A stretch of DNA of 64,000 bases, taken from positions 32,001-96,000 of the IMG/VR virus record IMGVR_UViG_3300045049_000339, one strand, 5' to 3'. Both the position numbers and the translations under genes were made by a program. Numbering within the stretch: the first letter of the stretch is position 1; each line of letters starts with the position of its first letter. The stretch comes from a virus. A model generated the notes under the pieces. The model was not told the origin of the DNA. It did not search any database and was given only the letters and a program-made list of their open reading frames with translations. Shown here piece after piece: positions 1-64,000 of this stretch.

Positions 1-156
1 CACGACCTCATGCTGGGCGCCCACGAGGTCCAGCCGCCGGAGACCCTGACCACGGCCATGGAGAAGATGGTCCAGAGCGTTCTGGAGCGCTCCTACGCGG
101 TCGACGGCGACGGCGACAAGAACTGGAGCTTCTCCGGCTTCCGGGTCGAGAGCTAA
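1..156 (+). CDS. 3' end of a hypothetical protein (truncated by window edge)
   Basis: Frame 1 is open with high GC3 to TAA at 154-156 and is followed by a GC-rich hairpin (about 166-202). Confidence 0.6.
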   Translation, partial: HDLMLGAHEVQPPETLTTAMEKMVQSVLERSYAVDGDGDKNWSFSGFRVES

Positions 157-239
157 CCAGACCAGCAGGGCGGGCGGGCACACGGGGACTCGCCCGCCCT
201 GCTACATTTACCAGGAAAAGGAAAGAAAGGGCACGAATC

Positions 240-422
240 ATGGGCGAGAAATTGCAGCCACGTGGCGGAGCGGAAAAGCGGACGGCCGAAGAGGTGGCCC
301 GCCTGACCGAGGTGAAGTGCGGGGCCGAAGTATCCGACACGGGATATGGCCTGCGGGCACGAGGGATCGACCGCTCCAACCGCGAGACCGAGCTGAAGCG
401 CATCGAGAACAGGTGGCGTTGA
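240..422 (+). CDS. hypothetical protein
   Basis: Purine-rich RBS region upstream, high GC3, stop overlaps the next start (TTGA). Confidence 0.65.
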   Translation: MGEKLQPRGGAEKRTAEEVARLTEVKCGAEVSDTGYGLRARGIDRSNRETELKRIENRWR

Positions 423-928
423 AAGTGACCACAGGCCGTGGATTCATCCTCGGGACCGGCAGCCGGTACGCGCCGCAGTGGCTCCAGGAGGAGGTCTGCA
501 AGCGCCTCTTCGAGCTGTCGGAGACGGCCCGTACCAAGTACGGCGTCCGGCACCTCACGATCGTCCACGGCGGCGCTCAGGGCGTCGACAGGGTCATGAT
601 GGAATGGACCCAGCGGGACCGTCTGTGGACGATCGTGGACAAGCCCTTCAAGGCCGACTGGGACGCAGCCTGCATCACGGATCGGTGCAACCACGGTCCT
701 CGCCGGGTGCGGGACAACGGCACGGATTACTGCCAGGCACAGGGTTCGTACCGCAACGGAACGATGGTCGAATACCTGGCCAAGATGCGCGCGGAAGGCC
801 ACTGGACGGACGCGGCGGCCTTCTTTGAAAACCCCCGCTCTGCTGGGACCATGGACTGCGTCAAGCAGGCCGAGGCCGCAGGGTTCGAGGTGAAGAAGTA
901 TGGACGCTTCCCAGGGCGGAAAGAGTAA
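419..928 (+). CDS. SLOG-family (DUF2493/YspA-like) protein
   Basis: Motifs GTGSR, IVHGGAQGVD, ADWD, RNGTMV, SAGTMDCVKQAEAAG are typical of phage SLOG/DUF2493 proteins; start taken at TTG 419 (GTG 413 possible). Confidence 0.8.
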   Translation: MKVTTGRGFILGTGSRYAPQWLQEEVCKRLFELSETARTKYGVRHLTIVHGGAQGVDRVMMEWTQRDRLWTIVDKPFKADWDAACITDRCNHGPRRVRDNGTDYCQAQGSYRNGTMVEYLAKMRAEGHWTDAAAFFENPRSAGTMDCVKQAEAAGFEVKKYGRFPGRKE

Positions 929-1106
929 GAAGCAAGCCAAGCGGGTCAACGGACGCTGCTCCGTCTGCGGACGTCGAGTGCGGATGAATTTCGATAAAAC
1001 CGTCCGGGACCATTTCAGGGACAACCTGAATACCGAGAATCTCTGTCTCGGTTCCAATAAGCCTCCGACGCAGGAGCTGCGCCGGGAACGGGTAACCAGA
1101 AGGTAG
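900..1106 (+). CDS. small Zn-binding protein
   Basis: CSVC...H...C motif; overlaps the upstream stop. Confidence 0.55.
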   Translation: MDASQGGKSKKQAKRVNGRCSVCGRRVRMNFDKTVRDHFRDNLNTENLCLGSNKPPTQELRRERVTRR

Positions 1107-1115
1107 GAACTAGGA

Positions 1116-1424
1116 ATGTTTGGTGACTTTTTCGGTGACGGCGACGACATTGTCGAGGAGATCATCGAGGAGGCCGTCGTGATGGACGTCCTCATGAGCT
1201 GCGGGAGCTGCTACAACACCTGCACCTGCGGCTACGGCCGCGCGCCGATGCGCCAGCCGCTCCGCGCCCAGTCGATGCAGCCCCGCCTCGCGGCGTGTGG
1301 CCGGGGCTGCTACCACGGCCAGTGCTCCTGCGCCGGGTACGACCCCTTCGGCAATCTGCTAGAGGCGATGATCGTCGAGGAGATCGTCGAGGACATGTTC
1401 GACGGCGGTAGCGACTTCTTCTGA
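1116..1424 (+). CDS. small Cys-rich protein with acidic termini
   Basis: AGGAA RBS-like sequence, high GC3, 9 Cys between two IVEEI[IV]E[ED] segments. Confidence 0.65.
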   Translation: MFGDFFGDGDDIVEEIIEEAVVMDVLMSCGSCYNTCTCGYGRAPMRQPLRAQSMQPRLAACGRGCYHGQCSCAGYDPFGNLLEAMIVEEIVEDMFDGGSDFF

Positions 1425-1496
1425 CGGATCGTCGGATTGTCAGTGCCGGGTGACAGGATGGAATTCCTGCACCCGGCTCCACCAGGAAAGGCACAC

Positions 1497-2615
1497 ATGG
1501 CCACCATCGCGTTTCTGAGCCGCGACGAGATTGCCGCGCAGTTCAGCAACTACCTCGTCAACCACGTGATCCTCGTGCTGGACGCGTCGGTTTCGATGCG
1601 CCCGCACACGCAGGCCCTGATCAAGGCCGTCAGTGCACAGATCAAGCACATGTCGATCGAGACCGGCGAGACCAAGCTCAACCAGGAAACCCGCGTTGCG
1701 GTCTACACCTTCGGCGACACGGCCCACTGCATCGTCCCTGAGCGTGACGTGCACCGCCTCCCGTCGATCGACGAGGTCTACCGCATCGACGGCAACACCG
1801 CGCTGGTGGACGCCGTCACGCTCGCGCTGGACGACGCCGCGCTGGTCAGTCAGAAGTACGGCAACCACGCCTTCCTCGTCCTGGTCCTCACCGACGGCGA
1901 GGAGAACGTCTCCTCCGGCGCGAACGTGCTCGCCTTCCCGGACCGCATGAAGAACCTCCCGGACAACGTCACCGTGGCCTGTCTGGTGCCGGGCCGGGAC
2001 ACCCGCTTCTACCGTGCTCGCAGCTCGGTCGACGAGGCCGTGCGGTGGGGCTTTCCGCGCGACAATGTCGCCGAGTGGGACGTGCGCGACGTGGAGACGG
2101 CCGCACGCACCATGACGACGGCCACCACCAGCTACTTCCAGGCCCGCGCCACCGGCCTGCGTTCGACCACGAACCTGTTCTCCATGGGCGCGGACACGAT
2201 CAACGCCACCACCGTCAAGCAGAACCTGGTGCCGCTCTCCCCCGACGACTACACGCTGGTCCCGGTGACGCCGCCGAAGAAGGACTATGAGAACGGCGAC
2301 TACTGGTGGATCAAGGACTTCGCTGAGTTCTGCGGTCACAAGTACATCGCCGGACACACGGGCTACTACCAGTTCGTGTACGTGAAGGGGAAGAAGGCGT
2401 CCGAGGTCGTTTCCCCGACGAAGAAGATCATCGTCGTGGAGAAGTCCACCGGCCTCGCCTACGGCGGTCCGGCTGCCCGCCAGATCCTGGGGCTGCCCGA
2501 CAACGCGTCGATGCGTATCAAGTTCGACCACAACCCGGACTACGACATCTACATTCTTTCGTCCGCGAACAACCGCCACCTGATCCCCGGCACCAAGCTG
2601 CTCCTGCTGAAGTAA
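1497..2615 (+). CDS. von Willebrand factor A (vWA) domain protein
   Basis: MIDAS motif ILVLDASVSM, GNTALVDAV, VLVLTDGEEN; GGAAAG RBS before ATG 1497. Confidence 0.85.
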   Translation: MATIAFLSRDEIAAQFSNYLVNHVILVLDASVSMRPHTQALIKAVSAQIKHMSIETGETKLNQETRVAVYTFGDTAHCIVPERDVHRLPSIDEVYRIDGNTALVDAVTLALDDAALVSQKYGNHAFLVLVLTDGEENVSSGANVLAFPDRMKNLPDNVTVACLVPGRDTRFYRARSSVDEAVRWGFPRDNVAEWDVRDVETAARTMTTATTSYFQARATGLRSTTNLFSMGADTINATTVKQNLVPLSPDDYTLVPVTPPKKDYENGDYWWIKDFAEFCGHKYIAGHTGYYQFVYVKGKKASEVVSPTKKIIVVEKSTGLAYGGPAARQILGLPDNASMRIKFDHNPDYDIYILSSANNRHLIPGTKLLLLK

Positions 2616-2626
2616 GGAATAGGTAG

Positions 2627-2935
2627 TTGGAGGACGAAGCGCATTACTGGCTGTACGACAAGGACTTCTACTGGTTCGCACGCGGATGTGGCGTCAACGA
2701 CGACTACGCCCGTTGGTTCGCGAACTGGTACCGGGGAATGAAAATGCCCGCCCATACCGGTGCCTTGGAGTGTGCGCGCACTCTGCGGCTGATCCGGATG
2801 GAGAAGAAGTACCCGAAGCGACGGCACAGGAAGACGCCGTACCAGATGAAGCGCTTCGTCCTCCGCAACCGCAGGGCATTTACTCGCGCCCTTGCCAAAC
2901 AGGTGCAGGATAATAGGAAGAAGGAAAATGGATGA
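2627..2935 (+). CDS. hypothetical protein
   Basis: ORF in operon context; ATGA overlap with the next gene. Confidence 0.6.
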   Translation: MEDEAHYWLYDKDFYWFARGCGVNDDYARWFANWYRGMKMPAHTGALECARTLRLIRMEKKYPKRRHRKTPYQMKRFVLRNRRAFTRALAKQVQDNRKKENG

Positions 2936-3159
2936 ACAATCGGCGTGCACGCCAGGCGAAAATCCTGGCCCGCAGGGCAGAGCGGCGCAGCCGCAATGCC
3001 GTCAAGTGGCACATCCGGCTGGTGATGCGTCCTCCCTATTACGGCCAGCGCTGTCACACGTGCCGGGACGTGCCGCCGCAGCCCGGCGAGGTCATGGAAG
3101 AGGACTGGCGCAAGTGGGCCGGTTTCCGTGACGCAATCGAGAGGACTGGCAATGAGTAA
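2932..3159 (+). CDS. hypothetical basic protein (CxxC)
   Basis: ATGA coupling, AAGGA RBS. Confidence 0.6.
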   Translation: MNNRRARQAKILARRAERRSRNAVKWHIRLVMRPPYYGQRCHTCRDVPPQPGEVMEEDWRKWAGFRDAIERTGNE

Positions 3160-3376
3160 CGAGACGTACGTCATTCACGTCGTCGACATTCTCGACCAGA
3201 TGGATGACGAGCATTTCGCTATCGCGGACCTGAGCCTTAGCAATTCCATCGGAAGAGTCAACGACGAGGAGGACAGTCCGCTGACGGCGGTCGTTCTCCT
3301 GCTGGATCTCGTTCGTAAGCTTGACGGGGACCACGTTCTCGTTCTGCGGAGAAAGGAAGAGGAAAGCAATGACTAG
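3152..3376 (+). CDS. hypothetical protein
   Basis: GAGGA RBS; overlaps both neighbours by 8 nt. Confidence 0.6.
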   Translation: MSNETYVIHVVDILDQMDDEHFAIADLSLSNSIGRVNDEEDSPLTAVVLLLDLVRKLDGDHVLVLRRKEEESND

Positions 3377-4064
3377 GCACATTCTGCTGGAGGGAATCGT
3401 CGGTTCGACCGCGTACGGTTTCGCGACGGCGACCTCCGATATCGACCGGCTCGGAATGTTCGCCGTTCCGACCGTGGAATTCCTGGGACTGGGACGCGTG
3501 CAGGAGTCGGTGGTCCGCACCAATCCGGATCGCACCCTGCACGAGGCGCTCAAGTGGTGCCGTCTCGCAATGCGGTGCAATCCGACCGCTTCAGAGCTGG
3601 TGTGGCTGCCGGACGATCTCTATGAGATTCGCACCGAGCTGGGCGAGCAGCTCATCATGATCCGCGACGCCTTCCTGTCGGCCAAGTACGTCCGCGACGC
3701 TTATCTCGGTTACGCCTCTCAGCAGCTCCGCAAGCTGGAGCTGACCCAGATCAAGATGGACAACCACGAGTCGCCGGAGGTGGTGACCGACCGGCGTCAC
3801 AAGCACGCCCGTCACCTGGTCCGGCTGGTTCAGCAGGGCATCGGTCTGCATACGACCGGTTTTCTGGAGGTGCGCCTGGCCGACCCGCAGCGCGTCATCG
3901 ACGTGGGTGCCGCCGTGGTGGCCGACCCGGAGGCGGGAAAGCGCCTGATCTACCGCGCGGAGAAGGTGTTCGACGCGCCCGGCGTGCTGCCCCAGGAGCC
4001 GGACACGGACGCCATCGAGGGCTGGCTGCTGGACGTCCGACGGACTTTCATGGGCTCCCTGTAG
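3369..4064 (+). CDS. DNA polymerase beta-superfamily nucleotidyltransferase (RlaP/YcgL-like)
   Basis: GIVGSTAYGFATATSDIDRLGMF (hG[GS]...DxD), CNPTASEL, YLGYA, KHARHLVRL motifs. Confidence 0.85.
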   Translation: MTRHILLEGIVGSTAYGFATATSDIDRLGMFAVPTVEFLGLGRVQESVVRTNPDRTLHEALKWCRLAMRCNPTASELVWLPDDLYEIRTELGEQLIMIRDAFLSAKYVRDAYLGYASQQLRKLELTQIKMDNHESPEVVTDRRHKHARHLVRLVQQGIGLHTTGFLEVRLADPQRVIDVGAAVVADPEAGKRLIYRAEKVFDAPGVLPQEPDTDAIEGWLLDVRRTFMGSL

Positions 4065-4090
4065 ACAGCGCCTTGGAGGTGTGTTAGAGT
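4062..4090 (+). promoter_or_regulatory. sigma70/HrdB-type promoter
   Basis: TAGACA-N17-TAGAGT upstream of the 4119 gene. Confidence 0.6.
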
Positions 4091-4118
4091 TCAAACACAC
4101 CGAGGAACGGAGAAGGAA

Positions 4119-4343
4119 ATGAGTGACACCCCCACGCCGCCTCCAGCGCGTGTGGACCACTTCCCGGCGCTGGACGAGGACTTGATGTCCGCGCTCCACA
4201 CCGTACTGGACGACGCGATGGACGAGATCCACCACAACACGCACGGCTGGGCCGACGACCAGGTGGCCGCCATCATCGAGCTGAACGGAATGATGTGGGA
4301 GTCCGCTAAGGCCAAGAAGCTCTGGTGGGCGAGGAACATCTGA
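4119..4343 (+). CDS. hypothetical protein
   Basis: AAGGA RBS, high GC3, TGATG coupling to the next gene. Confidence 0.7.
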   Translation: MSDTPTPPPARVDHFPALDEDLMSALHTVLDDAMDEIHHNTHGWADDQVAAIIELNGMMWESAKAKKLWWARNI

Positions 4344-4537
4344 TGGCCGCCAACATCGCCGGACAGGGCAAGTGCCCGCAGTGCAAGGGCTGGTGGGCCA
4401 TCATCGACGCCCAGAACAAGGGCGTGATGAAGATGCGCAGGCACTGGGCGCACCGCCTCGAAGACATGGGTGACCGGGGCGCCTGCAAGGGCAGCGCGCA
4501 GGAGCCCACCGAGTACGTCCTGAAGGAACAGCAGTAG
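4343..4537 (+). CDS. small Zn-ribbon protein
   Basis: CPQC...H...C motif; TGATG coupling. Confidence 0.65.
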   Translation: MAANIAGQGKCPQCKGWWAIIDAQNKGVMKMRRHWAHRLEDMGDRGACKGSAQEPTEYVLKEQQ

Positions 4538-4635
4538 AATCCCATCGCGACCACCGAGGGATCGCACCGGGCGCCGCGTGACGAGCGCGGCGCCCAACAA
4601 TTCGAGCACCGACAACGTAAGGAACAGGAAAGCAA

Positions 4636-5391
4636 ATGTCGTACGGAAAGCGCGTCGCCACCTTCGATCAGTTCCAGCTCATCTTGCGGGAGAGCGCCGA
4701 GAAGGGCTTCGAGAACGCCCCGAAGCCCGAGCAGATCAGCGGTCTCATGGAGGGCGTCACCGTCATCCTCTCCATCGAGGAGATGAGCGCGGACTACCTC
4801 AAGCACATCGCCTCCGGCGCCCCGTACACCCCGCACCACCGGGTGCGCGCGACCATCTTGTTCGACTACGGCACCTACCTGGTCGACGTGCTGGACGAGA
4901 CGCTGTTCGCCCTGCCCACCCTCGACGAGTGGCAGGCCAGCCTCCCGGTGATCACGCTGCCCGCCGAGGTGATCGACGAGATCATGGCCGAGGAGGACGC
5001 GGAGAAGGCCGCCTCCGAGCGCAAGGCGACGCTGGAGCGCATCCGCTCCGGCTTCCCCGAGGGCGCGCTGGAGGGTGCGGACGCCGTCGCCGAGATCCGT
5101 GCCATGCGCGACGAGGATAACAAGATCACCTTCGGCGAGGAGGACGCGCCGGAATACCTCGACGGCAAGGACGACAAGCCGGAGGACGGCGGCTCCGGCG
5201 TCACCGCGCCCGTCCCGGACCCGGAGCCCGCGCCGACCACCAGCGCGGCCAAGGAACCCGCCAAGCGCCCCGCGCGGCGCCGTCAGCCCAAGTCCCTTGG
5301 GGCTGGCAAGGGTGCCCCGGCCGACCTGAGCACCCGTGAGGGATTCGAGGGTCTGGGGGAGCCTGTTCCGTCGGAGACCCCCGTCGGGTAG
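4636..5391 (+). CDS. hypothetical acidic protein
   Basis: AGGAAAG RBS, strong GC3 bias, followed by a hairpin (about 5414-5443). Confidence 0.75.
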   Translation: MSYGKRVATFDQFQLILRESAEKGFENAPKPEQISGLMEGVTVILSIEEMSADYLKHIASGAPYTPHHRVRATILFDYGTYLVDVLDETLFALPTLDEWQASLPVITLPAEVIDEIMAEEDAEKAASERKATLERIRSGFPEGALEGADAVAEIRAMRDEDNKITFGEEDAPEYLDGKDDKPEDGGSGVTAPVPDPEPAPTTSAAKEPAKRPARRRQPKSLGAGKGAPADLSTREGFEGLGEPVPSETPVG

Positions 5392-5599
5392 AGTGATCGA
5401 GGAGAAGCGAACGGACCCTGCCGCGATAGCTCCCGGCAGGGTCTGTTTCTGTCTCCGAGGGCCGCACCTGAGAAGTTGATCTTGGCTGGATAACGGCCTA
5501 GGGTGGGGCTGCACCAAGGAACTTGCGCCATAGAGCGCTCTGCCGGAGGGAGTCCCCACATGTGCCCCTTGACCCTTCGGTGCCACTGCCGGGGCGCGC

Positions 5600-8221
5600 A
5601 TGAGCACGGGTGACGTCTTCTCGCAGTCTCCGACTGTCGTCAATGGCCTCACCCCGTACAGCGCCGCTCTGTGGTACTACAAGCGCGGTCTTCATCCGGT
5701 CCCCTGGTACTCGCGCGGTGGTAAGAAAATCCTTGCTTTCAGTAAGGACGACCACTTCGATTACGCGTCGTACACCTCCGATCCCTCCCTCATGGAACGC
5801 GTCCTCGACGAGTGGGCGTTCCGGGGTGACTGGCAGGTCGGTCTCGCACTGAACGAGAACGGCGGCGTCTTCGCCGTCGATGTGGACAGCCGCGACCAGA
5901 TGGCCGCCTGGGAGGCCGAGCACGGCCCGATCCAGGGCGACACGTGGACGCAGACGACCGGCCGTGACGGAGGCGGGGAGCACCGGCTCTTCCGGCTCGA
6001 AGGACGCGGTGCCGTCTGGCCTAAGCAGGGGTCATTTGACCGTTCGCACCCGAACCTTGAGTTCCGGTCAAATGGTTTCATTGGCGTGTCCCCGTCCATT
6101 CACCCGAGCGGGCGCCGATACCAGTGGACGTCGGACTCGCCGGTCGAGATCGCCGGGACCGACTGGGACCTCGCCGCGATGATTTCGGCGCGTTCGGTGC
6201 GCAAGGACCGGTCGATTTCGTCCGGCTCAACGCGCGCGGCCATTCAGGCGGACGGAACAAGTGCGTACACGTCCGACGTGGACGAGATGCTGCTGACCGG
6301 CGTGCCGGTCGGCATGTCCCAGCACGCGGCACTCCGTGATCTTGTCTGGGACATGGTCAGTCGTGGCATGTCCGATGTCATGATCAAGGTCATGTGGGAC
6401 ACGGTCGTCTCGCGCACCCGTCTCACCCGGCCAGATCAGCCGTGGACCGAGGCGCACTTCGCCAGCCACCTGTCCAGCGCCCGTGAGAAGCTCGGTGGAG
6501 GCATCGACCCGGAGCTGATGAAGTGGGCCGTGCAGGTCCACAACGAGCCCGTACCGGAGCCGGTGCAGCCACGTGTCAGCACGACCCCGGAGGCGCCGTC
6601 ACCCGAGGTCGTGGACAAGCCTGGCAAGACGGGCGAAGCAGATCCGCTCCGGCCGATCACGTACGCCGAATTGAAGGGCTACGGAGCACATCAGGCCGGT
6701 ATGGGCGAGCTTTTCGCCGACCGTTTCCACAAGGTCTTCAAGTGGTCGAATGACGAGAACGCTTACTACACATGGTTCTCGTACGACGGAAAGCCTATCA
6801 CGCATTGGCGCCGTGAGACATACAACGCAATGGCGCCGCAGTTCATGCACCTCGTGCAGAAGCTCGGAAAGATCATCTGGGAGTGCGTCAAGGACTACCT
6901 GATGGATCTTGACGAGGGCACGGCCGACGGAAAGGAGCGGGCCAAGGCCGCCCGCGCCTATCTCCTTCCTTTCCAGAAGTCCGATTCAATTCGTGGCATT
7001 ACCAAAATCATTGCCGCCGATCCACGTCTTGCTGCTTCGCCCACGGACTTCACTCCGAAGCCGAATATCCTCAATTTCGCCAATGGCACATTCGATGTGA
7101 AGACCGGCAAGCTGTACCCACACCGACGTGAAGACATGAACACGGCACTGATCAACCGTGAACTCGACCTTTCGCTCGCCGAAAAGGATCTGAGCATCGG
7201 TGCCCCGCTTTTCGATGGAATGCTCTGGCGCATGTGCGCGGACGAGGGTGAGGTTGACCCCGGCACGCACGCACTTCGTGTACAGGCGGTGCAGCGCTGG
7301 CTCGGGTACCAGCTCCACGGCTCCAATCCGGAGAAGCGCCTGGCAGTTTTCGAGGGTGCCACCTGCATCGGCAAGAACCAGGTTGTCGAGGCCGTCGGCG
7401 AGCTGCTGGCCGATTACGCCTACACCTCGTGTCCGCCGTCGCTGCTGGTGCGCTCCCGCCAGGACCGGCACAGCTCGGTCGAGGCGTCCCTGTCCGGCAA
7501 GCGCCTCGTCATCGTCAACGAGCTGACCAAGGGGCAGGTGCTGGACGAGGGGCAGGTGCTGCGCCTGGTCAACCCCGAGGGCGCACGCGTCGACCTGCGC
7601 AAGATGCGCGAGAACGCCGTCTCCACGGAGATCACCTGGAAGCTCACGGTGACCACCAATGCGATGCCGCGCACCGACACCACGGACCAGGTGCTTGAGC
7701 GTCTGGCGTTCTTCCCGCTGTCCAAGATCCCGGTCCCGAAGGAGGACCGTGACCCCGGTCTGAAGGCGGCCATCCTCGCGGCGGAATCCGACGTCATCCT
7801 GGCCCACGTCGTCACCTGGTGGCGTGAGTGGTGGACGGCGCACGAGTCCGGCAACCACAACGCGCTCGCCCTGCCGGACGAGTCCGCCGCGACGCTGGCC
7901 GAATTCGTCGAGGACAACCTGACGCCGCTTCACGAATTCGTCGAGGAGATGTGCGTCATCGAGCAGGGTGCATTCACCGACGCCCGTGAAATCTGGCGCC
8001 GTGCCGTCGGATACTGGGAGGACCAGCACAAGGACAAGCGGCTGGAATACTCCGGCGGCCGGAAAGAGCTGTACAAGATCCTGGACGGAACCAAGGGTGT
8101 GACCCGTCGCACCCGAGGGAATCGTAAGGACCTGATCGGATTCGAGAACATCCGGGTACGACCGCTGTACGGTGAAGCGGACAAGGCCCTCCAGTCCTGG
8201 GCGGAAGGCGTCGGACGTTGA
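5600..8221 (+). CDS. bifunctional primase-polymerase (Prim-Pol) fused to D5/P4-family SF3 helicase
   Basis: N-terminal FAVDVD, QTTGRDGGGEH and SPSIHPSGRRYQW; D5_N-like LNFANGTFDVKTGKL; Walker A GATCIGKN; Walker B RLVIVNE; sensor TTNAMP. Confidence 0.9.
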   Translation: MSTGDVFSQSPTVVNGLTPYSAALWYYKRGLHPVPWYSRGGKKILAFSKDDHFDYASYTSDPSLMERVLDEWAFRGDWQVGLALNENGGVFAVDVDSRDQMAAWEAEHGPIQGDTWTQTTGRDGGGEHRLFRLEGRGAVWPKQGSFDRSHPNLEFRSNGFIGVSPSIHPSGRRYQWTSDSPVEIAGTDWDLAAMISARSVRKDRSISSGSTRAAIQADGTSAYTSDVDEMLLTGVPVGMSQHAALRDLVWDMVSRGMSDVMIKVMWDTVVSRTRLTRPDQPWTEAHFASHLSSAREKLGGGIDPELMKWAVQVHNEPVPEPVQPRVSTTPEAPSPEVVDKPGKTGEADPLRPITYAELKGYGAHQAGMGELFADRFHKVFKWSNDENAYYTWFSYDGKPITHWRRETYNAMAPQFMHLVQKLGKIIWECVKDYLMDLDEGTADGKERAKAARAYLLPFQKSDSIRGITKIIAADPRLAASPTDFTPKPNILNFANGTFDVKTGKLYPHRREDMNTALINRELDLSLAEKDLSIGAPLFDGMLWRMCADEGEVDPGTHALRVQAVQRWLGYQLHGSNPEKRLAVFEGATCIGKNQVVEAVGELLADYAYTSCPPSLLVRSRQDRHSSVEASLSGKRLVIVNELTKGQVLDEGQVLRLVNPEGARVDLRKMRENAVSTEITWKLTVTTNAMPRTDTTDQVLERLAFFPLSKIPVPKEDRDPGLKAAILAAESDVILAHVVTWWREWWTAHESGNHNALALPDESAATLAEFVEDNLTPLHEFVEEMCVIEQGAFTDAREIWRRAVGYWEDQHKDKRLEYSGGRKELYKILDGTKGVTRRTRGNRKDLIGFENIRVRPLYGEADKALQSWAEGVGR

Positions 8222-8297
8222 CGCCCCTGTTGATCAGGGTCCTGAGCTGGTAGAATCCGTTACTGCACCAGGAACGGCATATTCCAAAGGAGAATTC

Positions 8298-8876
8298 GTG
8301 GAAGCGAACCCCACTGCCTCGCCGCCGAGCATTCCCATGACTGTCCACCAACTGCGGGACGCGGCCGGGCAGCCGCAGAAGCGGTTCACCGGAGCCAAGT
8401 TGGCCCACACCTCGACCGGCGAGCACCGCAATCTCCCCCGGTGGCTGACGCTCGACCTGTTCCTCAAGCAGGACGGGACGTACATCCTGCACCGGATCGG
8501 GTACAGCGTCGTCTACCACTCCGTGGAGGGGCCGTGCGAGGGGGGCGAGAAGATGACGTATGCCACGCTGGCTGATATCACCGACGAGGGCGAGCCGTGC
8601 ACCAAGTGCCACCCCATACCGTTCAAGGCACTCATGGCGGCCGTGGAGTCGGGACACTCGGACGCGAATTCCAAGTCGGTTGCGCTGGAGCACAACTACT
8701 ACAAGGTGCTTGAAATTCCCGACGTTCCCACGCTCATCAGTGAGCTGGAGTTCGTGCCGAAGAACTCCCGCACGGGCGAGCGTGTGATCAGCCGCCCCGG
8801 CCAGGAGTTGCTGCTGCGCGCCGCCGACCTCGACCCCCGCATCTCGGCTGTCTTCGAAGCGGTCAAGGACATCTGA
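8298..8876 (+). CDS. hypothetical protein with CxxC
   Basis: AAGGAG RBS before GTG 8298; H..C...CTKC metal ligands. Confidence 0.7.
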   Translation: MEANPTASPPSIPMTVHQLRDAAGQPQKRFTGAKLAHTSTGEHRNLPRWLTLDLFLKQDGTYILHRIGYSVVYHSVEGPCEGGEKMTYATLADITDEGEPCTKCHPIPFKALMAAVESGHSDANSKSVALEHNYYKVLEIPDVPTLISELEFVPKNSRTGERVISRPGQELLLRAADLDPRISAVFEAVKDI

Positions 8877-8883
8877 GTCAAGT

Positions 8884-8912
8884 TTGACACGCCGTGTGAG
8901 GAGTCGTACAGT
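8884..8912 (+). promoter_or_regulatory. sigma70/HrdB-type promoter
   Basis: TTGACA-N17-TACAGT. Confidence 0.75.
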
Positions 8913-8950
8913 GGACTCGTAAGCAGGAACCAGGAAAGGACTACATCACC

Positions 8951-10195
8951 ATGCCTTCCGTGCGTGACACCGCACGCATCCGGGACATCAGCGGCCGGTC
9001 CATTGAGTTGGACGTGCCCAACGTTGATGACCCCGAGATGCTGATGGAAGCTGCCAAGCTGGTCTGGGAGCGTCTCATCAACGTCAACATCACCCCCAAC
9101 TGCCTGGAGCGCGTGCGCAACGGGCAGCCTGGGAGGATCTGGCGTGGGCGTATCCAGGCGGACAACTTCTTCAAGCTGTGGCCCCGCCTCGCCGACCGTG
9201 TCCTGGTCTCGAAGGCCGAGGGCGACCGCCTGACCGGCGCCATCATCGAGTACCTCACCGAGTGCCGCATGCTGCGCTGCGAGGAGCGGACGGGCAAGTA
9301 CCACACCGCCGTCTGGTGGGTCGCCGATCACTGGCAGCCGATGACCGTCACCAACGTGGCGGATGTCTCCGCCGTGGAGGAGCCGGAGCCGGAGACCGTG
9401 GAGGAGCCGGAGACCGTGGAGGAGCCGGAGCCGTCACAGGACGGCGAGTACAAGTGCCGCGCTTGCGACGACCGGTTCGACCTCGCCTCCGGGCGGGGCG
9501 GCCACGAGTACCGCAGCCACCGTATGGTGGTCGGCCACGACGGCAAGGTCTACCAGTACGACGCCGCCGACTACACGGCCAAGTACATGGGCGACGGCGT
9601 CATGCGCGTGCTGGAGAAGGCGGAGAAGCCGCTGAGCTTCAACGCCCTCGCCGGAGGCTGCTACGAGTACGATCCGCGTCTGGGCAAGCCCCACGTGCGC
9701 CGCATCCTGTCGGAACTGGTCGCGGCGGGCGCCGTGAAGGAGATCAGGAAGGGTGTGCACACGTTGTACGAGCTGGACAAGGGCGTCGTCCAGGTCGAGC
9801 TGGCACCCAAGGACGGCTTCTTCGTGAACGCCGTCACCACGCTGGCCAGCCCCGAGGAGGCGCCGGTCAAGGCGTCGGGCGACCTGCCCGCCACCGTGGC
9901 CTACGCCGAGCACGTGATCGCTTCGGCGCTGGGCGGCCTGCTGGCCGTGCAGGAGAGCCTTCGGACCATGCCCCAGCAGATCGACGAGCTGCGGGACCTG
10001 CTCGCCGAGAAGGACAAGCTCATCGAGACGCTGCGGGCCAAGCTGATCCACAAGGCCGCCAGCAACCCCGAGGCCGAGGCCAAGTTGGCGAAAGCGCTGG
10101 AGAAGCTGGAGAAGGTCGAGGCCGAGCGCGACAAGTACAAGGCCGACGTGCTGGCGTTCCGCAGGGCTTTGTCGGGGATCATTCAGAACGACTGA
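8951..10195 (+). CDS. putative DNA-binding protein (C2H2 finger, winged-helix-like region, C-terminal coiled coil)
   Basis: YKCRACDDRF...GGHEYRSH C2H2 pattern; VRRILSELVAAGAVKEIRKG wHTH-like segment; heptad-rich tail. Confidence 0.7.
   Translation: MPSVRDTARIRDISGRSIELDVPNVDDPEMLMEAAKLVWERLINVNITPNCLERVRNGQPGRIWRGRIQADNFFKLWPRLADRVLVSKAEGDRLTGAIIEYLTECRMLRCEERTGKYHTAVWWVADHWQPMTVTNVADVSAVEEPEPETVEEPETVEEPEPSQDGEYKCRACDDRFDLASGRGGHEYRSHRMVVGHDGKVYQYDAADYTAKYMGDGVMRVLEKAEKPLSFNALAGGCYEYDPRLGKPHVRRILSELVAAGAVKEIRKGVHTLYELDKGVVQVELAPKDGFFVNAVTTLASPEEAPVKASGDLPATVAYAEHVIASALGGLLAVQESLRTMPQQIDELRDLLAEKDKLIETLRAKLIHKAASNPEAEAKLAKALEKLEKVEAERDKYKADVLAFRRALSGIIQND
9372..9433 (+). repeat. in-frame tandem repeat encoding VEEPEPET/VEEPET/VEEPEP
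   Basis: Three copies of CCGTGGAGGAGCCGGAG. Confidence 0.8.
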
Positions 10196-10208
10196 CAGGT
10201 CAGCACAC

Positions 10209-10244
10209 AAAGGACCGGGGTAGCGCTAGCTGCCCCGGTCCTTT
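10209..10244. terminator. intrinsic terminator-like hairpin
   Basis: AAAGGACCGGGGTAGC-GCTA-GCTGCCCCGGTCCTTT inverted repeat after the stop. Confidence 0.7.
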
Positions 10245-10280
10245 AGCATGGAGGGACGCACCAGGAAGTAAGGGGAACAC

Positions 10281-12065
10281 GTGCCGTCCCTCGACCATGT
10301 CGACCTGCGCCTTGTTGACTCCGTACACGAAGCGATGGAATTCAAGCGTTTCCTGGGGAAGCGTCGTCCAAAGAATTTCCTAGGGCTCGATACTGAATCA
10401 AGTGGCTTGAAAGCGTATCTCCCTGGGGAAAAGCTCCGACTCATTCAGATCGGTGACGAACAGTCCGGCTGGGTCATCCCCTGGGAGCAGTGGGGCGGCG
10501 TCGCGCTGGAGGCGCTGGAGGAGTGGGACGGCGAGTGGGGGCTGCACAACTGCCCGCACGACGCCCAGTGGCTGGCCGTCCACGCCGGTTTCGAGCTGCC
10601 CTGGGACCGGGTACACGACACGATGGTTCAGGTGGCCCTCAAGGACCCTCTGCGGCCGAAGGGCCTGAAGCCCGTCTCCGAGTCCATCCTGGGCAAGCGT
10701 GCGTTGGCCGGTGAGAGGCTGCTGAAGCAGGGCATGCAGGAACAGGGCTGGACCTGGGCCACGGTGCCGTTCTCCTTCATGCCGTACGTGGTCTACTCCG
10801 CCATCGACCCCATCCTCGTCAACTTCATCGACGAGGAGTACCGGCCGTGGGTGGACCGGTACGCTGGCGCTGCATACGACCTGGAACGCGGCGCCCAAAG
10901 AGTTTGTACGCGAATGATGCAGCGCGGAATGATGCTGGACGTTCCGTACGTGAACGAAGCACGGGGAAAGCTGGAGGACTACAGCCAGAAAGCACGCGTC
11001 TGGCTCAAATCCACCCACGGCATCACGTCCCCGAATTCGGGAGGACAGCTCCGCCGCGCCCTGGAAAAGGAAGGGCAGGAGATCCTGTTCTTCACCAAGG
11101 GCGGCACGCCGCAGTTCGACAAGAACGCGCTGACCTTCTACAAGATCGAGGGGCAGACCGAGGCGGTCAAGCAGATCGCCGACTGCGTCCTGAAAATCCG
11201 GCACGCCGAGAAAATCATCAGTTCGTACCTCGACAACTTCCTCAAGTTCCGTGACGCGAACGACATCATCCACAGCAATATCAACACTCTTGCTGCTCGA
11301 ACTGGTCGGATGAGCGTGACGGACCCGGCGCTGCAAACACTGCACCGAAACGACGTGATCGTGCGTGGGTCACTCATTCCCCGTCCCGGCCACGCGTTCA
11401 TCACCTGCGACCTGAATCAGGTCGAGGCGCGCATGGCGGCGCATTTCACCGAGGACAAGGGACTCATTGAGTCTTTTCTGCGTGCCGAGACGGACGGCTC
11501 TGATTTCTTCTGCGAGCTGGGCGGCCTGATCTTCGGAGAGCCCATCTCGAAGAAAGACCCTCGCCGCAACATGGTGAAGACCATCGTCTACCGCACCAAT
11601 TACGGGGGCGGCGAGAATATCGAGGCGATGGCTTTGACGGCCGAGGTGCCCTACGCGCAGATGGCGCTCGCCAAGGCCGGGTTCGACAGCTCCTTCCCCG
11701 GCGTGGAGGCCGAGCTGAAGCGCACCGAGGAACTGGCCAAGTCCCGCACTCCTCCGCACCTGTTCAGCCCGTACGGACGCCGGTTCCTGCTGGACCCCGG
11801 CCACGAGTACACACAGGGCTTCAACGCCCGTATCCAGGGCCACGCCGCCGAATACTTCAAGCGGTGCCTGCTGGACATCGACGCGGCGGGACTGGGCGAC
11901 GCGATGGTGATGGTCGTCCACGACGAGGTCATTGCCGAGGTGCCGCTGGAACAGGCGGAAGAGGCCAAGAAAATCATCGAGGACTGCATGACCGACAGGC
12001 ATTCATATAAAGTTCCTATTACTGCTGATGCATCAATTCTCACTGAGCGATGGAAGAAAACGTGA
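10281..12065 (+). CDS. polA: DNA polymerase, family A, with 3'-5' exonuclease
   Basis: ExoI LGLDTES, HDTMV, ARTGRMS, motif A CDLNQVEAR, motif B RNMVKTIVYRTNYG, motif C VHDEV. Confidence 0.93.
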   Translation: MPSLDHVDLRLVDSVHEAMEFKRFLGKRRPKNFLGLDTESSGLKAYLPGEKLRLIQIGDEQSGWVIPWEQWGGVALEALEEWDGEWGLHNCPHDAQWLAVHAGFELPWDRVHDTMVQVALKDPLRPKGLKPVSESILGKRALAGERLLKQGMQEQGWTWATVPFSFMPYVVYSAIDPILVNFIDEEYRPWVDRYAGAAYDLERGAQRVCTRMMQRGMMLDVPYVNEARGKLEDYSQKARVWLKSTHGITSPNSGGQLRRALEKEGQEILFFTKGGTPQFDKNALTFYKIEGQTEAVKQIADCVLKIRHAEKIISSYLDNFLKFRDANDIIHSNINTLAARTGRMSVTDPALQTLHRNDVIVRGSLIPRPGHAFITCDLNQVEARMAAHFTEDKGLIESFLRAETDGSDFFCELGGLIFGEPISKKDPRRNMVKTIVYRTNYGGGENIEAMALTAEVPYAQMALAKAGFDSSFPGVEAELKRTEELAKSRTPPHLFSPYGRRFLLDPGHEYTQGFNARIQGHAAEYFKRCLLDIDAAGLGDAMVMVVHDEVIAEVPLEQAEEAKKIIEDCMTDRHSYKVPITADASILTERWKKT

Positions 12066-12496
12066 GGGACATTAAGGCATACCACCGGAATCACGTAAAG
12101 CTGCACAAACAACGTGGCCGAGCTGCCGACCATGTCTGCGTAGAATGTGGCAACCCAGCGCGAGAATGGGCGCAGACTCACGGAACGGATGGGACCGATC
12201 CGTGGGGGCACTACAACCCCATGTGCAAGCCGTGCCACCTGACATACGACAGGCCAGTTAAAGCTGCAAAGATCGCAGAAGTGCATACGGGACGTAGAAA
12301 CTCTCCAGAGATTCGATCCCGTATGTCCGAGGCACAAAAGAAGCGCTTTGCAAAAAGTCCTGTTACTGAGGAGACAAAAAAGAAAACCTCCGCAGCTCTC
12401 AAGGGCAGAAAGGTGTCAGCTGAGACTCGCGCCAAGTTGTCGGAGATCCAGAAGGCACGGTGGGAGCGCTGGCGTAAGGAAAGAGAGAAGACGTGA
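12062..12496 (+). CDS. HNH-type homing endonuclease with NUMOD3 repeats
   Basis: CVECG...PMCKPCH zinc/HNH-like core plus SPEIRSRMSEAQK, TEETKKKTSAALKGRK and SAETRAKLSE NUMOD3 motifs; lower GC. Confidence 0.8.
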   Translation: MRDIKAYHRNHVKLHKQRGRAADHVCVECGNPAREWAQTHGTDGTDPWGHYNPMCKPCHLTYDRPVKAAKIAEVHTGRRNSPEIRSRMSEAQKKRFAKSPVTEETKKKTSAALKGRKVSAETRAKLSEIQKARWERWRKEREKT

Positions 12497-12945
12497 ACGA
12501 ACTTCCGCACGCTGTCATGTGGCTGGACCCAGGACTCACCACCGGGTGGGCGCTCCTGGCCGCTGGAATGTTCTCCAGTGGCCAGGAGGACTTCGCACAC
12601 ATGGGAATGCTCCTGGAAGCCCTTGCTGAGCAGCACGGAGAGAAGCTGGCGATCGGCTGGGAGCAGTACATCGTCACGCCGGGTGGTGGCGTCACCGGCA
12701 CGGCCAACCCACCGATCGAAACGATCGGCATGGCCAAGTGGATCGCGCAGTGGCACGAGTGTCAGGTGCTCAAAGAGGTGCCGTCCTCGTTCCGGATCGT
12801 CGCCCAGCCGCACATGCTGAAAAAGCTCGGTTGGTACAAGCCCGGCCAGGATCACGCGAATCAGGCAACCCGTCATCTGATGGCGTGGATGCTTCGCGAG
12901 AAGCTGATGCCGATGGAGTTGTACACCGCACTGTTCGTGGGCTGA
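12493..12945 (+). CDS. RuvC-like Holliday junction resolvase
   Basis: WLDPGLTTGWA (RNase H fold), GWEQY, DHANQATRH. Confidence 0.75.
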   Translation: MNELPHAVMWLDPGLTTGWALLAAGMFSSGQEDFAHMGMLLEALAEQHGEKLAIGWEQYIVTPGGGVTGTANPPIETIGMAKWIAQWHECQVLKEVPSSFRIVAQPHMLKKLGWYKPGQDHANQATRHLMAWMLREKLMPMELYTALFVG

Positions 12946-12975
12946 CTTGTCAGACCCTTGTGGAAGAGTGAACGC

Positions 12976-14727
12976 ATGGCACTCGCGGAACTGAACCAGG
13001 ACAAGGAACGCATCGACGTCCACGCCTCGTACGTGGAGAACGATCTCATCTCGCAGCTCCCCGGCGCACGGTTCGACCGTGTCGCCAAGAGCTGGCACGC
13101 GCCCATCTCCTGGGCCACATGCATCGTTCTGCGATCACTGTTCGGGGACAACCTTGAGGTCGGCCCGAAGCTCCACGCATGGACGTGGGAGGAGTACCGG
13201 AACCGGATCAACCCAGCCACTTCGATCCGCGACGCGCTGGAGGATTCCGCCGACTTCCCGGAGCTGGACAAGGTGGAGGACGGCGCCCTGCTGCGCCTGT
13301 ACCCGTACCAGCGCGTGGACGTCCGCTTCATGTCCATCAACAAGCGCGCCCTGCTGGCGCAGCCGCCGGGACTGGGAAAGTCCGCCGTGACAGTTCGTAC
13401 ACTTCAGGTCATGCACGCGATGGGCGAGGCCGTCTTTCCCGCGCTCATCGTGTGCCCCAATTCCCTGAAGTACACGACGTGGGCGAAGGAGTTCGGCCGC
13501 TGGGCTCCGGAACTGGCCGTCACCGTCGTGGACGGTTCCGCCACGAAGAGGCGCAAGCAGCTCGCCGAAGACTCCGATGTCTTCGTGATGAACTGGGAAG
13601 CGCTGAAGCTCCATTCCTTCCTTGAGCAGTACGGCACGACGCCGCTCACGGCCAAGGAGAAGGAAGTCAAGGAGCTGAACGAGATGGGGCTGTGGACGGT
13701 CGTGTTCGACGAGGTCCATCGGATGCGTGACCCGCGTTCCCAGCAGACCCGTGCCGCCTGGGCACTGGCCCATGAAGCCGCCAATGCCTTCGGGTTGACC
13801 GGTACGCCGATCGGCAACAACATCGGCGACCTGTGGTCGATCATGCACGCCATTGAGCCGAAGTGGTTCCCGCGCCGGACCAAGTTCCTCGACCGGTACG
13901 CTGTCACCAAGCTCAACTACTTCGGCGGCCACGAGATCCTGGGGATCAATCCGCACACGAAGAAAGAACTCTTCCAGATCACGGACCCGCTGATGCGACG
14001 GGTTCCGAAATCAGCAGCATTGCCTCAACTCCCTCCGAAACTCCCGGTGCAGTACCGGGAGACGCCGATGGCAGCGAAGCAGGCCAAGGCATACAAGGAG
14101 ATGGAGGAGACGATGGTGGCCAGGCTGAATGAGATCCTGATCGCCCCCTCGCCGCTGTCCGCGCTCACCCGTCTCTTGCAGTTCGCGTCCGCCTCTGCGG
14201 AGATCGACGAGAAGGGGCAGGTCAAATTGTCAGTCCCTTCTCCTAAGATCGACGACATGGTGGAACTGCTGGAGGAGATGGGGGACGAACCATTGGTTGT
14301 CGCCGCCGTTTCACGGCAGTTGATCGAACTGGCAGCGGAACGACTCGACAAGCTGAAGATTCCGTACGGGCTCATCACCGGAGCACAGGGATCAGCGCTT
14401 CGTGCACAAGCTGTCGACGACTTCCAGGACGGGAAGACGCGGGTCATGCTGATGACAATCGGCGCTGGCGCCGAGGGCATTACTCTAACTCGCGCTGACA
14501 CCATGCTTTTTATGCAAAGGGACTGGTCAGAAATCAAAAATGCCCAGAGCGAAGACAGGGTCCACAGGATCGGGTCTGAGATTCATGGGTGTGTACGTAT
14601 CATTGATCAGATCGCTCCCGGTACGGTCGAGAGCCGGAAGATCGAACTTCTCAAGGTGAAGCAGGGGCGCATGGAAGAGCTGGTGCGGGACGGCGAGTCA
14701 CTGGCGAAGCTGCTGGGGATGCGATGA
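12976..14727 (+). CDS. SNF2-family helicase
   Basis: LYPYQ, QPPGLGKS, DEVH, LTGTP, GAEGITLT, QSEDRVHRIG. Confidence 0.92.
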   Translation: MALAELNQDKERIDVHASYVENDLISQLPGARFDRVAKSWHAPISWATCIVLRSLFGDNLEVGPKLHAWTWEEYRNRINPATSIRDALEDSADFPELDKVEDGALLRLYPYQRVDVRFMSINKRALLAQPPGLGKSAVTVRTLQVMHAMGEAVFPALIVCPNSLKYTTWAKEFGRWAPELAVTVVDGSATKRRKQLAEDSDVFVMNWEALKLHSFLEQYGTTPLTAKEKEVKELNEMGLWTVVFDEVHRMRDPRSQQTRAAWALAHEAANAFGLTGTPIGNNIGDLWSIMHAIEPKWFPRRTKFLDRYAVTKLNYFGGHEILGINPHTKKELFQITDPLMRRVPKSAALPQLPPKLPVQYRETPMAAKQAKAYKEMEETMVARLNEILIAPSPLSALTRLLQFASASAEIDEKGQVKLSVPSPKIDDMVELLEEMGDEPLVVAAVSRQLIELAAERLDKLKIPYGLITGAQGSALRAQAVDDFQDGKTRVMLMTIGAGAEGITLTRADTMLFMQRDWSEIKNAQSEDRVHRIGSEIHGCVRIIDQIAPGTVESRKIELLKVKQGRMEELVRDGESLAKLLGMR

Positions 14728-15686
14728 GTGATCTCGTGCTGTCGAACTCAACTATCCGCACCTGGAAGTCATGTAAGCGGCAATACTGGTTGAGACACTA
14801 CCGTGAGCTTGCCGTTCCGCACCGTCGGCACAACCCGACCTCGGTGGCGGAGCTGGGCACCCGTGTGCACACGATTCTTGAGGCTCTGTACGGGTATGAG
14901 ATCCCGTTCGAGGTCTCCATCCCGGTGATCTACGACGCCGCGAAGGAGGAGTACCCGGACTACGCGCTCCAGCTCGAAGCGGAGCAGGAGCTTGTCGAGA
15001 TCATGGTGAACGGCTGGCTGGACTGGGCTGCGGAGCAGGGCATCGACAACGCCTTTGACGTGGTCGCGACCGAGAAAACCGTGCAGTATCAGATGGAGAT
15101 CGGGGGTGGACGAACGGTCACCCTGATGGGTAAGCTAGACCAGCAGGTGCGGCGGAAGTTCGACGACGCACTGATGTTCCGGGACTGGAAGACGTGCGGC
15201 ACTTTTTCCAAGGCGGACGACCTCATCCGCGACGAACAGTTCCGCTTCTACTCGATGCTCTGGTCGCTCATCGCGCCTGAGGGTGAACGCGTCGGCGGCG
15301 GTTTGTATACACAGATCCGTCGTTCAAATCAGTCGGCCCGCTCCAAGGGGCCGTACTACCAGCAGATCGCCGTGTCTTACAACAAGGACGACCTCCGGTC
15401 CATGTGGTACCGGACCTGGGAAGTGGCGAATGAGATCGACCGCTTTCACCGCCGCATGGACGCTGGGGAGAGTCACCTCCAGGTGGCCTACCCCAATCCG
15501 TCGATGTCCTGTTCCTGGTCGTGCCCTTTCGTGAATGTCTGCCACATGGCCGATGACGGGTCACGGTTCGAGGACGCACTGTCCAACTTGTTTGAAACTA
15601 AAGATCCTTACGCGTACTACGGCTCAGAGCAGATCAATTTGGTCAAGGAAGCTGTGGGAACTAAGGACGAGGGTCAAAGTGCCTAA
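14724..15686 (+). CDS. Cas4/RecB-like PD-(D/E)XK exonuclease
   Basis: SNSTIRTWKSCKRQY, GTRVHTILE, GKLD, RDWKT, QFRFY, C-terminal CSWSCPFVNVC Fe-S ligands. Confidence 0.85.
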   Translation: MSDLVLSNSTIRTWKSCKRQYWLRHYRELAVPHRRHNPTSVAELGTRVHTILEALYGYEIPFEVSIPVIYDAAKEEYPDYALQLEAEQELVEIMVNGWLDWAAEQGIDNAFDVVATEKTVQYQMEIGGGRTVTLMGKLDQQVRRKFDDALMFRDWKTCGTFSKADDLIRDEQFRFYSMLWSLIAPEGERVGGGLYTQIRRSNQSARSKGPYYQQIAVSYNKDDLRSMWYRTWEVANEIDRFHRRMDAGESHLQVAYPNPSMSCSWSCPFVNVCHMADDGSRFEDALSNLFETKDPYAYYGSEQINLVKEAVGTKDEGQSA

Positions 15687-16149
15687 GTGTGTAGAAGGAT
15701 GTGTCTGCAAGAAACACGTCCAGCGTATTCGTACGAAGCATGCTCTGGACTGCGATTGTTCACGCTGCTACGACACGCGGCACAAGCGCGTTTTCCATCG
15801 ACGAGGAAGCGCGAAAGCTCAGATGTGCATTGAGTGTGGTGTCACCGCTCAGGAATGGGCGCACACCCACGGCTCAGATCCGAACCTGCCGGACAACTAT
15901 CGCCCGATGTGCCGTAAGTGTCATCGGAAATACGACGGCTGGGGCGAGATGATCAGCAAGGCCAAAACGGCTTACTGGGCAACCATCCCGCCAGAAGAAC
16001 GAAATAGAGATCCCGAGACGCGCAGGAAGAACTCGGAAGCGCAGAAGGCCCGCTGGGCTGCAATGTCGCCGGAGCGCCGGAAGTCCGTGATTGAGAATGC
16101 GGCGGAAGGACAGAGGCGACGAAACAGAAGTATGAGGGGAGCGGAATGA
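15679..16149 (+). CDS. HNH-type homing endonuclease with NUMOD-like tail (paralog of 12062-12496)
   Basis: CIECG...EWAHTHG...YRPMCRKCHRKYD; PETRRKNSEAQKARW. Confidence 0.75.
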   Translation: MPKCVEGCVCKKHVQRIRTKHALDCDCSRCYDTRHKRVFHRRGSAKAQMCIECGVTAQEWAHTHGSDPNLPDNYRPMCRKCHRKYDGWGEMISKAKTAYWATIPPEERNRDPETRRKNSEAQKARWAAMSPERRKSVIENAAEGQRRRNRSMRGAE

Positions 16150-16901
16150 GCACAGAGCACCTTGGCCTATCGGTGATCGTGCACGGACCGGCGAAGAGCG
16201 GGAAGTCGTTCCTCGCCGACACGATGCCCGGCCCGCGTCTGGTTCTGGATGCGGAGATGGGGAGCCGCTTTACCCCCAGTAAGAAAAAAGTCTGGGAACC
16301 GGCAAAGGAGGCTCCCCCGGTCGCGGATGGAACGTGGGACACGTGCATCGTGTACGTCCGTGATTACCGTGCTGTCCTCAAGGCGTACGAGTGGCTTGAC
16401 AGTGGAAAGCATCCGTTCAAGTCCGTTGCCTTGGACTCGATTTCGGAAATTCAGCAGAGGGCTGTAGATGCCCTTGCCGGTATTCAGCAGCCCACACAGC
16501 AGGACTGGGGAACCCTGCTGCGCCAGGTTTCGGACCTGGTGCGCCGGTTCCGTGATCTGACTACAAACCCCACTCGTCCGCTGGACGCCGTGGTGTTCAT
16601 CGCCATGACGCGCCAGGGCCGTGAGGGCGACGCCACCTGGCGCCCGCATGTGCAGGGATCGCTGGCCACGGTTCTGCCTTATTTCACTGATCTGGTCGGC
16701 TACCTGTGTGTGGCGCCGCAGCCGGACGGCACCTCCGTGCGCCGCCTGTTCACCGGCCCCGTGCCCGGCTTCGAGACGGGTGAGCGCGTCGGCGGACGCC
16801 TGGGCGATTTCACGGACAACCCGAACATCACCGAAATGCTGGCCCGCGTACGGGGTTGCAGCGTTGAGGAAGTCACCGGAACGAAGGAGAGCGCGAAGTG
16901 A
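16146..16901 (+). CDS. Sak4-like AAA ATPase / recombinase (AAA_24)
   Basis: HGPAKSGKS Walker A, LDAEMG, VALDSISEIQ, DWG; between the exonuclease and SSB. Confidence 0.85.
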   Translation: MSTEHLGLSVIVHGPAKSGKSFLADTMPGPRLVLDAEMGSRFTPSKKKVWEPAKEAPPVADGTWDTCIVYVRDYRAVLKAYEWLDSGKHPFKSVALDSISEIQQRAVDALAGIQQPTQQDWGTLLRQVSDLVRRFRDLTTNPTRPLDAVVFIAMTRQGREGDATWRPHVQGSLATVLPYFTDLVGYLCVAPQPDGTSVRRLFTGPVPGFETGERVGGRLGDFTDNPNITEMLARVRGCSVEEVTGTKESAK

Positions 16902-17488
16902 CGACCCTGCCCTGGGACGAGATGATCAACAACTCCAAGGACGACGGGAAGCAGCGCGTCCCGGACGGCACCTACGAGTGCATCGTGAAGTCCACGGAGG
17001 TCGGCCAGACGGCCAACGGCTACAAGCGGATCAACACCCGCTTCATCGTGGACGAGGGTCCGTACAAGGGCTCCAGCGTCTTCAACAACTTCATCATCAC
17101 CCCGGACAAGCCCGGCGGCATGGACCTGTTCTTCCGCAACATGGGCGCGCTGGGCCTGACCAAGGACGTCCTGGCGGCCAGCAAGCCGTCGCTGGAGGCC
17201 CTGGCCGAGATGATGAAGGACCGACGCGCGGAGCTGACCGTGGGCACGCGCGTGTTCAACGGTAAGGAGTACGACGACGTCAAGCAGATGAAGCCGCTGG
17301 GCAACCCCGGAGGCGGCTTCTCCTTCGGTGGCGACACGATCCTGCCGCCGGTCGCCGTGAACCGACCGTCCACGCCGGTCCCCTCTGCCCTGCCGCCGGT
17401 CCCGACCGTCACGGACGCCATGCCGACCGTCATGCCGGTGCCCCCGGCGTCGGACGAGAACGGCCTGCCGCCGGAGCCTCCGTTCTGA
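16898..17488 (+). CDS. DUF669-like single-stranded DNA-binding protein
   Basis: VPDGTYECIV, GPYKGSSVFNNF, acidic/Pro tail ending EPPF; Sak4-SSB synteny. Confidence 0.8.
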   Translation: MTTLPWDEMINNSKDDGKQRVPDGTYECIVKSTEVGQTANGYKRINTRFIVDEGPYKGSSVFNNFIITPDKPGGMDLFFRNMGALGLTKDVLAASKPSLEALAEMMKDRRAELTVGTRVFNGKEYDDVKQMKPLGNPGGGFSFGGDTILPPVAVNRPSTPVPSALPPVPTVTDAMPTVMPVPPASDENGLPPEPPF

Positions 17489-17548
17489 TAGCTTGATGGA
17501 GCTGGCCCGGTTTCGGCATCGCCGACGGAGTGGCCGGGCCAGCACCCA

Positions 17549-17622
17549 CGGGACGTAGCTCAGCTTGGTAGAGCTTCCGCTTTGGGAGCGGAAGGCCGCA
17601 CGTTCGAATCGTGTCGTCCCGA
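17549..17622 (+). tRNA. tRNA-Pro(TGG)
   Basis: Cloverleaf CGGGACG/CGTCCCG, anticodon loop TTTGGGA, T loop TTCGAAT; CCA not encoded. Confidence 0.92.
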
Positions 17623-17789
17623 CGGCCGGTACCTGCGGAAACCCTTACTCCGCCTGGGTGCGGGAGGCCAACTCCGATGATCCGCGTGGCGGCTCTCTCG
17701 GTGCAAGATCCCGCACGCTCGTAGTAGGCGAGCCCGGCATTCTCGGACGGAGTGGATGCGTCGGCCGGTTCGAGTCCGGTCATCCCCAG

Positions 17790-17862
17790 GGATGGGGGTC
17801 TGGCTGCGGCCAGCAAATAGGGCGACGGCCCGCGCAGAGGGGTTCGACTCCCCTCCCGTCCA
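17790..17862 (+). ncRNA. tRNA-like element with acceptor stem and T arm but no canonical anticodon arm
   Basis: GGATGGG/CCCGTCC-A acceptor, AGGGG-TTCGACT-CCCCT T arm, two short internal hairpins. Confidence 0.5.
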
Positions 17863-17919
17863 CGGTCCCCACGAGTGATACCGGCCGCTGCGTAGGCCGG
17901 AGCCTCGTGGGGGCTTCCC

Positions 17920-18002
17920 GCGTCTGTGGTGCAATGGCTGACACGCGCCGCTCAAAACGGCGTCCACGCAGGTGGGTGTGGGTTCGAGTCCCACCAGGCG
18001 CA
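17920..18002 (+). tRNA. tRNA-Leu(CAA)
   Basis: GCGTCTG/CAGGCGC, anticodon loop CTCAAAA, long variable arm, T loop TTCGAGT. Confidence 0.9.
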
Positions 18003-18007
18003 CGGAG

Positions 18008-18036
18008 TTGACACAAGTCCCCGGCAGGGGTAGTGT
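18008..18036 (+). promoter_or_regulatory. sigma70/HrdB-type promoter
   Basis: TTGACA-N17-TAGTGT. Confidence 0.75.
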
Positions 18037-18099
18037 TCTTCTCGTCAGCCCGCAAGGGCAGCAGGAACAGGAACGCAGTCCCCTAGGAAAGTAGGACCC

Positions 18100-18816
18100 A
18101 TGAGCGAGGGTACGAACAGCGCCACCGAGACCGTGGCGGACAAGCCGGTCGAGATCGACTACGAGGCGTTCGCCGAGGAGTACAAGAAGCGCTCCAAGGT
18201 GCTGGCCGAGGAGCGCGACGAGGCCAACCGTGCCGCCATGAGCGAGTACAGCAAGGTCCAGAGCGCTGCGGACGAGGAGCGCCGGAAGGCCCGCCAGGAG
18301 GCCGACCGGGTCTACAACGCCGCCGTCAACGGGGAGGCCGAGAAGCTCAAGGCGGCGGAGGAGGCGATCGACGCCGCCCACAAGGAGAAGCACAAGGCGC
18401 TCCTGGCGGAGCTGCTGGGCGGTGCCGCCTCCCCGGCGTCGATGGTGATGGCCTGGACCGTGTCCAAGGGCCACTACCGCAACTACCGGTACGACTACAT
18501 CGAGCCGATCGTCGAGTACCTGCGGGCGACCCCCGAGGCGACCCTGGCCGACCTGGTCAAGTTCGGCCGTGTGACGCGCCGCTGGTGCACGGACTACACC
18601 AACTACATCGAGAAGGCCCTGCGCGACGGCGTCAACATCACGGGCGCCTCCGAGCAGGAGATCGCGGCCTTCCGGGCGATCCGTGCCGCTGAGCTGTCCG
18701 AGTCCTACGGGACGCGGCGCTCCAACATCGTCAAGGGCCTCAAGAACCTGCTGGAGGTGACCGGCGTGGGCACCGCGATGCTGGACGCCTTCCCCAAGGA
18801 CTTGATCGAGTCCTGA
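18100..18816 (+). CDS. hypothetical protein, N-terminal coiled coil
   Basis: AGGA RBS, very high GC3. Confidence 0.8.
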   Translation: MSEGTNSATETVADKPVEIDYEAFAEEYKKRSKVLAEERDEANRAAMSEYSKVQSAADEERRKARQEADRVYNAAVNGEAEKLKAAEEAIDAAHKEKHKALLAELLGGAASPASMVMAWTVSKGHYRNYRYDYIEPIVEYLRATPEATLADLVKFGRVTRRWCTDYTNYIEKALRDGVNITGASEQEIAAFRAIRAAELSESYGTRRSNIVKGLKNLLEVTGVGTAMLDAFPKDLIES

Positions 18817-18886
18817 CGCAAGACACCGGACCGGCGTCTGGGGGCGCCGGTCCGGCACGCAGTATGATACTGTGGGATCAACACGT

Positions 18887-18960
18887 AGCAGCGTGGAGCA
18901 GCTCGGTAGCTCGCTAGGCTCATAACCTAGAAGTCGCAGGTTCAAATCCTGTCGCTGCCA
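18887..18960 (+). tRNA. tRNA-Met(CAT), initiator-like
   Basis: TGGAGCAGCTCGGTAGCTCG D arm typical of fMet, loop CTCATAA, unpaired 1:72 (A:C). Confidence 0.88.
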
Positions 18961-19010
18961 CTAAGGTCCCGTACTTGCCGCCAAAGCGAGACGGGACCTT
19001 TGTTTTACCC

Positions 19011-19039
19011 TTGACACACCATGCACTATCCACTAGGCT
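19011..19039 (+). promoter_or_regulatory. sigma70/HrdB-type promoter
   Basis: TTGACA-N17-TAGGCT. Confidence 0.75.
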
Positions 19040-19070
19040 GGCACATAGGAATAAGGAAAGGATTGCTGCC

Positions 19071-19649
19071 ATGAGCGGGGCAGAGATCGTCTCCCTGGGG
19101 GAGACCCGTCGTAGAAAGAACCCCTTCGCGGGACTGGGCCGTCATCGTCGCACGCCCGAAGCGTGGGCGCAGATGGTGCTCGACAACCAGATCCTGGAGG
19201 CCCGTGCCAGGCGGGCCGAGGAGGCGCTGGAGCGCTCCAACAACCGCATCGAGGAGCTGGACACGGTCATCAGCCTCATGCGTGAGGACATGACCTCCCT
19301 GCGTGCCGAGGTGAAGCAGGTGCGCGCCCTCATGGCCGCCGCGCCGGACCAGGAGAAGGTCACCATCCTGCCGCCTCCCTCGGACCCCGAGGAGACGCAG
19401 CCGATCTCCCAGGCGGAGCTGTTCGCCGACAAGGACCCGATGGCCGCGATGCGGCCGAAGATCCGCGTGGGCACCATCAACGGCCCGGCCACCCCCAGTG
19501 CCCCGTCCGCCGCGACGCAGCTCATCTCCCGGATCACGGCGCCCCCGCCGGACTCGGAGATGGTCAAGCACGTCGCCGTGACGCAGCCGATCCCCCTGTT
19601 CGACTCACCGATGGCGCGCGGCGCGCGGGTGCAGCGCAACACCGCCTGA
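19071..19649 (+). CDS. hypothetical coiled-coil protein
   Basis: AAGGA RBS before ATG 19071, high GC3. Confidence 0.7.
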   Translation: MSGAEIVSLGETRRRKNPFAGLGRHRRTPEAWAQMVLDNQILEARARRAEEALERSNNRIEELDTVISLMREDMTSLRAEVKQVRALMAAAPDQEKVTILPPPSDPEETQPISQAELFADKDPMAAMRPKIRVGTINGPATPSAPSAATQLISRITAPPPDSEMVKHVAVTQPIPLFDSPMARGARVQRNTA

Positions 19650-19682
19650 CCTGCGCAGATGTGATACCATAGAGGAAGGCAG

Positions 19683-20144
19683 GTGCGGAAAATGAACGAT
19701 CTGATCAACGCCTACTACTTCGACTTCCAGGGCACTCTCGTTGACGTGCGCGGAATCCGTCACCTCTTGGAGACCACCCCCAAGCGGTACGACTCGTTCC
19801 ACTACGCCACGGCAAGCTGCCCGCCGATCTCGTGGGTGGCGTCCGAGGCCCGCAGGGCGCATGAAGAGGGCTTCGCGGTGCTCCTGGGCACCGGTATGAC
19901 CGAGCGCTTCCGGCCCCTGGTGAACTTCTGGCTGGCCAGCCACGAGGTGCATGTGGACGACCTCCAGATGCGCCCCGACGATGACTTCTGCAAGGACTTC
20001 ATCCTGAAGAACCGCATGCTGAGGCGGTGGCAGAACACTCACCGCTTCGTTCACGCGTACGACGACAACCCGGCCGTGATCGAGCACGTCTGGGCAGCAG
20101 CGAATATCCCGCACACGACCGTGCCGGGATGGGGAGAAGGATAG
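19683..20144 (+). CDS. HAD phosphatase resembling the T4 Pnk 3'-phosphatase domain (variant active site)
   Basis: FDFQGTL (motif I), LQMRPDDD..KD...K, AYDDNPAVIE.W...IP..VPGW. Confidence 0.8.
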   Translation: MRKMNDLINAYYFDFQGTLVDVRGIRHLLETTPKRYDSFHYATASCPPISWVASEARRAHEEGFAVLLGTGMTERFRPLVNFWLASHEVHVDDLQMRPDDDFCKDFILKNRMLRRWQNTHRFVHAYDDNPAVIEHVWAAANIPHTTVPGWGEG

Positions 20145-20146
20145 AT

Positions 20147-20371
20147 ATGACTGACCTGGGCACCGCCGACCGTGACTATGTCTGCGGACCCGACTGCAAG
20201 GCCCTCCGTGCGGTGAAAACCGCCCCGGTGACGGAGGAGAACGAGGAGAGCAAGGCGCCCTGGTGGGAGATGGCTCTGGTCATCATCCTGGGTACCGTCG
20301 TCGTGGCCTTCGCCACGGTCGGTGCTCTGGACGTCGGCATTCGTGCGGCGCTCGACTACTGGCACTTCTGA
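20147..20371 (+). CDS. small membrane protein
   Basis: AAGGA RBS; hydrophobic stretch ALVIILGTVVVAFATV. Confidence 0.6.
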   Translation: MTDLGTADRDYVCGPDCKALRAVKTAPVTEENEESKAPWWEMALVIILGTVVVAFATVGALDVGIRAALDYWHF

Positions 20372-20423
20372 CGAGGTTGTGCTAGTCTAGGAACACGAGG
20401 AAAGAGGAAAGGAAGTCGACGCA

Positions 20424-20726
20424 ATGTCGAAGATCACCAACGGCGACGTTGGCAAAGAGGCTGCCGTGCGGGGTATCAGCCTCGAAGGGCACCGGTTCGA
20501 GGGTTACGGCGAAGTCCAGGGCGTGCGCAGCGACATGTTCGGTGACATCGTCGAGGTCAAGGTCAACGGTCAGGTCCAGCACTTCCGGCAGAACAACGTC
20601 GCCAGAGTCCGTGAGGACTCCGCCCCGAGCGGCGTGACCGGCGGCCAGCCCGGCGGGTGTGCGGTCATCCCGATGCTGCTGGTTGCTGCCGGTGCGGTCG
20701 GCGCCAAGTACGGCGTCGGTACGTAG
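20424..20726 (+). CDS. hypothetical protein with C-terminal hydrophobic tail
   Basis: AAGGAAG RBS; GGCAVIPMLLVAAG tail. Confidence 0.7.
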   Translation: MSKITNGDVGKEAAVRGISLEGHRFEGYGEVQGVRSDMFGDIVEVKVNGQVQHFRQNNVARVREDSAPSGVTGGQPGGCAVIPMLLVAAGAVGAKYGVGT

Positions 20727-20776
20727 CTCAACTTGCTGGGCTACTCCGCTTCGGTGGAGTAGCCTGGCATCTCCGA

Positions 20777-20854
20777 GGCACGGGCGCTGAGACGCAAGGC
20801 GGTCTGTAAAATCGCCGTCGAAAGACTAGCTGGGTTTGATTCCCTGACGTGCCA
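20777..20854 (+). tRNA. tRNA-Tyr(GTA), degenerate (short D arm, TTTGATT T loop)
   Basis: GGCACG/CGTGCC-A, anticodon arm GCGGT-CTGTAAA-ATCGC, variable arm GTC-GAAA-GAC. Confidence 0.6.
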
Positions 20855-20857
20855 CGA

Positions 20858-20931
20858 GTGGTCAGGTACACAGGCACTACTAAGAGGCGTGTCGCTGTCT
20901 GTTTCGGAACGGCATTGATCGCCTGACCACC
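20858..20931 (+). ncRNA. structured RNA motif, copy A (three-way junction)
   Basis: Closing stem GTGGTCAGG/CCTGACCAC; shares junction and loop sequences with 22350-22432. Confidence 0.5.
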
Positions 20932-21043
20932 ATTGACAACTCCATACCCCTCGACCCCCGTTCTCCCACCGTCGTGCAGGAATCGCTCCCCCCACGACGG
21001 GACGCAACGGCCGCCGCACCGGCCGAAGGTAGAGAACGGGCAC

Positions 21044-21138
21044 GGTTCCACCCTTGCTCCTGCGCGGTCCTCGCAGCGCGCAGTGACTTGAGGGAGTCTC
21101 CAGGTGACCTAGCACCGGGATGTAGCAAGGGTGGAACC
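21044..21138 (+). ncRNA. multi-branched structured RNA
   Basis: Perfect 15-bp closing stem GGTTCCACCCTTGCT/AGCAAGGGTGGAACC enclosing three hairpins. Confidence 0.5.
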
Positions 21139-21140
21139 AC

Positions 21141-21213
21141 GGATCTGTAGCTCAGTTGGTAGAGCAGCCGACTTTTAATCGGCGGGTCGCCGGTTCAAGC
21201 CCGGCCGGGTCCA
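21141..21213 (+). tRNA. tRNA-Lys(TTT)
   Basis: Canonical cloverleaf, loop CTTTTAA. Confidence 0.92.
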
Positions 21214-21306
21214 CGCGCCGGTGCCTCTGGCACCAGGAAGAGCGGTTGCCCACCGTGCGCAAAGGGTAGCTCCTTCACCGTCCCCCATGCCGGTGGAGGA
21301 GCACAA

Positions 21307-21379
21307 GGGGCCTTAGCTCAGACGGAAGAGCGTGCGCCTGAAAAGCGCGAGGTCGTTGGTTCGACTCCAACAGGTCCCA
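21307..21379 (+). tRNA. tRNA-Phe(GAA)
   Basis: Canonical cloverleaf, loop CTGAAAA. Confidence 0.92.
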
Positions 21380-21453
21380 CGGTGTTCCCGGTCGTTCCCA
21401 AGGCCGCCGGGAACCCCTGCCTTCGACGGAACTCCAGGACCGGAGAAGGTGGA

Positions 21454-21527
21454 CGGCGCGTAGCTCAGCCTGGTAGAGCACTGGTCTGATAAACCAGCGG
21501 TCGATGGTTCAAATCCATCCGCGTCGA
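21454..21527 (+). tRNA. tRNA-Ile(GAT)
   Basis: Canonical cloverleaf, loop CTGATAA. Confidence 0.92.
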
Positions 21528-21528
21528 C

Positions 21529-21557
21529 TAGACAGACACTCCCAAGTCTGCTACAGT
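21529..21557 (+). promoter_or_regulatory. sigma70/HrdB-type promoter
   Basis: TAGACA-N17-TACAGT directly upstream of the 21584 gene. Confidence 0.65.
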
Positions 21558-21583
21558 AAGTAGCAGTTGAGGAAAGAGGAAGC

Positions 21584-22336
21584 ATGAAGCTCCACCAGCT
21601 CATTGCGAAGCAGGGCAAGGTCGCCGCACGCGTGACCAACGCCGCCAGCGTCATCCACAAGGCGTCGCAGAAGCCCGCTCTGTTCACGGGCGTCAGCATC
21701 ACCTACGAGCCGCTGGCCACCAACGAGAACGACGTCTCCGCGCAGAAGCCGCCGGAGGGCAACTCCGTCCAGCTCTACGCGACCAAGGAGCTGGGCAAGC
21801 TCCGCGAGCTGCTCACCGAGTTGTACGACGTCAACGCGACGCGCGACTGGTCGAACATGGTCGCCCGTGGCACCGTCAAGGTCGGTGACAAGGTCATCCT
21901 CTCGGACGTGCCGGTCCCGTTCCTGCTGTTCCTCAAGCTGGAGCTGAACCGCCTCCGCACCGAGTTCTCCGCCATCCCGGTCCTGGACCCCTCCAAGGAC
22001 TGGAAGGTGGACACGGAGAACGGCGGCTACAAGACCGAGACCACCTGGCAGCACAGCACCCGGCGCGTCAAGAAGGTGCTGGAGCGCTCCCCGGCCACGG
22101 ACAAGCACCAGGCCGTGACGGAGGTCTACGAGGAGGAAGTGCCGGTCGCGAGGAAGGAGACCACCAACTTCTCCGGCGCCCTGAGCCGCGTGGACCGCGA
22201 TGCCCTGATCCGCCAGGTCGACCTGCTCTTCGACGCCGTCACCGAGGCGGTCGAGGAGGCCAACACGGTCGAGGTCGTGGACATGTCCGTCGGCAAGCCC
22301 ATCTTCGACTTCCTTCTGGCCCCGCTGACCCGCTAG
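21584..22336 (+). CDS. uncharacterised conserved protein (widespread actinobacterial family, possibly DUF7873)
   Basis: GAGGA RBS; KLHQLIA, QKPALFTG, DVNATRDWSN, DVPVPFLLFL, PVLDP, ATDKH, FSGAL and EEAN motifs recalled from a conserved Streptomyces family (family name needs confirmation). Confidence 0.85.
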   Translation: MKLHQLIAKQGKVAARVTNAASVIHKASQKPALFTGVSITYEPLATNENDVSAQKPPEGNSVQLYATKELGKLRELLTELYDVNATRDWSNMVARGTVKVGDKVILSDVPVPFLLFLKLELNRLRTEFSAIPVLDPSKDWKVDTENGGYKTETTWQHSTRRVKKVLERSPATDKHQAVTEVYEEEVPVARKETTNFSGALSRVDRDALIRQVDLLFDAVTEAVEEANTVEVVDMSVGKPIFDFLLAPLTR

Positions 22337-22349
22337 GGTCTCAAGAACT

Positions 22350-22432
22350 GGTGCTCCGGGTGCACGGGTCCTAGTAAGACGGATCGGCCCTTGTTTGTCC
22401 AGCGGTGGGGTTCACTGACCGCCTGGAGCACC
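22350..22432 (+). ncRNA. structured RNA motif, copy B (three-way junction)
   Basis: Closing stem GGTGCTCCGGG/CCTGGAGCACC; conserved TRCAC, TASTAAGA and AYTGAYCG with copy A. Confidence 0.5.
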
Positions 22433-22469
22433 TCCACAGACTCCCGGTTGAGCGACCGGGTCTGCACCC

Positions 22470-22712
22470 GCAGGGTGCGGAAAGCTAACAACTGAATATC
22501 AACATCAGCCGCCGTCGCAACGGTGGCATCAAGCTGAAGCTCTCGCTCAAGCTGAAGCGTCTCGGCAAGGCGTTGATCGAAGTGCGCTGTCCCATCAGGA
22601 GACGTCGGTTCGAATCCGACTCAGGGGACTACGATCCCTGGTGGTGTAGTGGAAGCATTGCCTGGTTTCTCAAATCAAGGCAGCGCCCACCGTGCAACGT
22701 CAGACCGCAGAA
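22470..22712 (+). ncRNA. putative ncRNA with hexamer-repeat tract and circularly permuted tRNA-like domain
   Basis: Phased hexamers at 22490-22554; T arm GTCGG-TTCGAAT-CCGAC, looped acceptor CAGGGGA-CTACGA-TCCCTG, then D arm GTGT-AGTGGAA-GCAT, closed by GCGCTGTC/GGCAGCGC (22584-22686). Ends are approximate. Confidence 0.75.
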
Positions 22713-22716
22713 TGAC

Positions 22717-22790
22717 ATTGGAATAGCGCAGCTTGGCAGCGCGTCAGTCTCTGGTACTGAAGATCGTCGGTTCAAATCCGACTTCCAAAA
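22717..22790 (+). tRNA. tRNA-Gln(CTG)
   Basis: Anticodon arm TCAGT-CTCTGGT-ACTGA, T loop TTCAAAT, acceptor (A)TTGGAA/TTCCAA(A); Pro-like D arm. Confidence 0.8.
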
Positions 22791-22834
22791 ACATTCTATG
22801 GGTGGTCCCCGGAGGTTACCGGGGGCCACCTCCC

Positions 22835-22908
22835 GGTTGCGTAGCTCAGATGGATAGAGCGCCCGCCTTCTAAGCGGGAGGTCGCAGGTTCAAGTCCTGC
22901 CGCTTCCA
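22835..22908 (+). tRNA. tRNA-Arg(TCT) with two U:U mismatches in the acceptor stem
   Basis: Loop CTTCTAA, canonical D and T arms; acceptor GGTTGCG/CGCTTCC. Confidence 0.8.
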
Positions 22909-22935
22909 CGCAAGACATCCTACTAGGAGAAGATC

Positions 22936-23037
22936 ATGTTGAAGAAGTTCATCGTCGCCCTGCGTACCGTTTGTGGGTACTGTGGCTACAACACCAGCTC
23001 CTCGACCTGCCCGAACTGCGGCAACCCGGTCGGCTGA
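22936..23037 (+). CDS. 33-aa zinc-ribbon micro-protein (not in the ORF track)
   Basis: AGGAGA RBS; MLKKFIVALRTVCGYCGYNTSSSTCPNCGNPVG with two CxxC pairs. Confidence 0.7.
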   Translation: MLKKFIVALRTVCGYCGYNTSSSTCPNCGNPVG

Positions 23038-23204
23038 TCACAGATGAACACCGCTGGTATAGCCTACGCGAAGATCGTTCTGTACAGGGCGGATGGAGGC
23101 GGAAACGGAGACGTCGTCGTCTGGTGTATCAAACACAGCGGGCCGAAAACTCAGTGCGGCTGCCCGTGATAGGCTGAAGCCGGTTCTTACACCGTGCAGG
23201 GCAT

Positions 23205-23244
23205 CACGAAGACCCCGTCAGCATTGCTGACGGGGTTTTTCGTG
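23205..23244. terminator. intrinsic terminator
   Basis: CACGAAGACCCCGTCAGCA-T-TGCTGACGGGGTTTTTCGTG hairpin with T tract. Confidence 0.8.
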
Positions 23245-23256
23245 CTAGTATTCAGT

Positions 23257-23592
23257 ATGAGTACGAACGAGGAACTTGAGCGGGACGTGGCATGGCTGGA
23301 GACCTGGGTCGAGCAGCACCCGGAGACCCGCGCGGCCAAGCGCATCGAGGCCGTCCTGACCGCCATCAAGGCCGCCACGGACGACGCTCTGCCGGTCGAG
23401 GAGGGCGTCCCGGTCAAGGACACCGCCGCGAAGTACAAGCACCTCGCAGACCTCGTCCAGAGCTGGATTCCGGCCGGGTCCATCTGGGAGAAGCAGCACA
23501 ACACCGAAGAGCTGGTTGCCAATTACATCTGGCACCTGTACCACAGTCACACCCTCGGATGCCCGGAGTGTTTTGGTGGACGAACCAACTGA
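23257..23592 (+). CDS. hypothetical protein (possibly leaderless)
   Basis: High GC3; TGCTAGTATT -10-like element just before the ATG. Confidence 0.7.
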   Translation: MSTNEELERDVAWLETWVEQHPETRAAKRIEAVLTAIKAATDDALPVEEGVPVKDTAAKYKHLADLVQSWIPAGSIWEKQHNTEELVANYIWHLYHSHTLGCPECFGGRTN

Positions 23593-23974
23593 CGCCTACG
23601 CCTTCGATGAGCTGGACGCCTACAAGCTCCGCGTCAAACAGCTCAAGGGTTCTCTGTCGCGCTGGCTGCTGCGTTCCATCACCTTCCGCCTGCGGCCGGT
23701 CTTCCCGACGGCCACGCGCGTTCACGTGGTGCTCTACCCGGACAACGTCTACCGCATCTGGGCCGTGAGCGAGGGCAAGCGATGGCTGGCCGTCTGCGAG
23801 AAGGACGTCGCGCCGACGTGGACGTCCATCAATCTGGACAATGACGTGAACCTGTTGATCCATCTGGGATGGAGCCCCAGGATCAATACCTACACACGCG
23901 AAGACGGAATCGAGGTGCATTCCGTGCAGCTCGAAGCCGCAGCCACCAGGAGAAAGAGGCAGAACAATGGATGA
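23576..23974 (+). CDS. hypothetical protein
   Basis: GGAG RBS before GTG 23576; overlaps both neighbours. Confidence 0.6.
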   Translation: MDEPTDAYAFDELDAYKLRVKQLKGSLSRWLLRSITFRLRPVFPTATRVHVVLYPDNVYRIWAVSEGKRWLAVCEKDVAPTWTSINLDNDVNLLIHLGWSPRINTYTREDGIEVHSVQLEAAATRRKRQNNG

Positions 23975-24194
23975 CCTCAAGCCGGTCACCTGGATGAAGT
24001 TGAAGCACCGTCAGCTCAAGACGGTCGGCCGCAACAAGACGAATGGCGGTTCGTCCACCAAGCGCGTGAAGCGTTCCGCCAGCATCAAGCACGAGCAGCC
24101 GGTCACCGGCATGGAGCGTGTGATGGTGCTCGACTTCAAGGACGGCCGCAAGGGCAAGATTTCCTGGCAGGTTCGGGAGAAAAGCGGTAAGTAA
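23967..24194 (+). CDS. small basic protein
   Basis: GAGG RBS, high GC3. Confidence 0.65.
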   Translation: MDDLKPVTWMKLKHRQLKTVGRNKTNGGSSTKRVKRSASIKHEQPVTGMERVMVLDFKDGRKGKISWQVREKSGK

Positions 24195-24246
24195 ACGAAG
24201 TGCTTGACGCTTCACTTTTCCGACCCATTACATCTATATTGGGTTC

Positions 24247-24912
24247 GTGAACGATCGACCAGACCCAGGCGGGGTCCGGGCCAACCTGTTCCAGGCAACC
24301 CGGACCTCGTGGCGTTTGTCCGAGCATCTCGAATCCCTTATTACTGAGCGTGTTTCACCTCCCCCCGGCCCCAGCGGTGGTCACCGCAAGCCGGGCTCCA
24401 AGGCACCCTGGAATTCAGCCGCCGCAGAACTCGTCTTCGATCTCCGCTTCCTGGCACGGCAACTCGAAGAAGACCTGCGTGTACGTGTGACTGGCGGCCA
24501 CATTCAGCGCGGCATTAGTGACCGCAATACCCAGCTCTCGTTGTGGGCGCTGGCCGACCTCGCCGTCATGGCGGCCGATTCCGACGTGGCCGTCACCCTC
24601 GTGCGCCTCGGTGGCTGGCTGGAGCGTGCACGCCCCGTCGTCGGCGAGACCGAGCCCCTGCGCCGCGTGCCACGCGTGCAGGGCTACGTGGAGCCTCGCT
24701 GCCCGTGGTGCGGCTACTGCACTCTGCGCTGCAAGCTCAACGCTGGAATCCTCTTCTGTATCAACCCTTCGTGCACCGACCACGAAGGCAGGCGCCCCCT
24801 CGGTGTCATCGAGGTGGACATGGCTCTCCGTGACGTCGTACTCCGCTGGCAGGACGACACCTACGGAATCCCTCAGCACACGATTGAAGCCGTCTATGCG
24901 GGGGCAGCATGA
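24247..24912 (+). CDS. conserved actinophage protein with Zn ribbon (putative late regulator)
   Basis: KPGSKAPWN, CPWCGYCTL, CINPSC motifs; coupled to a downstream HTH gene. Confidence 0.65.
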   Translation: MNDRPDPGGVRANLFQATRTSWRLSEHLESLITERVSPPPGPSGGHRKPGSKAPWNSAAAELVFDLRFLARQLEEDLRVRVTGGHIQRGISDRNTQLSLWALADLAVMAADSDVAVTLVRLGGWLERARPVVGETEPLRRVPRVQGYVEPRCPWCGYCTLRCKLNAGILFCINPSCTDHEGRRPLGVIEVDMALRDVVLRWQDDTYGIPQHTIEAVYAGAA

Positions 24913-25181
24913 GCCGTGGATGGACCTCGAAGGAACTGAAAGCCGTCGGTGACGACGACACGCTCTGGACAGCGGCGGAAGCCGCCGTGCTGCTGGGGCC
25001 ACCGGACCTGAATGTCGCAGAGGTCCGGCGCCTTGTCAGCCTGTTCGGCATCGACCCGGTCGGCAAGCGCCGCACCGCCGGTCAGGGACAGCCCGGACGG
25101 GCCGCCCGCGTGTACCGCGCCTCTGATTTGATTGAGGCGTACGACAAACTCAGCAAGGGCGTAGGGAAGGGCAACCAGTGA
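24909..25181 (+). CDS. helix-turn-helix DNA-binding protein
   Basis: WTAAEAAVLLG...EVRRLV...RVYRASDL MerR/excisionase-like pattern. Confidence 0.7.
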   Translation: MSRGWTSKELKAVGDDDTLWTAAEAAVLLGPPDLNVAEVRRLVSLFGIDPVGKRRTAGQGQPGRAARVYRASDLIEAYDKLSKGVGKGNQ

Positions 25182-25531
25182 AACCGACCATTGGCCGGGT
25201 CGTGCACTACCGCAGTCACGGCAGTGCGGACGGCACGTACAAGCCGGAGTGCCGCGCGGCCATCATCACGGCCGTCAAGGGCCACCACGAAGAGCACGAC
25301 CGCCGCATCTGGGTCGTCGACCTCACCGTGTTCAACCCCGAGGGGTTCTTCCTCAAGGACAACGCGCGCCAGGACGAGGGGCACGAGACGCCGGGAGATC
25401 CGGACTGCGAGTACGACGGGCGCCACGACGAGCAGCCGTTCCGGTACTGCGCCTGCGGCTGGCGTGAGGCCGCCATGCACGGAGGGACTTGGCACTGGGT
25501 TGAACGCGAACCCGAAACCGGAGACGAGTAG
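25178..25531 (+). CDS. conserved phage hypothetical protein
   Basis: KPTIGRVVHYRS...RAAIITAV...DLTVFNPEG...GTWHW, a family common in phages. Confidence 0.75.
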   Translation: MKPTIGRVVHYRSHGSADGTYKPECRAAIITAVKGHHEEHDRRIWVVDLTVFNPEGFFLKDNARQDEGHETPGDPDCEYDGRHDEQPFRYCACGWREAAMHGGTWHWVEREPETGDE

Positions 25532-25983
25532 TGCTAACCCTAGTCCTTTCAGACTGGAGTAGTCGCCCTTGTAGTACGGCTCCAAGTGCCACACCAAGGC
25601 GGCCTCGCGGGCGCGTCAAGATCAAAGGCAAGGAGATGACCGCAGCACGTGCAGCCTGGGTCAGCAAGATTGGACCTGTGCCGCCAGGGCTGTGTGTATG
25701 TCATCGGTGCGACAATCCGTCGTGTTGGGAGATCACGCATCTCTTCCTTGGTACAAATGCGGAGAACCTCGCCGATATGGCGCAAAAAGGCCGTAGTACC
25801 TGGGGCGTGAAAAACAACACCACAAAACTCACGCCACGGCAGGTCAACGAGATCCGCGCTGCGCTGCGTAGTGGGGTCGCTCAGCGAGACCTTGCCACTG
25901 TTTACGGTGTTTGCAAGTCGACCATCGGCTACATCGGTCGCGGTGAGACGTGGCAGAAGCTACCCGAGGATGAGGAGCCATGA
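25531..25983 (+). CDS. HNH endonuclease with C-terminal HTH
   Basis: VCHRCDNPSCWEITHLFLGTNAENLADM; KLTPRQVNEIR. Confidence 0.85.
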   Translation: MLTLVLSDWSSRPCSTAPSATPRRPRGRVKIKGKEMTAARAAWVSKIGPVPPGLCVCHRCDNPSCWEITHLFLGTNAENLADMAQKGRSTWGVKNNTTKLTPRQVNEIRAALRSGVAQRDLATVYGVCKSTIGYIGRGETWQKLPEDEEP

Positions 25984-26201
25984 GTTCCAAGGCCGCCCCG
26001 CACGACCTCGCCGACCGGCCGTTCCTCGGAACGCCCCGTGTACCGCCGTTCGTCATGCTGTGTCACGTCTCGGCCAGCACGTGCGGCCGGTACTGGCTGG
26101 CCAACACGGTCGAACAGTACAACGTGTACCTTGCGGAGAGGGACGCTCACCACGTCCTCTGCTCCGTTGCACGCAAGCCCGATCTGATCCTGCCTTCCTA
26201 G
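25980..26201 (+). CDS. hypothetical protein
   Basis: GAGGAG RBS, ATGA overlap. Confidence 0.55.
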   Translation: MSSKAAPHDLADRPFLGTPRVPPFVMLCHVSASTCGRYWLANTVEQYNVYLAERDAHHVLCSVARKPDLILPS

Positions 26202-26209
26202 GGGAGACC

Positions 26210-26632
26210 ATGAGCATTGCCAAGGCCATATCCGCTTTCCTGCACCGAGCCAAGGACGACGCGGCAGCCACCGAGGCTGAGCTGAAGAACGTCCTGAAGG
26301 CGATCGAGCCCGAGGTCACCGCGCTCAAGAACGCCGTGGTCGACGAGATCAAGGATGAGCTGCCCGCCGTCGTCAAGGACGTCGAGGACGCCGTCAAGGG
26401 TGTCATCGCCTCGCACAGCCCGGCCTTCACCGAGGCGTTGACCACCCTGCACGCCCGGTTCGACGCCCTCGACGCCAAGCTCGCCGACCTCAAGGCGGCC
26501 AACGCCGCCGCGACCGCTGCGGCGACTCCTCCGTACGCGGCCAAGCGTGCGGCGAAGAAGACGACGGCTGCCCCGGCGGCCACGAACGCGCAGGTCAGCA
26601 CGGATGCTCCGGCCACGGAGAAGTCCTCGTAG
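26210..26632 (+). CDS. hypothetical helical protein with Ala/Lys-rich tail
   Basis: GGGGAG RBS before ATG 26210, high GC3. Confidence 0.7.
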   Translation: MSIAKAISAFLHRAKDDAAATEAELKNVLKAIEPEVTALKNAVVDEIKDELPAVVKDVEDAVKGVIASHSPAFTEALTTLHARFDALDAKLADLKAANAAATAAATPPYAAKRAAKKTTAAPAATNAQVSTDAPATEKSS

Positions 26633-26639
26633 TAATTGC

Positions 26640-26668
26640 TTGCGCACCGCCGTCGGTGCGCGTAGTGT
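26640..26668 (+). promoter_or_regulatory. promoter for the Y RNA array and Ro60
   Basis: TTGCGC-N17-TAGTGT ending a few nt before the first RNA unit. Confidence 0.6.
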
Positions 26669-26671
26669 TCT

Positions 26672-26831
26672 GGGTGTCGGAGGAACCGGGGTAAGGAACA
26701 CGGTTACTTCATTTGACTGGATATCAAAAGGTTGTGGGTTCGAGTCCCACCGGCTCCACTTGTGGGGCTGTAGCTCAATCGGTAGAGAAAACGTGCCCGA
26801 GTTCACTTTGATATCGGTTCCCTCGACACCC
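26672..26831 (+). ncRNA. Y RNA (YrlA-like) unit 1, permuted tRNA domain
   Basis: Terminal stem GGGTGTCG..GGAACC/GGTTCC..CGACACCC; GGGGTA..CGGTTACTTC and TTTGATATC motifs; order anticodon hairpin (TTTGA-CTGGATA-TCAAA), T arm, looped acceptor, D arm. Confidence 0.85.
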
Positions 26832-26839
26832 ACAGACTT

Positions 26840-26995
26840 CCTGTCAGGGGTACAGGCAACGGCTACTTCGCTTCGAAATGCGGGTATCTGTGCAAACAGA
26901 GTGCGGGTTCGAATCCCGTCCGGCTCTTCGCTGAGTCGGTAGACGAATTGGCAAAGTCACCTACGTATCCGATGCCGACTTAGACATCTGACAGG
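26840..26995 (+). ncRNA. Y RNA (YrlA-like) unit 2, class II (Ser-like) permuted tRNA domain
   Basis: CCTGTCAG/CTGACAGG stem; same conserved motifs; CGA-containing loop, long variable arm CTGT-GCAA-ACAG, T arm, looped acceptor, D arm. Confidence 0.85.
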
Positions 26996-27007
26996 GCTAA
27001 CTTCATA

Positions 27008-27149
27008 TCTGTCCGGGGTACAGGCTGCGGTTACTTCACCTGTTAAGTGAGAGGTCGCAGGTTCGAATCCTGTCGTGGGGTGATAAGCCCCATGTAGCTC
27101 AGTTTGGGAGAGCGCTAACGTTCCCGCTGCCGCTTCGATATCGGACAGA
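27008..27149 (+). ncRNA. Y RNA (YrlA-like) unit 3, Asn(GTT)-like permuted tRNA domain
   Basis: TCTGTCCG/CGGACAGA stem; TCAC-CTGTTAA-GTGA anticodon arm; GCAGG-TTCGAAT-CCTGT; looped acceptor; GCTC..GAGC D arm. Confidence 0.87.
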
Positions 27150-27164
27150 ACACACAAACTTCAT

Positions 27165-27305
27165 AGCTGCCTGGGGTAAAGACAACGGTTACTTCCATGC
27201 GGAGGAGGTAGCGCAGGTTCGAATCCTGCCGGGGGCCTACGGGCTCCTGTCGTCTAGCGGCCCAGGACGCCTACGTTTCCGTTATCGCTTTGATATCAGG
27301 CAGCT
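27165..27305 (+). ncRNA. Y RNA (YrlA-like) unit 4, Glu-like permuted tRNA body
   Basis: AGCTGCCTG/CAGGCAGCT stem; D arm GTCTAGCGGCCCAGGAC typical of tRNA-Glu; hairpin loop ATGCGGA. Confidence 0.85.
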
Positions 27306-27306
27306 T

Positions 27307-27400
27307 GCAGAACCCATCACCGGGGTACTGCTCACGGTTACTTCACCCTTCAAAGATGAAAAAACACCGTGAGCGCTCTGAAATCGGTGGTGGGTTCTGC
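27307..27400 (+). ncRNA. Y RNA unit 5, no tRNA domain
   Basis: GCAGAACCCATCACC/GGTGGTGGGTTCTGC stem with GGGGTA..CGGTTACTTC and CTGAAATC motifs but only a short loop. Confidence 0.75.
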
Positions 27401-27443
27401 TTAATGGCAAGCCCAGTGCCATCAGGAAAAGGAGGAACAGACG

Positions 27444-29126
27444 ATGGCCAAGTTTAACCAGAAGACCCGTACCTGGGAGAACCAGGGAGGTTCGGCCTTT
27501 CCCGCCGCAGGAACGAAGCGGCAGACCACCACGACCACGAACCACACCGGCCGTGCCGTGTGGAACCTGGACGACAAGACCAACCTGTTCTTCCGCGCCA
27601 CGTCCGCCTTCGCCGGTCAGGACACGTACTACGAGAAAGGCGCCAAGCGCGACGCCGAGGCCATCGCCTTGGTCCGAAAGCTCGCTATCGGCGACTGGGA
27701 CTGGACGGCGAAGTTCCTCGTCTGGCTGCGCGCCGAGGGCAACATGCGCACCGCGCCGGTCATGCTGGCTGTCGAGGCAGTTCGTGCACGCCTGGAGAAG
27801 AAGCTGCACCCGGCTGCCGGTGAGATGTCTCACCGTGCGCTCATCGCGGCTGTTCTCCAGCGCGCGGATGAGCCGGGCGAGATGCTCGCCTACTACGAGA
27901 ACGTCGTCGGCCGCACCATGCCGAAGGCGATCAAGCGTGGTATCGGTGACGCGGCCAAGCGCATGTACAACGAGCGCAACTTCCTGCGGTACGACAGTTC
28001 GTCCAAGGCCATCCGTTTCGGCGGCGTCGCCGAGATGGCTCAGATGCCGAAGACGCACGGCTGGCAGTCCGACCTGATCACCTACGCCATTGGTGAGCAG
28101 CACCACCGTGAGCAGGACATCCCTGACACGTTGGCGGCACTTCGTGCACGCAATGAGCTGAACAAGATGGACGCCAGCGACCGTCACGTTTTCGCGAAGA
28201 GCGCACTGGGCGGCCACATCATCAACCGCACCAAGCTGGACCTGGCCATGGCCGGGCAGTGGGAGTGGTTCATGAGTTGGCTCGGTGATGCGAAGGGTGC
28301 CAAGGCCATCACGACGAAGGAGAAGTGGACGTTCGCCGCCCAGCGCATGGGCATCATGGCGGTCGTCCGCAACCTCCGGAACTTCGACGAGGCCGGTCTC
28401 AAGACGGGCGACAGCATCGTCACCGAGATCAGTGGTCGGCTCACGAACGAGGAGCAGATCGCGAAGTCCCGCATGTTCCCGTTCCGGTTCTTCACGGCGC
28501 ACTTGCAGCTCAAGTCCGTCACGTGGGCGGCCGGTCTGGAGGTGGCGCTTCAGCACTCGCTCCAGAACCTTCCGGAGCTGCCGGGCCGGACGCTGATCCT
28601 CGTCGACACCTCGGGGTCGATGCAGCAGAAGCTCTCGGCCAAGTCCGAGATGTCCTACGCCCAGGCCGCCGCACTGTTCGGCTGTGCCCTGAAGATCAAG
28701 AACCCGGACGGGGTCAACCTGTGGGGGTTCGCCGACGGGCAGTTCGAGGCGCAGGCCACCACGGGTCACAGCGTTCTGCGCTGTGCCGAGGAGTTCTGCC
28801 GCCAGAACGGCCTGGTCGGTCACGGAACGCAGATGGAGGCGGCCGTCCGTGCCACGTACGCGGGGCACGACCGAGTCATCATCATCTCCGACATGCAGGC
28901 GTTCCCGACCGGCGGTTACAGCCGGTACGGGTACAGCTACATGACCGGTGACGTCGCTGGGGCTGTTCCGGCGCACATCCCGGTATACGGTTTCAACCTG
29001 GCCAGCGGCTCCACCACACCGCTGGGCAAGGGCAACCGGCACAGCCTTGGTGGCCTCTCGGATGTGACGTTCAAGCTGATCCCTCAGCTTGAGAAGGTCG
29101 GCCGGGGTTCGTGGCCCTGGGAGTAA
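27444..29126 (+). CDS. rsr: Ro60/Rsr ortholog (TROVE + vWA domains)
   Basis: TYYE, WLRAEGNMRTAP, QRADEPGE, PKAIKRGI, MAVVRNLRNFDEAG, SRMFPFRF, LILVDTSGSM, IIISDMQ; adjacent Y RNA-like repeats. Confidence 0.92.
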   Translation: MAKFNQKTRTWENQGGSAFPAAGTKRQTTTTTNHTGRAVWNLDDKTNLFFRATSAFAGQDTYYEKGAKRDAEAIALVRKLAIGDWDWTAKFLVWLRAEGNMRTAPVMLAVEAVRARLEKKLHPAAGEMSHRALIAAVLQRADEPGEMLAYYENVVGRTMPKAIKRGIGDAAKRMYNERNFLRYDSSSKAIRFGGVAEMAQMPKTHGWQSDLITYAIGEQHHREQDIPDTLAALRARNELNKMDASDRHVFAKSALGGHIINRTKLDLAMAGQWEWFMSWLGDAKGAKAITTKEKWTFAAQRMGIMAVVRNLRNFDEAGLKTGDSIVTEISGRLTNEEQIAKSRMFPFRFFTAHLQLKSVTWAAGLEVALQHSLQNLPELPGRTLILVDTSGSMQQKLSAKSEMSYAQAAALFGCALKIKNPDGVNLWGFADGQFEAQATTGHSVLRCAEEFCRQNGLVGHGTQMEAAVRATYAGHDRVIIISDMQAFPTGGYSRYGYSYMTGDVAGAVPAHIPVYGFNLASGSTTPLGKGNRHSLGGLSDVTFKLIPQLEKVGRGSWPWE

Positions 29127-29140
29127 TCCCAGAAACACGA

Positions 29141-29176
29141 AAAGAGCCCCCGCCTCGAAAGAGGCGGGGGCTCTTT
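29141..29176. terminator. bidirectional terminator between the convergent genome arms
   Basis: AAAGAGCCCCCGCCTC-GAAA-GAGGCGGGGGCTCTTT perfect hairpin. Confidence 0.9.
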
Positions 29177-29185
29177 GTGCACGAA

Positions 29186-30043
29186 TTACTTGGCTGCGTC
29201 CAGCGCGTGACCCATGGCCTGGAGAATGGCTGGGACCAGGACCGGAGTGAGCTGCGCGGCGATGGCGGCCACCTGCGCGTCGGTCAGCTTCGGCGCGGCG
29301 ACGGCGCCGACGGCCACCTTGATGGCGTCCACCTCCGTCTTCAGCGCCGCCAGCGCGGCAGCGCTCGCCTTGGCGTCGTTGGCGATGTTCTGGACGGTCT
29401 GGTGCACGTCCGGCGAGTCGCCCGGACCCTTGTAGGCCCAGACATCAAGTGGAGTAGGCAAGTCAGTTCCTCCAGAAGAGTTGGAATTCGGGTACTGACC
29501 GAAGTCAGCCGTCTCGGAGTAGTCGACGTCGGCGTTGCCTCCGAAGAGGGTGTTCGCCTCCTGGTGAATGGTGGCGTGGGAATCCCACACGCCGCCGCTC
29601 CATGCGACGGTCTGCCACAGGTACTTGTACCCGGCGGCAGCGGCTCCGGCAATGACGTGCAGGCCGCCATACACGCCGACGTGGCCCTGTCCGAGGACGT
29701 TGGCGGCGCCAGCGAAATACTGCTCCACGCTGGCCCAGTCGGTGTCGGTGTCGACAGCGAAATGGATGACAGCGGTGGCGGGAAGACCGACTGCGGCGCG
29801 CTGTTCGCTGGCCGTACGGGCGTCCGCCTGACCGGCCGCGTAACCGGCCAGGGCGCGTGTCGTGGTGGTCTCCCACACGCCGACGATGGCGAGCCCGGCG
29901 GCGATGTACTCCGCGACGAGAGCGTGCGTCAGGTTCTTGCTGGGGTCCTCGGAGTAGTACCCGGCCGCCCAGTGCGCACCGGCCGCCTTGGCTTCAGCGG
30001 CCGTGGGCTTGGTCCAGGCGAAGTCAATTCCCATCACCGGCAT
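29186..30043 (-). CDS. endolysin, DUF1906/GH25-like glycoside hydrolase
   Basis: GIDFAW, SKNLT, VWET, IHFAVD, GVYGG, WQTVAWSGG, DVD motifs; C-terminal helical tail. Confidence 0.85.
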   Translation of the reverse strand: MPVMGIDFAWTKPTAAEAKAAGAHWAAGYYSEDPSKNLTHALVAEYIAAGLAIVGVWETTTTRALAGYAAGQADARTASEQRAAVGLPATAVIHFAVDTDTDWASVEQYFAGAANVLGQGHVGVYGGLHVIAGAAAAGYKYLWQTVAWSGGVWDSHATIHQEANTLFGGNADVDYSETADFGQYPNSNSSGGTDLPTPLDVWAYKGPGDSPDVHQTVQNIANDAKASAAALAALKTEVDAIKVAVGAVAAPKLTDAQVAAIAAQLTPVLVPAILQAMGHALDAAK

Positions 30044-30209
30044 TCGGCTCCCCTTTCACGATGTCCAGTATCGCAGCGTGGTGTTTCTCGTGGAGGCGTT
30101 TGATGTGGCGGTGATACCACCAGCCGAACAGACCGGCAACCGGTGCCCACAGCAGATCGGCCAGGATGTTCGGCCAAACCTGCGACCATGTATTCGACAG
30201 CCAGCTCAT
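30024..30209 (-). CDS. small membrane protein (holin-like)
   Basis: Single TM (WPNILADLLWAPVAGLFGWW) followed by a His/basic tail; adjacent to the endolysin. Confidence 0.55.
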   Translation of the reverse strand: MSWLSNTWSQVWPNILADLLWAPVAGLFGWWYHRHIKRLHEKHHAAILDIVKGEPNAGDGN

Positions 30210-30665
30210 TCAGGTACCTGCGTCAGAGATGAGCTTTCGGACGTACTTCGACGCCTCGAAATCAGAGGCGGAGGCGACATGCACACCACCTGGACCTCGA
30301 TGATGGGCGACGCAGAGTACCATGAGATTAGCTGGGCTCTCGACCCAGGCTCCCACTTTATCCTGGCTGGAGATGCCAGGGTAGTCCACTTCGAGCCATG
30401 CAAGGTCGACGCCGTTCTGAAGGCTGAACTCGACGTGGGCGTGGTGAAGCTCCAGGGGTTTGTCAAGGGAGCACTCAGAGAAATCGCCACGGTGCTTCCC
30501 AATGGCGCACTGCCACTTCTCTGGGTCCTTCTTCCACTCGCGGTGCAAATGGGAAAAATCAGCGTAGTGCGGATCGTCTTCGCGTGCTGGGTGTGGTGGG
30601 TAGTGCACGTCGTAGTGACTCGTGTGCGCCTGAACGTGAGCTGCAACAATCTTGTCGTCTGTCAT
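30210..30665 (-). CDS. HNH-like protein in the lysis cassette
   Basis: C...C..LELHHAHVE...NLMVLCVAHHRG. Confidence 0.6.
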   Translation of the reverse strand: MTDDKIVAAHVQAHTSHYDVHYPPHPAREDDPHYADFSHLHREWKKDPEKWQCAIGKHRGDFSECSLDKPLELHHAHVEFSLQNGVDLAWLEVDYPGISSQDKVGAWVESPANLMVLCVAHHRGPGGVHVASASDFEASKYVRKLISDAGT

Positions 30666-30672
30666 TTCTCCC

Positions 30673-30987
30673 CTATTTTCCGACGTGAACCGGGTCCAGC
30701 CATGCCAAGAGTGTGATAACGATTACGATGATGGAGAGAATGGTCGGCCAAACGAACCGCTTCCATTCCTTGTTGTCGTTCTCGGCTTCTTTTTGTGTGG
30801 TGATATGTGCTTCGATAACCGTGATTCGGTTGCTCTCTGCTTCCACGCGCCGGATCAGCTCGGTGACCTCAGTTCGGTCAGCTTTGGCGTCCAGCTTCCC
30901 TTCGAGTCGTCCAAGTGATCCACGGATGTCGCTCAGCAACTCCTTAACGCTGTAGGTGATCGAGGCCATGTCATCGCTGTCTGGCAT
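30673..30987 (-). CDS. coiled-coil protein with C-terminal TM (holin-like)
   Basis: GGGAG RBS; C-terminal hydrophobic helix. Confidence 0.6.
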   Translation of the reverse strand: MPDSDDMASITYSVKELLSDIRGSLGRLEGKLDAKADRTEVTELIRRVEAESNRITVIEAHITTQKEAENDNKEWKRFVWPTILSIIVIVITLLAWLDPVHVGK

Positions 30988-31137
30988 ATATGCTCCCAAG
31001 GGCTTGAAGACGGCGACCGGCACGTGCCCGTCACTTTTGATCGTACCAATTGAAGCATCATTCATGATCATCAGACCTTGCACTCATGAAAGCCCTGCAC
31101 CGGGCTTTCCGGTGCAGGGTCATTCTTGCAGCCCGAG

Positions 31138-33465
31138 CTAGTTCAACTGCGTAACCCCGACCGGTGGCCAGGACGTGCCGGTCTGGTAATTGATCTGAGC
31201 GATGCTGGTCAATGCCTCCACATTCTCCGGCGCCATGATCATGTAGCAGTCGGAAATGTAGATCAGATTGGTAGGGCCAGGAGATCCACCCTCGGTGGGC
31301 ACGAGAGAGGCATAAGCGGCCGTGGCTGGCGGCGTAACCCAGTTGCTGACCTGAGTCCAGGTATTAGCCACGAGAGTGATGGTGTTGGACGTCGTGGAGA
31401 TGTACGCGCCCGAACTGTCCGCCCAGTTCACCGACAGGGAGAAGCTGGACGTACCGGTTGGAGAGTAGAACCAGCCCGTAGCCAGGTACCACGCCTCACT
31501 ACCGTATGTGGTCTGCTGCGCTGGAAACTGCTCCGAGGACACATATGCCTGTGTGAAGCCGCCTGTGGGCGTCAGCAGGCCGGAGAACGCGAAGCCGCCG
31601 TGCGTCTGGGCGCTGGACTGCGTGATCGTCCCGTTGGTGGCCGTCCATGGGCTCACACCCGAAGTGAACGTCGGATTCTTGTTCAGCGCGTTGTTCGGCT
31701 GCATCGTCACTTCGATGATGCCGGTCTGAATGCCGTTGTTGCCGTACGCCAGCGTCGACCACTTCTGGTAAACAGTGCTCTGCACACCACCCAGAAGGTC
31801 TTCAACAGTGTGAATGATCGGGTTGGTCAGCGTCGTGTCGTACACGGTCAAGGGGACCGAGACACCGCTGAAAAACGTCGACCACGTATTCTGATGGCGC
31901 AGGGAGTTCTTCGCGTCCGGATAGACGCCGAAGTTCAGACCGATTCCGACGTAATCGGAGTTGCTGGCGTTCTGCGTTTCCTGAATGACCACCCAGTACG
32001 TCGCGCCATTGGTGAGGCCCGTCATGTACAGCGGCACCGAGACGATGGGAACGGCCTGGAAGAAGTTCTGGGCCACTGTGTTGTTGGTGTTGTAGCCCAT
32101 CAGGTACCAGACGCCGTTGCCGTCCGTGAAGGCGGACATGGCGACAGTTCCAGGGGCATCGTTCTTGAATACATTCCAGCTCGGCGCCGGACCATTGTCC
32201 GTGGAGACGGTCAGCACCGAGATGTAGGAGCCGAGTCCACCACCCGTGACCGTACCGGCGTAAGTGACCAGGGCATTGTCCATGATGCCCGTGCACCAGG
32301 ATGCAACGGCGCTGCCGATGGCCTGGAACAGATTCGGACCCTGCTGCCAGTTCTCCAGCGAACCATCGGAGTTGATCTGGGCGTAGTACGTCTCCGCACG
32401 AGCTGTGTTGCTGGTGTCGACACCACCGGCCACGATCAGCCAGCCGTTGATCGCGGCGACGAACGGCAGGCTGAGAGCGCGAGGAAGCGACGGACCGGAC
32501 TTCCACGCACTGATCTGGTTGTTGGAGACGGTGGCAAAGTAGACATTGGCGGTGCCGGACGCGATGGTGTTGGACGTGTTGCCGCCGACGTAGTAGACCG
32601 TCTCGCCCCAGGAGGCCGACGCCGCATTCGTCGTAGCCGTCGGAAGAGCCGCCTGGGATGACCAGGCACCGATGGTACCGGTCGAGGAGTCCCAGGAGGC
32701 CGACCAGACATTCTTGATGGTCGCGTTGGCCGGAGAGGTGGTCGTGCCGCCCATGAAGACCACGGTGTCCGGCGTGGTGATGCACGTGGCCTGATAAGTG
32801 GCCTGGGGGAGCGCTGGCTGCGAGATGGGCGCCGCGACGGTCCCGGCGCCCTGGTACTGCGCTGTGAAGCACAGCGCGGAGGCGACGTTGGCCGTGGTGT
32901 CGTAGCCACCCAGCAGAAGGGAGAAATTGCCGCTGGTGCACGTTGCGAAGTACGACGGCGAACCGTTGATCGACGCGGCCGGGGAAAGCCACGGAACGGT
33001 CGGCGAGAAATTCGTCGCGAAGAACGTGTTGTTGTACGGCATTTGCCAGACGGTGTTGGCGTTCTCAAGCCCGAGCTGCGCGCCGGTAGCCGTCAAGACA
33101 CTGGCCGGAACCTTCACTTGGCACAGCGGAGACGAGGTATTGGGGACGCCTCCACTGTCCGAACACAGCGACACGAGGACGTCGGCGCCGTTCCCGAACG
33201 TCTTCAGCGGAAGAGTGACGCGGCCGATAGTCGTCCCGGACATGGTGAACGACTGCGCGAAATCCGAGATGTTCAGCGCCGGAGCACCCGTGGCGTGGGT
33301 GAAGTAGCCCTGATCACCGTTGGTGGGGCGGACGACAGGATTACCGTATCCGAGCTGCGCGAAGGCATGCGTGCTCAGGAACTGGTTGTGATGCGCCGAG
33401 GCATCAGTGGCGTTCAGATTGTTCTGCGCACCGCTGATCGGCGCCTGCCATGCCGGAGTCGTCAT
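31138..33465 (-). CDS. tail/receptor-binding protein with kelch-like propeller and C-terminal carbohydrate-binding module
   Basis: Repeated LLGG/FMGG/YVGG/VAGG...W...LP kelch pattern; NKNPTF..G..PW CBM-like domain. Confidence 0.75.
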   Translation of the reverse strand: MTTPAWQAPISGAQNNLNATDASAHHNQFLSTHAFAQLGYGNPVVRPTNGDQGYFTHATGAPALNISDFAQSFTMSGTTIGRVTLPLKTFGNGADVLVSLCSDSGGVPNTSSPLCQVKVPASVLTATGAQLGLENANTVWQMPYNNTFFATNFSPTVPWLSPAASINGSPSYFATCTSGNFSLLLGGYDTTANVASALCFTAQYQGAGTVAAPISQPALPQATYQATCITTPDTVVFMGGTTTSPANATIKNVWSASWDSSTGTIGAWSSQAALPTATTNAASASWGETVYYVGGNTSNTIASGTANVYFATVSNNQISAWKSGPSLPRALSLPFVAAINGWLIVAGGVDTSNTARAETYYAQINSDGSLENWQQGPNLFQAIGSAVASWCTGIMDNALVTYAGTVTGGGLGSYISVLTVSTDNGPAPSWNVFKNDAPGTVAMSAFTDGNGVWYLMGYNTNNTVAQNFFQAVPIVSVPLYMTGLTNGATYWVVIQETQNASNSDYVGIGLNFGVYPDAKNSLRHQNTWSTFFSGVSVPLTVYDTTLTNPIIHTVEDLLGGVQSTVYQKWSTLAYGNNGIQTGIIEVTMQPNNALNKNPTFTSGVSPWTATNGTITQSSAQTHGGFAFSGLLTPTGGFTQAYVSSEQFPAQQTTYGSEAWYLATGWFYSPTGTSSFSLSVNWADSSGAYISTTSNTITLVANTWTQVSNWVTPPATAAYASLVPTEGGSPGPTNLIYISDCYMIMAPENVEALTSIAQINYQTGTSWPPVGVTQLN

Positions 33466-33477
33466 CCGATCCCCCTA

Positions 33478-33960
33478 TCAGGCGTGAACGTACATGACCG
33501 ACATGAAGCTCCGGTTGGACACGAGGCTCAATGCACCGCCAGAGTTCTGCCAGGTATTCGCCTCAACATAGTCTCCCACACTGGCCTGGTATAGGACATT
33601 GGACAGGCTGACGTTCAGGAAGTTGTTGGAGTACGACTGGTTGAAGAACTGGGCACCGTTCAGAATCGACCCGTTGACCTGCAAGGCCAGTGCACGCACA
33701 CCCAGACCGGCCGAGTTCGAGTACGTCAGGTTGGCATTGAGCGAATACAGGCCAGCCACCTGAAAGGTATACCGGCTCGGGTTGGTGACAGACGAATGAC
33801 CGTTCCAGTTGTCATTAGTGGTCGAGTCCCAGGTCACCACATTGGAGAATGAGCTGCCGTTTGGAATCGACTGAGCGGAGTTCTGCCACAGCATGGCAGT
33901 CGGCTTGTTGTCCTGGAATGCCGCTTTCGCCAAGTTCAGGATCTCGATACTGGACGCCAT
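33478..33960 (-). CDS. minor tail protein (C1q/TNF-like jelly roll)
   Basis: SRYTFQVAGLY...GDYVEANTWQNSG pattern. Confidence 0.7.
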   Translation of the reverse strand: MASSIEILNLAKAAFQDNKPTAMLWQNSAQSIPNGSSFSNVVTWDSTTNDNWNGHSSVTNPSRYTFQVAGLYSLNANLTYSNSAGLGVRALALQVNGSILNGAQFFNQSYSNNFLNVSLSNVLYQASVGDYVEANTWQNSGGALSLVSNRSFMSVMYVHA

Positions 33961-34707
33961 TTAATTCACCGTCTGTAGGAGGCCATTAACATAGCTGAAC
34001 GTGCGGTACCCCTGCTGGTAGCCACCGTTCTGCGAGGTCGTGTACTGGGCGATGTTGCTGATCTCAGGACCAGGGTTCGCGTAGTAGAGCAGCTCCCAGC
34101 GTGCTCCGTTGTCCTCCCAGGTTGTCTCGAAGTTGCCGGTGATGGTGCCGTCGAAAACTTGGAAGATGGAGCCGTACGCCTGCGCCGTCCACGTTGTTCC
34201 ATTGGTCGAGGTGGACGTGCCGGACGCCTGGTTCGACTTGTTCCACGTGTACTGGAAAGAGGCATTTCCGGCAGGCTGGGTGACCAACCAGTACGTGGTC
34301 GATGTGGAAAGGCCGGTCAGCGGCATCGGAAACATCATCAGCGCCGGTCCGGGGTTCACGTACTCGGCCGTCGCCTGCACCGTGAGAAGCGCGGCGCCAG
34401 TCGGTGCACCGGCCGAATTCGCGTAGATCCCGATCGTCATGGCGCCGAGGTTGGCCCCCAGCGCCGTGTTCGCCGACAAACCCAGCACAACCCGGCCGAT
34501 GGTCGTCGCGCTGCCCGTACTGAAGGACTGCGCGACCCACGTGCCGTTGCTGGCCGTGCCACCGGAACCGGCCGTCGTCTGGCTGGCGATCTGGCTACCG
34601 GCATAGATGAACTGCGTCTTGTGGATTCCGAGGTGCGAGTTCGGCTGCTGGGCGAGCGGGGGCTGCCCGGAGGTAGCCCCCAGCCACGTGTTCGTCGTAA
34701 CGGCCAT
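33961..34707 (-). CDS. minor tail protein (paralog of 36181-36936)
   Basis: Start MAVTTNTW at 34707 coupled to the upstream stop; WVAQSF, YWLV, WEDNGARW motifs. Confidence 0.75.
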   Translation of the reverse strand: MAVTTNTWLGATSGQPPLAQQPNSHLGIHKTQFIYAGSQIASQTTAGSGGTASNGTWVAQSFSTGSATTIGRVVLGLSANTALGANLGAMTIGIYANSAGAPTGAALLTVQATAEYVNPGPALMMFPMPLTGLSTSTTYWLVTQPAGNASFQYTWNKSNQASGTSTSTNGTTWTAQAYGSIFQVFDGTITGNFETTWEDNGARWELLYYANPGPEISNIAQYTTSQNGGYQQGYRTFSYVNGLLQTVN

Positions 34708-36179
34708 TACTTCACCCGGGTCAGGCGCAGGTAGCTGCCCGCCGACAGCGTCGTGGTGCCCGCCGACACGCCGAGCGTCAGCGTCAGCGAACCGGCCGTT
34801 GTCGAGGTGACGAGGAGGCCCTTGAAGAACGCCATCCTGGTGCCCGCGTTCGACGCGTAGCTGTTGTTCGTCGCGCCGATCGTCGAGCTGTAGTCGAGCG
34901 ACGCGCCGGTGTCGTTCCACTGCATCGTGGCGCCGGTCGGGCCGGTCCACGACGGTGTGGTGCTGCCGGTGGTGTTGGAGAAGATCAGGGCCGCTTCCAT
35001 CACGTAGGTGGCGCTCGCCGCTACCGTGAGGGTGACCGGAGTCGCCGTCTGCGTGGCGGAGGTGAAAGTGGGGTTGGTGGCGAGTTGAAAAAAGCCGTCC
35101 ACGAGCGAGCGCACATTGCCTGAGGTGTCGCGCAGTTTCAGCGGATGGGCCGTGCTCGACTCGGAGTAGACCGTGCTGCCTGCGGTCGGGCTGGTCGTCG
35201 GCACCGTCGTGGCGTCGGCTAGCTGGAACTCTCCCGCACCGTTGTCGCCGAGCGGCGTGGTCGAGCCCACCAGCAGGTTCGTGGAGACGCCGAAGTTCCC
35301 GCCGACCAGGTATGCCTTGTTGAGGTCCGTCGTGCCGCTGTTCGGCCATGCGTTGAAGAAGATTGGGCCGATCGCGCCGTTGTCCTGGATGTTCGCGGTG
35401 ACGCCGCCCTGCAACGTGCCACCGAACAGCGACGGCGCGATGACACCGGAACTGATCTTCAAGTTGATGTTGTTCGTGTCGCAATACGGGTTGAACAGCA
35501 TCGTGCCGTGCGCGGCGGTGTCCAGCCAGATTCCATTGCCAGCAGCCGACTCCACATCGGAGCGGATGATCGTGGTGGAGTGACTGTTCGCGATGTAGAT
35601 GCCGGAGCTGTTGACGTCGTCGCCCTGCGGGATGCACCGGGTGTTGTCGATGGTGTTCGCGTGCGCACTAGCCAAGATGGTGATGCCCGTGGACGACGCG
35701 CCGCCGTAGCCGATTCGGGAGTCACGAACCACGTTGTAGTGGCACGTCGAGGCGTTGAACTTGACGCCCACCAGTGGGTTGACCCCGGATGCGCCGCCAC
35801 CGTCCACCAGAACGCGCTCGATGACGCTCGTGTTGCAGCCGGACCAGTCCAAAGCCGTGCCGAGGTGGGAGGCGTTCGTCTGGGAGATGCGGATGTCCCG
35901 CAGGAAACACCGGATGTTCCCGGTCGGCGCGATCGCGGTGGCGACCACGTTGCCGTCGTACTGGATCTGCGACCCCCAGCCGGTACCCATGATGACCGTG
36001 CCGTTGATCGACGGAGCCAAAGTGGATGTGATCTTGTACTGTCCAGGCGGGAACAGAATCGCCTGCCCGTTCGTGGCCACCGCCGCCAGCGCGGAGTTGA
36101 TCGCAGACGTGTCGTCGTTGCTCCCGTTGCCCAGCGCCCCGTAGTCCTGCGGCGTCACATAGCCAGCCAGGTACGCCAC
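34707..36179 (-). CDS. tailspike / pectate-lyase-like beta-helix protein
   Basis: PQDYGALGNGSNDDTSAINSAL, ILFPPGQY, parallel beta-helix repeats. Confidence 0.85.
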   Translation of the reverse strand: MAYLAGYVTPQDYGALGNGSNDDTSAINSALAAVATNGQAILFPPGQYKITSTLAPSINGTVIMGTGWGSQIQYDGNVVATAIAPTGNIRCFLRDIRISQTNASHLGTALDWSGCNTSVIERVLVDGGGASGVNPLVGVKFNASTCHYNVVRDSRIGYGGASSTGITILASAHANTIDNTRCIPQGDDVNSSGIYIANSHSTTIIRSDVESAAGNGIWLDTAAHGTMLFNPYCDTNNINLKISSGVIAPSLFGGTLQGGVTANIQDNGAIGPIFFNAWPNSGTTDLNKAYLVGGNFGVSTNLLVGSTTPLGDNGAGEFQLADATTVPTTSPTAGSTVYSESSTAHPLKLRDTSGNVRSLVDGFFQLATNPTFTSATQTATPVTLTVAASATYVMEAALIFSNTTGSTTPSWTGPTGATMQWNDTGASLDYSSTIGATNNSYASNAGTRMAFFKGLLVTSTTAGSLTLTLGVSAGTTTLSAGSYLRLTRVK

Positions 36180-36180
36180 G

Positions 36181-36936
36181 TCAGCTCACCCCTGTCAGGA
36201 TTCCGTTCGTGTACGACAAAGTACCCGAGGACTGAATGTATCCGCCACCAGGTGCGGTGACGAACTCGCTGACCGTGCTGACCTCACCCAGCGAGTTGTA
36301 CGTGAGCTGAATGAACCGCGCGCCGTTGTCCTCGAAAATCGTGGAGACGTTCCCCGACGACGTCTGGTCCAGCACCTGGTACATCATCCCGAAGTTCTGG
36401 AAGGTCCACACAGTGCCGTCCGGAGACGTCGACACACCACTGGTCTGGTTGGACTGCTGCCACGTGTAGTAGTGCGAGGACGAACCGACCAGATTGGTGA
36501 CAATGTGGTACTGCGTCGAGGCGGACAAACCGGTGGCTGGAAGCGGAATTGAGACCCAGAACGGCGCCGAGTAAACGTAGTTGTTGCTGATCGTCGTCGA
36601 GGCCAGCGCAGTGCCCGTGGGGAAGCCGCTGCCGTCCGCATACAGGCCCACCGTCAGAACCGGGATCAGGTTCAGCGTCGGGGAACCGCCTACGGCGGAA
36701 AGCTGCAAGTTCACACTGCCGATGGCCGTCTGTGCTGCGCCGGTTACGATCGTCTGCGACACCCAGTTGTTCTGGGTGCCCTGGTAGACACCGGAACCGG
36801 TCGCCTGCTGCGTGACGATCTTGCCGCCGGAATACAGGAACGTGCAGTTGTGCGACCCGATGAGCTGGTTGGCGAAACCGGAGTTCGCCGGAGTACCAGC
36901 CGCGAAAGACTGATACGTGGGAGTGTTCGAGGCCAC
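36181..36936 (-). CDS. minor tail protein
   Basis: S/T/G-rich beta protein; FEDNGARF motif shared with 33961-34707. Confidence 0.75.
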   Translation of the reverse strand: MASNTPTYQSFAAGTPANSGFANQLIGSHNCTFLYSGGKIVTQQATGSGVYQGTQNNWVSQTIVTGAAQTAIGSVNLQLSAVGGSPTLNLIPVLTVGLYADGSGFPTGTALASTTISNNYVYSAPFWVSIPLPATGLSASTQYHIVTNLVGSSSHYYTWQQSNQTSGVSTSPDGTVWTFQNFGMMYQVLDQTSSGNVSTIFEDNGARFIQLTYNSLGEVSTVSEFVTAPGGGYIQSSGTLSYTNGILTGVS

Positions 36937-36940
36937 CGGC

Positions 36941-37528
36941 TCACATCCCGGCGATAGCGAAAGACGTCTGGAGGATCAGCGTGTTCGTCGTCGGAACGGT
37001 GATGGTCGCTCCGAAGACGAAGTGATCCAGCAGCGACCCGGAATTCGTCGAGGAAGAGGCGTTGCAGAACACCCCGGCCTCGGTGATCGACCACGTCACC
37101 GAGGGAGCCGGGAAGTAGAACAGCCAGGTGGCCTGAGCACTGATCGTCGCCGTGGCCGGAGAGGACGCACCGGCTCCCACGGTCTCTCTGGACAGCTCAG
37201 AGAAGAGCTGCGTGTCCGTGCTGGCTGTCGTGCCCGTACCGGTCCCCACGGCGCCGTAGAGCGGCGTCAAGTACGTCGGGGTGGTCACACCGAGGTTGGC
37301 CGCCTGGTCCTGGATTCCGGACCAGGAGATCGCACCGACCAGAACCGACAGACCAGCCGTGCACATGGTGTTGTCACCGGAGAGCTGGTCATTGATGACG
37401 TTGTCTGGCGGATTCAGCATCAGTGCGGTGTTGTGGCGGTGCGCCTGGAACCACTCGGTGTCGACCGTGGTGAGTGTGAGGTGGCCGTTGAAGGAGAAAC
37501 TGCCCTGATGGGCAAGGATGCTAGCCAT
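36941..37528 (-). CDS. tail fibre attachment / collar-like protein
   Basis: AVGTGTGTTASTDTQLFSELSR, ITEAGVF, LLDHFVF motifs typical of tail-fibre N-terminal proteins. Confidence 0.7.
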   Translation of the reverse strand: MASILAHQGSFSFNGHLTLTTVDTEWFQAHRHNTALMLNPPDNVINDQLSGDNTMCTAGLSVLVGAISWSGIQDQAANLGVTTPTYLTPLYGAVGTGTGTTASTDTQLFSELSRETVGAGASSPATATISAQATWLFYFPAPSVTWSITEAGVFCNASSSTNSGSLLDHFVFGATITVPTTNTLILQTSFAIAGM

Positions 37529-38045
37529 GTTGACGCTCCCTGTCACAGGCACGGCAGTATCGACTCGTGCGACCAGTCCTCTGGTTTGTGTAGATCCTAG
37601 TGTTCTCGGCGTCGTACTCATGCCCTTTGGGGCAGCAAGTCTTCTTGCTGTTTCTGGGGGTGATGTACGGCAATGCCCGTCTAACATTCTCACGATGCGA
37701 AACGGGATCAAGATGGTATGGGTTAACGCACTTTGCATTTCTACAAAGATGATCTAGTTCAAGCCCCATCGGAACCGGCCCGATGTGGTGCTCGTAGGAA
37801 AATCTATGCGCTGCAACGAGTCCATCGGACGGACCAGAAAAGAACTTTCCATACCCCTTGCCGTCGCAGGAGGCAGACCATATCCAGCAGTCACCAACTT
37901 GCTGGACTTTCTCGAAGAATCTCTCAAGCTGGGACTTCCCCAATTTCTTGGGGATTGCCGCCCGGCGTTGAGCCTGGTAATGCTTGTCGCAGAGACCCTT
38001 GCGAATGCGCTCGGTGACTTCCCGGCACTGCTGACAGACTGGCAT
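37521..38045 (-). CDS. HNH homing endonuclease
   Basis: ERFFEKV, DCWIW, GYGKF, AHRFSYE, ELDHLCRNAKCVNPYHL, KTCCPKGH. Confidence 0.88.
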   Translation of the reverse strand: MPVCQQCREVTERIRKGLCDKHYQAQRRAAIPKKLGKSQLERFFEKVQQVGDCWIWSASCDGKGYGKFFSGPSDGLVAAHRFSYEHHIGPVPMGLELDHLCRNAKCVNPYHLDPVSHRENVRRALPYITPRNSKKTCCPKGHEYDAENTRIYTNQRTGRTSRYCRACDRERQHG

Positions 38046-38059
38046 GGCCAGAGCATAAG

Positions 38060-38282
38060 CTAAGACCACGCTACAGTCGACCACGTCACCTGATCCCATC
38101 CCTGGTTCGTGGTCACAGTACCAGTGACGGATGCCTCTGACATGGTGCTGGTCTCGTCCACTTCGCCGATGACACCGGTACCGGTGATGGTCGTATCGCC
38201 CTGCGTCGCCTGCTGGAGACCGCCGTTGAGCGTCCCCAAAATGTCGACAAAGGTGCTAATACGCCCGGAAAACTCCGGGCAT
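38060..38282 (-). pseudogene. small minor-tail gene split by an early stop and frameshift
   Basis: GGAGGTG RBS, ATG, MPGVFRAY-TAG; coding-like sequence continues in the +1 frame (TFVDILGTLNGG...WDQVTWSTVAWS-TAG) with no start codon near that RBS. Confidence 0.6.
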
Positions 38283-38303
38283 CAAATCACCTCCTCTACG
38301 GCG

Positions 38304-39716
38304 TCAGACTCTGATCGCCGTGATCTGCGCCTGGCGATAACCGCCCTGGCTCACGAAGTTCACGCTGTTCCCGATGACGATGAAGGTATCCGTCAAGCCC
38401 CAGGAGTAGTTGTTCTGGGAGTTCGGGACCAGCGTCGTGGAAATCGTGCACGTCTCACCGGCACGCACCCACCCGAGGAAATCCTCCGAGGTGTTGAACG
38501 TGATGCGCTCGGCGGCGAAGGCGTACTCCTGCCGCTCACGCATCGCCCTTGACAGCGCCATGGGCGTCGTGATCAGCGACGTGTCGTTGATGTACTCCTC
38601 GTAGATGCCACGGTTCGGGCCGTTGTAGGTGTGCTGGGACGGGGTGTCGTTGGCCTGCGCGATAATCGGGATTTGGTAGTTGTACCAAATCTGAATACGC
38701 GTGCCGGAAGCCGGAGCGGTGCTGTTGCCGAGGTACCAACCGCCGAAGGAGTTCTGAGTGACGATCCAGCCGCTCGGAGTCGTCCCGGTGCTACCGGCCT
38801 GGATAACGGTCACCGGCTTGATCACGCCGTTGACCTTCAAGACCGGGTTGCCGGTCACCGTATACCGCAGACCCCAGGTGGTGGTGTTGCCGTCACCGAG
38901 CCAGGAACCGGTCGGATTCCCCGTCGGATTGGTCGAGGTGCCGCTGAAGGAGATGGTCTGGTTGGCGCCCTGCACGAGGATCTTGTTGCGGATCGACGTG
39001 CCGTCCCATTCGTAACCGAACTGGCCGTCCAGCAGGATGTGCCCCTGTGTGGTGTTGCCGCCGGACGTGGGCGTCGTGGTGAACGTGACGCCGGAAGCGA
39101 TGGCCGTAGTGGCGTCATAGAAGTGGAAATTGCGGTTCTCGTCGACATACCAGCCGTACGGGGTGACCTGGCTGGCGAGCTGGGAGAGCTTGCGCCATGC
39201 CTCGGAGAGCGTCGTGTAATTCAGGACGAAGCTGGAGAGCGTGGGACCGGGCGCGACGAAGCCGCCGTCCGCGATCCGCTTGGCCGTGATGCCGCAGTTC
39301 GCCTGCTGCGTCAGCTTGACGATGATCTGGTCCACGGTGAGGCCATAGAACTGCCCGGCCACGACCACGTTGTCAGCGTAGAACGTGTAGTCCGTGCACG
39401 ACAGGTTCCACTCGTTGCGGTTCGGACCGGTGACAGCCAGGGTCGGATCGTTGACAACTCCGGCGAACAAGGTAACAGCCGCGATGTTGTCGTAGAGCTT
39501 CACCTGACTGAGCACAGGGATGTAGAAGTTCGGGTGCGTCTGTCCTTGCCAGTCGTCCACCAGGGGTATCGTCGCAGTATCCCCCTGGCGGCCGAAATTC
39601 TGGCGGATGGACATCTGCCCGCTTGCACCAGCCCACGCCATGTTGTTGGTGTAGTTGGTCGCCGTCCCGTTGGGCGGTGTGATGGTGAGGGTCAGATTCG
39701 GAGTGGAAATCGGCAC
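38304..39716 (-). CDS. minor tail / baseplate hub protein
   Basis: Immediately downstream of the tape measure; LFAGVV, WYVDENRNFHFY, IRNKILVQG. Confidence 0.75.
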   Translation of the reverse strand: MPISTPNLTLTITPPNGTATNYTNNMAWAGASGQMSIRQNFGRQGDTATIPLVDDWQGQTHPNFYIPVLSQVKLYDNIAAVTLFAGVVNDPTLAVTGPNRNEWNLSCTDYTFYADNVVVAGQFYGLTVDQIIVKLTQQANCGITAKRIADGGFVAPGPTLSSFVLNYTTLSEAWRKLSQLASQVTPYGWYVDENRNFHFYDATTAIASGVTFTTTPTSGGNTTQGHILLDGQFGYEWDGTSIRNKILVQGANQTISFSGTSTNPTGNPTGSWLGDGNTTTWGLRYTVTGNPVLKVNGVIKPVTVIQAGSTGTTPSGWIVTQNSFGGWYLGNSTAPASGTRIQIWYNYQIPIIAQANDTPSQHTYNGPNRGIYEEYINDTSLITTPMALSRAMRERQEYAFAAERITFNTSEDFLGWVRAGETCTISTTLVPNSQNNYSWGLTDTFIVIGNSVNFVSQGGYRQAQITAIRV

Positions 39717-39725
39717 CTGAACCCC

Positions 39726-42700
39726 TTAGAACTTGGACCGGTATCCGCCGGACGGCAGAACGACGGTAGCGAGGCGCTTTTCAACCTTCTGGATCAGCGC
39801 CTCCACGTCACGGTCGTTCATGATCTTGGCTTCGCGCAGATCGAAGTGAATGCTGACGGACGGAGCGCCGCCACCAGCGCCCATCACACCACCGGCCACG
39901 GTGAATCCGCCACCGAGGGTCATGCTGGTGTTAAGCGTGGACTTCGCCTGTGCCGTGAGACCGGCAGAAAGCGCCGCGACGGCACTCTTGGCCACGTGGG
40001 CGTGGTCGTTGACGCCTTTAGCGATGCCGTGCGGAATCCATTTGCCGATCTCTTCGGCGAACAGCTTCGATGGCGAACCGATGCCGAGGAAAGACTTGGC
40101 CGCATTCAGGGCGTCATTGGCGAGGCCCTTGATCTTGTCCATCAGCCAGCTTGCCGCACTGGAAATACCGTTGATAATGCCAGTGACAATGTCCTGGCCG
40201 ACCTGAAGGAATCCCTTCACGAATCCGACCAGCCAGTGCCACCCGTCGATGAGCGGCTGAATGATCCAGTGCTTGATCAGGGACCAGGCTGCCTTGACCG
40301 TGATCAAGATGCCCTTCCAGGTGGAATCCAAAATCCACGAGATAAAGTGGACAATTGGCTGTATTTGCTGCCAGACCCACTTCATTGGCTGAATGATAAA
40401 TTCTTTGATCAAATTCCAGGCAGCCTGGGCAGTCATCTTTATGCCATTCCAGGTCTGCTGGAAAAACCACTTGATTCCATTCCACACCGCTTTTGCCACG
40501 GAGACAATTTGCGAGTGGAAATGATTCCAAATAGCCATCAGAACCGCGATCGGCGTCGCGAAAATGACCAGCAGAAGTGGCCACCATTTCTTGAAGAATC
40601 CGGTGATTCCGTCCCAGACCTCGGATGTCACCTTTGCGATGTCATTCCAGATCGAAGACAGGAATCCCCAGACCGCTTTCGCTGCGGCAACCACTGCATT
40701 CCATGCGGCCTGGAGTCCGTGCCAGGCAGCCTCCGCCGCCTTGACGACCCACTTGAAAGCAGCGACTACTGCGGAAATGGCAACCCTGACGGCCGTTTCA
40801 ACACCCTTCATAACCGCCATCACCACTTCGCGGAAAGTCTTGAAGTGGGTCCAGCAGTAAATCAGGATGAGGATGATCGCAGAAATGATGGCGACGACCG
40901 GATTCGCTTCGAGGAGCATCATGACGCCCTCGAAGATTTCAATGGCCATCGTGACCGCCTTGACCGCGCCGATAACGGCGAGGAGGGCGGCAGCCACCTT
41001 GAACGCCGTGGCGACCAGGGTCTGGTGCTGCTGCACCCACTTCATGATCGGGCCGACAACCTGATTGATCGCCTTCGCGATACTCACAACCGCCGGAAGC
41101 AGCGCCGTGCCGATGGCGATGCCGGTGTTCGTGATGGACGCCTTGAGGGCGTTCATCTGGTATCCGGCCGTCTTCTGCACGTCGGCGAAGCCCTTGACGC
41201 GTCCGTGCGCGTCGGCTGAAGCCGCGCCGATATTCGCAATCGCCTTGGCGGTTTCCGCAGAGTTCTTGCCGGTGGTCTCCAGCATCACGTTCAAACCGGC
41301 GGCCGTGCCGATGGTCGCCTTGAGCGCCCCGGCGTACGTCTGACCGATCTTCGGAGCACCAGCGGCGGCCTGCTTGGCGAGCCAGTCTAGCGTGCCACCA
41401 AGGCCACGGGAGGAAAGGCTGTTGGTGACATCCTGGGTGCTGATTCCCAGGGCTTTCCACTCCTTCTCCATGGCCTTCGAGGGGCCTTCGAGGGAGCGGA
41501 TCGCCATGGCCAGGTTCTGCGACGCACGCTGTGCCGTGACGCCGTGCGAGGTCATTTCAGCGAGCACACCGGCCACGTCGTTGAACTTGATGCCGACGGC
41601 AGAAGCAATCGGCAGCACGTTCGCCATGGAGGCGGACATCGTCTGGAAGTTCGCCTTGCCGGAGGACACCGCCGCGACAAGCTGGGAGGTGACATTCGCG
41701 GCGTCGGAACCGGACTTGTGGTAGTCCTTCAGAATGTCGGTGACGGCATTGGCCACCGTGCCGAAATCCGAGCCTTCGAGCTGCGCGCCCTCTGTGGACG
41801 CCCGAAGGACGTCCATGCCGCCATGCGCGGCGTCGAATCCAGCAGCCTCCACCGTGTACATCGACTTGGCGAGATCATTCGCCGACGTACCAGTCTGCTG
41901 TGCCACCTGCATGATTCCGGAGCGCACCTGACCGAGGGCGCTCTGTGACTCACCGGCTGTCGTTACCAGACGCTGGGTGAGCGTCTGGAAGTTCATGGCC
42001 GACTTGATCGACTCGTAGCCGATTCCGGCGACTACGGCAGCGCCCATGAAGGCCGCGTTCTTGGCCTTCGCCATACTTGCGGCATTGCGCTCATTCGAGA
42101 CAGCGGCCTTGTCGCTGGCGCCGCCTTCTTTCAGAGCTGCCGCTGCGGCAAGCTCTTCTTTGGCCGCCACATCACCAGCGGCAGCGGCCGTGCGCAGTTG
42201 CACCTCTGCGAGACGCGCCTGCGCAGCCTCCGCCTCGCGGGAGGCCGCTGCGACATTCCGCTCGGCCTTGGAGAGGCGCTCAGCGGCTGCCGAGGCGTCC
42301 GCCTGGGTGACGAGGCCGGACTGATCCTTCTGTGCGGCGGCAAGCTCTTTCGCCGTGATGGAGGCTTCCCGCTGTGCGATGGACAATTTCTCCATCGCGC
42401 TGGCAAGAAGATCGCCCTGGATCTTCTCCTGTTTGAAGGTGGTGACGACTTCCTTCGCGCGCCCCAGCTCATTTGCCGCCGCTGTGGCACGCTCCTGTGC
42501 GGCTGTCACTCGATCGGCGGCAGCCGCCAGTTCGTCCTCGGTGGCGATGGCCTCACGGGCTCCGAGAAGCTGTTGCTCAGCGGCAGCCTGCTCTCGGGTG
42601 GCTGCCGCCAACTTCTCCTGCGCCGTAGAGGCACGCGCAGCCGCCAGATCCAAGGCGTCGGCGCCGGACGCGCTCTGGAGCATGCTGGAGTCCATGGTGG

Positions 42701-42845
42701 CTCCAGCACTCTCCGCTGCCCTCGCGGCCATCTCGGCAGCGTCGGCCGTAGCGCCGAAGCTCTCCGAGATGCGCCCCAGAACGCTTGAAACAAGGTCGAC
42801 GCCCTTGATGGTCGCGAGAATCGAAATAGCCTCAGTGAGAGCCAC
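39726..42845 (-). CDS. tape measure protein (TP901-type core)
   Basis: 1039 aa, Ala-rich helical, Trp-periodic repeats, GIGSPSKLF motif. Confidence 0.92.
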   Translation of the reverse strand: MALTEAISILATIKGVDLVSSVLGRISESFGATADAAEMAARAAESAGATMDSSMLQSASGADALDLAAARASTAQEKLAAATREQAAAEQQLLGAREAIATEDELAAAADRVTAAQERATAAANELGRAKEVVTTFKQEKIQGDLLASAMEKLSIAQREASITAKELAAAQKDQSGLVTQADASAAAERLSKAERNVAAASREAEAAQARLAEVQLRTAAAAGDVAAKEELAAAAALKEGGASDKAAVSNERNAASMAKAKNAAFMGAAVVAGIGYESIKSAMNFQTLTQRLVTTAGESQSALGQVRSGIMQVAQQTGTSANDLAKSMYTVEAAGFDAAHGGMDVLRASTEGAQLEGSDFGTVANAVTDILKDYHKSGSDAANVTSQLVAAVSSGKANFQTMSASMANVLPIASAVGIKFNDVAGVLAEMTSHGVTAQRASQNLAMAIRSLEGPSKAMEKEWKALGISTQDVTNSLSSRGLGGTLDWLAKQAAAGAPKIGQTYAGALKATIGTAAGLNVMLETTGKNSAETAKAIANIGAASADAHGRVKGFADVQKTAGYQMNALKASITNTGIAIGTALLPAVVSIAKAINQVVGPIMKWVQQHQTLVATAFKVAAALLAVIGAVKAVTMAIEIFEGVMMLLEANPVVAIISAIILILIYCWTHFKTFREVVMAVMKGVETAVRVAISAVVAAFKWVVKAAEAAWHGLQAAWNAVVAAAKAVWGFLSSIWNDIAKVTSEVWDGITGFFKKWWPLLLVIFATPIAVLMAIWNHFHSQIVSVAKAVWNGIKWFFQQTWNGIKMTAQAAWNLIKEFIIQPMKWVWQQIQPIVHFISWILDSTWKGILITVKAAWSLIKHWIIQPLIDGWHWLVGFVKGFLQVGQDIVTGIINGISSAASWLMDKIKGLANDALNAAKSFLGIGSPSKLFAEEIGKWIPHGIAKGVNDHAHVAKSAVAALSAGLTAQAKSTLNTSMTLGGGFTVAGGVMGAGGGAPSVSIHFDLREAKIMNDRDVEALIQKVEKRLATVVLPSGGYRSKF

Positions 42846-42967
42846 TCTGACGCCTCCGATGCTCTTCCTCGCGCCGAATCATCTGCATATAGAAGATGAT
42901 TTCTTCGGCTTCACGCCAAGGCAGTTGCCGGAACTCCTCAAGGGACATTCCGATTTGGTCTTTAAGC

Positions 42968-43402
42968 TCACGCCTCAAGAGGAACGTCGAGAAGCTCGGC
43001 GGACCCGCCGTCCCCATCCGAATCGCCGCTGACGTCTTCAACAGGAAACTGACGCTGCTCCTGCGGCGACAGATCCTGGTTCTGGCCGTCCACGACGTCC
43101 CAGAGCTGGTCGAAAATGCCAACCGGAAGCATCTGCACGTGCTTCAGATCGACCGGCCACACCACGCCGTTGTCGTCGTCGAGGTTCCACGCCTTGATGG
43201 ACGCCAGCAGCATCTGCTGACGGTAGCGCGCAACGTCCGGAGTCGGGGTGGCCACGCCCTTGACCATGACGACCTTGGAAAGGCAGCGCTCCGCCTCTTC
43301 CTTGGCGCCCTGGGAGACGTAGTCGTGCAGATCGACCCAGTAGTTGCGCGCCTCGTCGATGACGATCCGGCGCGAACCCTCGTAGACAGAAAGGAATCCC
43401 AT
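42968..43402 (-). CDS. tail assembly chaperone (with probable frameshifted extension to 42832)
   Basis: Position between tail tube and TMP; IKAWNLDDDNG motif; overlapping downstream ORF. Confidence 0.8.
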   Translation of the reverse strand: MGFLSVYEGSRRIVIDEARNYWVDLHDYVSQGAKEEAERCLSKVVMVKGVATPTPDVARYRQQMLLASIKAWNLDDDNGVVWPVDLKHVQMLPVGIFDQLWDVVDGQNQDLSPQEQRQFPVEDVSGDSDGDGGSAELLDVPLEA

Positions 43403-43411
43403 GTTCTCCCC

Positions 43412-43945
43412 TTAATTTTTCTCGTGCTTCCGCTGGTAGTGTTCACGGACGCGCTTCCGGGAACACTCCTTGCAGATGCGTGCCCCGGTCTTCTGCCTCC
43501 AGACGTTCTCCTCAGAGAGAAGATGCCCATGGATGCAGTGGGTTTTGTCTGCGTAGGCTCTGCGCATGTTTTCGAGATGGGTCACGGCTTCCAGGTGGTC
43601 TGGACGCACGCAACTACGATTCTTGCAGAGATGGTCAATCTCCAGGCCATCTTCGATAGGGCCATTGATCAGCTCATAAGAGAACCTATGGGCTATGACG
43701 TGGGTTTTTCCCAGCCGGAACAGCCCGTAGCCGTTTCTATCGGCATGACCTTCGTAGATCCAGCACTGGTCAGTCTTCCGGACCTTGGGCCAGAATCGCA
43801 GCGCTGGATCTACGTTGTGGAGCCGGAGTGGAACATCAGCCCGAACATCACCAGTCTGGAACCAGCGCATGTAATGCGCCAAGCACCAGCCCTTGGATCG
43901 CACTGGACGGTTGCACGTCTCCACGGAGCACTCAACTTGTGTCAC
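43412..43945 (-). CDS. HNH homing endonuclease
   Basis: RFWPKV, CWIY, GYGLF, AHRFSYE, IDHLCKNRSCVRPDHL, KTHCIHGH. Confidence 0.88.
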   Translation of the reverse strand: MTQVECSVETCNRPVRSKGWCLAHYMRWFQTGDVRADVPLRLHNVDPALRFWPKVRKTDQCWIYEGHADRNGYGLFRLGKTHVIAHRFSYELINGPIEDGLEIDHLCKNRSCVRPDHLEAVTHLENMRRAYADKTHCIHGHLLSEENVWRQKTGARICKECSRKRVREHYQRKHEKN

Positions 43946-43977
43946 GAAGGAATGATAACACGAGTTAAGTGTACGAA

Positions 43978-45426
43978 CTAATATGGCAAATAGACACTGT
44001 TCGAGACGGTCGCCTGAATCGTGTACTGTGCACCTCCGGAGAGGGAACGGCTCGCCTCAAAGGACATACTGGACATAATTGGGTCCGACATCTTCACGTC
44101 GTTCGCATACTTGCTGAGAGCAATCTGCGGGCAGACGAAGTTGATGGTGCTCGAAAGAGACGGGTGCTGGAGCTGGAACCCGAGCGCACCCAGCGTCTGG
44201 TTGGCCATGCGGTTGAAGTCACCGTACGTGGCGTCGTCCAGGCTGTCCCAGACCACGTCCACGGAGCCGTTCACGTGCAGCGTGACTGGCGTCAGGAACG
44301 ACGGACCGTGCTGTCCGGAATACGTGTACGTCTCTTTCACGCCGTTCTCGATGACCAGGTTGACGTTGCTGGTCTCCGCGCGCAGCGAGCCGTAGAAGTT
44401 CAGCGACGCTTCGGTGAACACGAACGGCAGCTCGTTGGTCACCGAGATAGCCGTCGGAGAATCCAGGACGGTCACCGACCGGCCCATCAGGTCAGCCGTC
44501 ATCTCAGCGGCGGTATTGCCGACCGGCATCTTCAGGTCGAACTTGTTCACGCGGCAACCGGCGAACTGGAGCGACTGAAAATTACCGAGGTTCTTCTCCA
44601 CCGTCAGCGAGGGAATGGTGCTGGCGCCCTCGACGAAGGTGTGCGTGAACGGTCCAGCGGTGGCCACCAGCGAGATGTTCACACCGGACGCGTGCGCGTA
44701 CGTAAGACCAACGTCCAGCGTCAGAGTGTTGGTGGAAATGTTGGTGATCTTCCGGCACTCCGCAGTGGTCGTACCGGAAACCGAGTTCACGTCGATCTGG
44801 ACGATGTTTCCGACAGCCAAACCGGCGGCCGAAGTCGCGGTGATGGTCGTGGCACCGACGATCGTGGACCCCGAGGAGATCGTGGTCGGCGCATAGGTGG
44901 AAATCGCCACGCCAGACGCGTGAGCGAAGGCGAAGGCGTCCGCCACCGTGACAACCGAACCGGCCACGTTGGTGATCTTACGGACCTCCTGGAAGGAGCC
45001 CGTGTCGATGGTGAGCTGCTGGTTGGTGGCGAAACCAGTCGCAGACGTCACCGTGACCGTCGTAGCACCAGCGCTGACAGAGCCGTTAACGGTCGTAGAG
45101 GTCAAACTGGCGAAGGTGCCAGTGACGCCGTAGCCGACCGTCGCGTCCGCGCCGACCGAAGCCGCGACCAGCGCCATGGCGTTGGATGGGAAGATCGGAC
45201 CGGCAATGGCGCCGTTGTACTTCGCCTCGCCCTGAAGGTTGAACACATGCAGGTCACGCAGACCCATCATGAGTTCGGGCGAGAACCAACCAGGCTCCTC
45301 CTCCATGGTGTTGGACATCATGGGAAGGAACGTGGATGGAGTAACCGGGGTGCCGAAGGTGGCCTCTTTGGCAAGGCCGGTTGCGGAAAGACTACCGAGC
45401 TTCTCAGTAATCGTTGGGAAAGCCAC
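43978..45426 (-). CDS. major tail tube protein with two inserted beta-domains
   Basis: GLAKEATFGTPV, SLTVEKN, FAGCRVNKF tube motifs; internal duplication. Confidence 0.85.
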   Translation of the reverse strand: MAFPTITEKLGSLSATGLAKEATFGTPVTPSTFLPMMSNTMEEEPGWFSPELMMGLRDLHVFNLQGEAKYNGAIAGPIFPSNAMALVAASVGADATVGYGVTGTFASLTSTTVNGSVSAGATTVTVTSATGFATNQQLTIDTGSFQEVRKITNVAGSVVTVADAFAFAHASGVAISTYAPTTISSGSTIVGATTITATSAAGLAVGNIVQIDVNSVSGTTTAECRKITNISTNTLTLDVGLTYAHASGVNISLVATAGPFTHTFVEGASTIPSLTVEKNLGNFQSLQFAGCRVNKFDLKMPVGNTAAEMTADLMGRSVTVLDSPTAISVTNELPFVFTEASLNFYGSLRAETSNVNLVIENGVKETYTYSGQHGPSFLTPVTLHVNGSVDVVWDSLDDATYGDFNRMANQTLGALGFQLQHPSLSSTINFVCPQIALSKYANDVKMSDPIMSSMSFEASRSLSGGAQYTIQATVSNSVYLPY

Positions 45427-45435
45427 GGTCCCTCC

Positions 45436-45711
45436 TTACAGGGTCTCGGTGGTCTCAGCCGGGGTGGCCTCGACGGCTTCTGGGAGCGGCTCAGGCTCAG
45501 GAAGCGGCTCCGGAAGCGGTTCCGGGGCCGCTTTCTTCTTTGCGAGCTTCACGGTCTCCTCCTGCGGCTCGAAGACCTCCTCGAAGTCATCTCGCCGCAG
45601 AAAGGAATCAGCCAGCTCATCAGGGACCGTAAACTCCGCACCCGGCTCCACTTCGCCGACACCGGCAGTGGTAAAGGTGACGGTGACCGACCCCGTGTAG
45701 CGCAGTTTCAC
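45436..45711 (-). CDS. small virion-associated protein
   Basis: MKLRYTG..VEPGAEFTVPDELA; Pro/Glu tail. Confidence 0.65.
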   Translation of the reverse strand: MKLRYTGSVTVTFTTAGVGEVEPGAEFTVPDELADSFLRRDDFEEVFEPQEETVKLAKKKAAPEPLPEPLPEPEPLPEAVEATPAETTETL

Positions 45712-45719
45712 GGGTCCTC

Positions 45720-46214
45720 CTATGCCTGCTCGGGCTTGATGCGTTCCTGCACGAGAACTTCGAGGGAACGGCCAACCTCGCCTTTAACTGCCTCGACGGC
45801 TCGCTTGGGAAAATTGTTCGCCGTGGTGCCTGGGTGATCCACCCAGCTCCGATAGGTGTCCTTGCCGTCACGATTCCAGTGCAGCAACGGGAAATTGTCG
45901 CCAGACAGCGGAATGCGGTGCCGACGCGTTCCGCCGATCACGAACTTGGCGTACTCCGCATCCGAGATGAACGTCATCTCGATACCGGAGCCGATGCTGC
46001 CGCCGATGGAATCCAGCTTGATTGAATCACGCAGATGACCAGGCTGCTGGCCACGGGAGAGCTTCTCATCGTTGTACTTGTAGATGGGGGCTTCCCGCTT
46101 CAATGCGTCGAGGACGATCGGAGCCACACGACTGCGCCACGTCGCAGCCATCGGCTTGAAAGCCCACTTGGAGAAGGAAACACGGCCGCCCTTGACAGTG
46201 ATTTCAACGCTCAC
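45720..46214 (-). CDS. HK97 gp10-like neck/tail completion protein
   Basis: EAP..GHLRDSI, YAKFVIGGTRRH, HPGT..NNF. Confidence 0.8.
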   Translation of the reverse strand: MSVEITVKGGRVSFSKWAFKPMAATWRSRVAPIVLDALKREAPIYKYNDEKLSRGQQPGHLRDSIKLDSIGGSIGSGIEMTFISDAEYAKFVIGGTRRHRIPLSGDNFPLLHWNRDGKDTYRSWVDHPGTTANNFPKRAVEAVKGEVGRSLEVLVQERIKPEQA

Positions 46215-46690
46215 GCCTGCACCGCCTCATACAATTCCATGCCAATACGGCACGAGTAGTAGAGCATTCGAAGGGTGGCTGGAGTGCGCTCTGGCGGGTA
46301 TTCGAACTCCATGCGCTCACCGACGTCCAGCAACTGGCTCTGCTGACCGGTCAGCGGATCGGTGATGAACAAAGGCGTCGTAGTCGTCCAGAGCTTGTTG
46401 AACACCGCGTCCACGATGGACGGGAACTCCTGGTCCAGCGTCGGCGAATCGGGATTCGTCTCGTAGACCAGGTAGATGTCGACCATCCATGCCAGGTGCT
46501 TGAAACCGGCGCCGCGAGGCATCGTCTGCCGGTCGACGCGGCACCGGCCACCCCAGATATACGCCTTGGGAACGTCCAGATCCTCGATCGTCGGCGGCGT
46601 GACGTACGCCTCCAGCGTCTGCGCCATTCCGGGGATGGCGAGGCCGTTCAACTGACCCTTCACATACTCCTGCACCGAGAGGAGTGGCAA
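46211..46690 (-). CDS. tail terminator-like protein
   Basis: Size and position in the head-tail block; GGAGG RBS. Confidence 0.6.
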   Translation of the reverse strand: MPLLSVQEYVKGQLNGLAIPGMAQTLEAYVTPPTIEDLDVPKAYIWGGRCRVDRQTMPRGAGFKHLAWMVDIYLVYETNPDSPTLDQEFPSIVDAVFNKLWTTTTPLFITDPLTGQQSQLLDVGERMEFEYPPERTPATLRMLYYSCRIGMELYEAVQA

Positions 46691-46699
46691 TTCGTCCTC

Positions 46700-46864
46700 C
46701 TACCAGGTGTGGGGAGCGTTCACCGTGTGCGTGTGCCCACGGTGACCTTCGCGGCGGTCCTTGACGGCCTTCTTCCGCTTTTTGCGCGCCTCTCTGGCCT
46801 TGTGGCGGGCGTGCTTGCGGCGGTGATGGGCCTCGTGGCCGTGATGCTTCGCCTTTCTGGCCAT
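46700..46864 (-). CDS. 54-aa His/Arg/Lys-rich basic protein
   Basis: MARKAKHHGHEAHHRRKHARHKAREARKKRKKAVKDRREGHRGHTHTVNAPHTW fills the gap between genes; AAGGGGTG RBS. Confidence 0.65.
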   Translation of the reverse strand: MARKAKHHGHEAHHRRKHARHKAREARKKRKKAVKDRREGHRGHTHTVNAPHTW

Positions 46865-46872
46865 CACACCCC

Positions 46873-47823
46873 TTATATGACGCGGCGATACGGCTCCATG
46901 ATGGTTTCCCACTGCAAATGCAGGTCGGAAACGCCGTGACCACCGGCCGTCTGCGAGCCGGTGATGTTCTGAATGGAAACCGAGGTGATGCCGGACTCCA
47001 GTGCCTGCGCCATGGAAGCCAGGACCGTCGCCCAGATCACGTCGGCGGGCAGCGAGGAAATGACCACCGAGGCCGGAGTGGAACCGGAGTGCGGGAAGGT
47101 CAGCGGAGAGGACAAAGTGAGCGTCCCAGGCCCGGCAGGAGCCGTTCCGCCGCTGTTGGGCAAGGTCAGAGGCGTATTCGCCGTGACCGAGGTGATGTGG
47201 ACCGCCTCGGACTGAGATCCGTCGTAGATGTACGCGCTGGCTCCGGCGAATCCGGTCACGTCGTCCACCGTGATGGTGGTCGCGCCGGACGTCGCGTTCG
47301 CCGTGATACCGGCGTGCGGCCAGCCGTTCAAATACGTCGCGGAGAAACGGAATCCGTTGCGGCCGTTCCACCATCCGCCGTATCCGGGCGCGATAATGAT
47401 GGACTGGCCACCGGAACCGGCGCTTCCGCCGGGAACATAAGAGTTGTACAGGCCGATAACCGGGTTCTCGATGTCGTAGTACCCGGCCGGAACCTGCGTC
47501 CATTGGCGAGGAAAGCCGTTGTAAGACGTCTGAATTGCGAGGATCTCGGTGACAGGCCACCGGCTGAGAATCCATCGGACATTGCCGGTGGCCTGTTCCA
47601 AATTGATGCGGTAGTCACCAGGACCGGACCGCTGCTCGGTGTCAACCGTCGACCGCATGGCCTGGTTGACGAATCCGTCGATCAGCGTCGTCGCGCGCCA
47701 GCAGATGTTGTTCTGCTCAGCGAGCTGCTGCTCCGTGGTGGCCTTCGGCCACGGAATGATCGACCAGGAAACGCCCGTAGGCGCCGAAGTCAGCATGGAT
47801 GGGGTGATGTACGGCGTGGCCAA
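46873..47823 (-). CDS. head-tail adaptor with inserted beta-domain
   Basis: TPYITPSML, ATTLIDGFV, RWPVTEI, YLNGW, LPADVIWAT, MEPYRR. Confidence 0.75.
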   Translation of the reverse strand: MATPYITPSMLTSAPTGVSWSIIPWPKATTEQQLAEQNNICWRATTLIDGFVNQAMRSTVDTEQRSGPGDYRINLEQATGNVRWILSRWPVTEILAIQTSYNGFPRQWTQVPAGYYDIENPVIGLYNSYVPGGSAGSGGQSIIIAPGYGGWWNGRNGFRFSATYLNGWPHAGITANATSGATTITVDDVTGFAGASAYIYDGSQSEAVHITSVTANTPLTLPNSGGTAPAGPGTLTLSSPLTFPHSGSTPASVVISSLPADVIWATVLASMAQALESGITSVSIQNITGSQTAGGHGVSDLHLQWETIMEPYRRVI

Positions 47824-48045
47824 GCTGTCTCACCTCCACTATTTCGGCGCCTTGATCCCGAACTGACGTGCGCACTTGGCACATAGGTGCTGTGAACGTT
47901 CCAAGTCTTCCACTTTGTGCTTATCACAGAAGAGCGACCCGCAATTTGCGCAGGCGCCGACCGGGATACTGCGTTTATTCGCATTACAGAAACGACAGTT
48001 ACGGTTGTTCCGTATATATTCTCCCGGCCAGCGCCTCCTCCGCGC

Positions 48046-48663
48046 TTAGCCCAGCTTCTCTTTCAGGACCGTGATCTGGTCCTCGCGTGAACGGGTGATG
48101 GGGGCGCCGACCTGCTTCGCGACCTCACGAAGCTCAGTCAGGTTCATGTTGTCGAGGTCTTCCACCTTCGGCAGGGGGGCGTCCTCGACCGGCGCCTCTG
48201 GCGTCTCGGGAGCAGCCTCCGGCTCCGGAGAGGCTGCGGGGAGCTGCGGGGCCGGAGCGGGCTCCGGCGTGGCCACGATGTCCGCCTGCGGGGCGCCGAT
48301 GGGCGCAGCGGGGGCGATCTGGCCGGTGGTCATGTACTGCATGAACTGACCGAGGACAGCGGGAAGGTCACCGAGCTTGGCAAGCTGGCCGAGAGCGTCA
48401 GCCACAGACTGGGCCTGCTCGACGGCGCCGCGCTTCTCGACGTCCTTGCGGGCGTTCTCCTCGTCCATGGTCTCTGGAATGGTGGTCACCTGGGACGACC
48501 ACAGCTTGTCCGACCGCAGGTGGTCCTCGCAGGGAGCGCAGGTGAGCGCCCAGACCTTGGCGGGGGCTCCGGCGACGACGGGTCGAGCGTGGCTCTCGCC
48601 ACACCCTCCGTGGTCACGGGAAACGGCGACGTAGCAAAGGTCGCTACGTGCATAAATCGTCAT
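48046..48663 (-). CDS. virion-module protein with N-terminal Cys/His motif and C-terminal Rho-N/HeH-like helix pair
   Basis: AAGGAG RBS; GCGESH..CAPC; LDNMNLTELREVAKQVG. Confidence 0.7.
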   Translation of the reverse strand: MTIYARSDLCYVAVSRDHGGCGESHARPVVAGAPAKVWALTCAPCEDHLRSDKLWSSQVTTIPETMDEENARKDVEKRGAVEQAQSVADALGQLAKLGDLPAVLGQFMQYMTTGQIAPAAPIGAPQADIVATPEPAPAPQLPAASPEPEAAPETPEAPVEDAPLPKVEDLDNMNLTELREVAKQVGAPITRSREDQITVLKEKLG

Positions 48664-48673
48664 GGATTTCTCC

Positions 48674-48955
48674 TTACTCGGGAACGGTGTTTCCCCCGCA
48701 CTTCGGGCAGGTGTGATTCCACCTGTTCCAAAGACGGTTGCACGGCTCGCAGCGCATGCCAACCTTGGTTCCGAAGGACTGGCGTCCCACATTTCCGACC
48801 AGGTTGGCATCGCCGCCGTACTGGCTTCCCTTGAGGGCCTCAGCATGCCTGTCCGACACTGTCACCGACCCACCGGGCCGGTTCGCGGTGTACTTCGTGC
48901 CGTCCTTGCAGTCGAAACCGGAACAGCCCGGTGGTAGATTCACCTTGACCGACAT
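48674..48955 (-). CDS. small Zn-ribbon protein
   Basis: CEPC...CPKCG; GGGGAG RBS. Confidence 0.65.
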   Translation of the reverse strand: MSVKVNLPPGCSGFDCKDGTKYTANRPGGSVTVSDRHAEALKGSQYGGDANLVGNVGRQSFGTKVGMRCEPCNRLWNRWNHTCPKCGGNTVPE

Positions 48956-48973
48956 GTTCTCCCCTTGGAAAAG

Positions 48974-49249
48974 CTAGTTGTTGGTGGAGATCAGAACGCT
49001 GACATTCACACCTGCGGTGTGCGCCAGACCGTAGATTTCCTGCCCTGTAGAACCGGCGAACGTCGAAAAGGTTACGGACTTTCCGGCGTCCAGCTCGAAT
49101 CCGTGGGCGGCCGTGACACCGGAGCCGCCCAGCGTCACGTAATTGGTGGCGTCGTTGTTCTGGATCGTGACCTGACACGGCCCGCTGGGGACCGCCACCA
49201 CGGGAGTCACCGTGGAACTGGAAACGGCGACCTGGGCCATGTTGATCAT
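48974..49249 (-). CDS. small beta-rich virion protein
   Basis: IQNN..VTLGGSGVT...GFEL pattern shared with 49806-50129. Confidence 0.65.
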   Translation of the reverse strand: MINMAQVAVSSSTVTPVVAVPSGPCQVTIQNNDATNYVTLGGSGVTAAHGFELDAGKSVTFSTFAGSTGQEIYGLAHTAGVNVSVLISTNN

Positions 49250-49737
49250 TAGGAAGCAACCACCTGGTAGCTGATCAGGTAGGTGTGCGCAGTGGTCAGC
49301 GCACCGGCCACAATGCTGAAACCGGTCGCGGAGAACGCACCAGCACCCACGTCGACAGTCAGAATCGGCGAACCGGTGGTGTCCACGGCCGAAACGACCA
49401 CGGAGACCGGGGCAGCCGCCAGAGCGGTGCCGAAGGTCACGGTCGCGACCGGACCGGCGGCCGGAGTGCCAGCCGTGGTCAGCACGAAGGAGCCACCGAG
49501 GTCATGGCCCTTCTGGGAGCCGACCGTGGAGCCGGTGCCAGCGCCAGCCGCCACGGCAGCCAGCGTCGGAGCCGTACCGGTTCCGTTGAGGGACTGGGTG
49601 GTCACACCAGCAGTGCTGCTGACCGTCAGGGAGGAGCCGGAACGGAAGGTCCAGTTACCGTCAGCCCACACATTGCGAAGGTCAAGGTCGGTACCAGCCG
49701 GAGGCAGGGTACCGAAGTCAGAGCCGCCAACGGGCAT
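49249..49737 (-). CDS. head fibre/decoration-like protein
   Basis: T/G/A/S-rich protein downstream of the capsid gene; AGGAG RBS. Confidence 0.6.
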   Translation of the reverse strand: MPVGGSDFGTLPPAGTDLDLRNVWADGNWTFRSGSSLTVSSTAGVTTQSLNGTGTAPTLAAVAAGAGTGSTVGSQKGHDLGGSFVLTTAGTPAAGPVATVTFGTALAAAPVSVVVSAVDTTGSPILTVDVGAGAFSATGFSIVAGALTTAHTYLISYQVVAS

Positions 49738-49805
49738 CTTCTACTCCTAGGGAAAGGGATGCCCGGCGCAGGAGGGGAGAGCCTGCGCCGGGCGGCTTTT
49801 GGGGA

Positions 49806-50129
49806 TTAGTCGGTGGCGTCGACCGTCGCGAGGCCGGAAACCACGAGAGTGGTACCGCTGGCCGTAATCGCGTAGATGTTCGCGGCGGCGGTGTTCTTCG
49901 GGTACGACCAGTTGTGGAAGGTCACCTGCGCACCGGCCGGGAGGCGAAGCCCGGTCGAGGAAGTGACGCCAGACTGGCCGAGGAAGCAATCCACCGAGCC
50001 GGTGTTGATGACCGTCACATTGGTGACGGACGCACCGGTAGCGACCCACGAAGCGTTGGAGTTGAACACCTGCACGGCGGAAGTGGTCACCGAGGTGTTG
50101 GTCTGGGTTGCGGACGCGTAAAGGCCCAC
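49806..50129 (-). CDS. capsid decoration-like protein
   Basis: VINTG..CFLGQSGVTSSTGLRL; GGAGG RBS before GTG. Confidence 0.65.
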   Translation of the reverse strand: MGLYASATQTNTSVTTSAVQVFNSNASWVATGASVTNVTVINTGSVDCFLGQSGVTSSTGLRLPAGAQVTFHNWSYPKNTAAANIYAITASGTTLVVSGLATVDATD

Positions 50130-50147
50130 GAGAACCTCCAAGTGAAC

Positions 50148-50182
50148 GGCCCCGCCTTTCCGGGGGATGGAAAGGCGGGGCC
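50148..50182 (-). terminator. hairpin after the major capsid gene
   Basis: GGCCCCGCCTTTCC...GGAAAGGCGGGGCC inverted repeat. Confidence 0.65.
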
Positions 50183-50190
50183 GAAACCTA

Positions 50191-52008
50191 TTAGCTGAAC
50201 GGCGTGGTGTCCGAGACCTGGAGGCCCTGGAGAATACCGCTGTACTGCGGAGCGTGGGAAACCAGCGCGCCGTACATGAAGATGGAGTAGCGGAAGGTCG
50301 CGTCGATGACCGGCCAGGCGATGGACACGTAGTCCTGCACCATGGTCATCTCCCACGCGTTGGCGATGTTCGTCCACGTCTGCGGGAGCTGGTAAGTCAT
50401 CAGCATCGCGGTGCCCTGGGTGAGCCACGGGTGCACGACCAGCTTCAGAACCGAGCGGGTGATCGGGTTCTGGAACTCGGAAACCGCCGCGCCGACACGC
50501 ACGCCGGAAACATCCGGCTGGTCGAGGAACAGACGGTAGTTCGTGGCCGCACCCTGGCTGATGACGTCGTTGGAGAGGCGCATGATGTCGCCACCCTCAC
50601 CGACGATCTCAGCCGGGTCGGCGCGGAACGCGCCAGGGTTGTTACCCGCACCGACAGCACCGTCCCACAGGGCCTGGAGGGCCGTGTACAGAACGTTGTA
50701 GCTCAGGTGGGTGCCAACGGCAGAGTTGATGTAACCACCCTGCCAGTTGCTCGGGTACACCTCACCGGCGGACTTGCCGGTCAGGGTCGGGATGATGCCC
50801 TCCATGCGGGTACCCGAGCCGGTGCCGGTGTCAGACGCCGGAGGCGTGGACGCGGCCGGGAGGGTGGTGCCCTGAAGGGTGTACTTCACGCCACCGACGC
50901 CGGAAGCAACCAGGTAGTAGCTGGTGCCGTCGTAGGCGTAGATGTTCCAGCTCTGGCCACCAGCAGGCATCGCCGGGAAGGTGACGTCCACGACCTGGCC
51001 AGCCGCCACCGTGAAGCTGGTGGACGCAGCCGAAGCGGCGGTGGTGCCGTAGTAGTTGCTCGCAACGACCTTGACGGCGGTGATGGTGGTGTTGAACGCG
51101 GTCTCGTTCGAACCGGCGGTGCGAACGGTCGCGGTCGGAGTACCCGGAGTCGCCAGCGGCACCGAAGTGGCCGACAGCATCGCGTACTCCTCGCCCAGCA
51201 TCATCTCCTGGAGGAGAATCAGGTTGGCGAGAGCCGAAATGTCCTCAAAGCCCTGGCCAGCGAACTGAGCGAGCCACGAGAGCGACTCAGTCAGACCGAA
51301 GAACTTGTACGGAACATTGAGCTGAGTCTCGGTCTGAGAACCGGTGCCCGGCAGGTTGAGCGGCCACGAAGTAGACGCCAGCGAACCAGCGGACTGGACC
51401 AGCTCCGGAATCGAGATGTCAACGACACCCTGGCCACCCGTCTGGGTGCCGGAGATACCGGTGAACACGCGCTCGATGCGGCTGGTGCCCTGACCGGCCG
51501 GACGCGGCAACTTGTTGCGGAAAACCGTGTACATCGGGTAGATGAGACGGCTCGGCGCAAGCAGGTCGAACGGGACCAGGCCGGAAACGGTGCCGATACC
51601 GAGGTTACCGGCGGTGAAGCTACGGGTCAGGTCCGGGTTGCCGATCGCGGTGACGATCTGCTGGAGCGACTCGTTCACGCTCGGGGCGGTCAGCGCGGTG
51701 CGCAGGTTGCCGAACTGACCGAGGAAGGACGGGCTCATGCCCTTCACGACCTCGGACTTGTTCGAGTACCCACGGTGCGTCTCGGTGCGCAGCGACATGG
51801 TCGCGTTGTGCGCCTTGGTGATGATCTCACCAGGGTCCGAGAGGGCCGCGTTGCCGTTACCGACATAACCGGCACCCTTGACCATGTACGACATGCGGCT
51901 CTTGAGCATGTCGCCGGTACGGGAGTAGCGAGGGGCCTCTGCCGCCGCCTCGCCGAACGCCGACCCATTGGCGGGGGCCGGAGCGTCCACGCTGAGAATG
52001 TCAGCCAT
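50191..52008 (-). CDS. major capsid protein (with inserted Ig-like domain)
   Basis: 605 aa directly after the protease/scaffold; highly biased codons; LVPFDL, EEYAML, VVHPWL, GILQGL; T/A-rich insert. Confidence 0.8.
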   Translation of the reverse strand: MADILSVDAPAPANGSAFGEAAAEAPRYSRTGDMLKSRMSYMVKGAGYVGNGNAALSDPGEIITKAHNATMSLRTETHRGYSNKSEVVKGMSPSFLGQFGNLRTALTAPSVNESLQQIVTAIGNPDLTRSFTAGNLGIGTVSGLVPFDLLAPSRLIYPMYTVFRNKLPRPAGQGTSRIERVFTGISGTQTGGQGVVDISIPELVQSAGSLASTSWPLNLPGTGSQTETQLNVPYKFFGLTESLSWLAQFAGQGFEDISALANLILLQEMMLGEEYAMLSATSVPLATPGTPTATVRTAGSNETAFNTTITAVKVVASNYYGTTAASAASTSFTVAAGQVVDVTFPAMPAGGQSWNIYAYDGTSYYLVASGVGGVKYTLQGTTLPAASTPPASDTGTGSGTRMEGIIPTLTGKSAGEVYPSNWQGGYINSAVGTHLSYNVLYTALQALWDGAVGAGNNPGAFRADPAEIVGEGGDIMRLSNDVISQGAATNYRLFLDQPDVSGVRVGAAVSEFQNPITRSVLKLVVHPWLTQGTAMLMTYQLPQTWTNIANAWEMTMVQDYVSIAWPVIDATFRYSIFMYGALVSHAPQYSGILQGLQVSDTTPFS

Positions 52009-52041
52009 GGATCTTCCTTTCAGCGGGAAATTTGACGGGAA

Positions 52042-55000
52042 TTACGGGCGAATACCCGTCATCTGGTACAGGCGGTTCCAGGCAGCTTCCCGCTGCGCAG
52101 GGTCCGGGTTGTTGCGGGCCTCCTGCTGGAGAGCCTGCATAAGGGCCATCTGAGTACGCTCCGCGTTCTCAGCGACGGACGTGGCTGCCACCGGCACACC
52201 ACTGGCCGACTTGTTGGCCATGCTCTTCTGCATCGCGAGGCCCTTGAAAGGCGCCTCACGAGGGTCTGGAATGTCAGCGAGCGCGTTGAGGCGCTTCTGC
52301 TGCTTCTTCAAAATCTTCTGCTGATCGGCGATCTGCTCCAGAAGCGGGGCGGTCGCCTCCGCGACGATGCTCTTCAGAACCTCCGGGTCGAAAGCAGGCG
52401 CAGGAGCCACCGGCTCCGCCTCCTTCGCCGGGTCCACGAGGACACCGTCGAGGCCAGCGGCCTCCGCAGCCTTCTGAGCCTTCGCAATCAGCTTCTGGGC
52501 CTTCGAGACAAGCTTGCTCGGCTCCTCCACGACGGCCCCCTCCGACTTACCGACGGGCAGCGGCACCGGACGCTCACCAACCGGCGCCTCGCCACCACGG
52601 CCAGGGCCGGACTGCGGGCACAGGTCCGGGAACGTCTGCGCGATGTGGTCGTGCATCGCAGCCATGGCCGACTTAGCCGCCTCACGCTCGGCGTTGCGGT
52701 AGTACGTACGCCCCATGCCCGGAGGCAGCGGCGCAGGCTCGATGACCTGGTTCTTGTTGGACGGAGACTGCTCGGCGTGGCCGTCCTTGAGGTGCGCACG
52801 GTTGAAGTCGTCCGCGCACATGTGTCCCGTCGGGACGTGACCGTCGATCGAACCCAGCGGCGCCGGAGAATACTCCGCGTGACCGCTCTCGATTCGCGTG
52901 CGACGGAAGTGCGTCGGGTTCAGCTCCATCGGCGTCGGGAAAGACCCCGGACCAGGGTGCGCGTCACGGAAGTTCTTGTACGCCTCAGCGCGGATCTCCG
53001 CGATGACCTCCGGGTCGGCACTCTTGAGGGTGACAGCGTGCTGCCACAGGCGCGTCATCTCCTGCGCCTTCTCAACCGGGTCCGAAGCGGCGGAATCGAA
53101 CGCCTTCTCCTGCCACTCGCCGACGCTCAGCATCGAAATGGCGTCGGTGGGGTAGCACTTGGCCACGTCCGCCGGGTCAAAGGCGCTGCACAGGTGATCG
53201 TGCAGCGTCGCGAGGTCGCTCGGAGCGCCCGCAGCGACGTGACGCTGAGCAGCCTTCATCGCGGCACGGTCAGGGTCGGTCGGAAGGTCCGCATCGTGCT
53301 CGAAAGCCTCGATAGCGGCGCCGTCCGGCTCCCGGTGCGCCGGAACCGGAGAAATGTTGGAAGCGGCCGGACCGACAACACCCTCACCGGGAGTCGGCTT
53401 GCCCTTCTTCTTTTTCTTCGTGATGACGGCCGACTTGGCGGCCTTCACCTTGGAATCGGCCATCGGCAGGTACCCCGGATTCTTGTCTCCGCAATTCGGG
53501 CAGAATTTCTCACCCTTGTCGAGGTCGTGGTCGCACCCGAGGCAGCGGAAATCGTGATTCTTGTTGACCGCAGGGGCACCAGCGAGGGAATTGCCGCACT
53601 CCGGGCAGAAGTTGTGCACGTCGTGCACCATCGCCCCGCAGCCCTGGCAGTGCACACGGTCCTTCTTCACCAGAAGGGCGCCGCTGAATGCCTTGTCGGC
53701 CTTCGGCAGCTTCGCGTGGCACTTGTCGCAGCGCCGCAGCTTGGAGTCCGCGTGGAAAGCGGCACCGCACTTCGGGCAGTCCTTGGAAGCCTTGACGGTG
53801 TCCGGCTCCCCATCGCCCTTCTTCGCCTTCTTCTTCTTCTTACGGCGCGCAATGACCTTGTCATCGTGCTCCGTGTGCGGAGGCTGGTGCTCCGGACCGA
53901 AAGACTCGTGCGCACCGGGGAAAGGCTTCTTACCCTTCGTGGCGTCCGGCTTCGCCTCGTCCTCTTTGGCGTCGTCCTTCGCGCCGAAAGGCTTCGCGGC
54001 ACCGTCAAAAGCGGGCTTCTTACCCTTCTTGCCCTTCTTGCCCTTCTCCAGCTCACCCTCGTCGGACTTGTTGGAGTCCATCTCCTTCTTCCAGGACTCC
54101 GGAAGCTCGGCCACGAAGGAAGGACCCTTACGACGGGCGATGCGGATGATGTTCCGCTTCAGCTCGTCGGTCGAGTAATTGCCCGGACCGGCACGGCCGA
54201 TCGAAGAGGCGGCGTCCGAGACGTCGCCAGGCGTCACAATCGGGAACGAACGGTCACGACCGGCGAAGTCAGAGGCCGGAATCTTGTCCCGGTCGACGCC
54301 GCCGCCGACGTCCGGGTCCATCTTCCGCTTCTCGACCAGCTCACCGGCTGCGACGCGCTCCTCCGCCACGGCGCGGTGCGCCAGCAACTTGGCGAGGTCG
54401 GCAGGGGAGAAAGACACAGAGACATCCTTGGGAAGTTCGAGGGCGATGGTCTCCCCAGGCATCGCCTTGTTCAAAACGCTGTCGACCGTGGACTGGAGCT
54501 TGTTGATCACAGCCGGGAGAGTCTCCTCGGTCGCGTCCTTCAGCTCCTTGATGACGTCCTCTGGGCCGAACAGTTCGTCTACGTACTCAGCCGCTCCGTC
54601 CGAGGCAGACTTCACAAGCTGAATACCGCAGTTCTTGTTGGCCGGACGGTCGACCAGCGAAATCTCGCACAGCTCGCCGTCGACAATACGGCCACCACGC
54701 GCGACGGAGTCACGCATGATCTTCGGCCGGGCGATACCGACCGAGTAGGCGCGCAGAACGCCCTTCTCGACCAGCGTCTTGGCGATCGGCTCCACCACGA
54801 GGGATTTCACCCACGTGGAGCCGTCCTTCTCGGTGTACGCCTCGACGCCGACACCGGCCGGGTCGCGCTGGCTGTTGTGCTGCACACGAACGTTAGCGCC
54901 CGTGGAAAGCCAGTCCTGGACGGCCTTCTGCATCCACTTCGAGTCGACGATCTGCTCGTCGGAGTCCACGGAATCGTCGGACGCCTTCCCGAGGACGTAC

Positions 55001-55098
55001 AGGTCCCCGTTGGCGTCCTTCTCGAACTTGACGATGCCGAAGGAGGCATAGGCCAGTTCATCCGACTTTGCAACTGGCTCTGTAAGGGTTGTAGCCAT
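52042..55098 (-). CDS. prohead protease / scaffold fusion with zinc ribbons
   Basis: VDSDEQIVD, NVRVQH, AYSVG, EISLVDRPAN (HK97-like protease); three double-CxxC ribbons; C-terminal coiled coil. Confidence 0.85.
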   Translation of the reverse strand: MATTLTEPVAKSDELAYASFGIVKFEKDANGDLYVLGKASDDSVDSDEQIVDSKWMQKAVQDWLSTGANVRVQHNSQRDPAGVGVEAYTEKDGSTWVKSLVVEPIAKTLVEKGVLRAYSVGIARPKIMRDSVARGGRIVDGELCEISLVDRPANKNCGIQLVKSASDGAAEYVDELFGPEDVIKELKDATEETLPAVINKLQSTVDSVLNKAMPGETIALELPKDVSVSFSPADLAKLLAHRAVAEERVAAGELVEKRKMDPDVGGGVDRDKIPASDFAGRDRSFPIVTPGDVSDAASSIGRAGPGNYSTDELKRNIIRIARRKGPSFVAELPESWKKEMDSNKSDEGELEKGKKGKKGKKPAFDGAAKPFGAKDDAKEDEAKPDATKGKKPFPGAHESFGPEHQPPHTEHDDKVIARRKKKKKAKKGDGEPDTVKASKDCPKCGAAFHADSKLRRCDKCHAKLPKADKAFSGALLVKKDRVHCQGCGAMVHDVHNFCPECGNSLAGAPAVNKNHDFRCLGCDHDLDKGEKFCPNCGDKNPGYLPMADSKVKAAKSAVITKKKKKGKPTPGEGVVGPAASNISPVPAHREPDGAAIEAFEHDADLPTDPDRAAMKAAQRHVAAGAPSDLATLHDHLCSAFDPADVAKCYPTDAISMLSVGEWQEKAFDSAASDPVEKAQEMTRLWQHAVTLKSADPEVIAEIRAEAYKNFRDAHPGPGSFPTPMELNPTHFRRTRIESGHAEYSPAPLGSIDGHVPTGHMCADDFNRAHLKDGHAEQSPSNKNQVIEPAPLPPGMGRTYYRNAEREAAKSAMAAMHDHIAQTFPDLCPQSGPGRGGEAPVGERPVPLPVGKSEGAVVEEPSKLVSKAQKLIAKAQKAAEAAGLDGVLVDPAKEAEPVAPAPAFDPEVLKSIVAEATAPLLEQIADQQKILKKQQKRLNALADIPDPREAPFKGLAMQKSMANKSASGVPVAATSVAENAERTQMALMQALQQEARNNPDPAQREAAWNRLYQMTGIRP

Positions 55099-55147
55099 CA
55101 GTCTCCCTTGGTCTGGCCACAGAGCCAGAGTTCTGCGGAATCCTTTA

Positions 55148-55369
55148 CTAGTCGTCGTCTCCCGGACCGACAGCGGTCAGCCGCCAGTTCGGAATCTCCC
55201 CTGTTTTCAACTTAGTACGCCATTTTCCGTCCTGATCCGTCCACACATATCCGTGATCGGTCAAAACGGCGTCGTACTTGATGAAAACGCGCTCACCAAG
55301 CTCTTCCAGCTTGTTGAGCGCGTCCGCGATATCCGCGAGGAGAACAGCAGCGACCTCCGAAGTGGTCAC
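55148..55369 (-). CDS. hypothetical protein
   Basis: GTGA coupling to the portal stop. Confidence 0.6.
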   Translation of the reverse strand: MTTSEVAAVLLADIADALNKLEELGERVFIKYDAVLTDHGYVWTDQDGKWRTKLKTGEIPNWRLTAVGPGDDD

Positions 55370-58300
55370 GCCTTACCCCTTTCCTGTGCTGCGTGTGTGG
55401 CGGTCGCCATACCGGTCGCCGCCTCATGCCGGTTTTGGCAATACCCGCGTGCTTGCTCAGCCGACATGTGTTCCGAGGCAACCGCCACACACGCGTCGAA
55501 ATCACCGGGCTCGCCCCAGGCGATCTGGCCGCCCGCACCCTCTTCGAACCATCGCCGAAGAGCCTCCGGATTGCCCTTGGAGCGCTTCGCGACGTCCTGG
55601 AACCCTTCCTTCGGGTACCACTCGTCACACACGTCCTCGGAGCGCACCTTGCCCTTCACCAGCGTGCACGTCCCACCCGCGCGGAACATAGAGCACGTTC
55701 CACAGGACTGCGAAGGGTCCTCGGAATGGCGGTAATCCACCTCGTCCTTGGGCACCTTGTGGCCCTTGTTGGCCGCGTCGTTGCCCTGGTGAATCTGAGA
55801 GGAGTGCGTTTCCATCCAGGGGCCGTCGTGATAATGCACACGGCCGATGTGCATCCGGATCGGCATTCCCAGGTGCTTGTAGGCAAGCGCCCGGTGGTGC
55901 CCGTCGACCAGAACAGCCCGGTCATGGCCCGGCTCCACAATGGCAACCGAAGGCTTGGGCAGGTCGCCGGACTTGATCTTGTCGGCGAAGTGCTTCACCT
56001 TGGCCTGCTGGTGATGCGACGCCCAGGAATCCTCGTCGTCGAAATCGACCAGGGCCTCCGGGACGGTCACAGGACCGGTCCACCGTGCGTGCTTGATCCA
56101 CGCGATGGACTCAGGAGGGAAATTCTCCGCCATCTGGTCATAAACGACATCTGCGGACTCCACAGGGTGCGTCGGGAGATGCATTTCTCCCTTGGCGACC
56201 TGCTGGCCCTCCACATTGTGCGGGAACTCGGTGAAACCGCCACCACCGGCTGGGTCCTGCCAGAATTCCCGGTCACCCGGCTTGATCTCGGTCCAGACGA
56301 CCTCGCCGTTGTCCATCACCCGGCGACGGCGCTGGGCGATGTCGATCGCGGTGTCCACGTCCACACCCTTGGCCATGTGCTCGGCGATGCTGGCCAGGGA
56401 GTCGTTGTCGATGTGCCTGGCCTCCCAGGAGGAGATCAGACGCCCTTTCTTGACGTGCCTTGCCAAAGCCTCGTACTCCGAGGCGATGGCGCGCTCCTCG
56501 GGAGACGATTCGGCCTTTTTCACCGGCTTTTTGCGGGCGTTGGCCTCAGCGTTCGCATGAGCGATCGTTCCAGCCCCATTGGAGCTGGAATCGGGCTTGG
56601 AAGCCGGTTTTTTCGCCGCAGGGGCCGTTTTCTTGGCCGGAGCCGAGGAATTTGCGGCCGGAGCGGTCTTTTTGGTCGCCGAGGAGGCCGTGGAGGACCC
56701 GGAAGACGGTTTTCCAGCCGTAGAAGCCGCTGGAGCCGTCTTTTTGGCTGACGGAGCTGTCTTTTTGGCCGGTGCAGCCGCCGTGGAAGCCCCAGCGGCC
56801 GGTTTTCCGGCCGGAGCAGGCCCAGAAGGCTTCTTTGCGGGCAAACCGCCGCCGGAGCCGGAGGCTCCGGACGCCACACCGCCGTCTGGAGCCGCAGAAG
56901 GCGCCACAGGAGGCGGTGGCATCTTGTCGGAGATGCCCGCAGCCCCCGCAGCACCCTGTGGAAGCGCCTGGAACACCGGACCGGAGAAGTTCTGCGTCCG
57001 CTGCGCCTCGACGGCCTCCTGAAGCGGGAACCAGCCCTGCGGAGTCGCCCAGCCGGGGTCCGAGGTCTCAGGAAGACCCCACGGCTGCAACTTCAGCTCA
57101 CCGCGCGCCTCGTCGATGGAACGAAGACCCGCACCGACCTGCGAGACCAGCAGCTTGGTGAGAACCTCCTCGTCCTTCTCCTCCTGCGTGCCCTCGAACA
57201 CGAACCGCATATCGTCCTGGCCGCAGATGACCTGGAGAATGTAGTCCATGATGTCGGCGATGAAGGTGAGCGTCGGCTTGGTCGCCTTGCGCTCCTGCAC
57301 GTCCTGCGCCATCTTCGCCATCTGTCGGGCGGCGCCCGGAGAGGTCGAGGTGGACACCTTCGGAGCGATACCCAGCTCCATCGGCTGCACGTCGAACGCC
57401 ATGCAGACCTGATTCATGACGATTTCGTCGAACTGGTCCGCCAGGTGCGCCTCGCGCTGCGGCATGACCTTGGAATCGGCCGGAAGAACGATGATCTTGT
57501 GCTTCCAGGCCGGGTCACCGGCAATCGCATTGAGCGCGTCCTGCAATTCTCGGATCTGGTTCGGCGTCATGTTGGAATTGACGCCACCCGGAGAGATGTA
57601 CACCGACGGAACGGTGCCCTCGCGGAAGTAATCGAGCTGGAAACCCTGCTTCTGAAGGCCAGCCATGACCGGAATCAGGGCACGCTCAACCGGCGGGAAA
57701 CCGTACGGCGTCCAGCGGCGAGGCACCATCGGCAGGTACAGAAGCTGATTCGCGTGCCAGGAGTTGACCTCCGAGCCCTTGAGCGCACCTACCTCGATGT
57801 CGTACTGCGACAGCAGCGTCATGTAGTCGCTGCGAGGCACTCCGTACAGGTACTGCTGGTATGCCGGGGCCGGAGGACGGGGCCTCGCGCCGTGCATGTC
57901 GAGCAGAGGACGGATTGTCGGCCCGTTGATGAGCGAAATCGAGTCCAGATTCGAGCCCAGGAGGCCCTTTTTGCTGGACTTGTCCCACTTGGAGCGGAAA
58001 AGCAGCGACAAAGCGTCGAAAACGAACACTTCCTCAAGGAACGCGTCGATGAACGTGTCCCAGGAGAAGTAATCCGGGTCCGGACCACGCAAAAAGAAGC
58101 GCATGGCCTCCGCACGGCGCTCCGCGAAGTCCTTCATCTGGCTCCGGGAGCCACGCATCGACTTCGCAGCGTCATGCGTGGGCATAATGTCCCAGTCAAT
58201 GCCGCGAATCTCGTTCTTGCGGAGCTGGATACACGCACGTGCCACCGAATACAGGTCGGCGAGGGTCCGCAACGTGTTGAAATCCGCCAGTTTCAGACCC

Positions 58301-58647
58301 TCGGAGCCGGGCTGGCCGGTCGGAAGGTTCCAGCCGACCTCGTACTCGTACAGACGAGGGTCCGGGAAGTCGCTTCCCTGCTCCGGAGCGTCCACCGGGA
58401 CCGGCAGAATCGGGCTGAACGGCCCGAAAGCGCCGTCGAGGAAGTCCTTCGGCGGCCGGGGAAGATAGGAACGGTACGCGTTCGTCCACGTACCGTCGTT
58501 TCCGCCCGTGTCGAGCTGCCGCGCCATCGGGGAAACCGACCCGAGATACCCGGTGCCGTAGCCCTCGCCGGTCGCGGCGGCAATTGAGGGGGACTGCTGC
58601 TGCCGGATGGCCTTGGCGCTCGAAATGATGGAACCGCGTCCCGGCAT
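55366..58647 (-). CDS. portal protein with long C-terminal fusion (ParB-like and HiPIP-like domains)
   Basis: VARACIQLRK, TIRPLLD, YGFPPVE, YFREGTVP, CMAFDVQPMELG, RSIDEARGEL.L.P portal motifs; later LVDGHHRALA and CGTC..C..C.EW. Confidence 0.85.
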   Translation of the reverse strand: MPGRGSIISSAKAIRQQQSPSIAAATGEGYGTGYLGSVSPMARQLDTGGNDGTWTNAYRSYLPRPPKDFLDGAFGPFSPILPVPVDAPEQGSDFPDPRLYEYEVGWNLPTGQPGSEGLKLADFNTLRTLADLYSVARACIQLRKNEIRGIDWDIMPTHDAAKSMRGSRSQMKDFAERRAEAMRFFLRGPDPDYFSWDTFIDAFLEEVFVFDALSLLFRSKWDKSSKKGLLGSNLDSISLINGPTIRPLLDMHGARPRPPAPAYQQYLYGVPRSDYMTLLSQYDIEVGALKGSEVNSWHANQLLYLPMVPRRWTPYGFPPVERALIPVMAGLQKQGFQLDYFREGTVPSVYISPGGVNSNMTPNQIRELQDALNAIAGDPAWKHKIIVLPADSKVMPQREAHLADQFDEIVMNQVCMAFDVQPMELGIAPKVSTSTSPGAARQMAKMAQDVQERKATKPTLTFIADIMDYILQVICGQDDMRFVFEGTQEEKDEEVLTKLLVSQVGAGLRSIDEARGELKLQPWGLPETSDPGWATPQGWFPLQEAVEAQRTQNFSGPVFQALPQGAAGAAGISDKMPPPPVAPSAAPDGGVASGASGSGGGLPAKKPSGPAPAGKPAAGASTAAAPAKKTAPSAKKTAPAASTAGKPSSGSSTASSATKKTAPAANSSAPAKKTAPAAKKPASKPDSSSNGAGTIAHANAEANARKKPVKKAESSPEERAIASEYEALARHVKKGRLISSWEARHIDNDSLASIAEHMAKGVDVDTAIDIAQRRRRVMDNGEVVWTEIKPGDREFWQDPAGGGGFTEFPHNVEGQQVAKGEMHLPTHPVESADVVYDQMAENFPPESIAWIKHARWTGPVTVPEALVDFDDEDSWASHHQQAKVKHFADKIKSGDLPKPSVAIVEPGHDRAVLVDGHHRALAYKHLGMPIRMHIGRVHYHDGPWMETHSSQIHQGNDAANKGHKVPKDEVDYRHSEDPSQSCGTCSMFRAGGTCTLVKGKVRSEDVCDEWYPKEGFQDVAKRSKGNPEALRRWFEEGAGGQIAWGEPGDFDACVAVASEHMSAEQARGYCQNRHEAATGMATATHAAQERGKA

Positions 58648-58660
58648 GGGCTACCCCCTC

Positions 58661-60778
58661 CTACGCAGTCTCGTACCAGCCCCAGACCGAGGAAACTCGG
58701 GCTGGAGTGAGAGTGACCTTCGAATACTGACCCGTGAGACTGATGGTGGAAACTCCATTGATCAGCTCGGTGCCGTTCGCCGTGATGTGCAGCGTGTTCG
58801 CCGAAGAATCCAGACGCAGCACCGTGATGACGTTCGGCGTCCATGCTGCCGAGATCAAGTTGATCGTCGTGCTCTGGGCCGACGCGTCCACCAAAATGGT
58901 CCGGTCGATCACCAAAACCGAGTAGGACGCTGTGCCGGATACCACCCTGGCCGGGCTGCCCTGCTGGCCATTGACGATGTTGAGGCCGGTCGGCGCTGTG
59001 ACGTTCACCGAGGACGGCGTGTACAGACCGGTGAGCACCACCGTGCCCAGCGCCGCATTCAGCGCCACACCGTTGTTGCGGTCCGTGAAGGTGGGACCGG
59101 CAATTTCGGTGTCGATGTTGGTGAAGATCCACGGTCCGATACCGGATGAACCGGCGCCGACGATATTCATCACGTTCGTGCACGCCTCGATGGAAGCCTG
59201 CTGAATCGTGATGGCGTGAGTTGCTCCGACCGAGCTGAAATAGCTGCCGACAGGGCACAGCCCCGACCAACAATACAACACACAAAGCCTGTCGCAAACA
59301 AAATGCTCTGTGGCAAAAATTCCGAACGTGTATCCGCCGTGGCACGACACGTTCTGAGCCCTGTTGTTGTCATTGTTGCCGGACGCTGGCATCAGCAGCC
59401 CGATCACCAGACCTGCCGCGAAGTTGCTTGGCGTCTGGTAGTCATTGGCGGCAACCGAACCGGTCGTTCCGTACGCGAAGTTCTCTAGATTCGCCTCCGC
59501 CACGCCCGAAAAGTCGGCGGCCGTGTAGCCGATACCGTCGCGCGTGTGCGTGGTGAGGATGCTCAGATTCCGGAGCGTGATCAGTTTGTTATCAAAAACC
59601 GATCCCGACGTGCCGTACCCATTGGTCTGGGTCGGACCACCGATGACCGATGGATTGCCGTTCGCGTTGATGTTCGTCGTCTGCGCCGAAGGGGAGGCGA
59701 ACGCGCCGAAGCTCACCAGCGTGGAGCCGTTGAGCTGCGGGTTGTTCTGCTGCCAGTGCTGCAATCCCGCGCCGTTGCCGACGCCCTCGATGGTCAGGCA
59801 GACCTTGTTCGCCGACGTAGCAACCGGAGCCCCGAGCGTGATCTGAGCGTTACCGAGAGTCGGGGAACCCGTTTTGAGTGCGCCGCCGATTCCGTAGAAC
59901 AGCCCCGAGCCGATCGGAACCGACACCACGGCGCTCCCATGGGCCGTCGCATACGTGAGCGCCGCGTTCACGGCCGCCTGAATGGCCGCCGTGTCATCGG
60001 TCGCCCACATCACCAGCGCACCGCTCACGGCCCCGCCAGAGGCGTTCGCGAGGGTGAGCGTGACCTGGGTGGCGGACTGGTACGAGGCAATGGTCGTCAC
60101 CAGCGTCTGCACGCCGGTCGCGCCAGCGCCCTTCACCATGATGACCTTGCCGACGTCCGTGGAAACGAACTTGCCCGAAGCGGACGTGAGGACGGCGGAC
60201 GCCGAAGACATCGCACCGTCAAGTACGAACTGACCGTCGCCCTTGGCGCCGTAGGACGCGCTGGTGACATCGAAGGTATAGGCGTTCGTCCCGGCGTGGG
60301 AATCCACGTACGCCTTCGTCGCCGCGTCCGTGGAATTGACCGGCGTCGGAACGATCACTTCCGCGTTGAAGGTGTTGGTTCCCGTCCACGTGTTGTTCGT
60401 GGACAGACCGCCATACGCGATAACGGTCGGCGCCACCTCGTACTGCGCCAGAGACGCCAGATTCACCGTGCCGGTACCGGTCGGCTGAATGTAGTACGTC
60501 ACATACGTCGTGTACGGCTTGTTCTGGTCCAGCAGAATCTGCTCGGTCACCGCGTACGACCAATTCGTAGGCGTCACACCAGCCGTGTCGGTCGGAATCA
60601 GGTGCACCGTGAACACACCGTTCACGATCTGCGCCACAATCGGGATCTGCGGCAGAATCACCGCACCCGAGGCGTCCACCAGCTCCGCGTTCGGCGTGAA
60701 AGTGATCTGGCCCCGCGCACCGTTACCGGACGCGTCGAAGAAAGAACCGGTGAGCGTGCAGGTAGCAGGAAACGCCAT
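58661..60778 (-). CDS. pectate-lyase-like beta-helix virion protein
   Basis: FDVTSASYGAKGDG, TDDTAAIQAAV, PVNSTDAATKAYVD fibre motif. Confidence 0.75.
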   Translation of the reverse strand: MAFPATCTLTGSFFDASGNGARGQITFTPNAELVDASGAVILPQIPIVAQIVNGVFTVHLIPTDTAGVTPTNWSYAVTEQILLDQNKPYTTYVTYYIQPTGTGTVNLASLAQYEVAPTVIAYGGLSTNNTWTGTNTFNAEVIVPTPVNSTDAATKAYVDSHAGTNAYTFDVTSASYGAKGDGQFVLDGAMSSASAVLTSASGKFVSTDVGKVIMVKGAGATGVQTLVTTIASYQSATQVTLTLANASGGAVSGALVMWATDDTAAIQAAVNAALTYATAHGSAVVSVPIGSGLFYGIGGALKTGSPTLGNAQITLGAPVATSANKVCLTIEGVGNGAGLQHWQQNNPQLNGSTLVSFGAFASPSAQTTNINANGNPSVIGGPTQTNGYGTSGSVFDNKLITLRNLSILTTHTRDGIGYTAADFSGVAEANLENFAYGTTGSVAANDYQTPSNFAAGLVIGLLMPASGNNDNNRAQNVSCHGGYTFGIFATEHFVCDRLCVLYCWSGLCPVGSYFSSVGATHAITIQQASIEACTNVMNIVGAGSSGIGPWIFTNIDTEIAGPTFTDRNNGVALNAALGTVVLTGLYTPSSVNVTAPTGLNIVNGQQGSPARVVSGTASYSVLVIDRTILVDASAQSTTINLISAAWTPNVITVLRLDSSANTLHITANGTELINGVSTISLTGQYSKVTLTPARVSSVWGWYETA

Positions 60779-60855
60779 TCGACCGGCCCTCCTTCGGGAA
60801 AAGGAGAGGCGCCCCGGAAACCGGAGCGCCTCCCCACTTGCTCAGCTATGCGGCA

Positions 60856-63282
60856 TTACGCGATGTCGACCTGGGTGTTGCGCTGACGGTTGCGGTTGAA
60901 GTTCCGCGCCCGCGCGTCGGCCTCGTCCGAGACGAAGTCCGCCAGGTTGATCCGGACGTTCTGCGAGACGCGCTGGTCCACGTCGTCATCGTCGAAACGA
61001 CGGCGGCGAGGACGCTCGCACGGGTCGCAGCAGTCTTTCTTGCACGCCTCAAGCACGTCGATCTTCGTCTTGAGCTGCGTCTCGGTCGCCAGCGCCCGGT
61101 TGTAGCGACGCTCGGCGCCCTCCTCGTCAAGGTGACGGATCAGGTCGCGGGTACGAGTCTCGTCGTCACGGGTGCGACGCTCGAAACCGCGCATCTCGTC
61201 GAGGTTGCGGTCCGCCAGCGCACGCATGAGGTCGTGGGTACGGTCCTCACGGTCACGCAGGTAGAGCCGGGTCTCCAGCTCCAGCTTCTCGGCACGCTCA
61301 CGGGTCTTCTCACCCTGGTGGCGGACATCGTCCGCGATGTGGATGAGCTTCTCCGAGGCGCGACGGTCGTGGTCCGCGAGGGACTCCGACAGCTCTTCCA
61401 GGTTGTGCGTGACCTGGCGCTCGATCTGGTGGCCCAGACGACGCTCGGCCGCGTCACGGTCATGCACAGACCGGCGCTCGAACTGGTCGAGGTTGTGCGT
61501 CTGGCGGCGCTCGGAGTCGTCGCCGTTCTTGGTGAGACGACGCTCCGCGCTGTCCAGGTTCTTCGTCTGGCGAAGCTCGGACTGGTAGATGTCCCGCTCG
61601 ATGTTGCGCTGCGCCATGTCGACGACGTCACGCTGGCGGCGCTCGAACTCACGGGTGTAGTTGCCCAGGCGGCGCTCGGCGTCACCGAGCTGCTCCTGCG
61701 TCTCCTCGGTGCCGTGGCGGACGACGCCCTCGATACGGCGCTCCGAGGCGTTGACGTGGTCGGTGACCCGGCGCTCGGAGTTGCCGACAGCCTCACCGAG
61801 GTCGCCGAACGCCTCCGCGTTCTCCTCCGCGTTGTGGGCGAGACGGTTCTCGATCCGGCGCTCGGAGTTGGTCAGGTGGTCCGACAGGCGCTCACGACCG
61901 GCGGCACCCTCACGGCGAGAGGCGTCGATGTCACGCTCGATCCGGCGCTCCGCGTCGGACAGGTGACGGTTGGTGGCGCCGAACGCCTCCGCCATCTCCT
62001 CGTTGGTGTGCGCGAAGCCCTTGGCGGTGTCACGACGGCCGCCGTCGATGTTGCCGTCAAGGTAGCGGGTGTCGGCGGCGAGCTGGCCGTTCAGGCGCCA
62101 CGCGTTATTGTCCTGGCCGGTGTGCAGCCAGCGCGCGTTGTCGTTGACGGAGTCGCCGACCTCGTCGATCTCCCGGTCCAGCCAGCGGGCGTTGCCCTCC
62201 GCCTGGGTGGACAGGTAGCGCGTGTTGGCGTCCTGGCCCGTGTGCAGCCAGCGCCCCGTCGCCTCGACCTGGTCCTCAACGGCGTCCACGTCGCGGCGGA
62301 TCTCACGGGCCTCGCCGCGCGTGGTCTCGCGACCCTCGTGGCCCTCCTCGCGGATGTGCCGGTGCAGGTCGCGCTGACCGCGCTCCAGCCAGCGGGCGTT
62401 GGAGTTGACCTCCGCGTCGGTACGGCGCTGGCCGTCACCGAGCCACCGGGCGCTGCCGTTGACAGCCTCGCCAACCTCGTCCACCTCACGGTCGAGGTGA
62501 CGGCCGACCGCGTTGATCTGGGAGTCGAGGTGACGGACACCGCCGGTGACCTCACCCTCGACGTCGTCGACCTCACGGGACAGCCAGTGGCCGGTCTCAC
62601 GCACGTTGTGGTCGGTGTGACGCTGACCGTCCGACAGGTGGCGGCCGTTGGCGTTGACGGCCTCCTCCACGTCATCCACCTCGCGCGCGACCCACCACGC
62701 GCTCTGGTTGACGTTCGCGTCGGTCGCCTGCTGGCCACGGGACAGGAACATCGCATCCTGGTCCATCTGGCGGCCCAGCGCGAAGCCGGTGTCCGAGACG
62801 TTCTTGTCGATGGCGCGCTGCCCGGCCATCAGACGCTCATCGCCGTTGACAACGATGTTGTCCGTGTGGCGCTGGCCGTTGTGCAGGTACTCGACACCGT
62901 TCGAGATGCGGTTGTCAGTGACGCGCTGGCCCTCGGCGAGCTTGAGGTGCTCACCAGAAAGGGCCATGCCGACGGCGCCCACCTCGGCATCGGTGATGCG
63001 CTGACCGGCGATCACACGCTCGCCCGTGTCACCGACGTGCTTGTTGACAACGTCCTGGCCCATCAGCAGGTGCTGACCGGTCACGCCGATGTTGTGGTTG
63101 ATCCCGGACTGGCCGTTCAGAACAGCGTCGGTACCCGAGGTGACGAGGCCATCGGTGATGCGCTGGCCGTTGATGACGCGCTGGCCGGTCGCGCCGATGT
63201 TGTGGTTGATGTTGCCCTGACCCGCGAGAATCGCCGCGTCAAGATCATTGTCATCGCACGGCCATGGAGCGGGGGTCGACAT
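60856..63282 (-). CDS. long repeat (11/22-aa period) coiled-coil protein; possible longer form from ATG 63615
   Basis: AAGGAG RBS before ATG 63282; very high GC3; repeated NARWL..GQ / SERRI motifs. Confidence 0.8.
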   Translation of the reverse strand: MSTPAPWPCDDNDLDAAILAGQGNINHNIGATGQRVINGQRITDGLVTSGTDAVLNGQSGINHNIGVTGQHLLMGQDVVNKHVGDTGERVIAGQRITDAEVGAVGMALSGEHLKLAEGQRVTDNRISNGVEYLHNGQRHTDNIVVNGDERLMAGQRAIDKNVSDTGFALGRQMDQDAMFLSRGQQATDANVNQSAWWVAREVDDVEEAVNANGRHLSDGQRHTDHNVRETGHWLSREVDDVEGEVTGGVRHLDSQINAVGRHLDREVDEVGEAVNGSARWLGDGQRRTDAEVNSNARWLERGQRDLHRHIREEGHEGRETTRGEAREIRRDVDAVEDQVEATGRWLHTGQDANTRYLSTQAEGNARWLDREIDEVGDSVNDNARWLHTGQDNNAWRLNGQLAADTRYLDGNIDGGRRDTAKGFAHTNEEMAEAFGATNRHLSDAERRIERDIDASRREGAAGRERLSDHLTNSERRIENRLAHNAEENAEAFGDLGEAVGNSERRVTDHVNASERRIEGVVRHGTEETQEQLGDAERRLGNYTREFERRQRDVVDMAQRNIERDIYQSELRQTKNLDSAERRLTKNGDDSERRQTHNLDQFERRSVHDRDAAERRLGHQIERQVTHNLEELSESLADHDRRASEKLIHIADDVRHQGEKTRERAEKLELETRLYLRDREDRTHDLMRALADRNLDEMRGFERRTRDDETRTRDLIRHLDEEGAERRYNRALATETQLKTKIDVLEACKKDCCDPCERPRRRRFDDDDVDQRVSQNVRINLADFVSDEADARARNFNRNRQRNTQVDIA

Positions 63283-63669
63283 AGACTCCTTCTGCGGCGC
63301 ATCCACGCCGCTCTTCGTCGGGGGATGAACAGGAACAGAAGAAGGTACGGTGGCCGGGCCGAAGTTGTCGACCGTCACCGTGTAATTGCCGTCGGCGGTG
63401 AACGTACCGCTGAACTCAGAGGAAGGATCGGAAGTGTCAGAGCCGTCCGCGCCCGACGCGTTGTTCGCCGATGCGACAGCACCCTTCACAGCCTCGTTCG
63501 CGGCGTGCGCGACAACGGGCTTGGGAAAGTCTTCCGGGAAAGCCTCTTCTGGCGAGAGAAACTCGATACAGCCGTCCTGACCGGTCGGATGCCGAAGTGG
63601 TTCGAACACGATCATAACCGATCGCGGGCGAACCGTACACGAACAACCGGTCAAAGACGGGTAATGAAT

Positions 63670-63957
63670 TCAAGTCGCGGGCGTGTCGTCCTCGCCGTCA
63701 TCCCACACGTCCGAGGGGAACACAACGTTCTCCTCCCATTCACCGTTGGAGAAGAACTCCACGGCAAGAACCGTCTGACCGTCGTGGTGCCATTCGATGC
63801 GCTTGACCCGAGGGCACGGCTGCATCTGCGCCGGAAGATTCGTCACGCGCGTGTGAATGCCGCCGCAGTACCAGCACGCGGTGACACCCTCCATGCGCCC
63901 CTCGAAGATGAGCCGGGCTTCGGCTCTCTCCGCCGGGGACAGATCCTCCGGGCTCAT
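63670..63957 (-). CDS. small Cys/His protein
   Basis: CWYCGGIH...CPR; ATGA coupling with an upstream gene truncated at the window edge. Confidence 0.7.
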   Translation of the reverse strand: MSPEDLSPAERAEARLIFEGRMEGVTACWYCGGIHTRVTNLPAQMQPCPRVKRIEWHHDGQTVLAVEFFSNGEWEENVVFPSDVWDDGEDDTPAT

Positions 63958-64000
63958 CGCTGCGCCGCCTTGTCCTTGGTGAGCTGACGCAGACGATGGT

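What the first reader, a model, noticed from the sequence alone, without database searches (positions are those of the whole stretch)
21529..22712. Candidate new RNP system: uncharacterised protein plus an ncRNA with hexamer repeats and a permuted tRNA mimic
Seen: a promoter (TAGACA-N17-TACAGT) drives a 250-aa protein of unknown function. The non-coding stretch behind it has about 8 phased hexamers (AACTGA ATATCA ACATCA [hairpin] GCATCA AGCTGA AGCTCT CGCTCA AGCTGA, 22490-22554). It also has a tRNA-like domain in permuted order: T arm (GTCGG-TTCGAAT-CCGAC), acceptor stem sealed by a loop (CAGGGGA-CTACGA-TCCCTG), then D arm (GTGT-AGTGGAA-GCAT). The anticodon stem is replaced by a long helix (CAGG/CCTG, GCGCTGTC/GGCAGCGC). 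Known: this T-acceptor-D order is the hallmark of YrlA Y RNAs, which are tethered to Ro60. This RNA lacks the GGGGTA/CGGTTACTTC/GATATC motifs of the Y RNAs 4 kb downstream. Inference: the hexamer tract is a binding track for an oligomer of the adjacent protein (one repeat per subunit, as for TRAP or Hfq). That would give a Ro-independent protein/tRNA-mimic complex, perhaps a decoy or adaptor against tRNA-targeting defences.
Basis: partly seen in the sequence, partly recalled or inferred. Interest (0 to 1): 0.9.

Follow-up and report, generated by a model that had tools for sequence, protein, structure and literature searches.

The report
DUF7873 protein with tRNA-mimic RNA
A phage gene of unknown function (DUF7873) is followed by a folded RNA made of six-base repeats and a back-to-front tRNA look-alike; the same gene-plus-RNA pair follows nearly every relative of the gene in phages and bacteria, mostly without Ro60, so it probably marks an undescribed RNA-protein particle.

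Summary
The ORF at 21584-22336 is a full-length DUF7873 protein. Behind it, at about 22437-22708, lies a structured RNA with phased hexamers and one circularly permuted tRNA-like domain (TLD).

This RNA belongs to a large family. A covariance model built only from other phages matches the window at full length (42.8 bits, E 1.8e-9). It also finds the RNA just downstream of the gene, on the same strand, in:
- 75 of 80 IMG/VR loci;
- 80 of 80 bacterial-genome loci, mostly Streptomyces;
- 7 of 7 cultured phages tested.

In the hand-built 19-sequence seed, 33 of 37 base pairs carry compensatory changes. An RNA-only pattern search returned 10 loci, all with the gene upstream. No other neighbouring gene is conserved.

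The RNA is not in Rfam 15, and no searched paper names DUF7873. It lacks this phage's own Ro-type Y RNA boxes, and four phage records at least 90% complete that carry the pair have no TROVE gene.

The window copy is a reduced, one-headed variant with a sealed acceptor stem. That the protein binds the hexamers is inferred, not shown. Support is the co-conservation, hexamers also at the gene's own RBS across the family, and a predicted homodimer. The anti-defence role is speculation.

This scan has met the same pair before on other DNA: 46 notes in at least 39 genomes.

The parts
21529..21557 (+). sigma-70-like promoter TAGACA-N17-TACAGT (TG-extended -10)
   Evidence: Consensus scan: the only site in 21000-23300; 0.2 expected from shuffles. 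Function not shown.
21584..22336 (+). DUF7873 protein gene (250 aa)
   Evidence: Pfam PF25283, E 1.5e-67, profile positions 3-242 of 244. AF2 model with pLDDT 89.6. Homodimer prediction: ipSAE 0.72 against best control 0.00.
22349..22432 (+). Y-shaped structured insert between the stop codon and the family RNA. Not conserved in the family; a second copy lies at 20858-20935.
   Evidence: Sequence. MFE fold, (z -1.15, not significant). Absent from other family members.
22443..22460 (+). 5' hairpin CCCGG/CCGGG with loop UUGAGCGA (22448-22455). The loop is complementary to UCGCUCAA (22543-22550) in tract 2, giving a proposed long-range pairing P1.
   Evidence: Sequence. The GAGCR / YGCUC motif pair recurs across the family. 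Covariation at the single variable position is not significant by my count.
22462..22480 (+). second 5' hairpin (8 bp, loop GCA)
   Evidence: A hairpin sits in the same place in L001, L009, L010, L002 and the Streptomyces copies.
22482..22507 (+). hexamer tract 1 (AAGCUA.. AACUGA AUAUCA ACAUCA)
   Evidence: Family tract 1 has 4-5 units of RRYUNA.
22508..22527 (+). plain hairpin GCCGCCGU-CGCA-ACGGUGGC. It stands where two-headed members carry tRNA-like domain 1.
   Evidence: The same replacement is seen in L002 and in Streptomyces L101, L105, L109 and L163.
22526..22555 (+). hexamer tract 2 with the family's conserved core CUCUCGCUC
   Evidence: The core YGCUC is conserved across the family.
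22567..22708 (+). Family core matched by model R1. In order: P_y 22568-75 with 22695-702; AUCGA loop 22576-80; P_z 22584-91 with 22679-86; stem UCAGG 22595-99 with CCUGG 22661-65; T arm 22604-20; sealed 7-bp acceptor 22621-41; D arm 22644-58; tract 3 UUUCUCAAAUCAA 22666-78.
   Evidence: cmsearch: 42.8 bits, E 1.8e-9, model 1-150 of 150. The window was not in the seed.
22717..22790 (+). tRNA-Gln(CUG) directly abutting the RNA. It is the likely 3' processing boundary.
   Evidence: ARAGORN; Rfam. L002 has the same layout.

Best explanation
The gene at 21584-22336 and the RNA at about 22437-22708 are this phage's copy of a widespread, undescribed two-part module: a DUF7873 protein plus a Y-RNA-like tRNA-mimic RNA.

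What is shown:
- The RNA is a conserved structured RNA with covarying helices.
- It is genetically locked to the DUF7873 gene, lying immediately downstream on the same strand, in phages of at least seven host genera and in many bacterial chromosomes.
- It needs neither Ro60 nor Ro-type boxes.
- The window holds the reduced, one-headed form with a sealed acceptor stem.

What is inferred:
- Gene and RNA are transcribed together from the promoter at 21529. The tRNA-Gln at 22717 sets the 3' end.
- A DUF7873 homodimer binds the single-stranded RRYUNA hexamer tracts and/or the AUCGA internal loop. Through similar hexamers at its own RBS it may also limit its own synthesis.
- The anticodon-less tRNA head is displayed as a handle for proteins that recognise the tRNA elbow and acceptor arm. 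The particle would then act as an adaptor or decoy in tRNA or RNA metabolism, in the way YrlA works with Ro60.

Which tRNA-binding factor is engaged is unknown.
For: Protein family.

Co-conservation:
- A full-length R1 match lies downstream of the gene on the same strand in 75/80 IMG/VR loci. Two of the misses are cut by contig ends.
- 80/80 bacterial loci.
- Cultured phages Mimi, NiceHouse, Fryberger, Pam2, RHph_TM30, KpLz-2_45 (partial match) and K479.
- Reciprocal test: an RNA-only pattern search gave 10 loci, all with DUF7873 upstream.
- No other conserved neighbour gene.

Structure:
- Seed alignment: 88.7% of cells paired against 59.3% in shuffles; 33/37 pairs with double changes; slid controls 36-50%.
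- 115 distinct sequences: 92.7% against 53.2%.

Window membership: 42.8 bits, E 1.8e-9, full length. The window's Ro-adjacent Y RNAs match only model positions 34-104.

Hexamers:
- YUNA spaced 6 nt apart: 172 against 23 expected.
- In the -60..-1 region of the genes: 23 against 3.2 +/- 1.8, 0 of 500 shuffles as high.

Ro independence:
- TROVE absent from 4/4 records at least 90% complete.
- Ro boxes absent.
- No YrlA hit on the window copy.

Dimer: ipSAE 0.72 against best control 0.00. Three runs agree in at least 99% of contacts, and partner pLDDT is at least 88. The mark was reached by 20/30 known homodimers and 1/23 monomers.

Precedent for tRNA-mimic RNAs tethered to a protein: PMC4201824.
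Against: - No transcript data. No RNA run holds this DNA, so expression, RNA ends and processing are unknown.
- Protein-RNA contact is inferred from gene order only.
- The protein has no recognisable RNA-binding fold. The best structural match is a protein of unknown function (3kdq, Z 10.1, rmsd 7.2 over 147 residues).
- The window's own 5'UTR shows only one hexamer unit.
- Two IMG/VR loci (L018, L019) have the gene but no detectable RNA.
- The window copy's hexamers are more degenerate (AUCA) than the family consensus.
Confidence: 0.6

Rival explanations
1. The RNA acts alone, as a stable tRNA mimic that soaks up or recruits tRNA-binding host factors. DUF7873 is only co-transcribed: functionally linked, or perhaps needed for RNA biogenesis, but not a stable partner.
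For: The tRNA-like core is the most conserved part. No RNA-binding fold is recognised in the protein. Many phage copies keep a 7-bp acceptor, a conserved discriminator base and NCCA, which are features read by host enzymes.
Against: The coupling of gene and RNA is near-absolute over very distant hosts, with no other conserved neighbour. Hexamers recur at the gene's own RBS, which is most simply read as the protein recognising them.
Confidence: 0.17
2. It is a cis-acting 3'UTR or processing element. A tRNA-like structure would stabilise the DUF7873 mRNA, or guide RNase P/RNase E processing of the polycistronic tRNA-cluster transcript, with no function in trans.
For: It always lies immediately 3' of the gene and often inside tRNA clusters. 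In the window it abuts tRNA-Gln.
Against: A stabiliser would not need about 300 nt with conserved internal loops (AUCGA / UUAAACG), three hexamer tracts and often two heads. Of 80 bacterial loci, only 18 have a tRNA within 2.5 kb, yet all keep the RNA.
Confidence: 0.12
3. It is a sixth, diverged YrlA-type Y RNA that serves the phage's own Ro60 (27444-29126).
For: It has the same permuted T-acceptor-D layout. Rfam YrlA hits a family member (L001) at 32.9 bits, which is within the range of this phage's true Y RNAs at 20-35 bits. Ro60 lies 4.7 kb away.
Against: The candidate gives no YrlA hit at E up to 10 and has none of the three boxes shared by the Ro-adjacent units. The family tracks DUF7873, not TROVE, which is absent from 4/4 records at least 90% complete.
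Confidence: 0.05
4. It is a tmRNA-like device. The hexamer tract would be a start-less message read by ribosomes after the tRNA-like domain enters.
For: A tRNA-like domain sits next to a 6-nt (two-codon) periodic tract. NCCA follows the acceptor strand in about 40% of phage copies.
Against: About a fifth of the excess steps are 5 or 7 nt, which breaks any reading frame. The acceptor is sealed by a 7-nt loop here and by 6-8 nt loops in 66 of 77 bacterial copies. ARAGORN finds no tmRNA in the window; Rfam's permuted-tmRNA model gives no hit on the candidate, only a sub-threshold match in the Ro60-adjacent Y RNA array (24.2 bits against gathering 47).
Confidence: 0.03

Closest known systems
YrlA-class bacterial and phage Y RNAs with Ro60/Rsr (Rfam RF02553; Chen et al. 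2014, PMC4201824)
   Same: Both have a circularly permuted tRNA-like domain (T arm, acceptor-like stem, D arm) in which the anticodon arm is replaced by a long closing helix carrying a conserved internal motif. Both are encoded next to a partner protein gene. Sealed and RNase P-openable acceptor forms both exist; M. smegmatis YrlA is cut by RNase P and receives CCA.
   Different: The partner gene is DUF7873, not a TROVE protein. Ro-binding boxes are absent, and the score is below Rfam's YrlA threshold. There are extra hexamer tracts. Most members carry two heads in one RNA of about 330-400 nt. The RNA lies 3' of the gene. The family occurs in genomes without Ro60, and in this phage it sits beside a complete Ro60 / five-Y-RNA operon.
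Two-piece (circularly permuted) tmRNA
   Same: The gene order is T arm, acceptor 3' strand, (NCCA), spacer, acceptor 5' strand. A tRNA-like domain is joined to a single-stranded tract.
   Different: No tag reading frame, since the hexamer phase slips. A true D stem is present. There is no pseudoknot series. The acceptor is sealed in the window copy. Neither ARAGORN nor Rfam's tmRNA models detect it.
TRAP with the trp leader (11 NAG triplets spaced by 2-3 nt), and other repeat-reading RNA-binding oligomers
   Same: Short repeats at a fixed 5-7 nt spacing lie in single-stranded RNA. Similar repeats sit at the RBS of a regulated gene, which suggests autoregulation.
   Different: The repeat (RRYUNA) is different and the protein fold is unrelated. 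The prediction run here tested two copies only, so a dimer is supported and a ring was not tested. Binding has not been tested.
Large structured phage ncRNAs found near tRNA genes (GOLLD, ROOL)
   Same: They are phage-borne, often embedded in tRNA clusters, and of unknown function. L025 carries a GOLLD RNA 1.1 kb upstream of its DUF7873 gene.
   Different: No sequence or structure match. GOLLD and ROOL have no dedicated adjacent protein gene and no permuted tRNA domains.

Membership tests
YrlA / Y RNA (Rfam RF02553) | Permuted tRNA-like domain: T arm, acceptor-like stem, D arm | tested here: met
   Sequence at 22604-22658. Aligned as such by R1.
YrlA / Y RNA (Rfam RF02553) | Score at or above the family's gathering threshold (69 bits) | tested here: not met
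   No YrlA hit at E up to 10 in 22300-22760. Caveat: the window's own Ro-adjacent Y RNAs also reach only 20-35 bits.
YrlA / Y RNA (Rfam RF02553) | Ro60-binding motif on the closing helix: GNCGAAN0-1G in published YrlAs, or the GGGGTA / CGGTTACTTC / GATATC boxes of this phage's Y RNAs | tested here: not met
   The three boxes are absent from 22337-22716 and present 4-5 times in 26688-27340. The family's AUCGA loop resembles NCGAA only in part.
YrlA / Y RNA (Rfam RF02553) | Encoded next to, and co-occurring with, a Ro60/TROVE gene | tested here: not met
   The candidate lies 4.7 kb from rsr, behind DUF7873. TROVE is absent from 4/4 records at least 90% complete that carry the pair.
YrlA / Y RNA (Rfam RF02553) | Bound by Ro60 in vivo | not testable with these tools
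   Needs immunoprecipitation.
   42.8 bits, E 1.8e-9, model 1-150 of 150. The window was not in the seed.
   The gene ends at 22336 and the R1 match starts at 22567. The family median distance is 204 nt.
   7/8 in-phase units in the window. Family-wide 6-nt spacing: 172 against 23 expected.
   The window has one. Domain 1 is replaced by a hairpin at 22508-22527, as in L002 and Streptomyces L101, L105, L109 and L163. This is a recurrent variant, not an exclusion.
Pfam DUF7873 (PF25283) | Whole-protein score above the curated cut-off (27 bits), full-length match | tested here: met
   228.3 bits, profile positions 3-242 of 244.
tmRNA (standard or permuted) | Tag reading frame with a resume codon, an aminoacylatable open acceptor end, and detection by tmRNA models | tested here: not met
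   ARAGORN finds none. No tmRNA-model hit on the candidate. The phase slips. The acceptor is sealed.

The most novel reading that the evidence does not exclude
DUF7873 and its RNA form a new class of ribonucleoprotein, unrelated to Ro60. A symmetric protein dimer would read phased hexamer tracts, also at its own RBS for feedback, and display one or two anticodon-less tRNA bodies. The particle would capture or deliver enzymes that act on the tRNA elbow or acceptor end. In phages it would sit inside tRNA clusters to protect or service the phage tRNA supply, for example against host toxins that attack tRNA.
Probability: 0.4. Interest if true: 0.9.

Novelty: new variant of a known kind. Interest (0 to 1): 0.8.

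Why it matters
Protein-tethered tRNA-mimic RNAs are so far known in bacteria only as Ro60 Y RNAs. Here the same RNA design is coupled to an unrelated, uncharacterised protein. The pair occurs in at least 559 bacterial species, many of them Streptomyces, and in phages of Actinobacteria, Proteobacteria and Cyanobacteria. If it is a true RNP, tRNA mimicry would be a more general way of building RNA-protein machines than is now thought.

It would also give a function to a Pfam DUF and to a 300-400 nt stretch that genome annotations leave blank or cover with small spurious ORFs.

This phage carries both systems within 5 kb, which makes a natural test of whether they are redundant. Cultured carriers exist (SEA-PHAGES Gordonia, Arthrobacter and Rhodococcus phages; Vibrio and Rhizobium phages; Streptomyces strains), so the idea can be tested directly.

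Tried and rejected
The contigs of the closest protein relatives (P0002-P0007, 54-78% identity) could not be fetched, so no close relative of the window's one-headed RNA was available for variant-specific covariation.
- Close-relative searches found nothing: megablast and blastn against phages; an exact motif and a single-protein scan in IMG/VR.
- The metagenome scan gave only one truncated locus, L180.
- Rfam at gathering and permissive thresholds found no family on the window element or on 13 relatives.
- No RNA holder was listed for this DNA.
- Structure searches gave no functional lead: PDB Foldseek, VIA wide and BFVD; the PDB sequence profile; NCBIfam, PADLOC and PHROGs; the ESM Atlas.
- The MFE fold of the single sequence does not recover the tRNA-like fold. 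Only comparative data do.
- The proposed pairing of the 5' loop GAGCR with the tract-2 core YGCUC is 8 bp in the window. At its one variable position, 19 of 24 combinations are compatible against about 17.6 expected, so it is not supported as covariation. I keep it only as a proposal.
- ORF clustering around the bacterial loci was uninformative because high-GC sequence yields spurious frames.
- The tmRNA, attP-fragment and permuted-true-tRNA readings were considered and dropped. There is no anticodon loop, both acceptor strands covary, and the element occurs in lytic jumbo phages.
Full report
**Setting.** The window is bases 32001-96000 of a 107.7-kb single-contig virus record. DNA runs from soil and rhizosphere metagenomes hold this stretch. 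It is GC-rich. The finding lies in a module packed with tRNA genes: tRNA-Lys, Phe and Ile sit just upstream, and Gln and Arg just downstream. It is 4.7 kb from a Ro60/TROVE gene at 27444-29126. That gene is preceded by four to five Y-RNA-like units at 26668-27400.

**The observation.**
- The promoter-like site TAGACA-N17-TACAGT (21529-21557) is the only one the scan finds in 21000-23300, against 0.2 expected.
- The ORF at 21584-22336 encodes 250 aa.
- The eight hexamers occupy 22490-22507 and 22526-22555, around an 18-20 nt hairpin. Seven of the eight fit NNNUNA in one phase. No other 48-nt stretch of the whole window has more than five such units.
- The permuted tRNA-like domain reads as T arm 22604-22620, a 7-bp acceptor hairpin 22621-41 with loop ACUACGA, and D arm 22644-58.
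- It is closed by UCAGG/CCUGG and by GCGCUGUC/GGCAGCGC.
- The three boxes of the Ro-adjacent Y RNAs are absent from the element.

One correction: the protein is a full-length member of Pfam DUF7873 (E 1.5e-67).

**A conserved gene-RNA pair.** DUF7873 homologs occur in 68 deposited phage genomes, of Arthrobacter, Gordonia, Rhodococcus, Rhizobium, Klebsiella/Serratia, Vibrio and cyanobacteria. They also occur in 239 or more IMG/VR stretches and in at least 559 bacterial species genomes.

Reading the DNA behind the gene in 80 IMG/VR loci showed the same non-coding layout again and again, although ARAGORN calls no tRNA there. In order it is:
- one or two 5' hairpins;
- a tract of 4-5 hexamers (RRYUNA);
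- a permuted tRNA-like domain (TLD1);
- a second tract with a conserved YGCUC core;
- a helix (P_y), an AUCGA internal loop, and a helix (P_z);
- a second permuted tRNA-like domain (TLD2) that keeps a short anticodon-stem analogue;
- two more hexamers;
- the return strands, with a UUAAACG loop;
- in some loci (read by eye), a terminal hairpin with a GGAUA-containing loop.

I built covariance model R1 (150 positions, 37 pairs) from 19 of these loci, leaving the window out. On the seed, 88.7% of cells pair against 59.3% in shuffles. 33 of 37 pairs show changes on both sides, and sliding one strand drops pairing to 36-50%. On 115 distinct matched sequences the figures are 92.7% against 53.2%, with all 37 pairs covarying. 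That second alignment is fitted to the model.

R1 finds a full-length match just downstream of the gene, on the same strand:
- in 75 of 80 IMG/VR loci (two misses are cut by contig ends, one is partial, and L018/L019 have none);
- in 80 of 80 bacterial loci;
- in all seven cultured phages tested, with a partial match in Klebsiella phage KpLz-2_45.

In the other direction, an RNA-only 21-nt pattern returned ten IMG/VR loci. All ten have DUF7873 immediately upstream. Clustering of neighbouring ORFs found no other conserved gene. The module therefore consists of the gene and the RNA.

**The window copy.** R1 matches 22567-22708 over its whole length (42.8 bits, E 1.8e-9), the best hit in the window. 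The Ro-adjacent Y RNAs match only the tRNA-like core, model positions 34-104.

The 5' half (22437-22566) has the family's parts in order: a hairpin with loop UUGAGCGA, a second hairpin, tract 1, then tract 2 with CUCUCGCUC. A plain hairpin (22508-22527) stands where TLD1 would be. The same one-headed form occurs in IMG/VR locus L002 and in several Streptomyces chromosomes (L101, L105, L109, L163), next to two-headed Streptomyces copies (L120, L125, L174).

The extra Y-shaped piece at 22349-22432 is not part of the family. A second copy of it lies at 20858-20935.

**Relation to Y RNAs.** The design (T arm, acceptor, D arm, closed by a long helix) is that of YrlA (PMC4201824). Rfam's YrlA model hits a family member at 32.9 bits. 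That is the same range as this phage's genuine Y RNAs (20-35 bits), and all are below the 69-bit threshold.

But the defining links to Ro60 fail:
- no Ro boxes;
- no YrlA hit on the window copy;
- the RNA follows DUF7873 rather than rsr;
- four phage records at least 90% complete that carry the pair have no TROVE match.

This phage, like Rhizobium phage RHph_TM30, carries both systems. That argues they are not redundant.

**Features that bear on mechanism.**
- *Periodicity.* YUNA motifs spaced 6 nt apart occur 172 times against 23 expected, and at 12 nt 59 against 18. Spacings of 5 and 7 nt are also somewhat enriched, so the tract does not keep a reading frame.
- *Hexamers at the RBS.* The same repeats lie in the 60 nt before DUF7873 start codons: 23 pairs against 3.2 +/- 1.8, with 0 of 500 shuffles as high. 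This is most simply read as the protein recognising them and feeding back on its own translation. The window's own leader has only one unit.
- *Acceptor end.* In phage copies the 7-bp acceptor 3' strand is followed by NCCA in 22/53 (TLD1) and 22/56 (TLD2) cases, against 1.6% by chance. The discriminator is conserved (A in TLD1, U in TLD2) and TLD2 has G1-C72 in 89%. M. smegmatis YrlA, with such a stem, is cut by RNase P and receives CCA (PMC4201824), so many phage copies are probably opened. In the window, and in 66 of 77 bacterial copies, the acceptor is sealed by a 6-8 nt loop without CCA. Opening is therefore not predicted here.
- *Protein.* It folds with confidence (pLDDT 89.6) into long helices plus beta-hairpins and has no informative structural relative. 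A homodimer is predicted with ipSAE 0.72 against a best control of 0.00. The runs agree in at least 99% of contacts, and partner pLDDT is at least 88. The mark was reached by 20/30 known homodimers and 1/23 monomers. This supports pairing but does not show it.

**Reading.** What is shown is a conserved, structured RNA genetically locked to DUF7873 and independent of Ro60. What is inferred is that the two form a particle in which the dimer holds the hexamer tracts and/or the AUCGA loop and presents the tRNA-like head(s) to tRNA-recognising factors. I put about 0.6 on that. But nothing here tests it, and the many chromosomal Streptomyces copies suggest a more general role in RNA metabolism.

The rivals (RNA acting alone, a cis 3'UTR element, a sixth Y RNA for Ro60, a tmRNA-like device) are weighed in their own sections.

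**Novelty.** Rfam 15 has no such family. No paper in the searched library mentions DUF7873 or describes such an RNA. The library is incomplete.

This scan has already met the pair on other DNA: 46 notes in at least 39 genomes. Its follow-up reports reached the same reading. That is agreement between similar analyses, not independent evidence.

What this window adds:
- a within-genome contrast with a complete Ro60 / five-Y-RNA operon;
- the one-headed, sealed-acceptor variant;
- the NCCA and discriminator statistics;
- the RBS hexamer statistics;
- the dimer prediction.

Noticed in passing
window 26668-29126: A Ro60/TROVE gene (27444-29126) is preceded by four tRNA-like Y RNA units plus a fifth shorter unit. 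Each carries GGGGTA, CGGTTACTTC and GATATC boxes. All score below Rfam's YrlA threshold (20-35 bits).
   Followed up: partly
window 26682-26759: ARAGORN's 'tRNA-SeC(tca)' and Rfam's weak tRNA hit (31.2 bits) lie inside Y RNA unit 1. This is probably a false tRNA call on a permuted tRNA-like unit.
   Followed up: no
window 20858-20935 and 22349-22432: Two copies of a Y-shaped element with different closing stems (GGUCAGG/CCUGACC and GGUGCUCC/GGAGCACC). They share inner motifs CUAnUAAGAnG and UGUUU. The element is not part of the DUF7873 RNA family, and its function is unknown.
   Followed up: partly
L025:1436-1920: A GOLLD RNA (Rfam RF02032, 154 bits) lies 1.1 kb upstream of the DUF7873 gene in this IMG/VR phage, inside the same tRNA cluster.
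   Followed up: no
L001, L009, L011, L032, L033, L038, L043, L058, L067; L093 (phage Mimi); L098 (phage NiceHouse): The tRNA nearest to the DUF7873 gene is very often tRNA-Lys (CUU or UUU), and sometimes one sits on each side. Several of these phages are related to each other, so the number of independent cases is smaller. Unexplained.
   Followed up: no
L018, L019: Two IMG/VR loci have a DUF7873 gene but no R1 match anywhere in the 6.7-kb locus. They are the only clear exceptions to the gene-RNA coupling.
   Followed up: no
L094:3220-3333 (Gordonia phage Fryberger gene 123); L093:3639-3848 (Arthrobacter phage Mimi gene 145): Small 'hypothetical protein' ORFs are annotated in the non-coding stretch behind the DUF7873 gene in deposited phage genomes. 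Neither overlaps the R1 core match itself (L094 3606-3782; L093 3431-3600). They are probably not genes.
   Followed up: no
L001-L080, -60..-1 of the DUF7873 start codons: Hexamer repeats of the same RRYUNA type sit directly before the Shine-Dalgarno sequence of the gene in many family members (23 against 3.2 expected pairs at 6-nt spacing). This suggests autoregulation.
   Followed up: yes

What the first reader, a model, noticed from the sequence alone, without database searches (positions are those of the whole stretch)
26640..29126. Tandem array of five Y-RNA-like units feeding a phage Ro60
Seen: five back-to-back units (26672-26831, 26840-26995, 27008-27149, 27165-27305, 27307-27400). Each has a different but self-complementary terminal stem and shares the motifs GGGGTA-N6-7-CGG(T/C)TACTTC and (T/C)T(T/C/A)GA(T/C/A)ATC. 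They follow one promoter and precede a TROVE-vWA gene. Known: Ro60/Rsr with adjacent YrlA/YrlB RNAs occurs in bacteria and some actinophages, typically with one or two RNAs. Inference: a five-member cassette with a constant protein-binding handle and variable cargo is unusual and resembles a modular RNA array processed from one transcript.
Basis: partly seen in the sequence, partly recalled or inferred. Interest (0 to 1): 0.8.

Follow-up and report, generated by a model that had tools for sequence, protein, structure and literature searches.

The report
Phage Ro60 operon with five Y RNAs
An uncultured actinophage carries five small structured RNAs in a row (four with a rearranged tRNA look-alike, one minimal) directly in front of its Ro60 gene; this is the known Ro60/Y-RNA partnership, and rows of three to five such RNAs are normal, though unannotated, in related phages.

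Summary
Five back-to-back units lie at the stated coordinates. Their shared box CGGYTACTTC occurs 5 times in 64 kb, all here and on one strand (0.17 expected). A TROVE+vWA Ro60 gene follows.

Units 1-4 are YrlA-type Y RNAs. Each has a closing stem, a conserved handle, a second covarying helix, then T arm, a closed 7-8 bp acceptor-like stem and a D arm. Unit 5 is a minimal, YrlB-like version without the tRNA-like part. The structure is supported by covariation across 31 units from 14 phage loci. It is also supported by the tRNA Levitt pair 15:48, which covaries in 28 of 29 long units.

The claim that five units is unusual does not hold. All 13 related actinophage Ro60 loci I examined carry 3-5 such units. 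GiJojo, pSt2308 and Alone3 each have five handle boxes; I folded only GiJojo's five as units. BRock, VanLee, Rabbitrun and Atuin have four. What stands out here is four full tRNA-like units and a diverged handle (GGGGUA in place of GNGCGNAG), which keeps the Rfam YrlA scores below threshold.

Earlier notes of this scan report comparable arrays next to Ro60-like genes on other phage DNA.

Verdict: a new member of a known kind, of modest interest.

The parts
26640..26668 (+). Candidate promoter: TTGCGC (26640-26645), 17-nt spacer, TAGTGT (26663-26668). The spacer holds a perfect 8-bp palindrome GCGCACCG/CGGTGCGC (26642-26649 / 26654-26661).
   Evidence: Read from the sequence. The same GCTTG...GTAGTGT arrangement is conserved in front of the array in L004. 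The consensus scan did not call it, so it is a candidate only.
26672..26831 (+). Unit 1, long (YrlA-like). It has an 18-nt closing stem, the handle GGGGUAAGGAACACGGUUACUUC, a hairpin UUUGA-CUGGAUA-UCAAA, a T arm, a 7(+1)-bp closed acceptor-like stem, a D arm, and the 3' box UUUGAUAUC.
   Evidence: R1 119.5 bits. Rfam YrlA 28.1 bits and tRNA 31.2 bits. Fold z = -3.2. Inverted repeat I1. ARAGORN's 'tRNA-SeC' at 26682-26759 is this unit.
26840..26995 (+). Unit 2, long (YrlA-like). Before the T arm it has an anticodon-arm-like hairpin with an 8-nt loop and an extra 5-bp hairpin closed by a GCAA tetraloop. The 3' box is UUAGACAUC.
   Evidence: R1 126.1 bits. Rfam YrlA 20.4 bits. Fold z = -2.6. Hairpins read.
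27008..27149 (+). Unit 3, long (YrlA-like). Its hairpin UUCAC-CUGUUAA-GUGAG followed by AGGUC has the dimensions of an anticodon arm and variable loop. The acceptor-like stem is 8 bp.
   Evidence: R1 136.7 bits. Rfam YrlA 35.2 bits, E 9e-6, over model positions 24-84. Fold z = -2.65.
27165..27305 (+). Unit 4, long (YrlA-like). Its D arm is CGUCUAGCGGCCCAGGACG, joined to the acceptor-like stem by UC rather than UA. The acceptor-like stem is 8 bp and closed by UACG.
   Evidence: R1 129.2 bits. Rfam YrlA 16.7 bits. Fold z = -3.15. D arm listed.
27307..27400 (+). Unit 5, short (YrlB-like mini unit). It has a 16-17 bp closing stem, the same handle and a 9-10 bp second helix. It has no T arm, acceptor-like stem or D arm.
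   Evidence: R1 39.1 bits over the whole model with the middle deleted. Fold z = -8.0. The orthologous short unit in L004 shows many compensatory changes in the closing stem.
26832..27306 (+). Short spacers between units: ACAGACTT (26832-26839), GCTAACTTCATA (26996-27007), ACACACAAACTTCAT (27150-27164) and T (27306). A recurring AACUUCAU(A) motif may mark a processing site.
   Evidence: Sequence (family D2). The same motif lies between units in L004, L005 and Atuin. A processing role is inferred.
27430..27435 (+). Shine-Dalgarno AGGAGG, 8 nt before the Ro60 start codon.
   Evidence: Sequence.
27444..29126 (+). Ro60/Rsr orthologue, 560 aa: TROVE ring plus a vWA domain with the MIDAS motif DTSGS.
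   Evidence: Pfam TROVE E 6e-11 and VWA_2 E 9.5e-4, below its cut-off. phrog_850 E 8e-43. PDB 9KOP/9L5Y phiLo Ro60 E 2.5e-22 and Xenopus Ro60 1YVP E 2.4e-4. Translation.
29141..29176 (.). 16-bp GC-rich hairpin flanked by T/A runs. It is a two-way terminator between Ro60 and the convergent endolysin-like gene (29186-30043, minus strand).
   Evidence: Terminator scan. Pfam Rv2525c-like and PHROG endolysin for the neighbouring gene.

Best explanation
This is a phage Ro60 operon. A promoter-like site at about 26640-26668 probably drives one transcript of about 2.5 kb. It carries five Y RNAs and then the Ro60 mRNA, and ends at the hairpin at 29141-29176.

Host RNases most likely cut the precursor in the short single-stranded spacers, which share an AACUUCAU motif.

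Each released RNA is closed by its own stem. Each presents the same docking site for the phage Ro60: an internal loop formed by GGGGUA on the 5' side and YUNGAYAUC on the 3' side, followed by a second helix with a fixed CGG/CCG and a YUAC box.

In units 1-4 the other end of the RNA is a rearranged tRNA look-alike, in the order T arm, closed 7-8 bp acceptor-like stem, D arm. It folds into the tRNA L-shape. By analogy with bacterial YrlA and Deinococcus Yrn1, it tethers Ro60 to a tRNA-binding or RNA-degrading partner such as host PNPase. Unit 5 is a minimal version, with handle only.

The anatomy, conservation and covariation are shown here. Ro60 binding, processing, and the partner recruited by the tRNA-like end are inferred from the published family.
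For: **Motif statistics.** Five matches to the core box against 0.17 expected.

**Structure**
- RNAalifold on an unfitted MAFFT alignment of 7 long units recovers closing stem, helix 2, T arm, acceptor-like stem and D arm. 23 of 38 pairs show compensatory changes.
- On 31 units from 14 loci, 90% of cells are paired against 35-44% when partners are slid. The covariation score is 0.614 against 0.12 or less.
- The tertiary Levitt pair is not part of the model, yet it covaries: G15:C48 in 14 units, A15:U48 in 14, one exception.
- T loops read UUCRANU and D loops carry GG.
- The acceptor-like stem is 7-8 bp in 25 of 29 long units.

**Family links**
- The Rfam YrlA model hits all four long units in the T-acceptor-D region, with E down to 9e-6.
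- The array and Ro60 gene are syntenic in the closest relative L004, which has 61% Ro60 identity and 3 long + 1 short units.
- Handle-bearing units cluster beside Ro60 in all 13 relatives.
- The handle variant is shared by all units of a genome but differs between genomes, as expected if it co-evolves with the cognate Ro60.

**Transcription unit**
- G+C falls from 0.62-0.70 in the flanking genes to 0.53-0.56 in the array.
- No terminator-like site on the + strand lies between the array and Ro60.

**Literature**
- YrlA RNAs lie within 4 kb of Ro60, on the same strand, in 254 bacteria and 22 phages (PMC4201824).
- Phage phiLo Ro60 binds two upstream Y-like RNAs and forms a complex with host PNPase in vitro (PMC12135203).
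Against: - No expression, processing or binding data exist for this uncultured phage.
- All Rfam YrlA scores (16.7-35.2 bits) are far below the gathering score of 69.
- The published Ro60-contact motif GNCGAAN0-1G is absent. These units have GGGGUA(A/C) at that position.
- The promoter is only a candidate.
- The 31-unit alignment was fitted to my own model, which inflates pair counts. The unfitted 7-unit alignment and the Levitt pair are the independent checks.
Confidence: 0.85

Rival explanations
1. The array is mainly a cis-acting leader of the Ro60 mRNA. Ro60 binds the repeated handles on its own transcript and so controls its own translation or stability. No free RNAs with a function in trans are needed.
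For: The units are directly upstream of the Ro60 gene and probably co-transcribed with it, with no terminator between them. The last unit ends 43 nt before the start codon.
Against: In Atuin the units lie downstream of Ro60 with a tRNA gene among them. In L007 they lie about 3 kb upstream. In the BRock group they follow on from a tRNA cluster. Position relative to the start codon is therefore not conserved. A leader would not need a conserved tRNA-like L-shape with a covarying Levitt pair. Characterised relatives are free RNAs (PMC4201824).
Confidence: 0.05
2. The units are decayed or rearranged tRNA genes left over from the phage's tRNA cluster. They have no link to Ro60.
For: T and D arms are tRNA-like. 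Rfam tRNA scores 31.2 bits on unit 1 and ARAGORN calls a 'tRNA-SeC' there. The region lies near eight real tRNA genes. GenBank records annotate some related units as tRNAs.
Against: The arm order is T, acceptor-like stem, D, and the acceptor-like stem is closed by a loop. A non-tRNA handle and closing stem are conserved and covary. The handle box clusters only beside Ro60 in 14 of 14 loci. Decaying genes would not keep compensatory changes.
Confidence: 0.03
3. The long units are precursors of working split tRNAs. RNase P cuts the closed acceptor loop, CCA is added, and the two base-paired halves are charged and used in translation or as decoys. Ro60 acts only as a chaperone.
For: The acceptor-like stem has the 7 bp of a tRNA in most units, as in M. 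smegmatis YrlA, which RNase P cleaves and which receives CCA in vivo (PMC4201824). About half of the long units in the family carry a 5-bp/7-nt hairpin with U at loop position 2 and a purine at position 6, followed by an AGGUC-like variable loop.
Against: The anticodon-like loop is not conserved between orthologous units: unit 1 has CUGGAUA and its L004 counterpart has AUGAUAA. It is missing or irregular in about half of the family, including unit 2 here. An extra helix sits at the D/anticodon junction. No charging of any YrlA has been reported (PMC4201824).
Confidence: 0.04

Closest known systems
YrlA / YrlB Y RNAs with Rsr (Ro60) of Salmonella Typhimurium and Mycobacterium smegmatis, and the mycobacteriophage YrlA-like RNAs (Chen et al. 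2014, PMC4201824; Rfam RF02553; structure in bioRxiv 10.1101/312249)
   Same: - Encoded next to Ro60 on the same strand.
- Two-module design: a stem with the Ro60 site plus a tRNA-like domain in the order T arm, closed acceptor-like stem, D arm.
- Conserved YUAY box.
- Covarying Levitt pair.
- A 7-bp acceptor-like stem, as in M. smegmatis.
- A short partner RNA alongside the long one.
   Different: - Five RNAs in one row, four of them long, instead of one long plus one short.
- The handle reads GGGGUA(A/C), not GNCGAAN0-1G.
- Scores fall below the Rfam threshold.
- The hairpin that Chen et al. call 'V' here often has anticodon-arm dimensions.
Thermus phage phiLo Ro60 with Yrl1 and Yrl2 (PMC12135203; PDB 9KOP, 9L5Y)
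   Same: - A phage-encoded Ro60, and the best solved match to this protein (E 2.5e-22).
- Y-like RNAs lie directly upstream of the gene.
- It is the phage case in which Ro60 binding and a Ro60-RNA-PNPase complex were shown in vitro.
   Different: phiLo has two RNAs, described as stem-bulge-stem with a CGAA motif. The paper describes no tRNA-like module. Here there are five RNAs, four with a tRNA-like module and none with CGAA.
Unannotated arrays next to the 'Ro-like RNA binding protein' genes of published actinophages (Streptomyces phages GiJojo, pSt2308, Alone3, BRock, Satis, Kela; Gordonia phages VanLee, Rabbitrun; Arthrobacter phage Atuin)
   Same: The same TACTTC box, closing stems and mix of long and short units, with 3-5 handle boxes per locus and short spacers.
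   Different: - These phages use other handle variants, mostly GAUGCGNAG or GGUGCGMAG.
- They have two or three long units rather than four.
- Ro60 identity to the window protein is 33-39%.
Deinococcus radiodurans Rsr with Yrn1/Yrn2 and two further small RNAs upstream of rsr (Chen et al. 2000, 2013, as summarised in PMC4201824)
   Same: Several small RNAs are encoded beside Ro60. A Y RNA tethers Ro60 to PNPase.
   Different: Yrn1 has a metazoan-like Ro60 helix and a differently oriented partial tRNA mimic. It is regarded as an independent lineage (PMC4201824).

Membership tests
YrlA (Rfam RF02553; Chen et al. 2014) | Encoded within 4 kb of a Ro60 orthologue, on the same strand | tested here: met
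   The units end 43-770 nt upstream of the TROVE+vWA gene at 27444-29126, on the same strand.
YrlA (Rfam RF02553; Chen et al. 2014) | tRNA-like domain in the order T arm, closed acceptor-like stem-loop, D arm | tested here: met
   Units 1-4 have it: Rfam hits over model positions 24-84, RNAalifold, covariation. Unit 5 lacks it, so it is YrlB-like rather than YrlA-like.
YrlA (Rfam RF02553; Chen et al. 2014) | Nucleotides for tRNA tertiary contacts: T loop, G18 G19, the U8 A9 link, and a covarying Levitt pair 15:48 | tested here: met
   The T loop is UUCGARU in all four long units and GG is present in all D loops. The link is UA in three units and UC in unit 4. The Levitt pair is A:U in units 1-2 and G:C in units 3-4. 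Across the family 28 of 29 units are consistent.
YrlA (Rfam RF02553; Chen et al. 2014) | GNCGAAN0-1G motif near the 5' end (proposed Ro60 contact) | tested here: not met
   All five units have GGGGUA(A/C) at that position. Relatives have GGUGCGAAG or GAUGCGNAG, some with the CGAA core. This is a diverged variant at the same place, not the literal motif.
YrlA (Rfam RF02553; Chen et al. 2014) | Conserved YUAY before the variable region | tested here: met
   UUAC or CUAC in all five units, as part of the CGGYTACTTC box.
YrlA (Rfam RF02553; Chen et al. 2014) | Score at or above the Rfam gathering threshold (69 bits) | tested here: not met
   Scores are 35.2, 28.1, 20.4 and 16.7 bits. Related phage units also fall below it, at 41.4 bits or less.
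Y RNA in the functional sense | Bound by Ro60 in the cell | not testable with these tools
   This needs immunoprecipitation or gel shifts. The only support here is that the handle travels with Ro60 and is genome-specific.
Ro60 / Rsr (TROVE + vWA) | TROVE HEAT-repeat ring followed by a vWA domain with a MIDAS motif | tested here: met
   Pfam TROVE E 6e-11 (only residues 300-353 aligned) and VWA_2 below its cut-off. phrog_850 covers residues 17-550. PDB 9KOP E 2.5e-22. DTSGS is present. I did not predict a structure.
Canonical tRNA gene | Open acceptor stem formed by the 5' and 3' ends; arm order D, anticodon, T | tested here: not met
   The arm order is permuted and the acceptor-like stem is closed by a 4-6 nt loop. 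The ARAGORN and Rfam tRNA calls on unit 1 are marginal.

The most novel reading that the evidence does not exclude
Actinophages deliberately field a panel of Ro60-tethered tRNA mimics. Each unit has a different acceptor-like stem, D arm and anticodon-arm-like hairpin. [quoted passage not shown] They then act as decoys or sensors for host tRNA-targeting defences, or as adaptors that point Ro60/PNPase at different targets. On this reading the number and variety of units are the functional point, not an accident of duplication.
Probability: 0.1. Interest if true: 0.75.

Novelty: new member of a known kind. Interest (0 to 1): 0.3.

Why it matters
Ro60 and its Y RNAs are conserved from bacteria to humans, where Ro60 is a lupus and Sjögren autoantigen. 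What the tRNA-like end of bacterial Y RNAs binds is still unknown.

This locus adds little on its own. The survey around it shows three things:
- Actinophage Ro60 genes regularly come with 3-5 Y RNAs in a row.
- The handle changes from phage to phage, apparently together with the protein.
- Public annotation misses these RNAs or calls them tRNAs.

That gives a ready set of natural handle variants for mapping Ro60-RNA recognition. It is also a practical warning for tRNA counts in phage genomes.

Tried and rejected
- **Megablast against GenBank phages.** A search with the whole locus gave no match, so there is no close sequenced relative.
- **Exact 5' motif across IMG/VR.** 36 contigs had a single match each. 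Only the L004 contig is a known relative and I did not follow up the rest.
- **Reaching the validated M. smegmatis YrlA.** I searched genome contigs with the published Northern probe sequence. The result was no match, then one chance hit in a Chitinophagaceae MAG. I therefore could not score the validated RNA with my model.
- **A simple scan for closing stems around each box.** Random positions in these GC-rich loci give 7-8 bp stems just as often. I do not count those stems as evidence and rely on covariation instead.
- **Supplementary tables of Chen et al. 2014.** They would give the published number of YrlAs per phage, but they are not held. The 2020 Annual Review on bacterial Ro60 is not held either.
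- **Reading the pre-T hairpin as a true anticodon arm in every unit.** Rejected as a general rule, because only about half of 29 long units have the 5-bp/7-nt geometry.
Full report
**What the window is.** The window is part of a 107.7-kb IMG/VR virus record estimated to be 99% complete. It has high G+C, eight tRNA genes upstream of the finding, HNH endonucleases and an endolysin-like gene. The closest sequenced phages, judged by the Ro60 protein, are Streptomyces, Gordonia and Arthrobacter phages at 33-39% identity. One uncultured contig, L004, reaches 61%. Megablast finds no close DNA relative in GenBank phages.

**The observation.**
- The 23-nt motif GGGGTA-N7-CGGYTACTTC occurs five times, spaced 149-168 nt apart.
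- Its 10-nt core occurs 5 times in 64 kb, all here and on the + strand, against 0.17 expected. None of 100 shuffles reached 5.
- The 3' box YTNGAYATC is present in units 1-4. Unit 5 has CTGAAATC.
- Every unit is closed by its own inverted repeat and folds better than shuffled copies, with z from -2.6 to -8.0.
- G+C drops from 0.62-0.70 in the flanking genes to 0.53-0.56 across the array.

**Anatomy.** I aligned the four long units with the three long units of L004 and wrote down a structure. RNAalifold on the same unfitted alignment predicts the same helices, and 23 of 38 pairs keep pairing through changes on both sides. From 5' to 3' each long unit has:
1. a closing stem of 9-18 bp whose sequence differs between units;
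2. the conserved GGGGUA, facing GAYAUC on the 3' side in an imperfect helix (G-C, G-U, G.A, G-U or G-C, U-A, A.G);
3. a second helix of about 12 positions, whose outer pairs covary and whose inner CGG/CCG and AC/GU are fixed;
4. the box UUACUUC;
5. a variable hairpin;
6. a T arm with loop UUCGARU;
7. an acceptor-like stem of 7-8 bp closed by a 4-6 nt loop;
8. the U-A link and a D arm with GG;
9. a conserved ACGU leading back into the second helix.

Unit 5 keeps items 1-5 only.

**Model and covariation.** A covariance model built from the seven long units (R1) scores the window's long units at 119-137 bits and unit 5 at 39 bits. It finds no further copy in the whole 107.7-kb genome. On 31 units collected from 14 loci, 90% of cells form pairs against 35-44% when the 3' partners are slid. 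The covariation score is 0.614 against 0.12 or less. That alignment was fitted to the model, so one search is the independent check.

**Tertiary pair.** A second independent check is the tRNA Levitt pair, which the model does not encode. Position 15 of the D loop and the base just before the T stem are G:C in 14 units, A:U in 14 and mismatched in one. Within the window, units 1-2 have A:U and units 3-4 have G:C. Chen et al. describe exactly this covariation for YrlA (PMC4201824).

**Identity.**
- The gene at 27444-29126 is a Ro60/Rsr orthologue. It matches TROVE, phrog_850 over nearly its full length, the solved phiLo Ro60 at E 2.5e-22 and Xenopus Ro60 at E 2.4e-4. The MIDAS motif DTSGS is present.
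- The Rfam YrlA model hits all four long units over the T-acceptor-D core (35.2, 28.1, 20.4 and 16.7 bits). All are below the gathering score of 69.
- The published 5' motif GNCGAAN0-1G is not present literally. Related phages have GGUGCGAAG or GAUGCGNAG at this place, and the window and L004 have GG(G/U)GUA.

I therefore call the units YrlA-like and YrlB-like Y RNAs with a diverged handle. They are not members of RF02553 as Rfam defines it.

**The variable hairpin.** Other first-stage notes on this stretch read it as a full anticodon arm.
- In units 3 and 4 it has exactly those dimensions: a 5-bp stem whose 5' strand is the UUC of the conserved box, and a 7-nt loop with U at position 2 and a purine at position 6. 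A 4-5 nt stretch such as AGGUC follows, before the T stem.
- Unit 1 is shifted by four bases.
- Unit 2 has an 8-nt loop plus an extra GCAA-capped hairpin.
- Across 29 long units about half have the canonical geometry.
- The loop sequence differs between orthologous units of the window and L004.

This fits the published idea that YrlA arose from a dimeric tRNA transcript (bioRxiv 10.1101/312249). It does not show that the hairpin works as an anticodon arm. Chen et al. already describe this stem-loop as the less-conserved 'V' arm.

**Is five unusual?** No. The TACTTC box is clustered beside the Ro60 gene in every relative examined.

| Locus | Clustered TACTTC boxes |
|---|---|
| Window | 5 |
| GiJojo, pSt2308, Alone3 | 5 each |
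| L004, BRock, VanLee, Rabbitrun, Atuin | 4 each |
| L005, L006, L007, Satis, Kela | 3 each |

About 0.2 boxes are expected by chance in 700 nt.

- Folding GiJojo's five segments shows five closed units, two long and three short, all with that phage's own handle GAUGCGNAG ... CUUUUCUAG. BRock has two long and two short units.
- I did not fold the pSt2308 and Alone3 segments. Their count of five rests on the handle-plus-box listing.
- By the covariance model the window has the most long units, four. L004, L005 and Atuin have three and the rest have two.
- GenBank annotates none of these RNAs as Y RNAs. Three are annotated as tRNAs.
- The papers I could search describe one or two Y RNAs per phage and do not mention such rows.
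- Earlier notes of this scan report comparable arrays of 3 to about 11 units beside Ro60-like genes in other phages. I did not check those.

**Transcription and processing (inferred).**
- TTGCGC-N17-TAGTGT at 26640-26668 is conserved in L004. It would start transcription at about the first base of unit 1.
- The spacers are 8, 12, 15 and 1 nt, too short for promoters.
- No terminator-like site on the + strand lies before the Ro60 gene, and a strong two-way terminator follows it.
- The spacers share AACUUCAU(A), which recurs between units in L004, L005 and Atuin. It is a plausible endonuclease site.
- The 7-bp acceptor-like stem matches M. smegmatis YrlA, which RNase P cleaves and which then receives CCA (PMC4201824). 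The same may happen here.

**Function.** The best-supported reading comes from the family. Ro60 binds the handle, and the tRNA-like end recruits a partner. PNPase is the documented one in Deinococcus and Salmonella, and phage phiLo Ro60 forms such a complex in vitro (PMC4201824, PMC12135203). Why a phage needs four or five versions is open. Possible reasons are dosage, different partners, or decoys for tRNA-directed host enzymes. I give the last, most novel reading about 10%.

**Verdict.** The locus is an ordinary example of a known system, with a diverged handle and one more long unit than its relatives. The more useful result is the general one: multi-unit Y RNA rows are the rule in actinophage Ro60 loci, and public annotation misses them.

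Noticed in passing
window 22596-22680: A further rearranged tRNA look-alike: T arm GTCGG-TTCGAAT-CCGAC, a closed stem, then a D-arm-like GGTGTAGTGGAAGCA. It has no TACTTC handle and lies about 4 kb from the Ro60 array. Model R1 hits it only partially (17.8 bits over positions 50-105).
   Followed up: partly
window 17760-17860: Two orphan T-arm-like hairpins (GGCCGGTTCGAGTCCGGTC and GAGGGGTTCGACTCCCCTC) lie between tRNA-Pro and tRNA-Leu. Neither ARAGORN nor Rfam calls them.
   Followed up: no
L011:3596-3667 (VanLee), L001:2769-2843 (GiJojo), L014:3774-3847 (Alone3); window 26682-26759: GenBank tRNA annotations overlap YrlA-like units found by model R1: tRNA-Arg(tct) in VanLee, tRNA-Arg(cct) in GiJojo and tRNA-Ser(gct) in Alone3. 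ARAGORN likewise calls unit 1 of the window a 'tRNA-SeC(tca)'. These are probably miscalled Y RNAs and inflate phage tRNA counts.
   Followed up: partly
window 26832-26839, 26996-27007, 27150-27164; also L004:3545-3555, 3697-3708; L005:3655-3667; L012:5929-5933: A conserved spacer motif, AACUUCAU(A) (ACUUGA in the BRock-type phages), sits just before the closing stem of the next unit across distant phages. It may be a processing signal.
   Followed up: partly
window 26642-26661; L009:3370-3387: The spacer of the candidate promoter holds a perfect palindrome, GCGCACCG-N4-CGGTGCGC. Satis has a similar palindrome (GATCCC...GGGATC) between its TTGCGA and TAATGT hexamers. It could be an operator, or the terminator hairpin of the upstream gene.
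   Followed up: no
L013:3118-3870 (Streptomyces phage Kela): A gene annotated as an RNA ligase lies between the Y-RNA-like units and the Ro60 gene. This echoes published cases of Rsr/YrlA beside RtcB or other RNA ligases.
   Followed up: no
window 26720-26728 and 26807-26815: In unit 1 the hairpin loop and 3' strand, GAUAUCAAA, are perfectly complementary to the 3' handle box UUUGAUAUC, so an alternative fold is possible. GAUAUC is also self-complementary and is present in units 1, 3 and 4.
   Followed up: no
window units versus L004 units: The units look mosaic between the two phages. L004 unit 3 has the closing stem of window unit 4 (CUGCCUGG...CAGGCAG) but the D arm of window unit 3. This suggests recombination among units.
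   Followed up: no

What the first reader, a model, noticed from the sequence alone, without database searches (positions are those of the whole stretch)
26701..27290. Y RNA cargoes are whole permuted tRNAs of different isotypes that keep anticodon hairpins
Seen: each of units 1-4 has a hairpin in the anticodon position ahead of the T arm. Unit 1 has TTTGA-CTGGATA-TCAAA (Arg-like arm, GGA triplet). Unit 2 has CGC-TTCGAAAT-GCG plus a long variable arm (Ser-CGA-like). Unit 3 has TCAC-CTGTTAA-GTGA (perfect Asn-GTT loop). Unit 4 has a Glu-type D/T body with loop ATGCGGA. In units 3 and 4, joining the bases after the D arm (CT; CCT) to those after TACTT (CAC; CC) would rebuild perfect 5-bp anticodon stems (CTCAC/GTGAG; CCTCC/GGAGG), although the register is not identical in all units. 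Known: characterised YrlA lacks the anticodon loop, and permuted tRNA genes matured through circular intermediates exist in some algae and archaea. Inference: these RNAs may be decoys for isotype-specific anticodon nucleases, or precursors that can be ligated and reopened into tRNAs.
Basis: partly seen in the sequence, partly recalled or inferred. Interest (0 to 1): 0.8.

Follow-up and report, generated by a model that had tools for sequence, protein, structure and literature searches.

The report
Y RNAs that keep anticodon arms
Four of the five small RNAs upstream of this phage's Ro60 gene are inside-out but complete tRNA look-alikes that still display an anticodon-type loop, a widespread feature of this RNA family that the papers I could search labelled a variable arm or said was absent.

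Summary
Window 26680-27397 is an array of five Y RNAs upstream of a Ro60/TROVE gene. Units 1-4 are YrlA-like modules in permuted order: T arm, loop-closed acceptor stem, D arm.

Each also carries a hairpin at the anticodon position. In units 2-4 a 2-3 bp hairpin plus 2-3 bases after the D arm make a 5-bp anticodon stem. The Ro60-binding helix leaves it near tRNA positions 28/29.

The design is general:
- It occurs in about 100 viral contigs, Streptomyces and other actinomycete chromosomes, and Xanthomonas phages.
- Published oligos suggest it also occurs in the characterised M. smegmatis YrlA.
- The long-range pairs covary: 56 of 73 units against 16 after shuffling.
- Loops follow anticodon-loop rules: U33 55/57, R37 55/57, A38 52/57.
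- Positions 36/37 are almost only UA or GG, while 34-35 vary freely.

The bodies are not isotype-matched to the triplets, and many acceptor stems are capped by tetraloops. This makes a tRNA-precursor role unlikely. A Ro60-docked mimic that baits anticodon-loop-reading enzymes is the best guess, and it is untested.

Chen 2014 called this hairpin "V". This scan has noted related tRNA/Y-arm designs on other DNA.

The parts
26680..26824 (+). Y RNA unit 1. Closing helix GAGGAACCG/CGGTTCC; GGTTACTT box 26702-09; full 5-bp anticodon-position hairpin 26712-28 (loop CTGGATA); variable loop AGGTT; T arm 26734-50; acceptor 26751-57/26764-70 closed by ACTTGT; D arm 26773-88.
   Evidence: YrlA 28.1 bits, full length; 84% identical to L001 unit 1, with the loop the most changed part
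26840..26997 (+). Y RNA unit 2. GGCTACTT 26861-68; hairpin CGC/GCG with the 8-nt loop TTCGAAAT 26869-82, extended by GG 26883-84 pairing with CC 26960-61; long variable arm 26885-902; T arm 26903-19; closed 7-bp acceptor 26920-39; D arm 26942-58.
   Evidence: the minimum-energy fold gives hairpin, variable, T, acceptor and D arms
27008..27150 (+). Y RNA unit 3. GGTTACTT 27029-36; CAC-CTGTTAA-GTG 27037-49; AG 27050-51 pairs with CT 27115-16; variable loop AGGTC; T arm 27057-73; closed acceptor 27074-94; D arm 27097-113; G26 at 27114.
   Evidence: YrlA 35.2 bits; re-ordered sequence called tRNA-Asn gtt
27165..27307 (+). Y RNA unit 4. GGTTACTT 27187-94; CC-ATGCGGA-GG 27195-205; AGG 27206-08 pairs with CCT 27270-72; variable loop TAGC; T arm 27213-29; closed acceptor 27230-49; D arm GTCT..GGAC 27252-68.
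   Evidence: re-ordered sequence called tRNA-Arg gcg
27311..27397 (+). Y RNA unit 5. It has the same 5' boxes (GGGGTAC, GGTTACTT 27336-43) and a long closing helix, but no T, acceptor or D module.
27444..29126 (+). Ro60/TROVE-vWA gene (560 aa), the presumed protein partner of the array.
   Evidence: PF05731, E 6e-11; phrog_850, E 8e-43; relatives annotated as Ro-like RNA binding protein
29141..29176 (.). A 16-bp GC-rich hairpin with T/A runs directly after the Ro60 stop codon. It probably ends the array-plus-Ro60 transcription unit.

Best explanation
Units 1-4 are YrlA-class Y RNAs whose tRNA-like module is a full tRNA, not a tRNA lacking its anticodon end.

Structure (shown, about 0.9). The RNA starts and ends in the Ro60-binding helix. 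From the conserved GGUUACUU box the chain enters the anticodon stem at about position 29. It then runs through a 7-nt (unit 2: 8-nt) anticodon-type loop, the 3' strand of the stem, the variable loop, the T arm, a loop-closed acceptor stem and the D arm. It leaves after positions 27-28, which pair back to 42-43. The anticodon stem is therefore a three-way junction, nicked at 28/29, from which the Ro60 arm sticks out.

Function (inferred, about 0.35-0.4). The RNP is a stable, non-decoding tRNA mimic that presents a native-looking anticodon loop. That loop probably gets the position-37 modification its 36/37 dinucleotide calls for. The RNP would act as bait or competitive ligand for proteins that read anticodon loops, above all tRNA-cutting anticodon nucleases. 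Ro60, with or without host PNPase, would stabilise or tether it. Several units with different triplets widen the range covered.
For: Structure:
- Sub-threshold YrlA hits fall on all four units, and a Ro60 gene lies next door.
- A perfect split stem is found in 90 of 135 related units, against 15 of 135 after shuffling.
- The extension pairs covary: AG/CT 23, CG/CG 14, GG/CC 12, TG/CA 5. That is 56 of 73, against 15.8 +/- 3.2 shuffled.
- All helices covary on alignment A2.
- The junction is at 28/29 in 60 of 102 units, and ARAGORN accepts 92 of 102 re-ordered sequences.
- A separate 4-5-nt variable loop always follows the hairpin, and unit 2 has a true long variable arm as well. So the hairpin is not the variable arm.

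Loop rules in 57 distinct units:
- U33 in 55, a purine at 37 in 55, A38 in 52.
- Positions 36/37 read UA 33, GG 15, UG 0, GA 1 (Fisher 1e-11).
- UA plus GG make up 84%, against 46% of 406 real tRNAs in the same contigs (p 2.5e-8).
- The 36/37 class does not follow body similarity (26 of 48, against 22.5 expected).
- Positions 34-35 are free. Bodies at least 80% identical carry different loops in 10 of 11 pairs. The nearest relative L001 changed CTGTTAA to CTTTGGA on the same scaffold.

From established knowledge, U36-A37-A38 and G36-G37 are the determinants of t6A37 and of TrmD m1G37.

From papers:
- YrlA is modified by TruB and DusA (PMC4201824).
- A competitive-inhibitor role against an anticodon nuclease was proposed for YrlA (PMC7790460).
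- Phage Ro60 and Y RNAs bind host PNPase (PMC12135203).
Against: - There are no RNA, binding, modification or nuclease data for any of these units.
- The same design sits beside rsr in bacterial chromosomes, so it is not specifically a phage counter-defence.
- Unit 1 (U37) and unit 2 (8-nt loop) break the loop rules.
- Free variation at 34-35 fits neutral drift as well as diversified targeting.
- A decoy would have to compete with very abundant tRNAs.
- Minimum-energy folds of units 1, 3 and 4 do not return the cloverleaf.
- The viral sample was drawn with one sequence pattern and is not corrected for phylogeny.
Confidence: 0.4

Rival explanations
1. Structural relic or strut. The hairpin only completes the L-shape and the three-way junction. 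It looks like an anticodon loop because the module descends from tRNAs and a U-turn loop is stable. The triplets drift neutrally and nothing reads them.
For: - Positions 34-35 vary freely, and the orthologues L143 and L144 differ only at position 35.
- Triplets do not match the bodies.
- Some units in the same arrays lack the hairpin altogether (junction classes k=0 and k=1).
- Units 1 and 2 break the loop rules.
Against: - A purely structural need does not explain the near-perfect 36/37 coupling (33 UA, 15 GG, 1 mixed).
- It does not explain the loss of A36 (1 of 57, against 20% in real tRNAs).
- It does not explain why G36 units almost always have G37 (15 of 16, against 44 of 91 in real tRNAs).
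- The coupling is not tied to body lineage.
Confidence: 0.25
2. Two-piece working tRNA tethered to Ro60. RNase P cuts the acceptor cap and CCA is added, as shown for M. smegmatis YrlA. An anticodon-reading synthetase then charges the split molecule, so the RNP acts at the ribosome or with translation factors.
For: - M. smegmatis YrlA is cut by RNase P and gains CCA in vivo, and both halves stay on Rsr (PMC4201824). Its oligos show a CCA-CTTCTAA-TGG hairpin.
- All four window units have 7-bp acceptor stems with 6-7-nt caps.
- 43 of 57 units have 7-bp stems.
- This scan noted tRNA-order versions with free acceptor ends in other phages (not checked here).
Against: - 22 of 57 caps are 4-nt loops, often UUCG or GNRA, and several others extend the stem by one pair (CTTCGG, CGCAAG). 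This is the mark of a deliberately closed stem.
- An A at the discriminator position occurs in only 5 of 57 units.
- Ser and Leu triplets sit on class-I bodies that their synthetases would not accept (established knowledge).
- From general knowledge of ribosome contacts, a helix branching at 28/29 would probably clash in the ribosomal A and P sites (inference).
- Y triplets do not complement the resident tRNA set (5 of 11 overlap, chance 4.7).
Confidence: 0.15
3. Sacrificial sensor. An anticodon nuclease cuts the displayed loop. This frees Ro60 from its Y RNA gate, or yields cyclic-phosphate halves that signal damage.
For: - Y RNA gates Ro60 activity in D. radiodurans (PMC4201824, introduction).
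Against: - S. Typhimurium YrlA is not cut by the damage-induced nuclease (PMC7790460).
- No RtcR, RtcB or RtcA was found among the neighbouring ORFs scanned.
- The idea is wholly inferential.
Confidence: 0.08
4. Permuted tRNA precursors. The ends are ligated, a circle forms, and it is reopened at the acceptor, as for the permuted tRNA genes of red algae and archaea.
For: The order of the halves matches, and ARAGORN accepts the re-ordered sequences.
Against: - The termini form a conserved Ro60-binding helix that would have to be removed precisely.
- Bacteria lack the splicing endonuclease (established knowledge).
- Acceptor stems carry tetraloop caps, and bodies do not match the triplets.
- Unit 2 has an 8-nt loop.
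Confidence: 0.03

Closest known systems
YrlA (Y RNA-like A; Rfam RF02553; Chen et al. 2014 PMC4201824; Wang et al. 2018, 10.1101/312249)
   Same: - It lies upstream of the Ro60/Rsr gene.
- Its ends pair into the Ro60-binding helix.
- It has a T arm, a loop-closed acceptor stem and a D arm in that permuted order.
- It shares the box next to the module (Rfam consensus GgaaCUA, here GGUUACUU).
- More than one Y RNA can lie at a locus.
   Different: - The solved S. Typhimurium YrlA 'lacks the anticodon loop'; its anticodon stem runs straight into the Ro helix. Here a distal anticodon hairpin with a canonical loop is kept, and the stem is a three-way junction.
- Chen 2014 saw a fourth stem-loop and assigned it to the variable arm.
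- All four units score below the Rfam cut-off (35, 28, 20 and 17 bits against 69).
- This locus has five units in tandem.
Mycobacterium smegmatis YrlA (Chen et al. 2014)
   Same: The published probe and primer read TTACCACTTCTAATGGAATGGTCGC. That gives a 3-bp hairpin with the loop CUUCUAA, the same loop as Gordonia phage VanLee, followed by AA and a UGGUC variable loop. It also has a 7-bp acceptor stem.
   Different: It is known to be cut by RNase P and to receive CCA in vivo; nothing is known here. I could not fetch its full sequence, so the 27-28:42-43 pairs are unchecked.
Permuted tRNA genes of Cyanidioschyzon merolae and some archaea
   Same: The 3' half is encoded ahead of the 5' half, and the acceptor strands are joined by a short linker.
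   Different: Those genes mature through a circular intermediate, made at a bulge-helix-bulge motif by the splicing endonuclease and a ligase. Here the termini are a conserved protein-binding helix, many acceptor linkers are tetraloops, and the hosts are bacteria.
D. radiodurans Yrn1 'anticodon arm' (Chen et al. 2014)
   Same: It is a Y RNA modelled with a 5-bp stem in the anticodon position.
   Different: Its loop has 6 nt, it has no variable arm, the T and D arms are in a different orientation, and the authors consider it a separate lineage.
tRNA-order tRNAs with a Ro60-binding hairpin inside the anticodon stem
   Same: The three-dimensional design is the same: a whole tRNA with anticodon loop, and a Ro60 arm branching from the anticodon stem.
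   Different: The strand order is opposite: free acceptor ends and a loop-closed Ro arm. I did not check these notes.

Membership tests
YrlA / bacterial Y RNA | Encoded next to a Ro60 (TROVE) gene | tested here: met
   The array ends 47 nt before a TROVE-vWA ORF. The same arrangement is seen in L001-L003, phage Tabio, GiJojo, BRock, VanLee, Quantum, FuzzBuster and Streptomyces chromosomes.
YrlA / bacterial Y RNA | 5' and 3' ends pair into a helix carrying the conserved 5'-strand motif GNCGAAN0-1G (Chen 2014) | tested here: inconclusive
   Closing helices of 7-9 bp are present in every unit. The window has GGGGUAAGG or GGGGUACAGG in place of the motif. Relatives have GUGCGAAGG.
YrlA / bacterial Y RNA | T arm, loop-closed acceptor-like stem and D arm, in that order | tested here: met
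   All seven acceptor pairs and three of five T-stem pairs covary on A2.
YrlA / bacterial Y RNA | Reaches the Rfam RF02553 gathering score (69 bits) | tested here: not met
   Scores are 35.2, 28.1, 20.4 and 16.7 bits. The model has no positions for the extra hairpin.
YrlA / bacterial Y RNA | Bound by Ro60/Rsr | not testable with these tools
   This needs immunoprecipitation or a gel-shift assay.
tRNA (RF00005) | Cloverleaf with a 5-bp anticodon stem and a 7-nt loop carrying U33 and a purine at 37 | tested here: met
   Units 3 and 4 meet it after re-ordering. Unit 1 has U37 and unit 2 has an 8-nt loop, so those two do not.
tRNA (RF00005) | Linear gene order with free acceptor ends | tested here: not met
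   The order is anticodon arm, variable loop, T arm, acceptor 3' strand, cap, acceptor 5' strand, D arm. The 31-bit Rfam tRNA hit and the ARAGORN 'tRNA-SeC' at 26682-26759 are mis-calls that use the Ro helix as a 5' half.
tRNA (RF00005) | Body carries the identity of the isotype named by the anticodon | tested here: not met
   The top match agrees in 5 of 57 units, equal to chance. The window bodies have no close real tRNA in the reference set. That reference set is limited to 406 phage and host tRNAs from the fetched loci.
Permuted tRNA genes matured through circles | Bulge-helix-bulge motif at the paired termini, plus a splicing endonuclease | not tested
   No formal search for the motif was run. 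The termini hold the conserved Y RNA boxes instead.

The most novel reading that the evidence does not exclude
The Ro60 arm turns a tRNA scaffold into a programmable display. Each Y RNA shows one triplet in a native, position-37-modified anticodon loop. The array is a fast-evolving panel of baits matched to the anticodon-specific tRNA nucleases (or other anticodon readers) that the phage or bacterium meets. The UA/GG rule at 36/37 would mark which tRNA classes are under attack.
Probability: 0.2. Interest if true: 0.85.

Novelty: new variant of a known kind. Interest (0 to 1): 0.66.

Why it matters
Y RNAs and Ro60 are conserved from bacteria to humans, yet what the tRNA-like half of bacterial Y RNAs binds is still unknown.

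A large subclass presents a rule-obeying anticodon loop with free 34-35 and coupled 36/37. That narrows the search to proteins that read anticodon loops: anticodon nucleases, the t6A and m1G37 enzymes, and synthetases. It also gives clear mutants to test.

It corrects the working picture that YrlA has no anticodon loop. It also explains why gene finders, and the GenBank records of phages such as VanLee and GiJojo, list spurious tRNAs beside Ro60 genes.

Tried and rejected
- DNA search of the whole array against phage records found only short pieces: unit 3-like Y RNAs in FuzzBuster and Xanthomonas phages, and a tRNA-Trp/tRNA-Phe junction in phage Shaeky that resembles unit 1. The junction match is too thin to argue a dimeric-tRNA origin.
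- An exact search for the M. smegmatis YrlA primer in genome contigs found nothing. The supplement of Chen 2014 and the 2020 Annual Review are not held.
- Minimum-energy folding gives the cloverleaf only for unit 2. I relied on comparative evidence instead.
- 'Y triplets fill gaps in the phage's tRNA set' holds in this genome: 8 tRNAs and no overlap. It fails across loci, where 5 of 11 overlap against 4.7 by chance.
- 'Each body is a tRNA of the isotype its triplet names' is rejected.
- 'The 36/37 coupling is inherited from two lineages' is rejected as far as body similarity can tell.
The stem is only weakly paired, and the L001 counterpart differs.
- No sigma-70-type promoter was found. A TTGCTT..TAGTGT pair before unit 1, partly shared with L001 (same TAGTGT; upstream hexamer TTGTAG there), is only my reading.
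- No RNA ligase, kinase-phosphatase or Rtc gene was found among the neighbouring ORFs scanned.
- MAFFT alignment A1 of all 57 units was out of structural register, so I used the 30-row subset A2. A2 rows were preselected for pairing, so searches are the unbiased tests.

Full report
**What is there.** The window is part of a 107.7-kb IMG/VR virus record. It is GC-rich and carries eight ordinary tRNA genes. At 27444-29126 lies a 560-aa TROVE-vWA protein, that is Ro60, followed by a strong hairpin at 29141-29176.

Upstream, five units each begin with GGGGTA...ACGG(T/C)TACTTC, spaced 149-168 nt apart. Rfam's YrlA model hits units 1-4 below its threshold: 28.1, 20.4, 35.2 and 16.7 bits against a cut-off of 69. 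Each of these units has a T arm, a 7-bp acceptor-like stem closed by a 6-7-nt loop, and a D arm, in that permuted order. Unit 5 keeps the frame but has no tRNA module.

**The observation.**
- In unit 3, CAC-CTGTTAA-GTG is followed by AG, which pairs with the CT that follows the D arm and G26.
- In unit 4, CC-ATGCGGA-GG plus AGG pairs with CCT.
- Unit 1 holds all five pairs in the hairpin itself.

A normal 4-5-nt variable loop (AGGTT, AGGTC, TAGC) always separates this arm from the T stem. Unit 2 has a true long variable arm as well. The hairpin is therefore the anticodon arm, not the variable arm. Unit 1 has U at position 37 and unit 2 has an 8-nt loop, so only units 3 and 4 have fully canonical loops.

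**Is it more than chance, and is it general?** Ro60 relatives brought in arrays from the following sources:
- four viral contigs;
- phages of Streptomyces, Gordonia, Arthrobacter, Microbacterium and Xanthomonas;
- nine Streptomyces/Embleya chromosomes.

A pattern scan of viral contigs added 118 loci. From these I parsed 135 units that have the 5' box, a T arm, a closed acceptor and a D arm.

- A perfect 5-bp anticodon stem with a 7-nt loop was found in 90 units. Shuffling the segment gave 15.
- Conditioning only on a 3-bp hairpin at the right place (73 units), the next two bases pair Watson-Crick with the two bases after N26 in 56 units. Shuffling the partners gave 15.8 +/- 3.2, with a maximum of 28 in 5000 trials. 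The pair types were AG/CT 23, CG/CG 14, GG/CC 12 and TG/CA 5.
- On a 30-row alignment, all five helices covary and beat every slid control. Those rows were preselected for pairing.
- The chain break lies between positions 28 and 29 in 60 of 102 perfect units.
- Re-ordered into tRNA order, 92 of 102 are called tRNAs by ARAGORN. Unit 3 comes out as Asn-GTT and unit 4 as Arg-GCG; unit 2 gets a 4-base 'anticodon'.

The same type sits beside rsr in Streptomyces chromosomes (L142-L144). A covariance model built from the alignment also found it with strong full-length matches in about a dozen of 151 sampled actinomycete genomes, most of them next to a Ro60 gene. One sampled genome, G009, is unpublished; no claim here rests on it.

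**Loop rules.** In 57 distinct units of the 28/29 class:
- position 33 is U in 55;
- position 37 is a purine in 55;
- position 38 is A in 52.

Positions 34 and 35 use all bases. Position 36 is U in 34, G in 16, C in 6 and A in 1. In 406 real tRNAs from the same loci it is U 145, G 91, C 87 and A 83.

Positions 36/37 read UA 33, GG 15, CA 5, UG 0 and GA 1 (Fisher 1e-11). UA plus GG make up 84%, against 46% in the real tRNAs (p 2.5e-8). G36 units have G37 in 15 of 16 cases, against 44 of 91 in real tRNAs (p 7e-4). The UA/GG class does not follow body similarity: the nearest neighbour shares the class in 26 of 48, against 22.5 +/- 3.8 expected.

By established knowledge, U36-A37-A38 and G36-G37 are the determinants of t6A37 and of TrmD m1G37. 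I did not test modification.

**Triplets and bodies.**
- The CTGTTAA loop (GUU) recurs in the window, Tabio, FuzzBuster, L002, L003, other viral contigs and three bacterial chromosomes. Its stem covaries: CAC/GTG, CGA/TCG, CGC/GCG, CCA/TGG.
- Triplets are nevertheless not conserved between relatives. In L001 (Ro60 61% identical), unit 1 is 84% identical but its loop changed from CTGGATA to ATGATAA. Unit 3 changed from CTGTTAA to CTTTGGA.
- L143 and L144 differ only at position 35.
- Bodies at least 80% identical carry different loops in 10 of 11 pairs.
- Bodies do not match the isotype of their triplet: 5 of 57, chance 4.0. The window bodies have no close real tRNA in my limited reference set.
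- Ser-GCU and Leu-NAG loops sit on class-I bodies.
- Units within one array carry different triplets.
- Y triplets do not avoid those of neighbouring real tRNAs: 5 of 11 overlap, chance 4.7.

**Acceptor caps.** Of 57 caps, 22 are 4-nt loops, many of them TTCG, GCAA or GAAA. Others, such as CTTCGG and CGCAAG, add a closing pair. An A at the discriminator position occurs in only 5. This points to a stem meant to stay closed. The window's caps are 6-7 nt and are not diagnostic.

**What is in print.**
- Chen et al. 2014 (PMC4201824) found YrlA near Ro60 in more than 250 bacteria and phages. [quoted passage not shown]
- The same paper showed that M. smegmatis YrlA is cut by RNase P and receives CCA in vivo. 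Its oligos read TTACCACTTCTAATGGAATGGTCGC, a CCA-CUUCUAA-UGG hairpin of the type described here. This is my reading of the oligos. I could not retrieve the locus.
- Wang et al. 2018 state that S. Typhimurium YrlA 'lacks the anticodon loop'.
- Hughes et al. 2020 suggested that the YrlA tRNA-like domain might competitively inhibit an anticodon nuclease.
- A Thermus phage Ro60 binds two Y RNAs and host PNPase.
- Searches for Y RNA with anticodon stem-loop, phage or defence found no description of anticodon arms in Y RNAs.
- Earlier notes of this scan describe the opposite strand order in other phages: a tRNA with a loop-closed Ro arm inside the anticodon stem. I did not check them.

**Reading.** The structure is well supported. 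These are full tRNA shapes with a Ro60 arm branching from the anticodon stem.

Function is inferred. The loop is kept in anticodon-loop form with natural 36/37 combinations, the triplet core varies, and the acceptor is usually sealed. That fits a non-decoding mimic that is read at its anticodon loop, that is a bait or competitor for anticodon nucleases or other loop-reading enzymes, held and stabilised by Ro60.

The rivals are a mere structural relic, a two-piece chargeable tRNA, a sacrificial sensor, and a circle-matured precursor. They are weighed in their own sections; the last is the least likely.

**Verdict.** This is a new variant of a known kind, YrlA with a complete, rule-obeying anticodon arm. 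It is widespread and undescribed as such in the papers I could search.

Noticed in passing
window 26720-26728 and 26807-26815: In unit 1, the loop and 3' half of the anticodon-position hairpin (GATATCAAA) are a perfect 9-nt complement of the conserved 3' box TTTGATATC of the Ro60-binding helix. This could allow an alternative pairing and may explain the un-tRNA-like loop (U37). By eye, L001 unit 1 has a near-copy with one extra base; the repeat tool did not report it.
   Followed up: partly
window 26682-26759; L018:1396-1467; L014:1569-1643: Gene finders mis-call Y units as tRNAs by using the Ro helix as a 5' half. Examples are ARAGORN 'tRNA-SeC(tca)' and a 31-bit Rfam tRNA hit in the window, and the GenBank entries 'tRNA-Arg(tct)' of Gordonia phage VanLee and 'tRNA-Arg(cct)' of Streptomyces phage GiJojo. 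ARAGORN made 31 such calls across the fetched loci.
   Followed up: yes
window 21584-22336 and about 22590-22665: A DUF7873 protein (Pfam E 1.5e-67) lies inside the tRNA cluster. Downstream of it is a second, Ro60-independent permuted tRNA-like module (T arm GTCGG-TTCGAAT-CCGAC, closed acceptor, D arm).
   Followed up: partly
window 27311-27397: Unit 5 is a minimal Y RNA: it has the same 5' boxes and a long closing helix but no T, acceptor or D arms. L001 has a counterpart with a different insert.
   Followed up: partly
L013:700-1360 (Xanthomonas phage Tabio, LR743528): Five unannotated Y-RNA-like units lie upstream of an unnamed Ro60-like ORF. The last unit is a GUU-loop unit 77% identical to window unit 3, although the host is a proteobacterium.
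   Followed up: partly
L015:1510-1660 (Gordonia phage Rabbitrun): This Y unit has the loop ATTTTAA (UUU) and a split 5-bp stem (CG+TCC/GGACG). It carries an extra T-arm-like hairpin and other inserts between the first T arm and the acceptor.
   Followed up: no
L147:401-453 (Streptomyces phage Shaeky): The junction of adjacent tRNA-Trp and tRNA-Phe genes is 87% identical over 54 nt to the T arm, acceptor and D arm of window unit 1. This is a hint, and no more, that YrlA modules arose from tandem tRNA genes.
   Followed up: partly
window 25531-25983: An HNH endonuclease ORF (phrog_59, E 2e-21) lies about 700 nt upstream of the Y RNA array.
   Followed up: no
L157, L164 (actinomycete genomes G036, G098): Anticodon-arm Y units are embedded in dense tRNA arrays, with no Ro60 gene inside the 3-kb locus fetched. 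These may be prophage tRNA islands.
   Followed up: no
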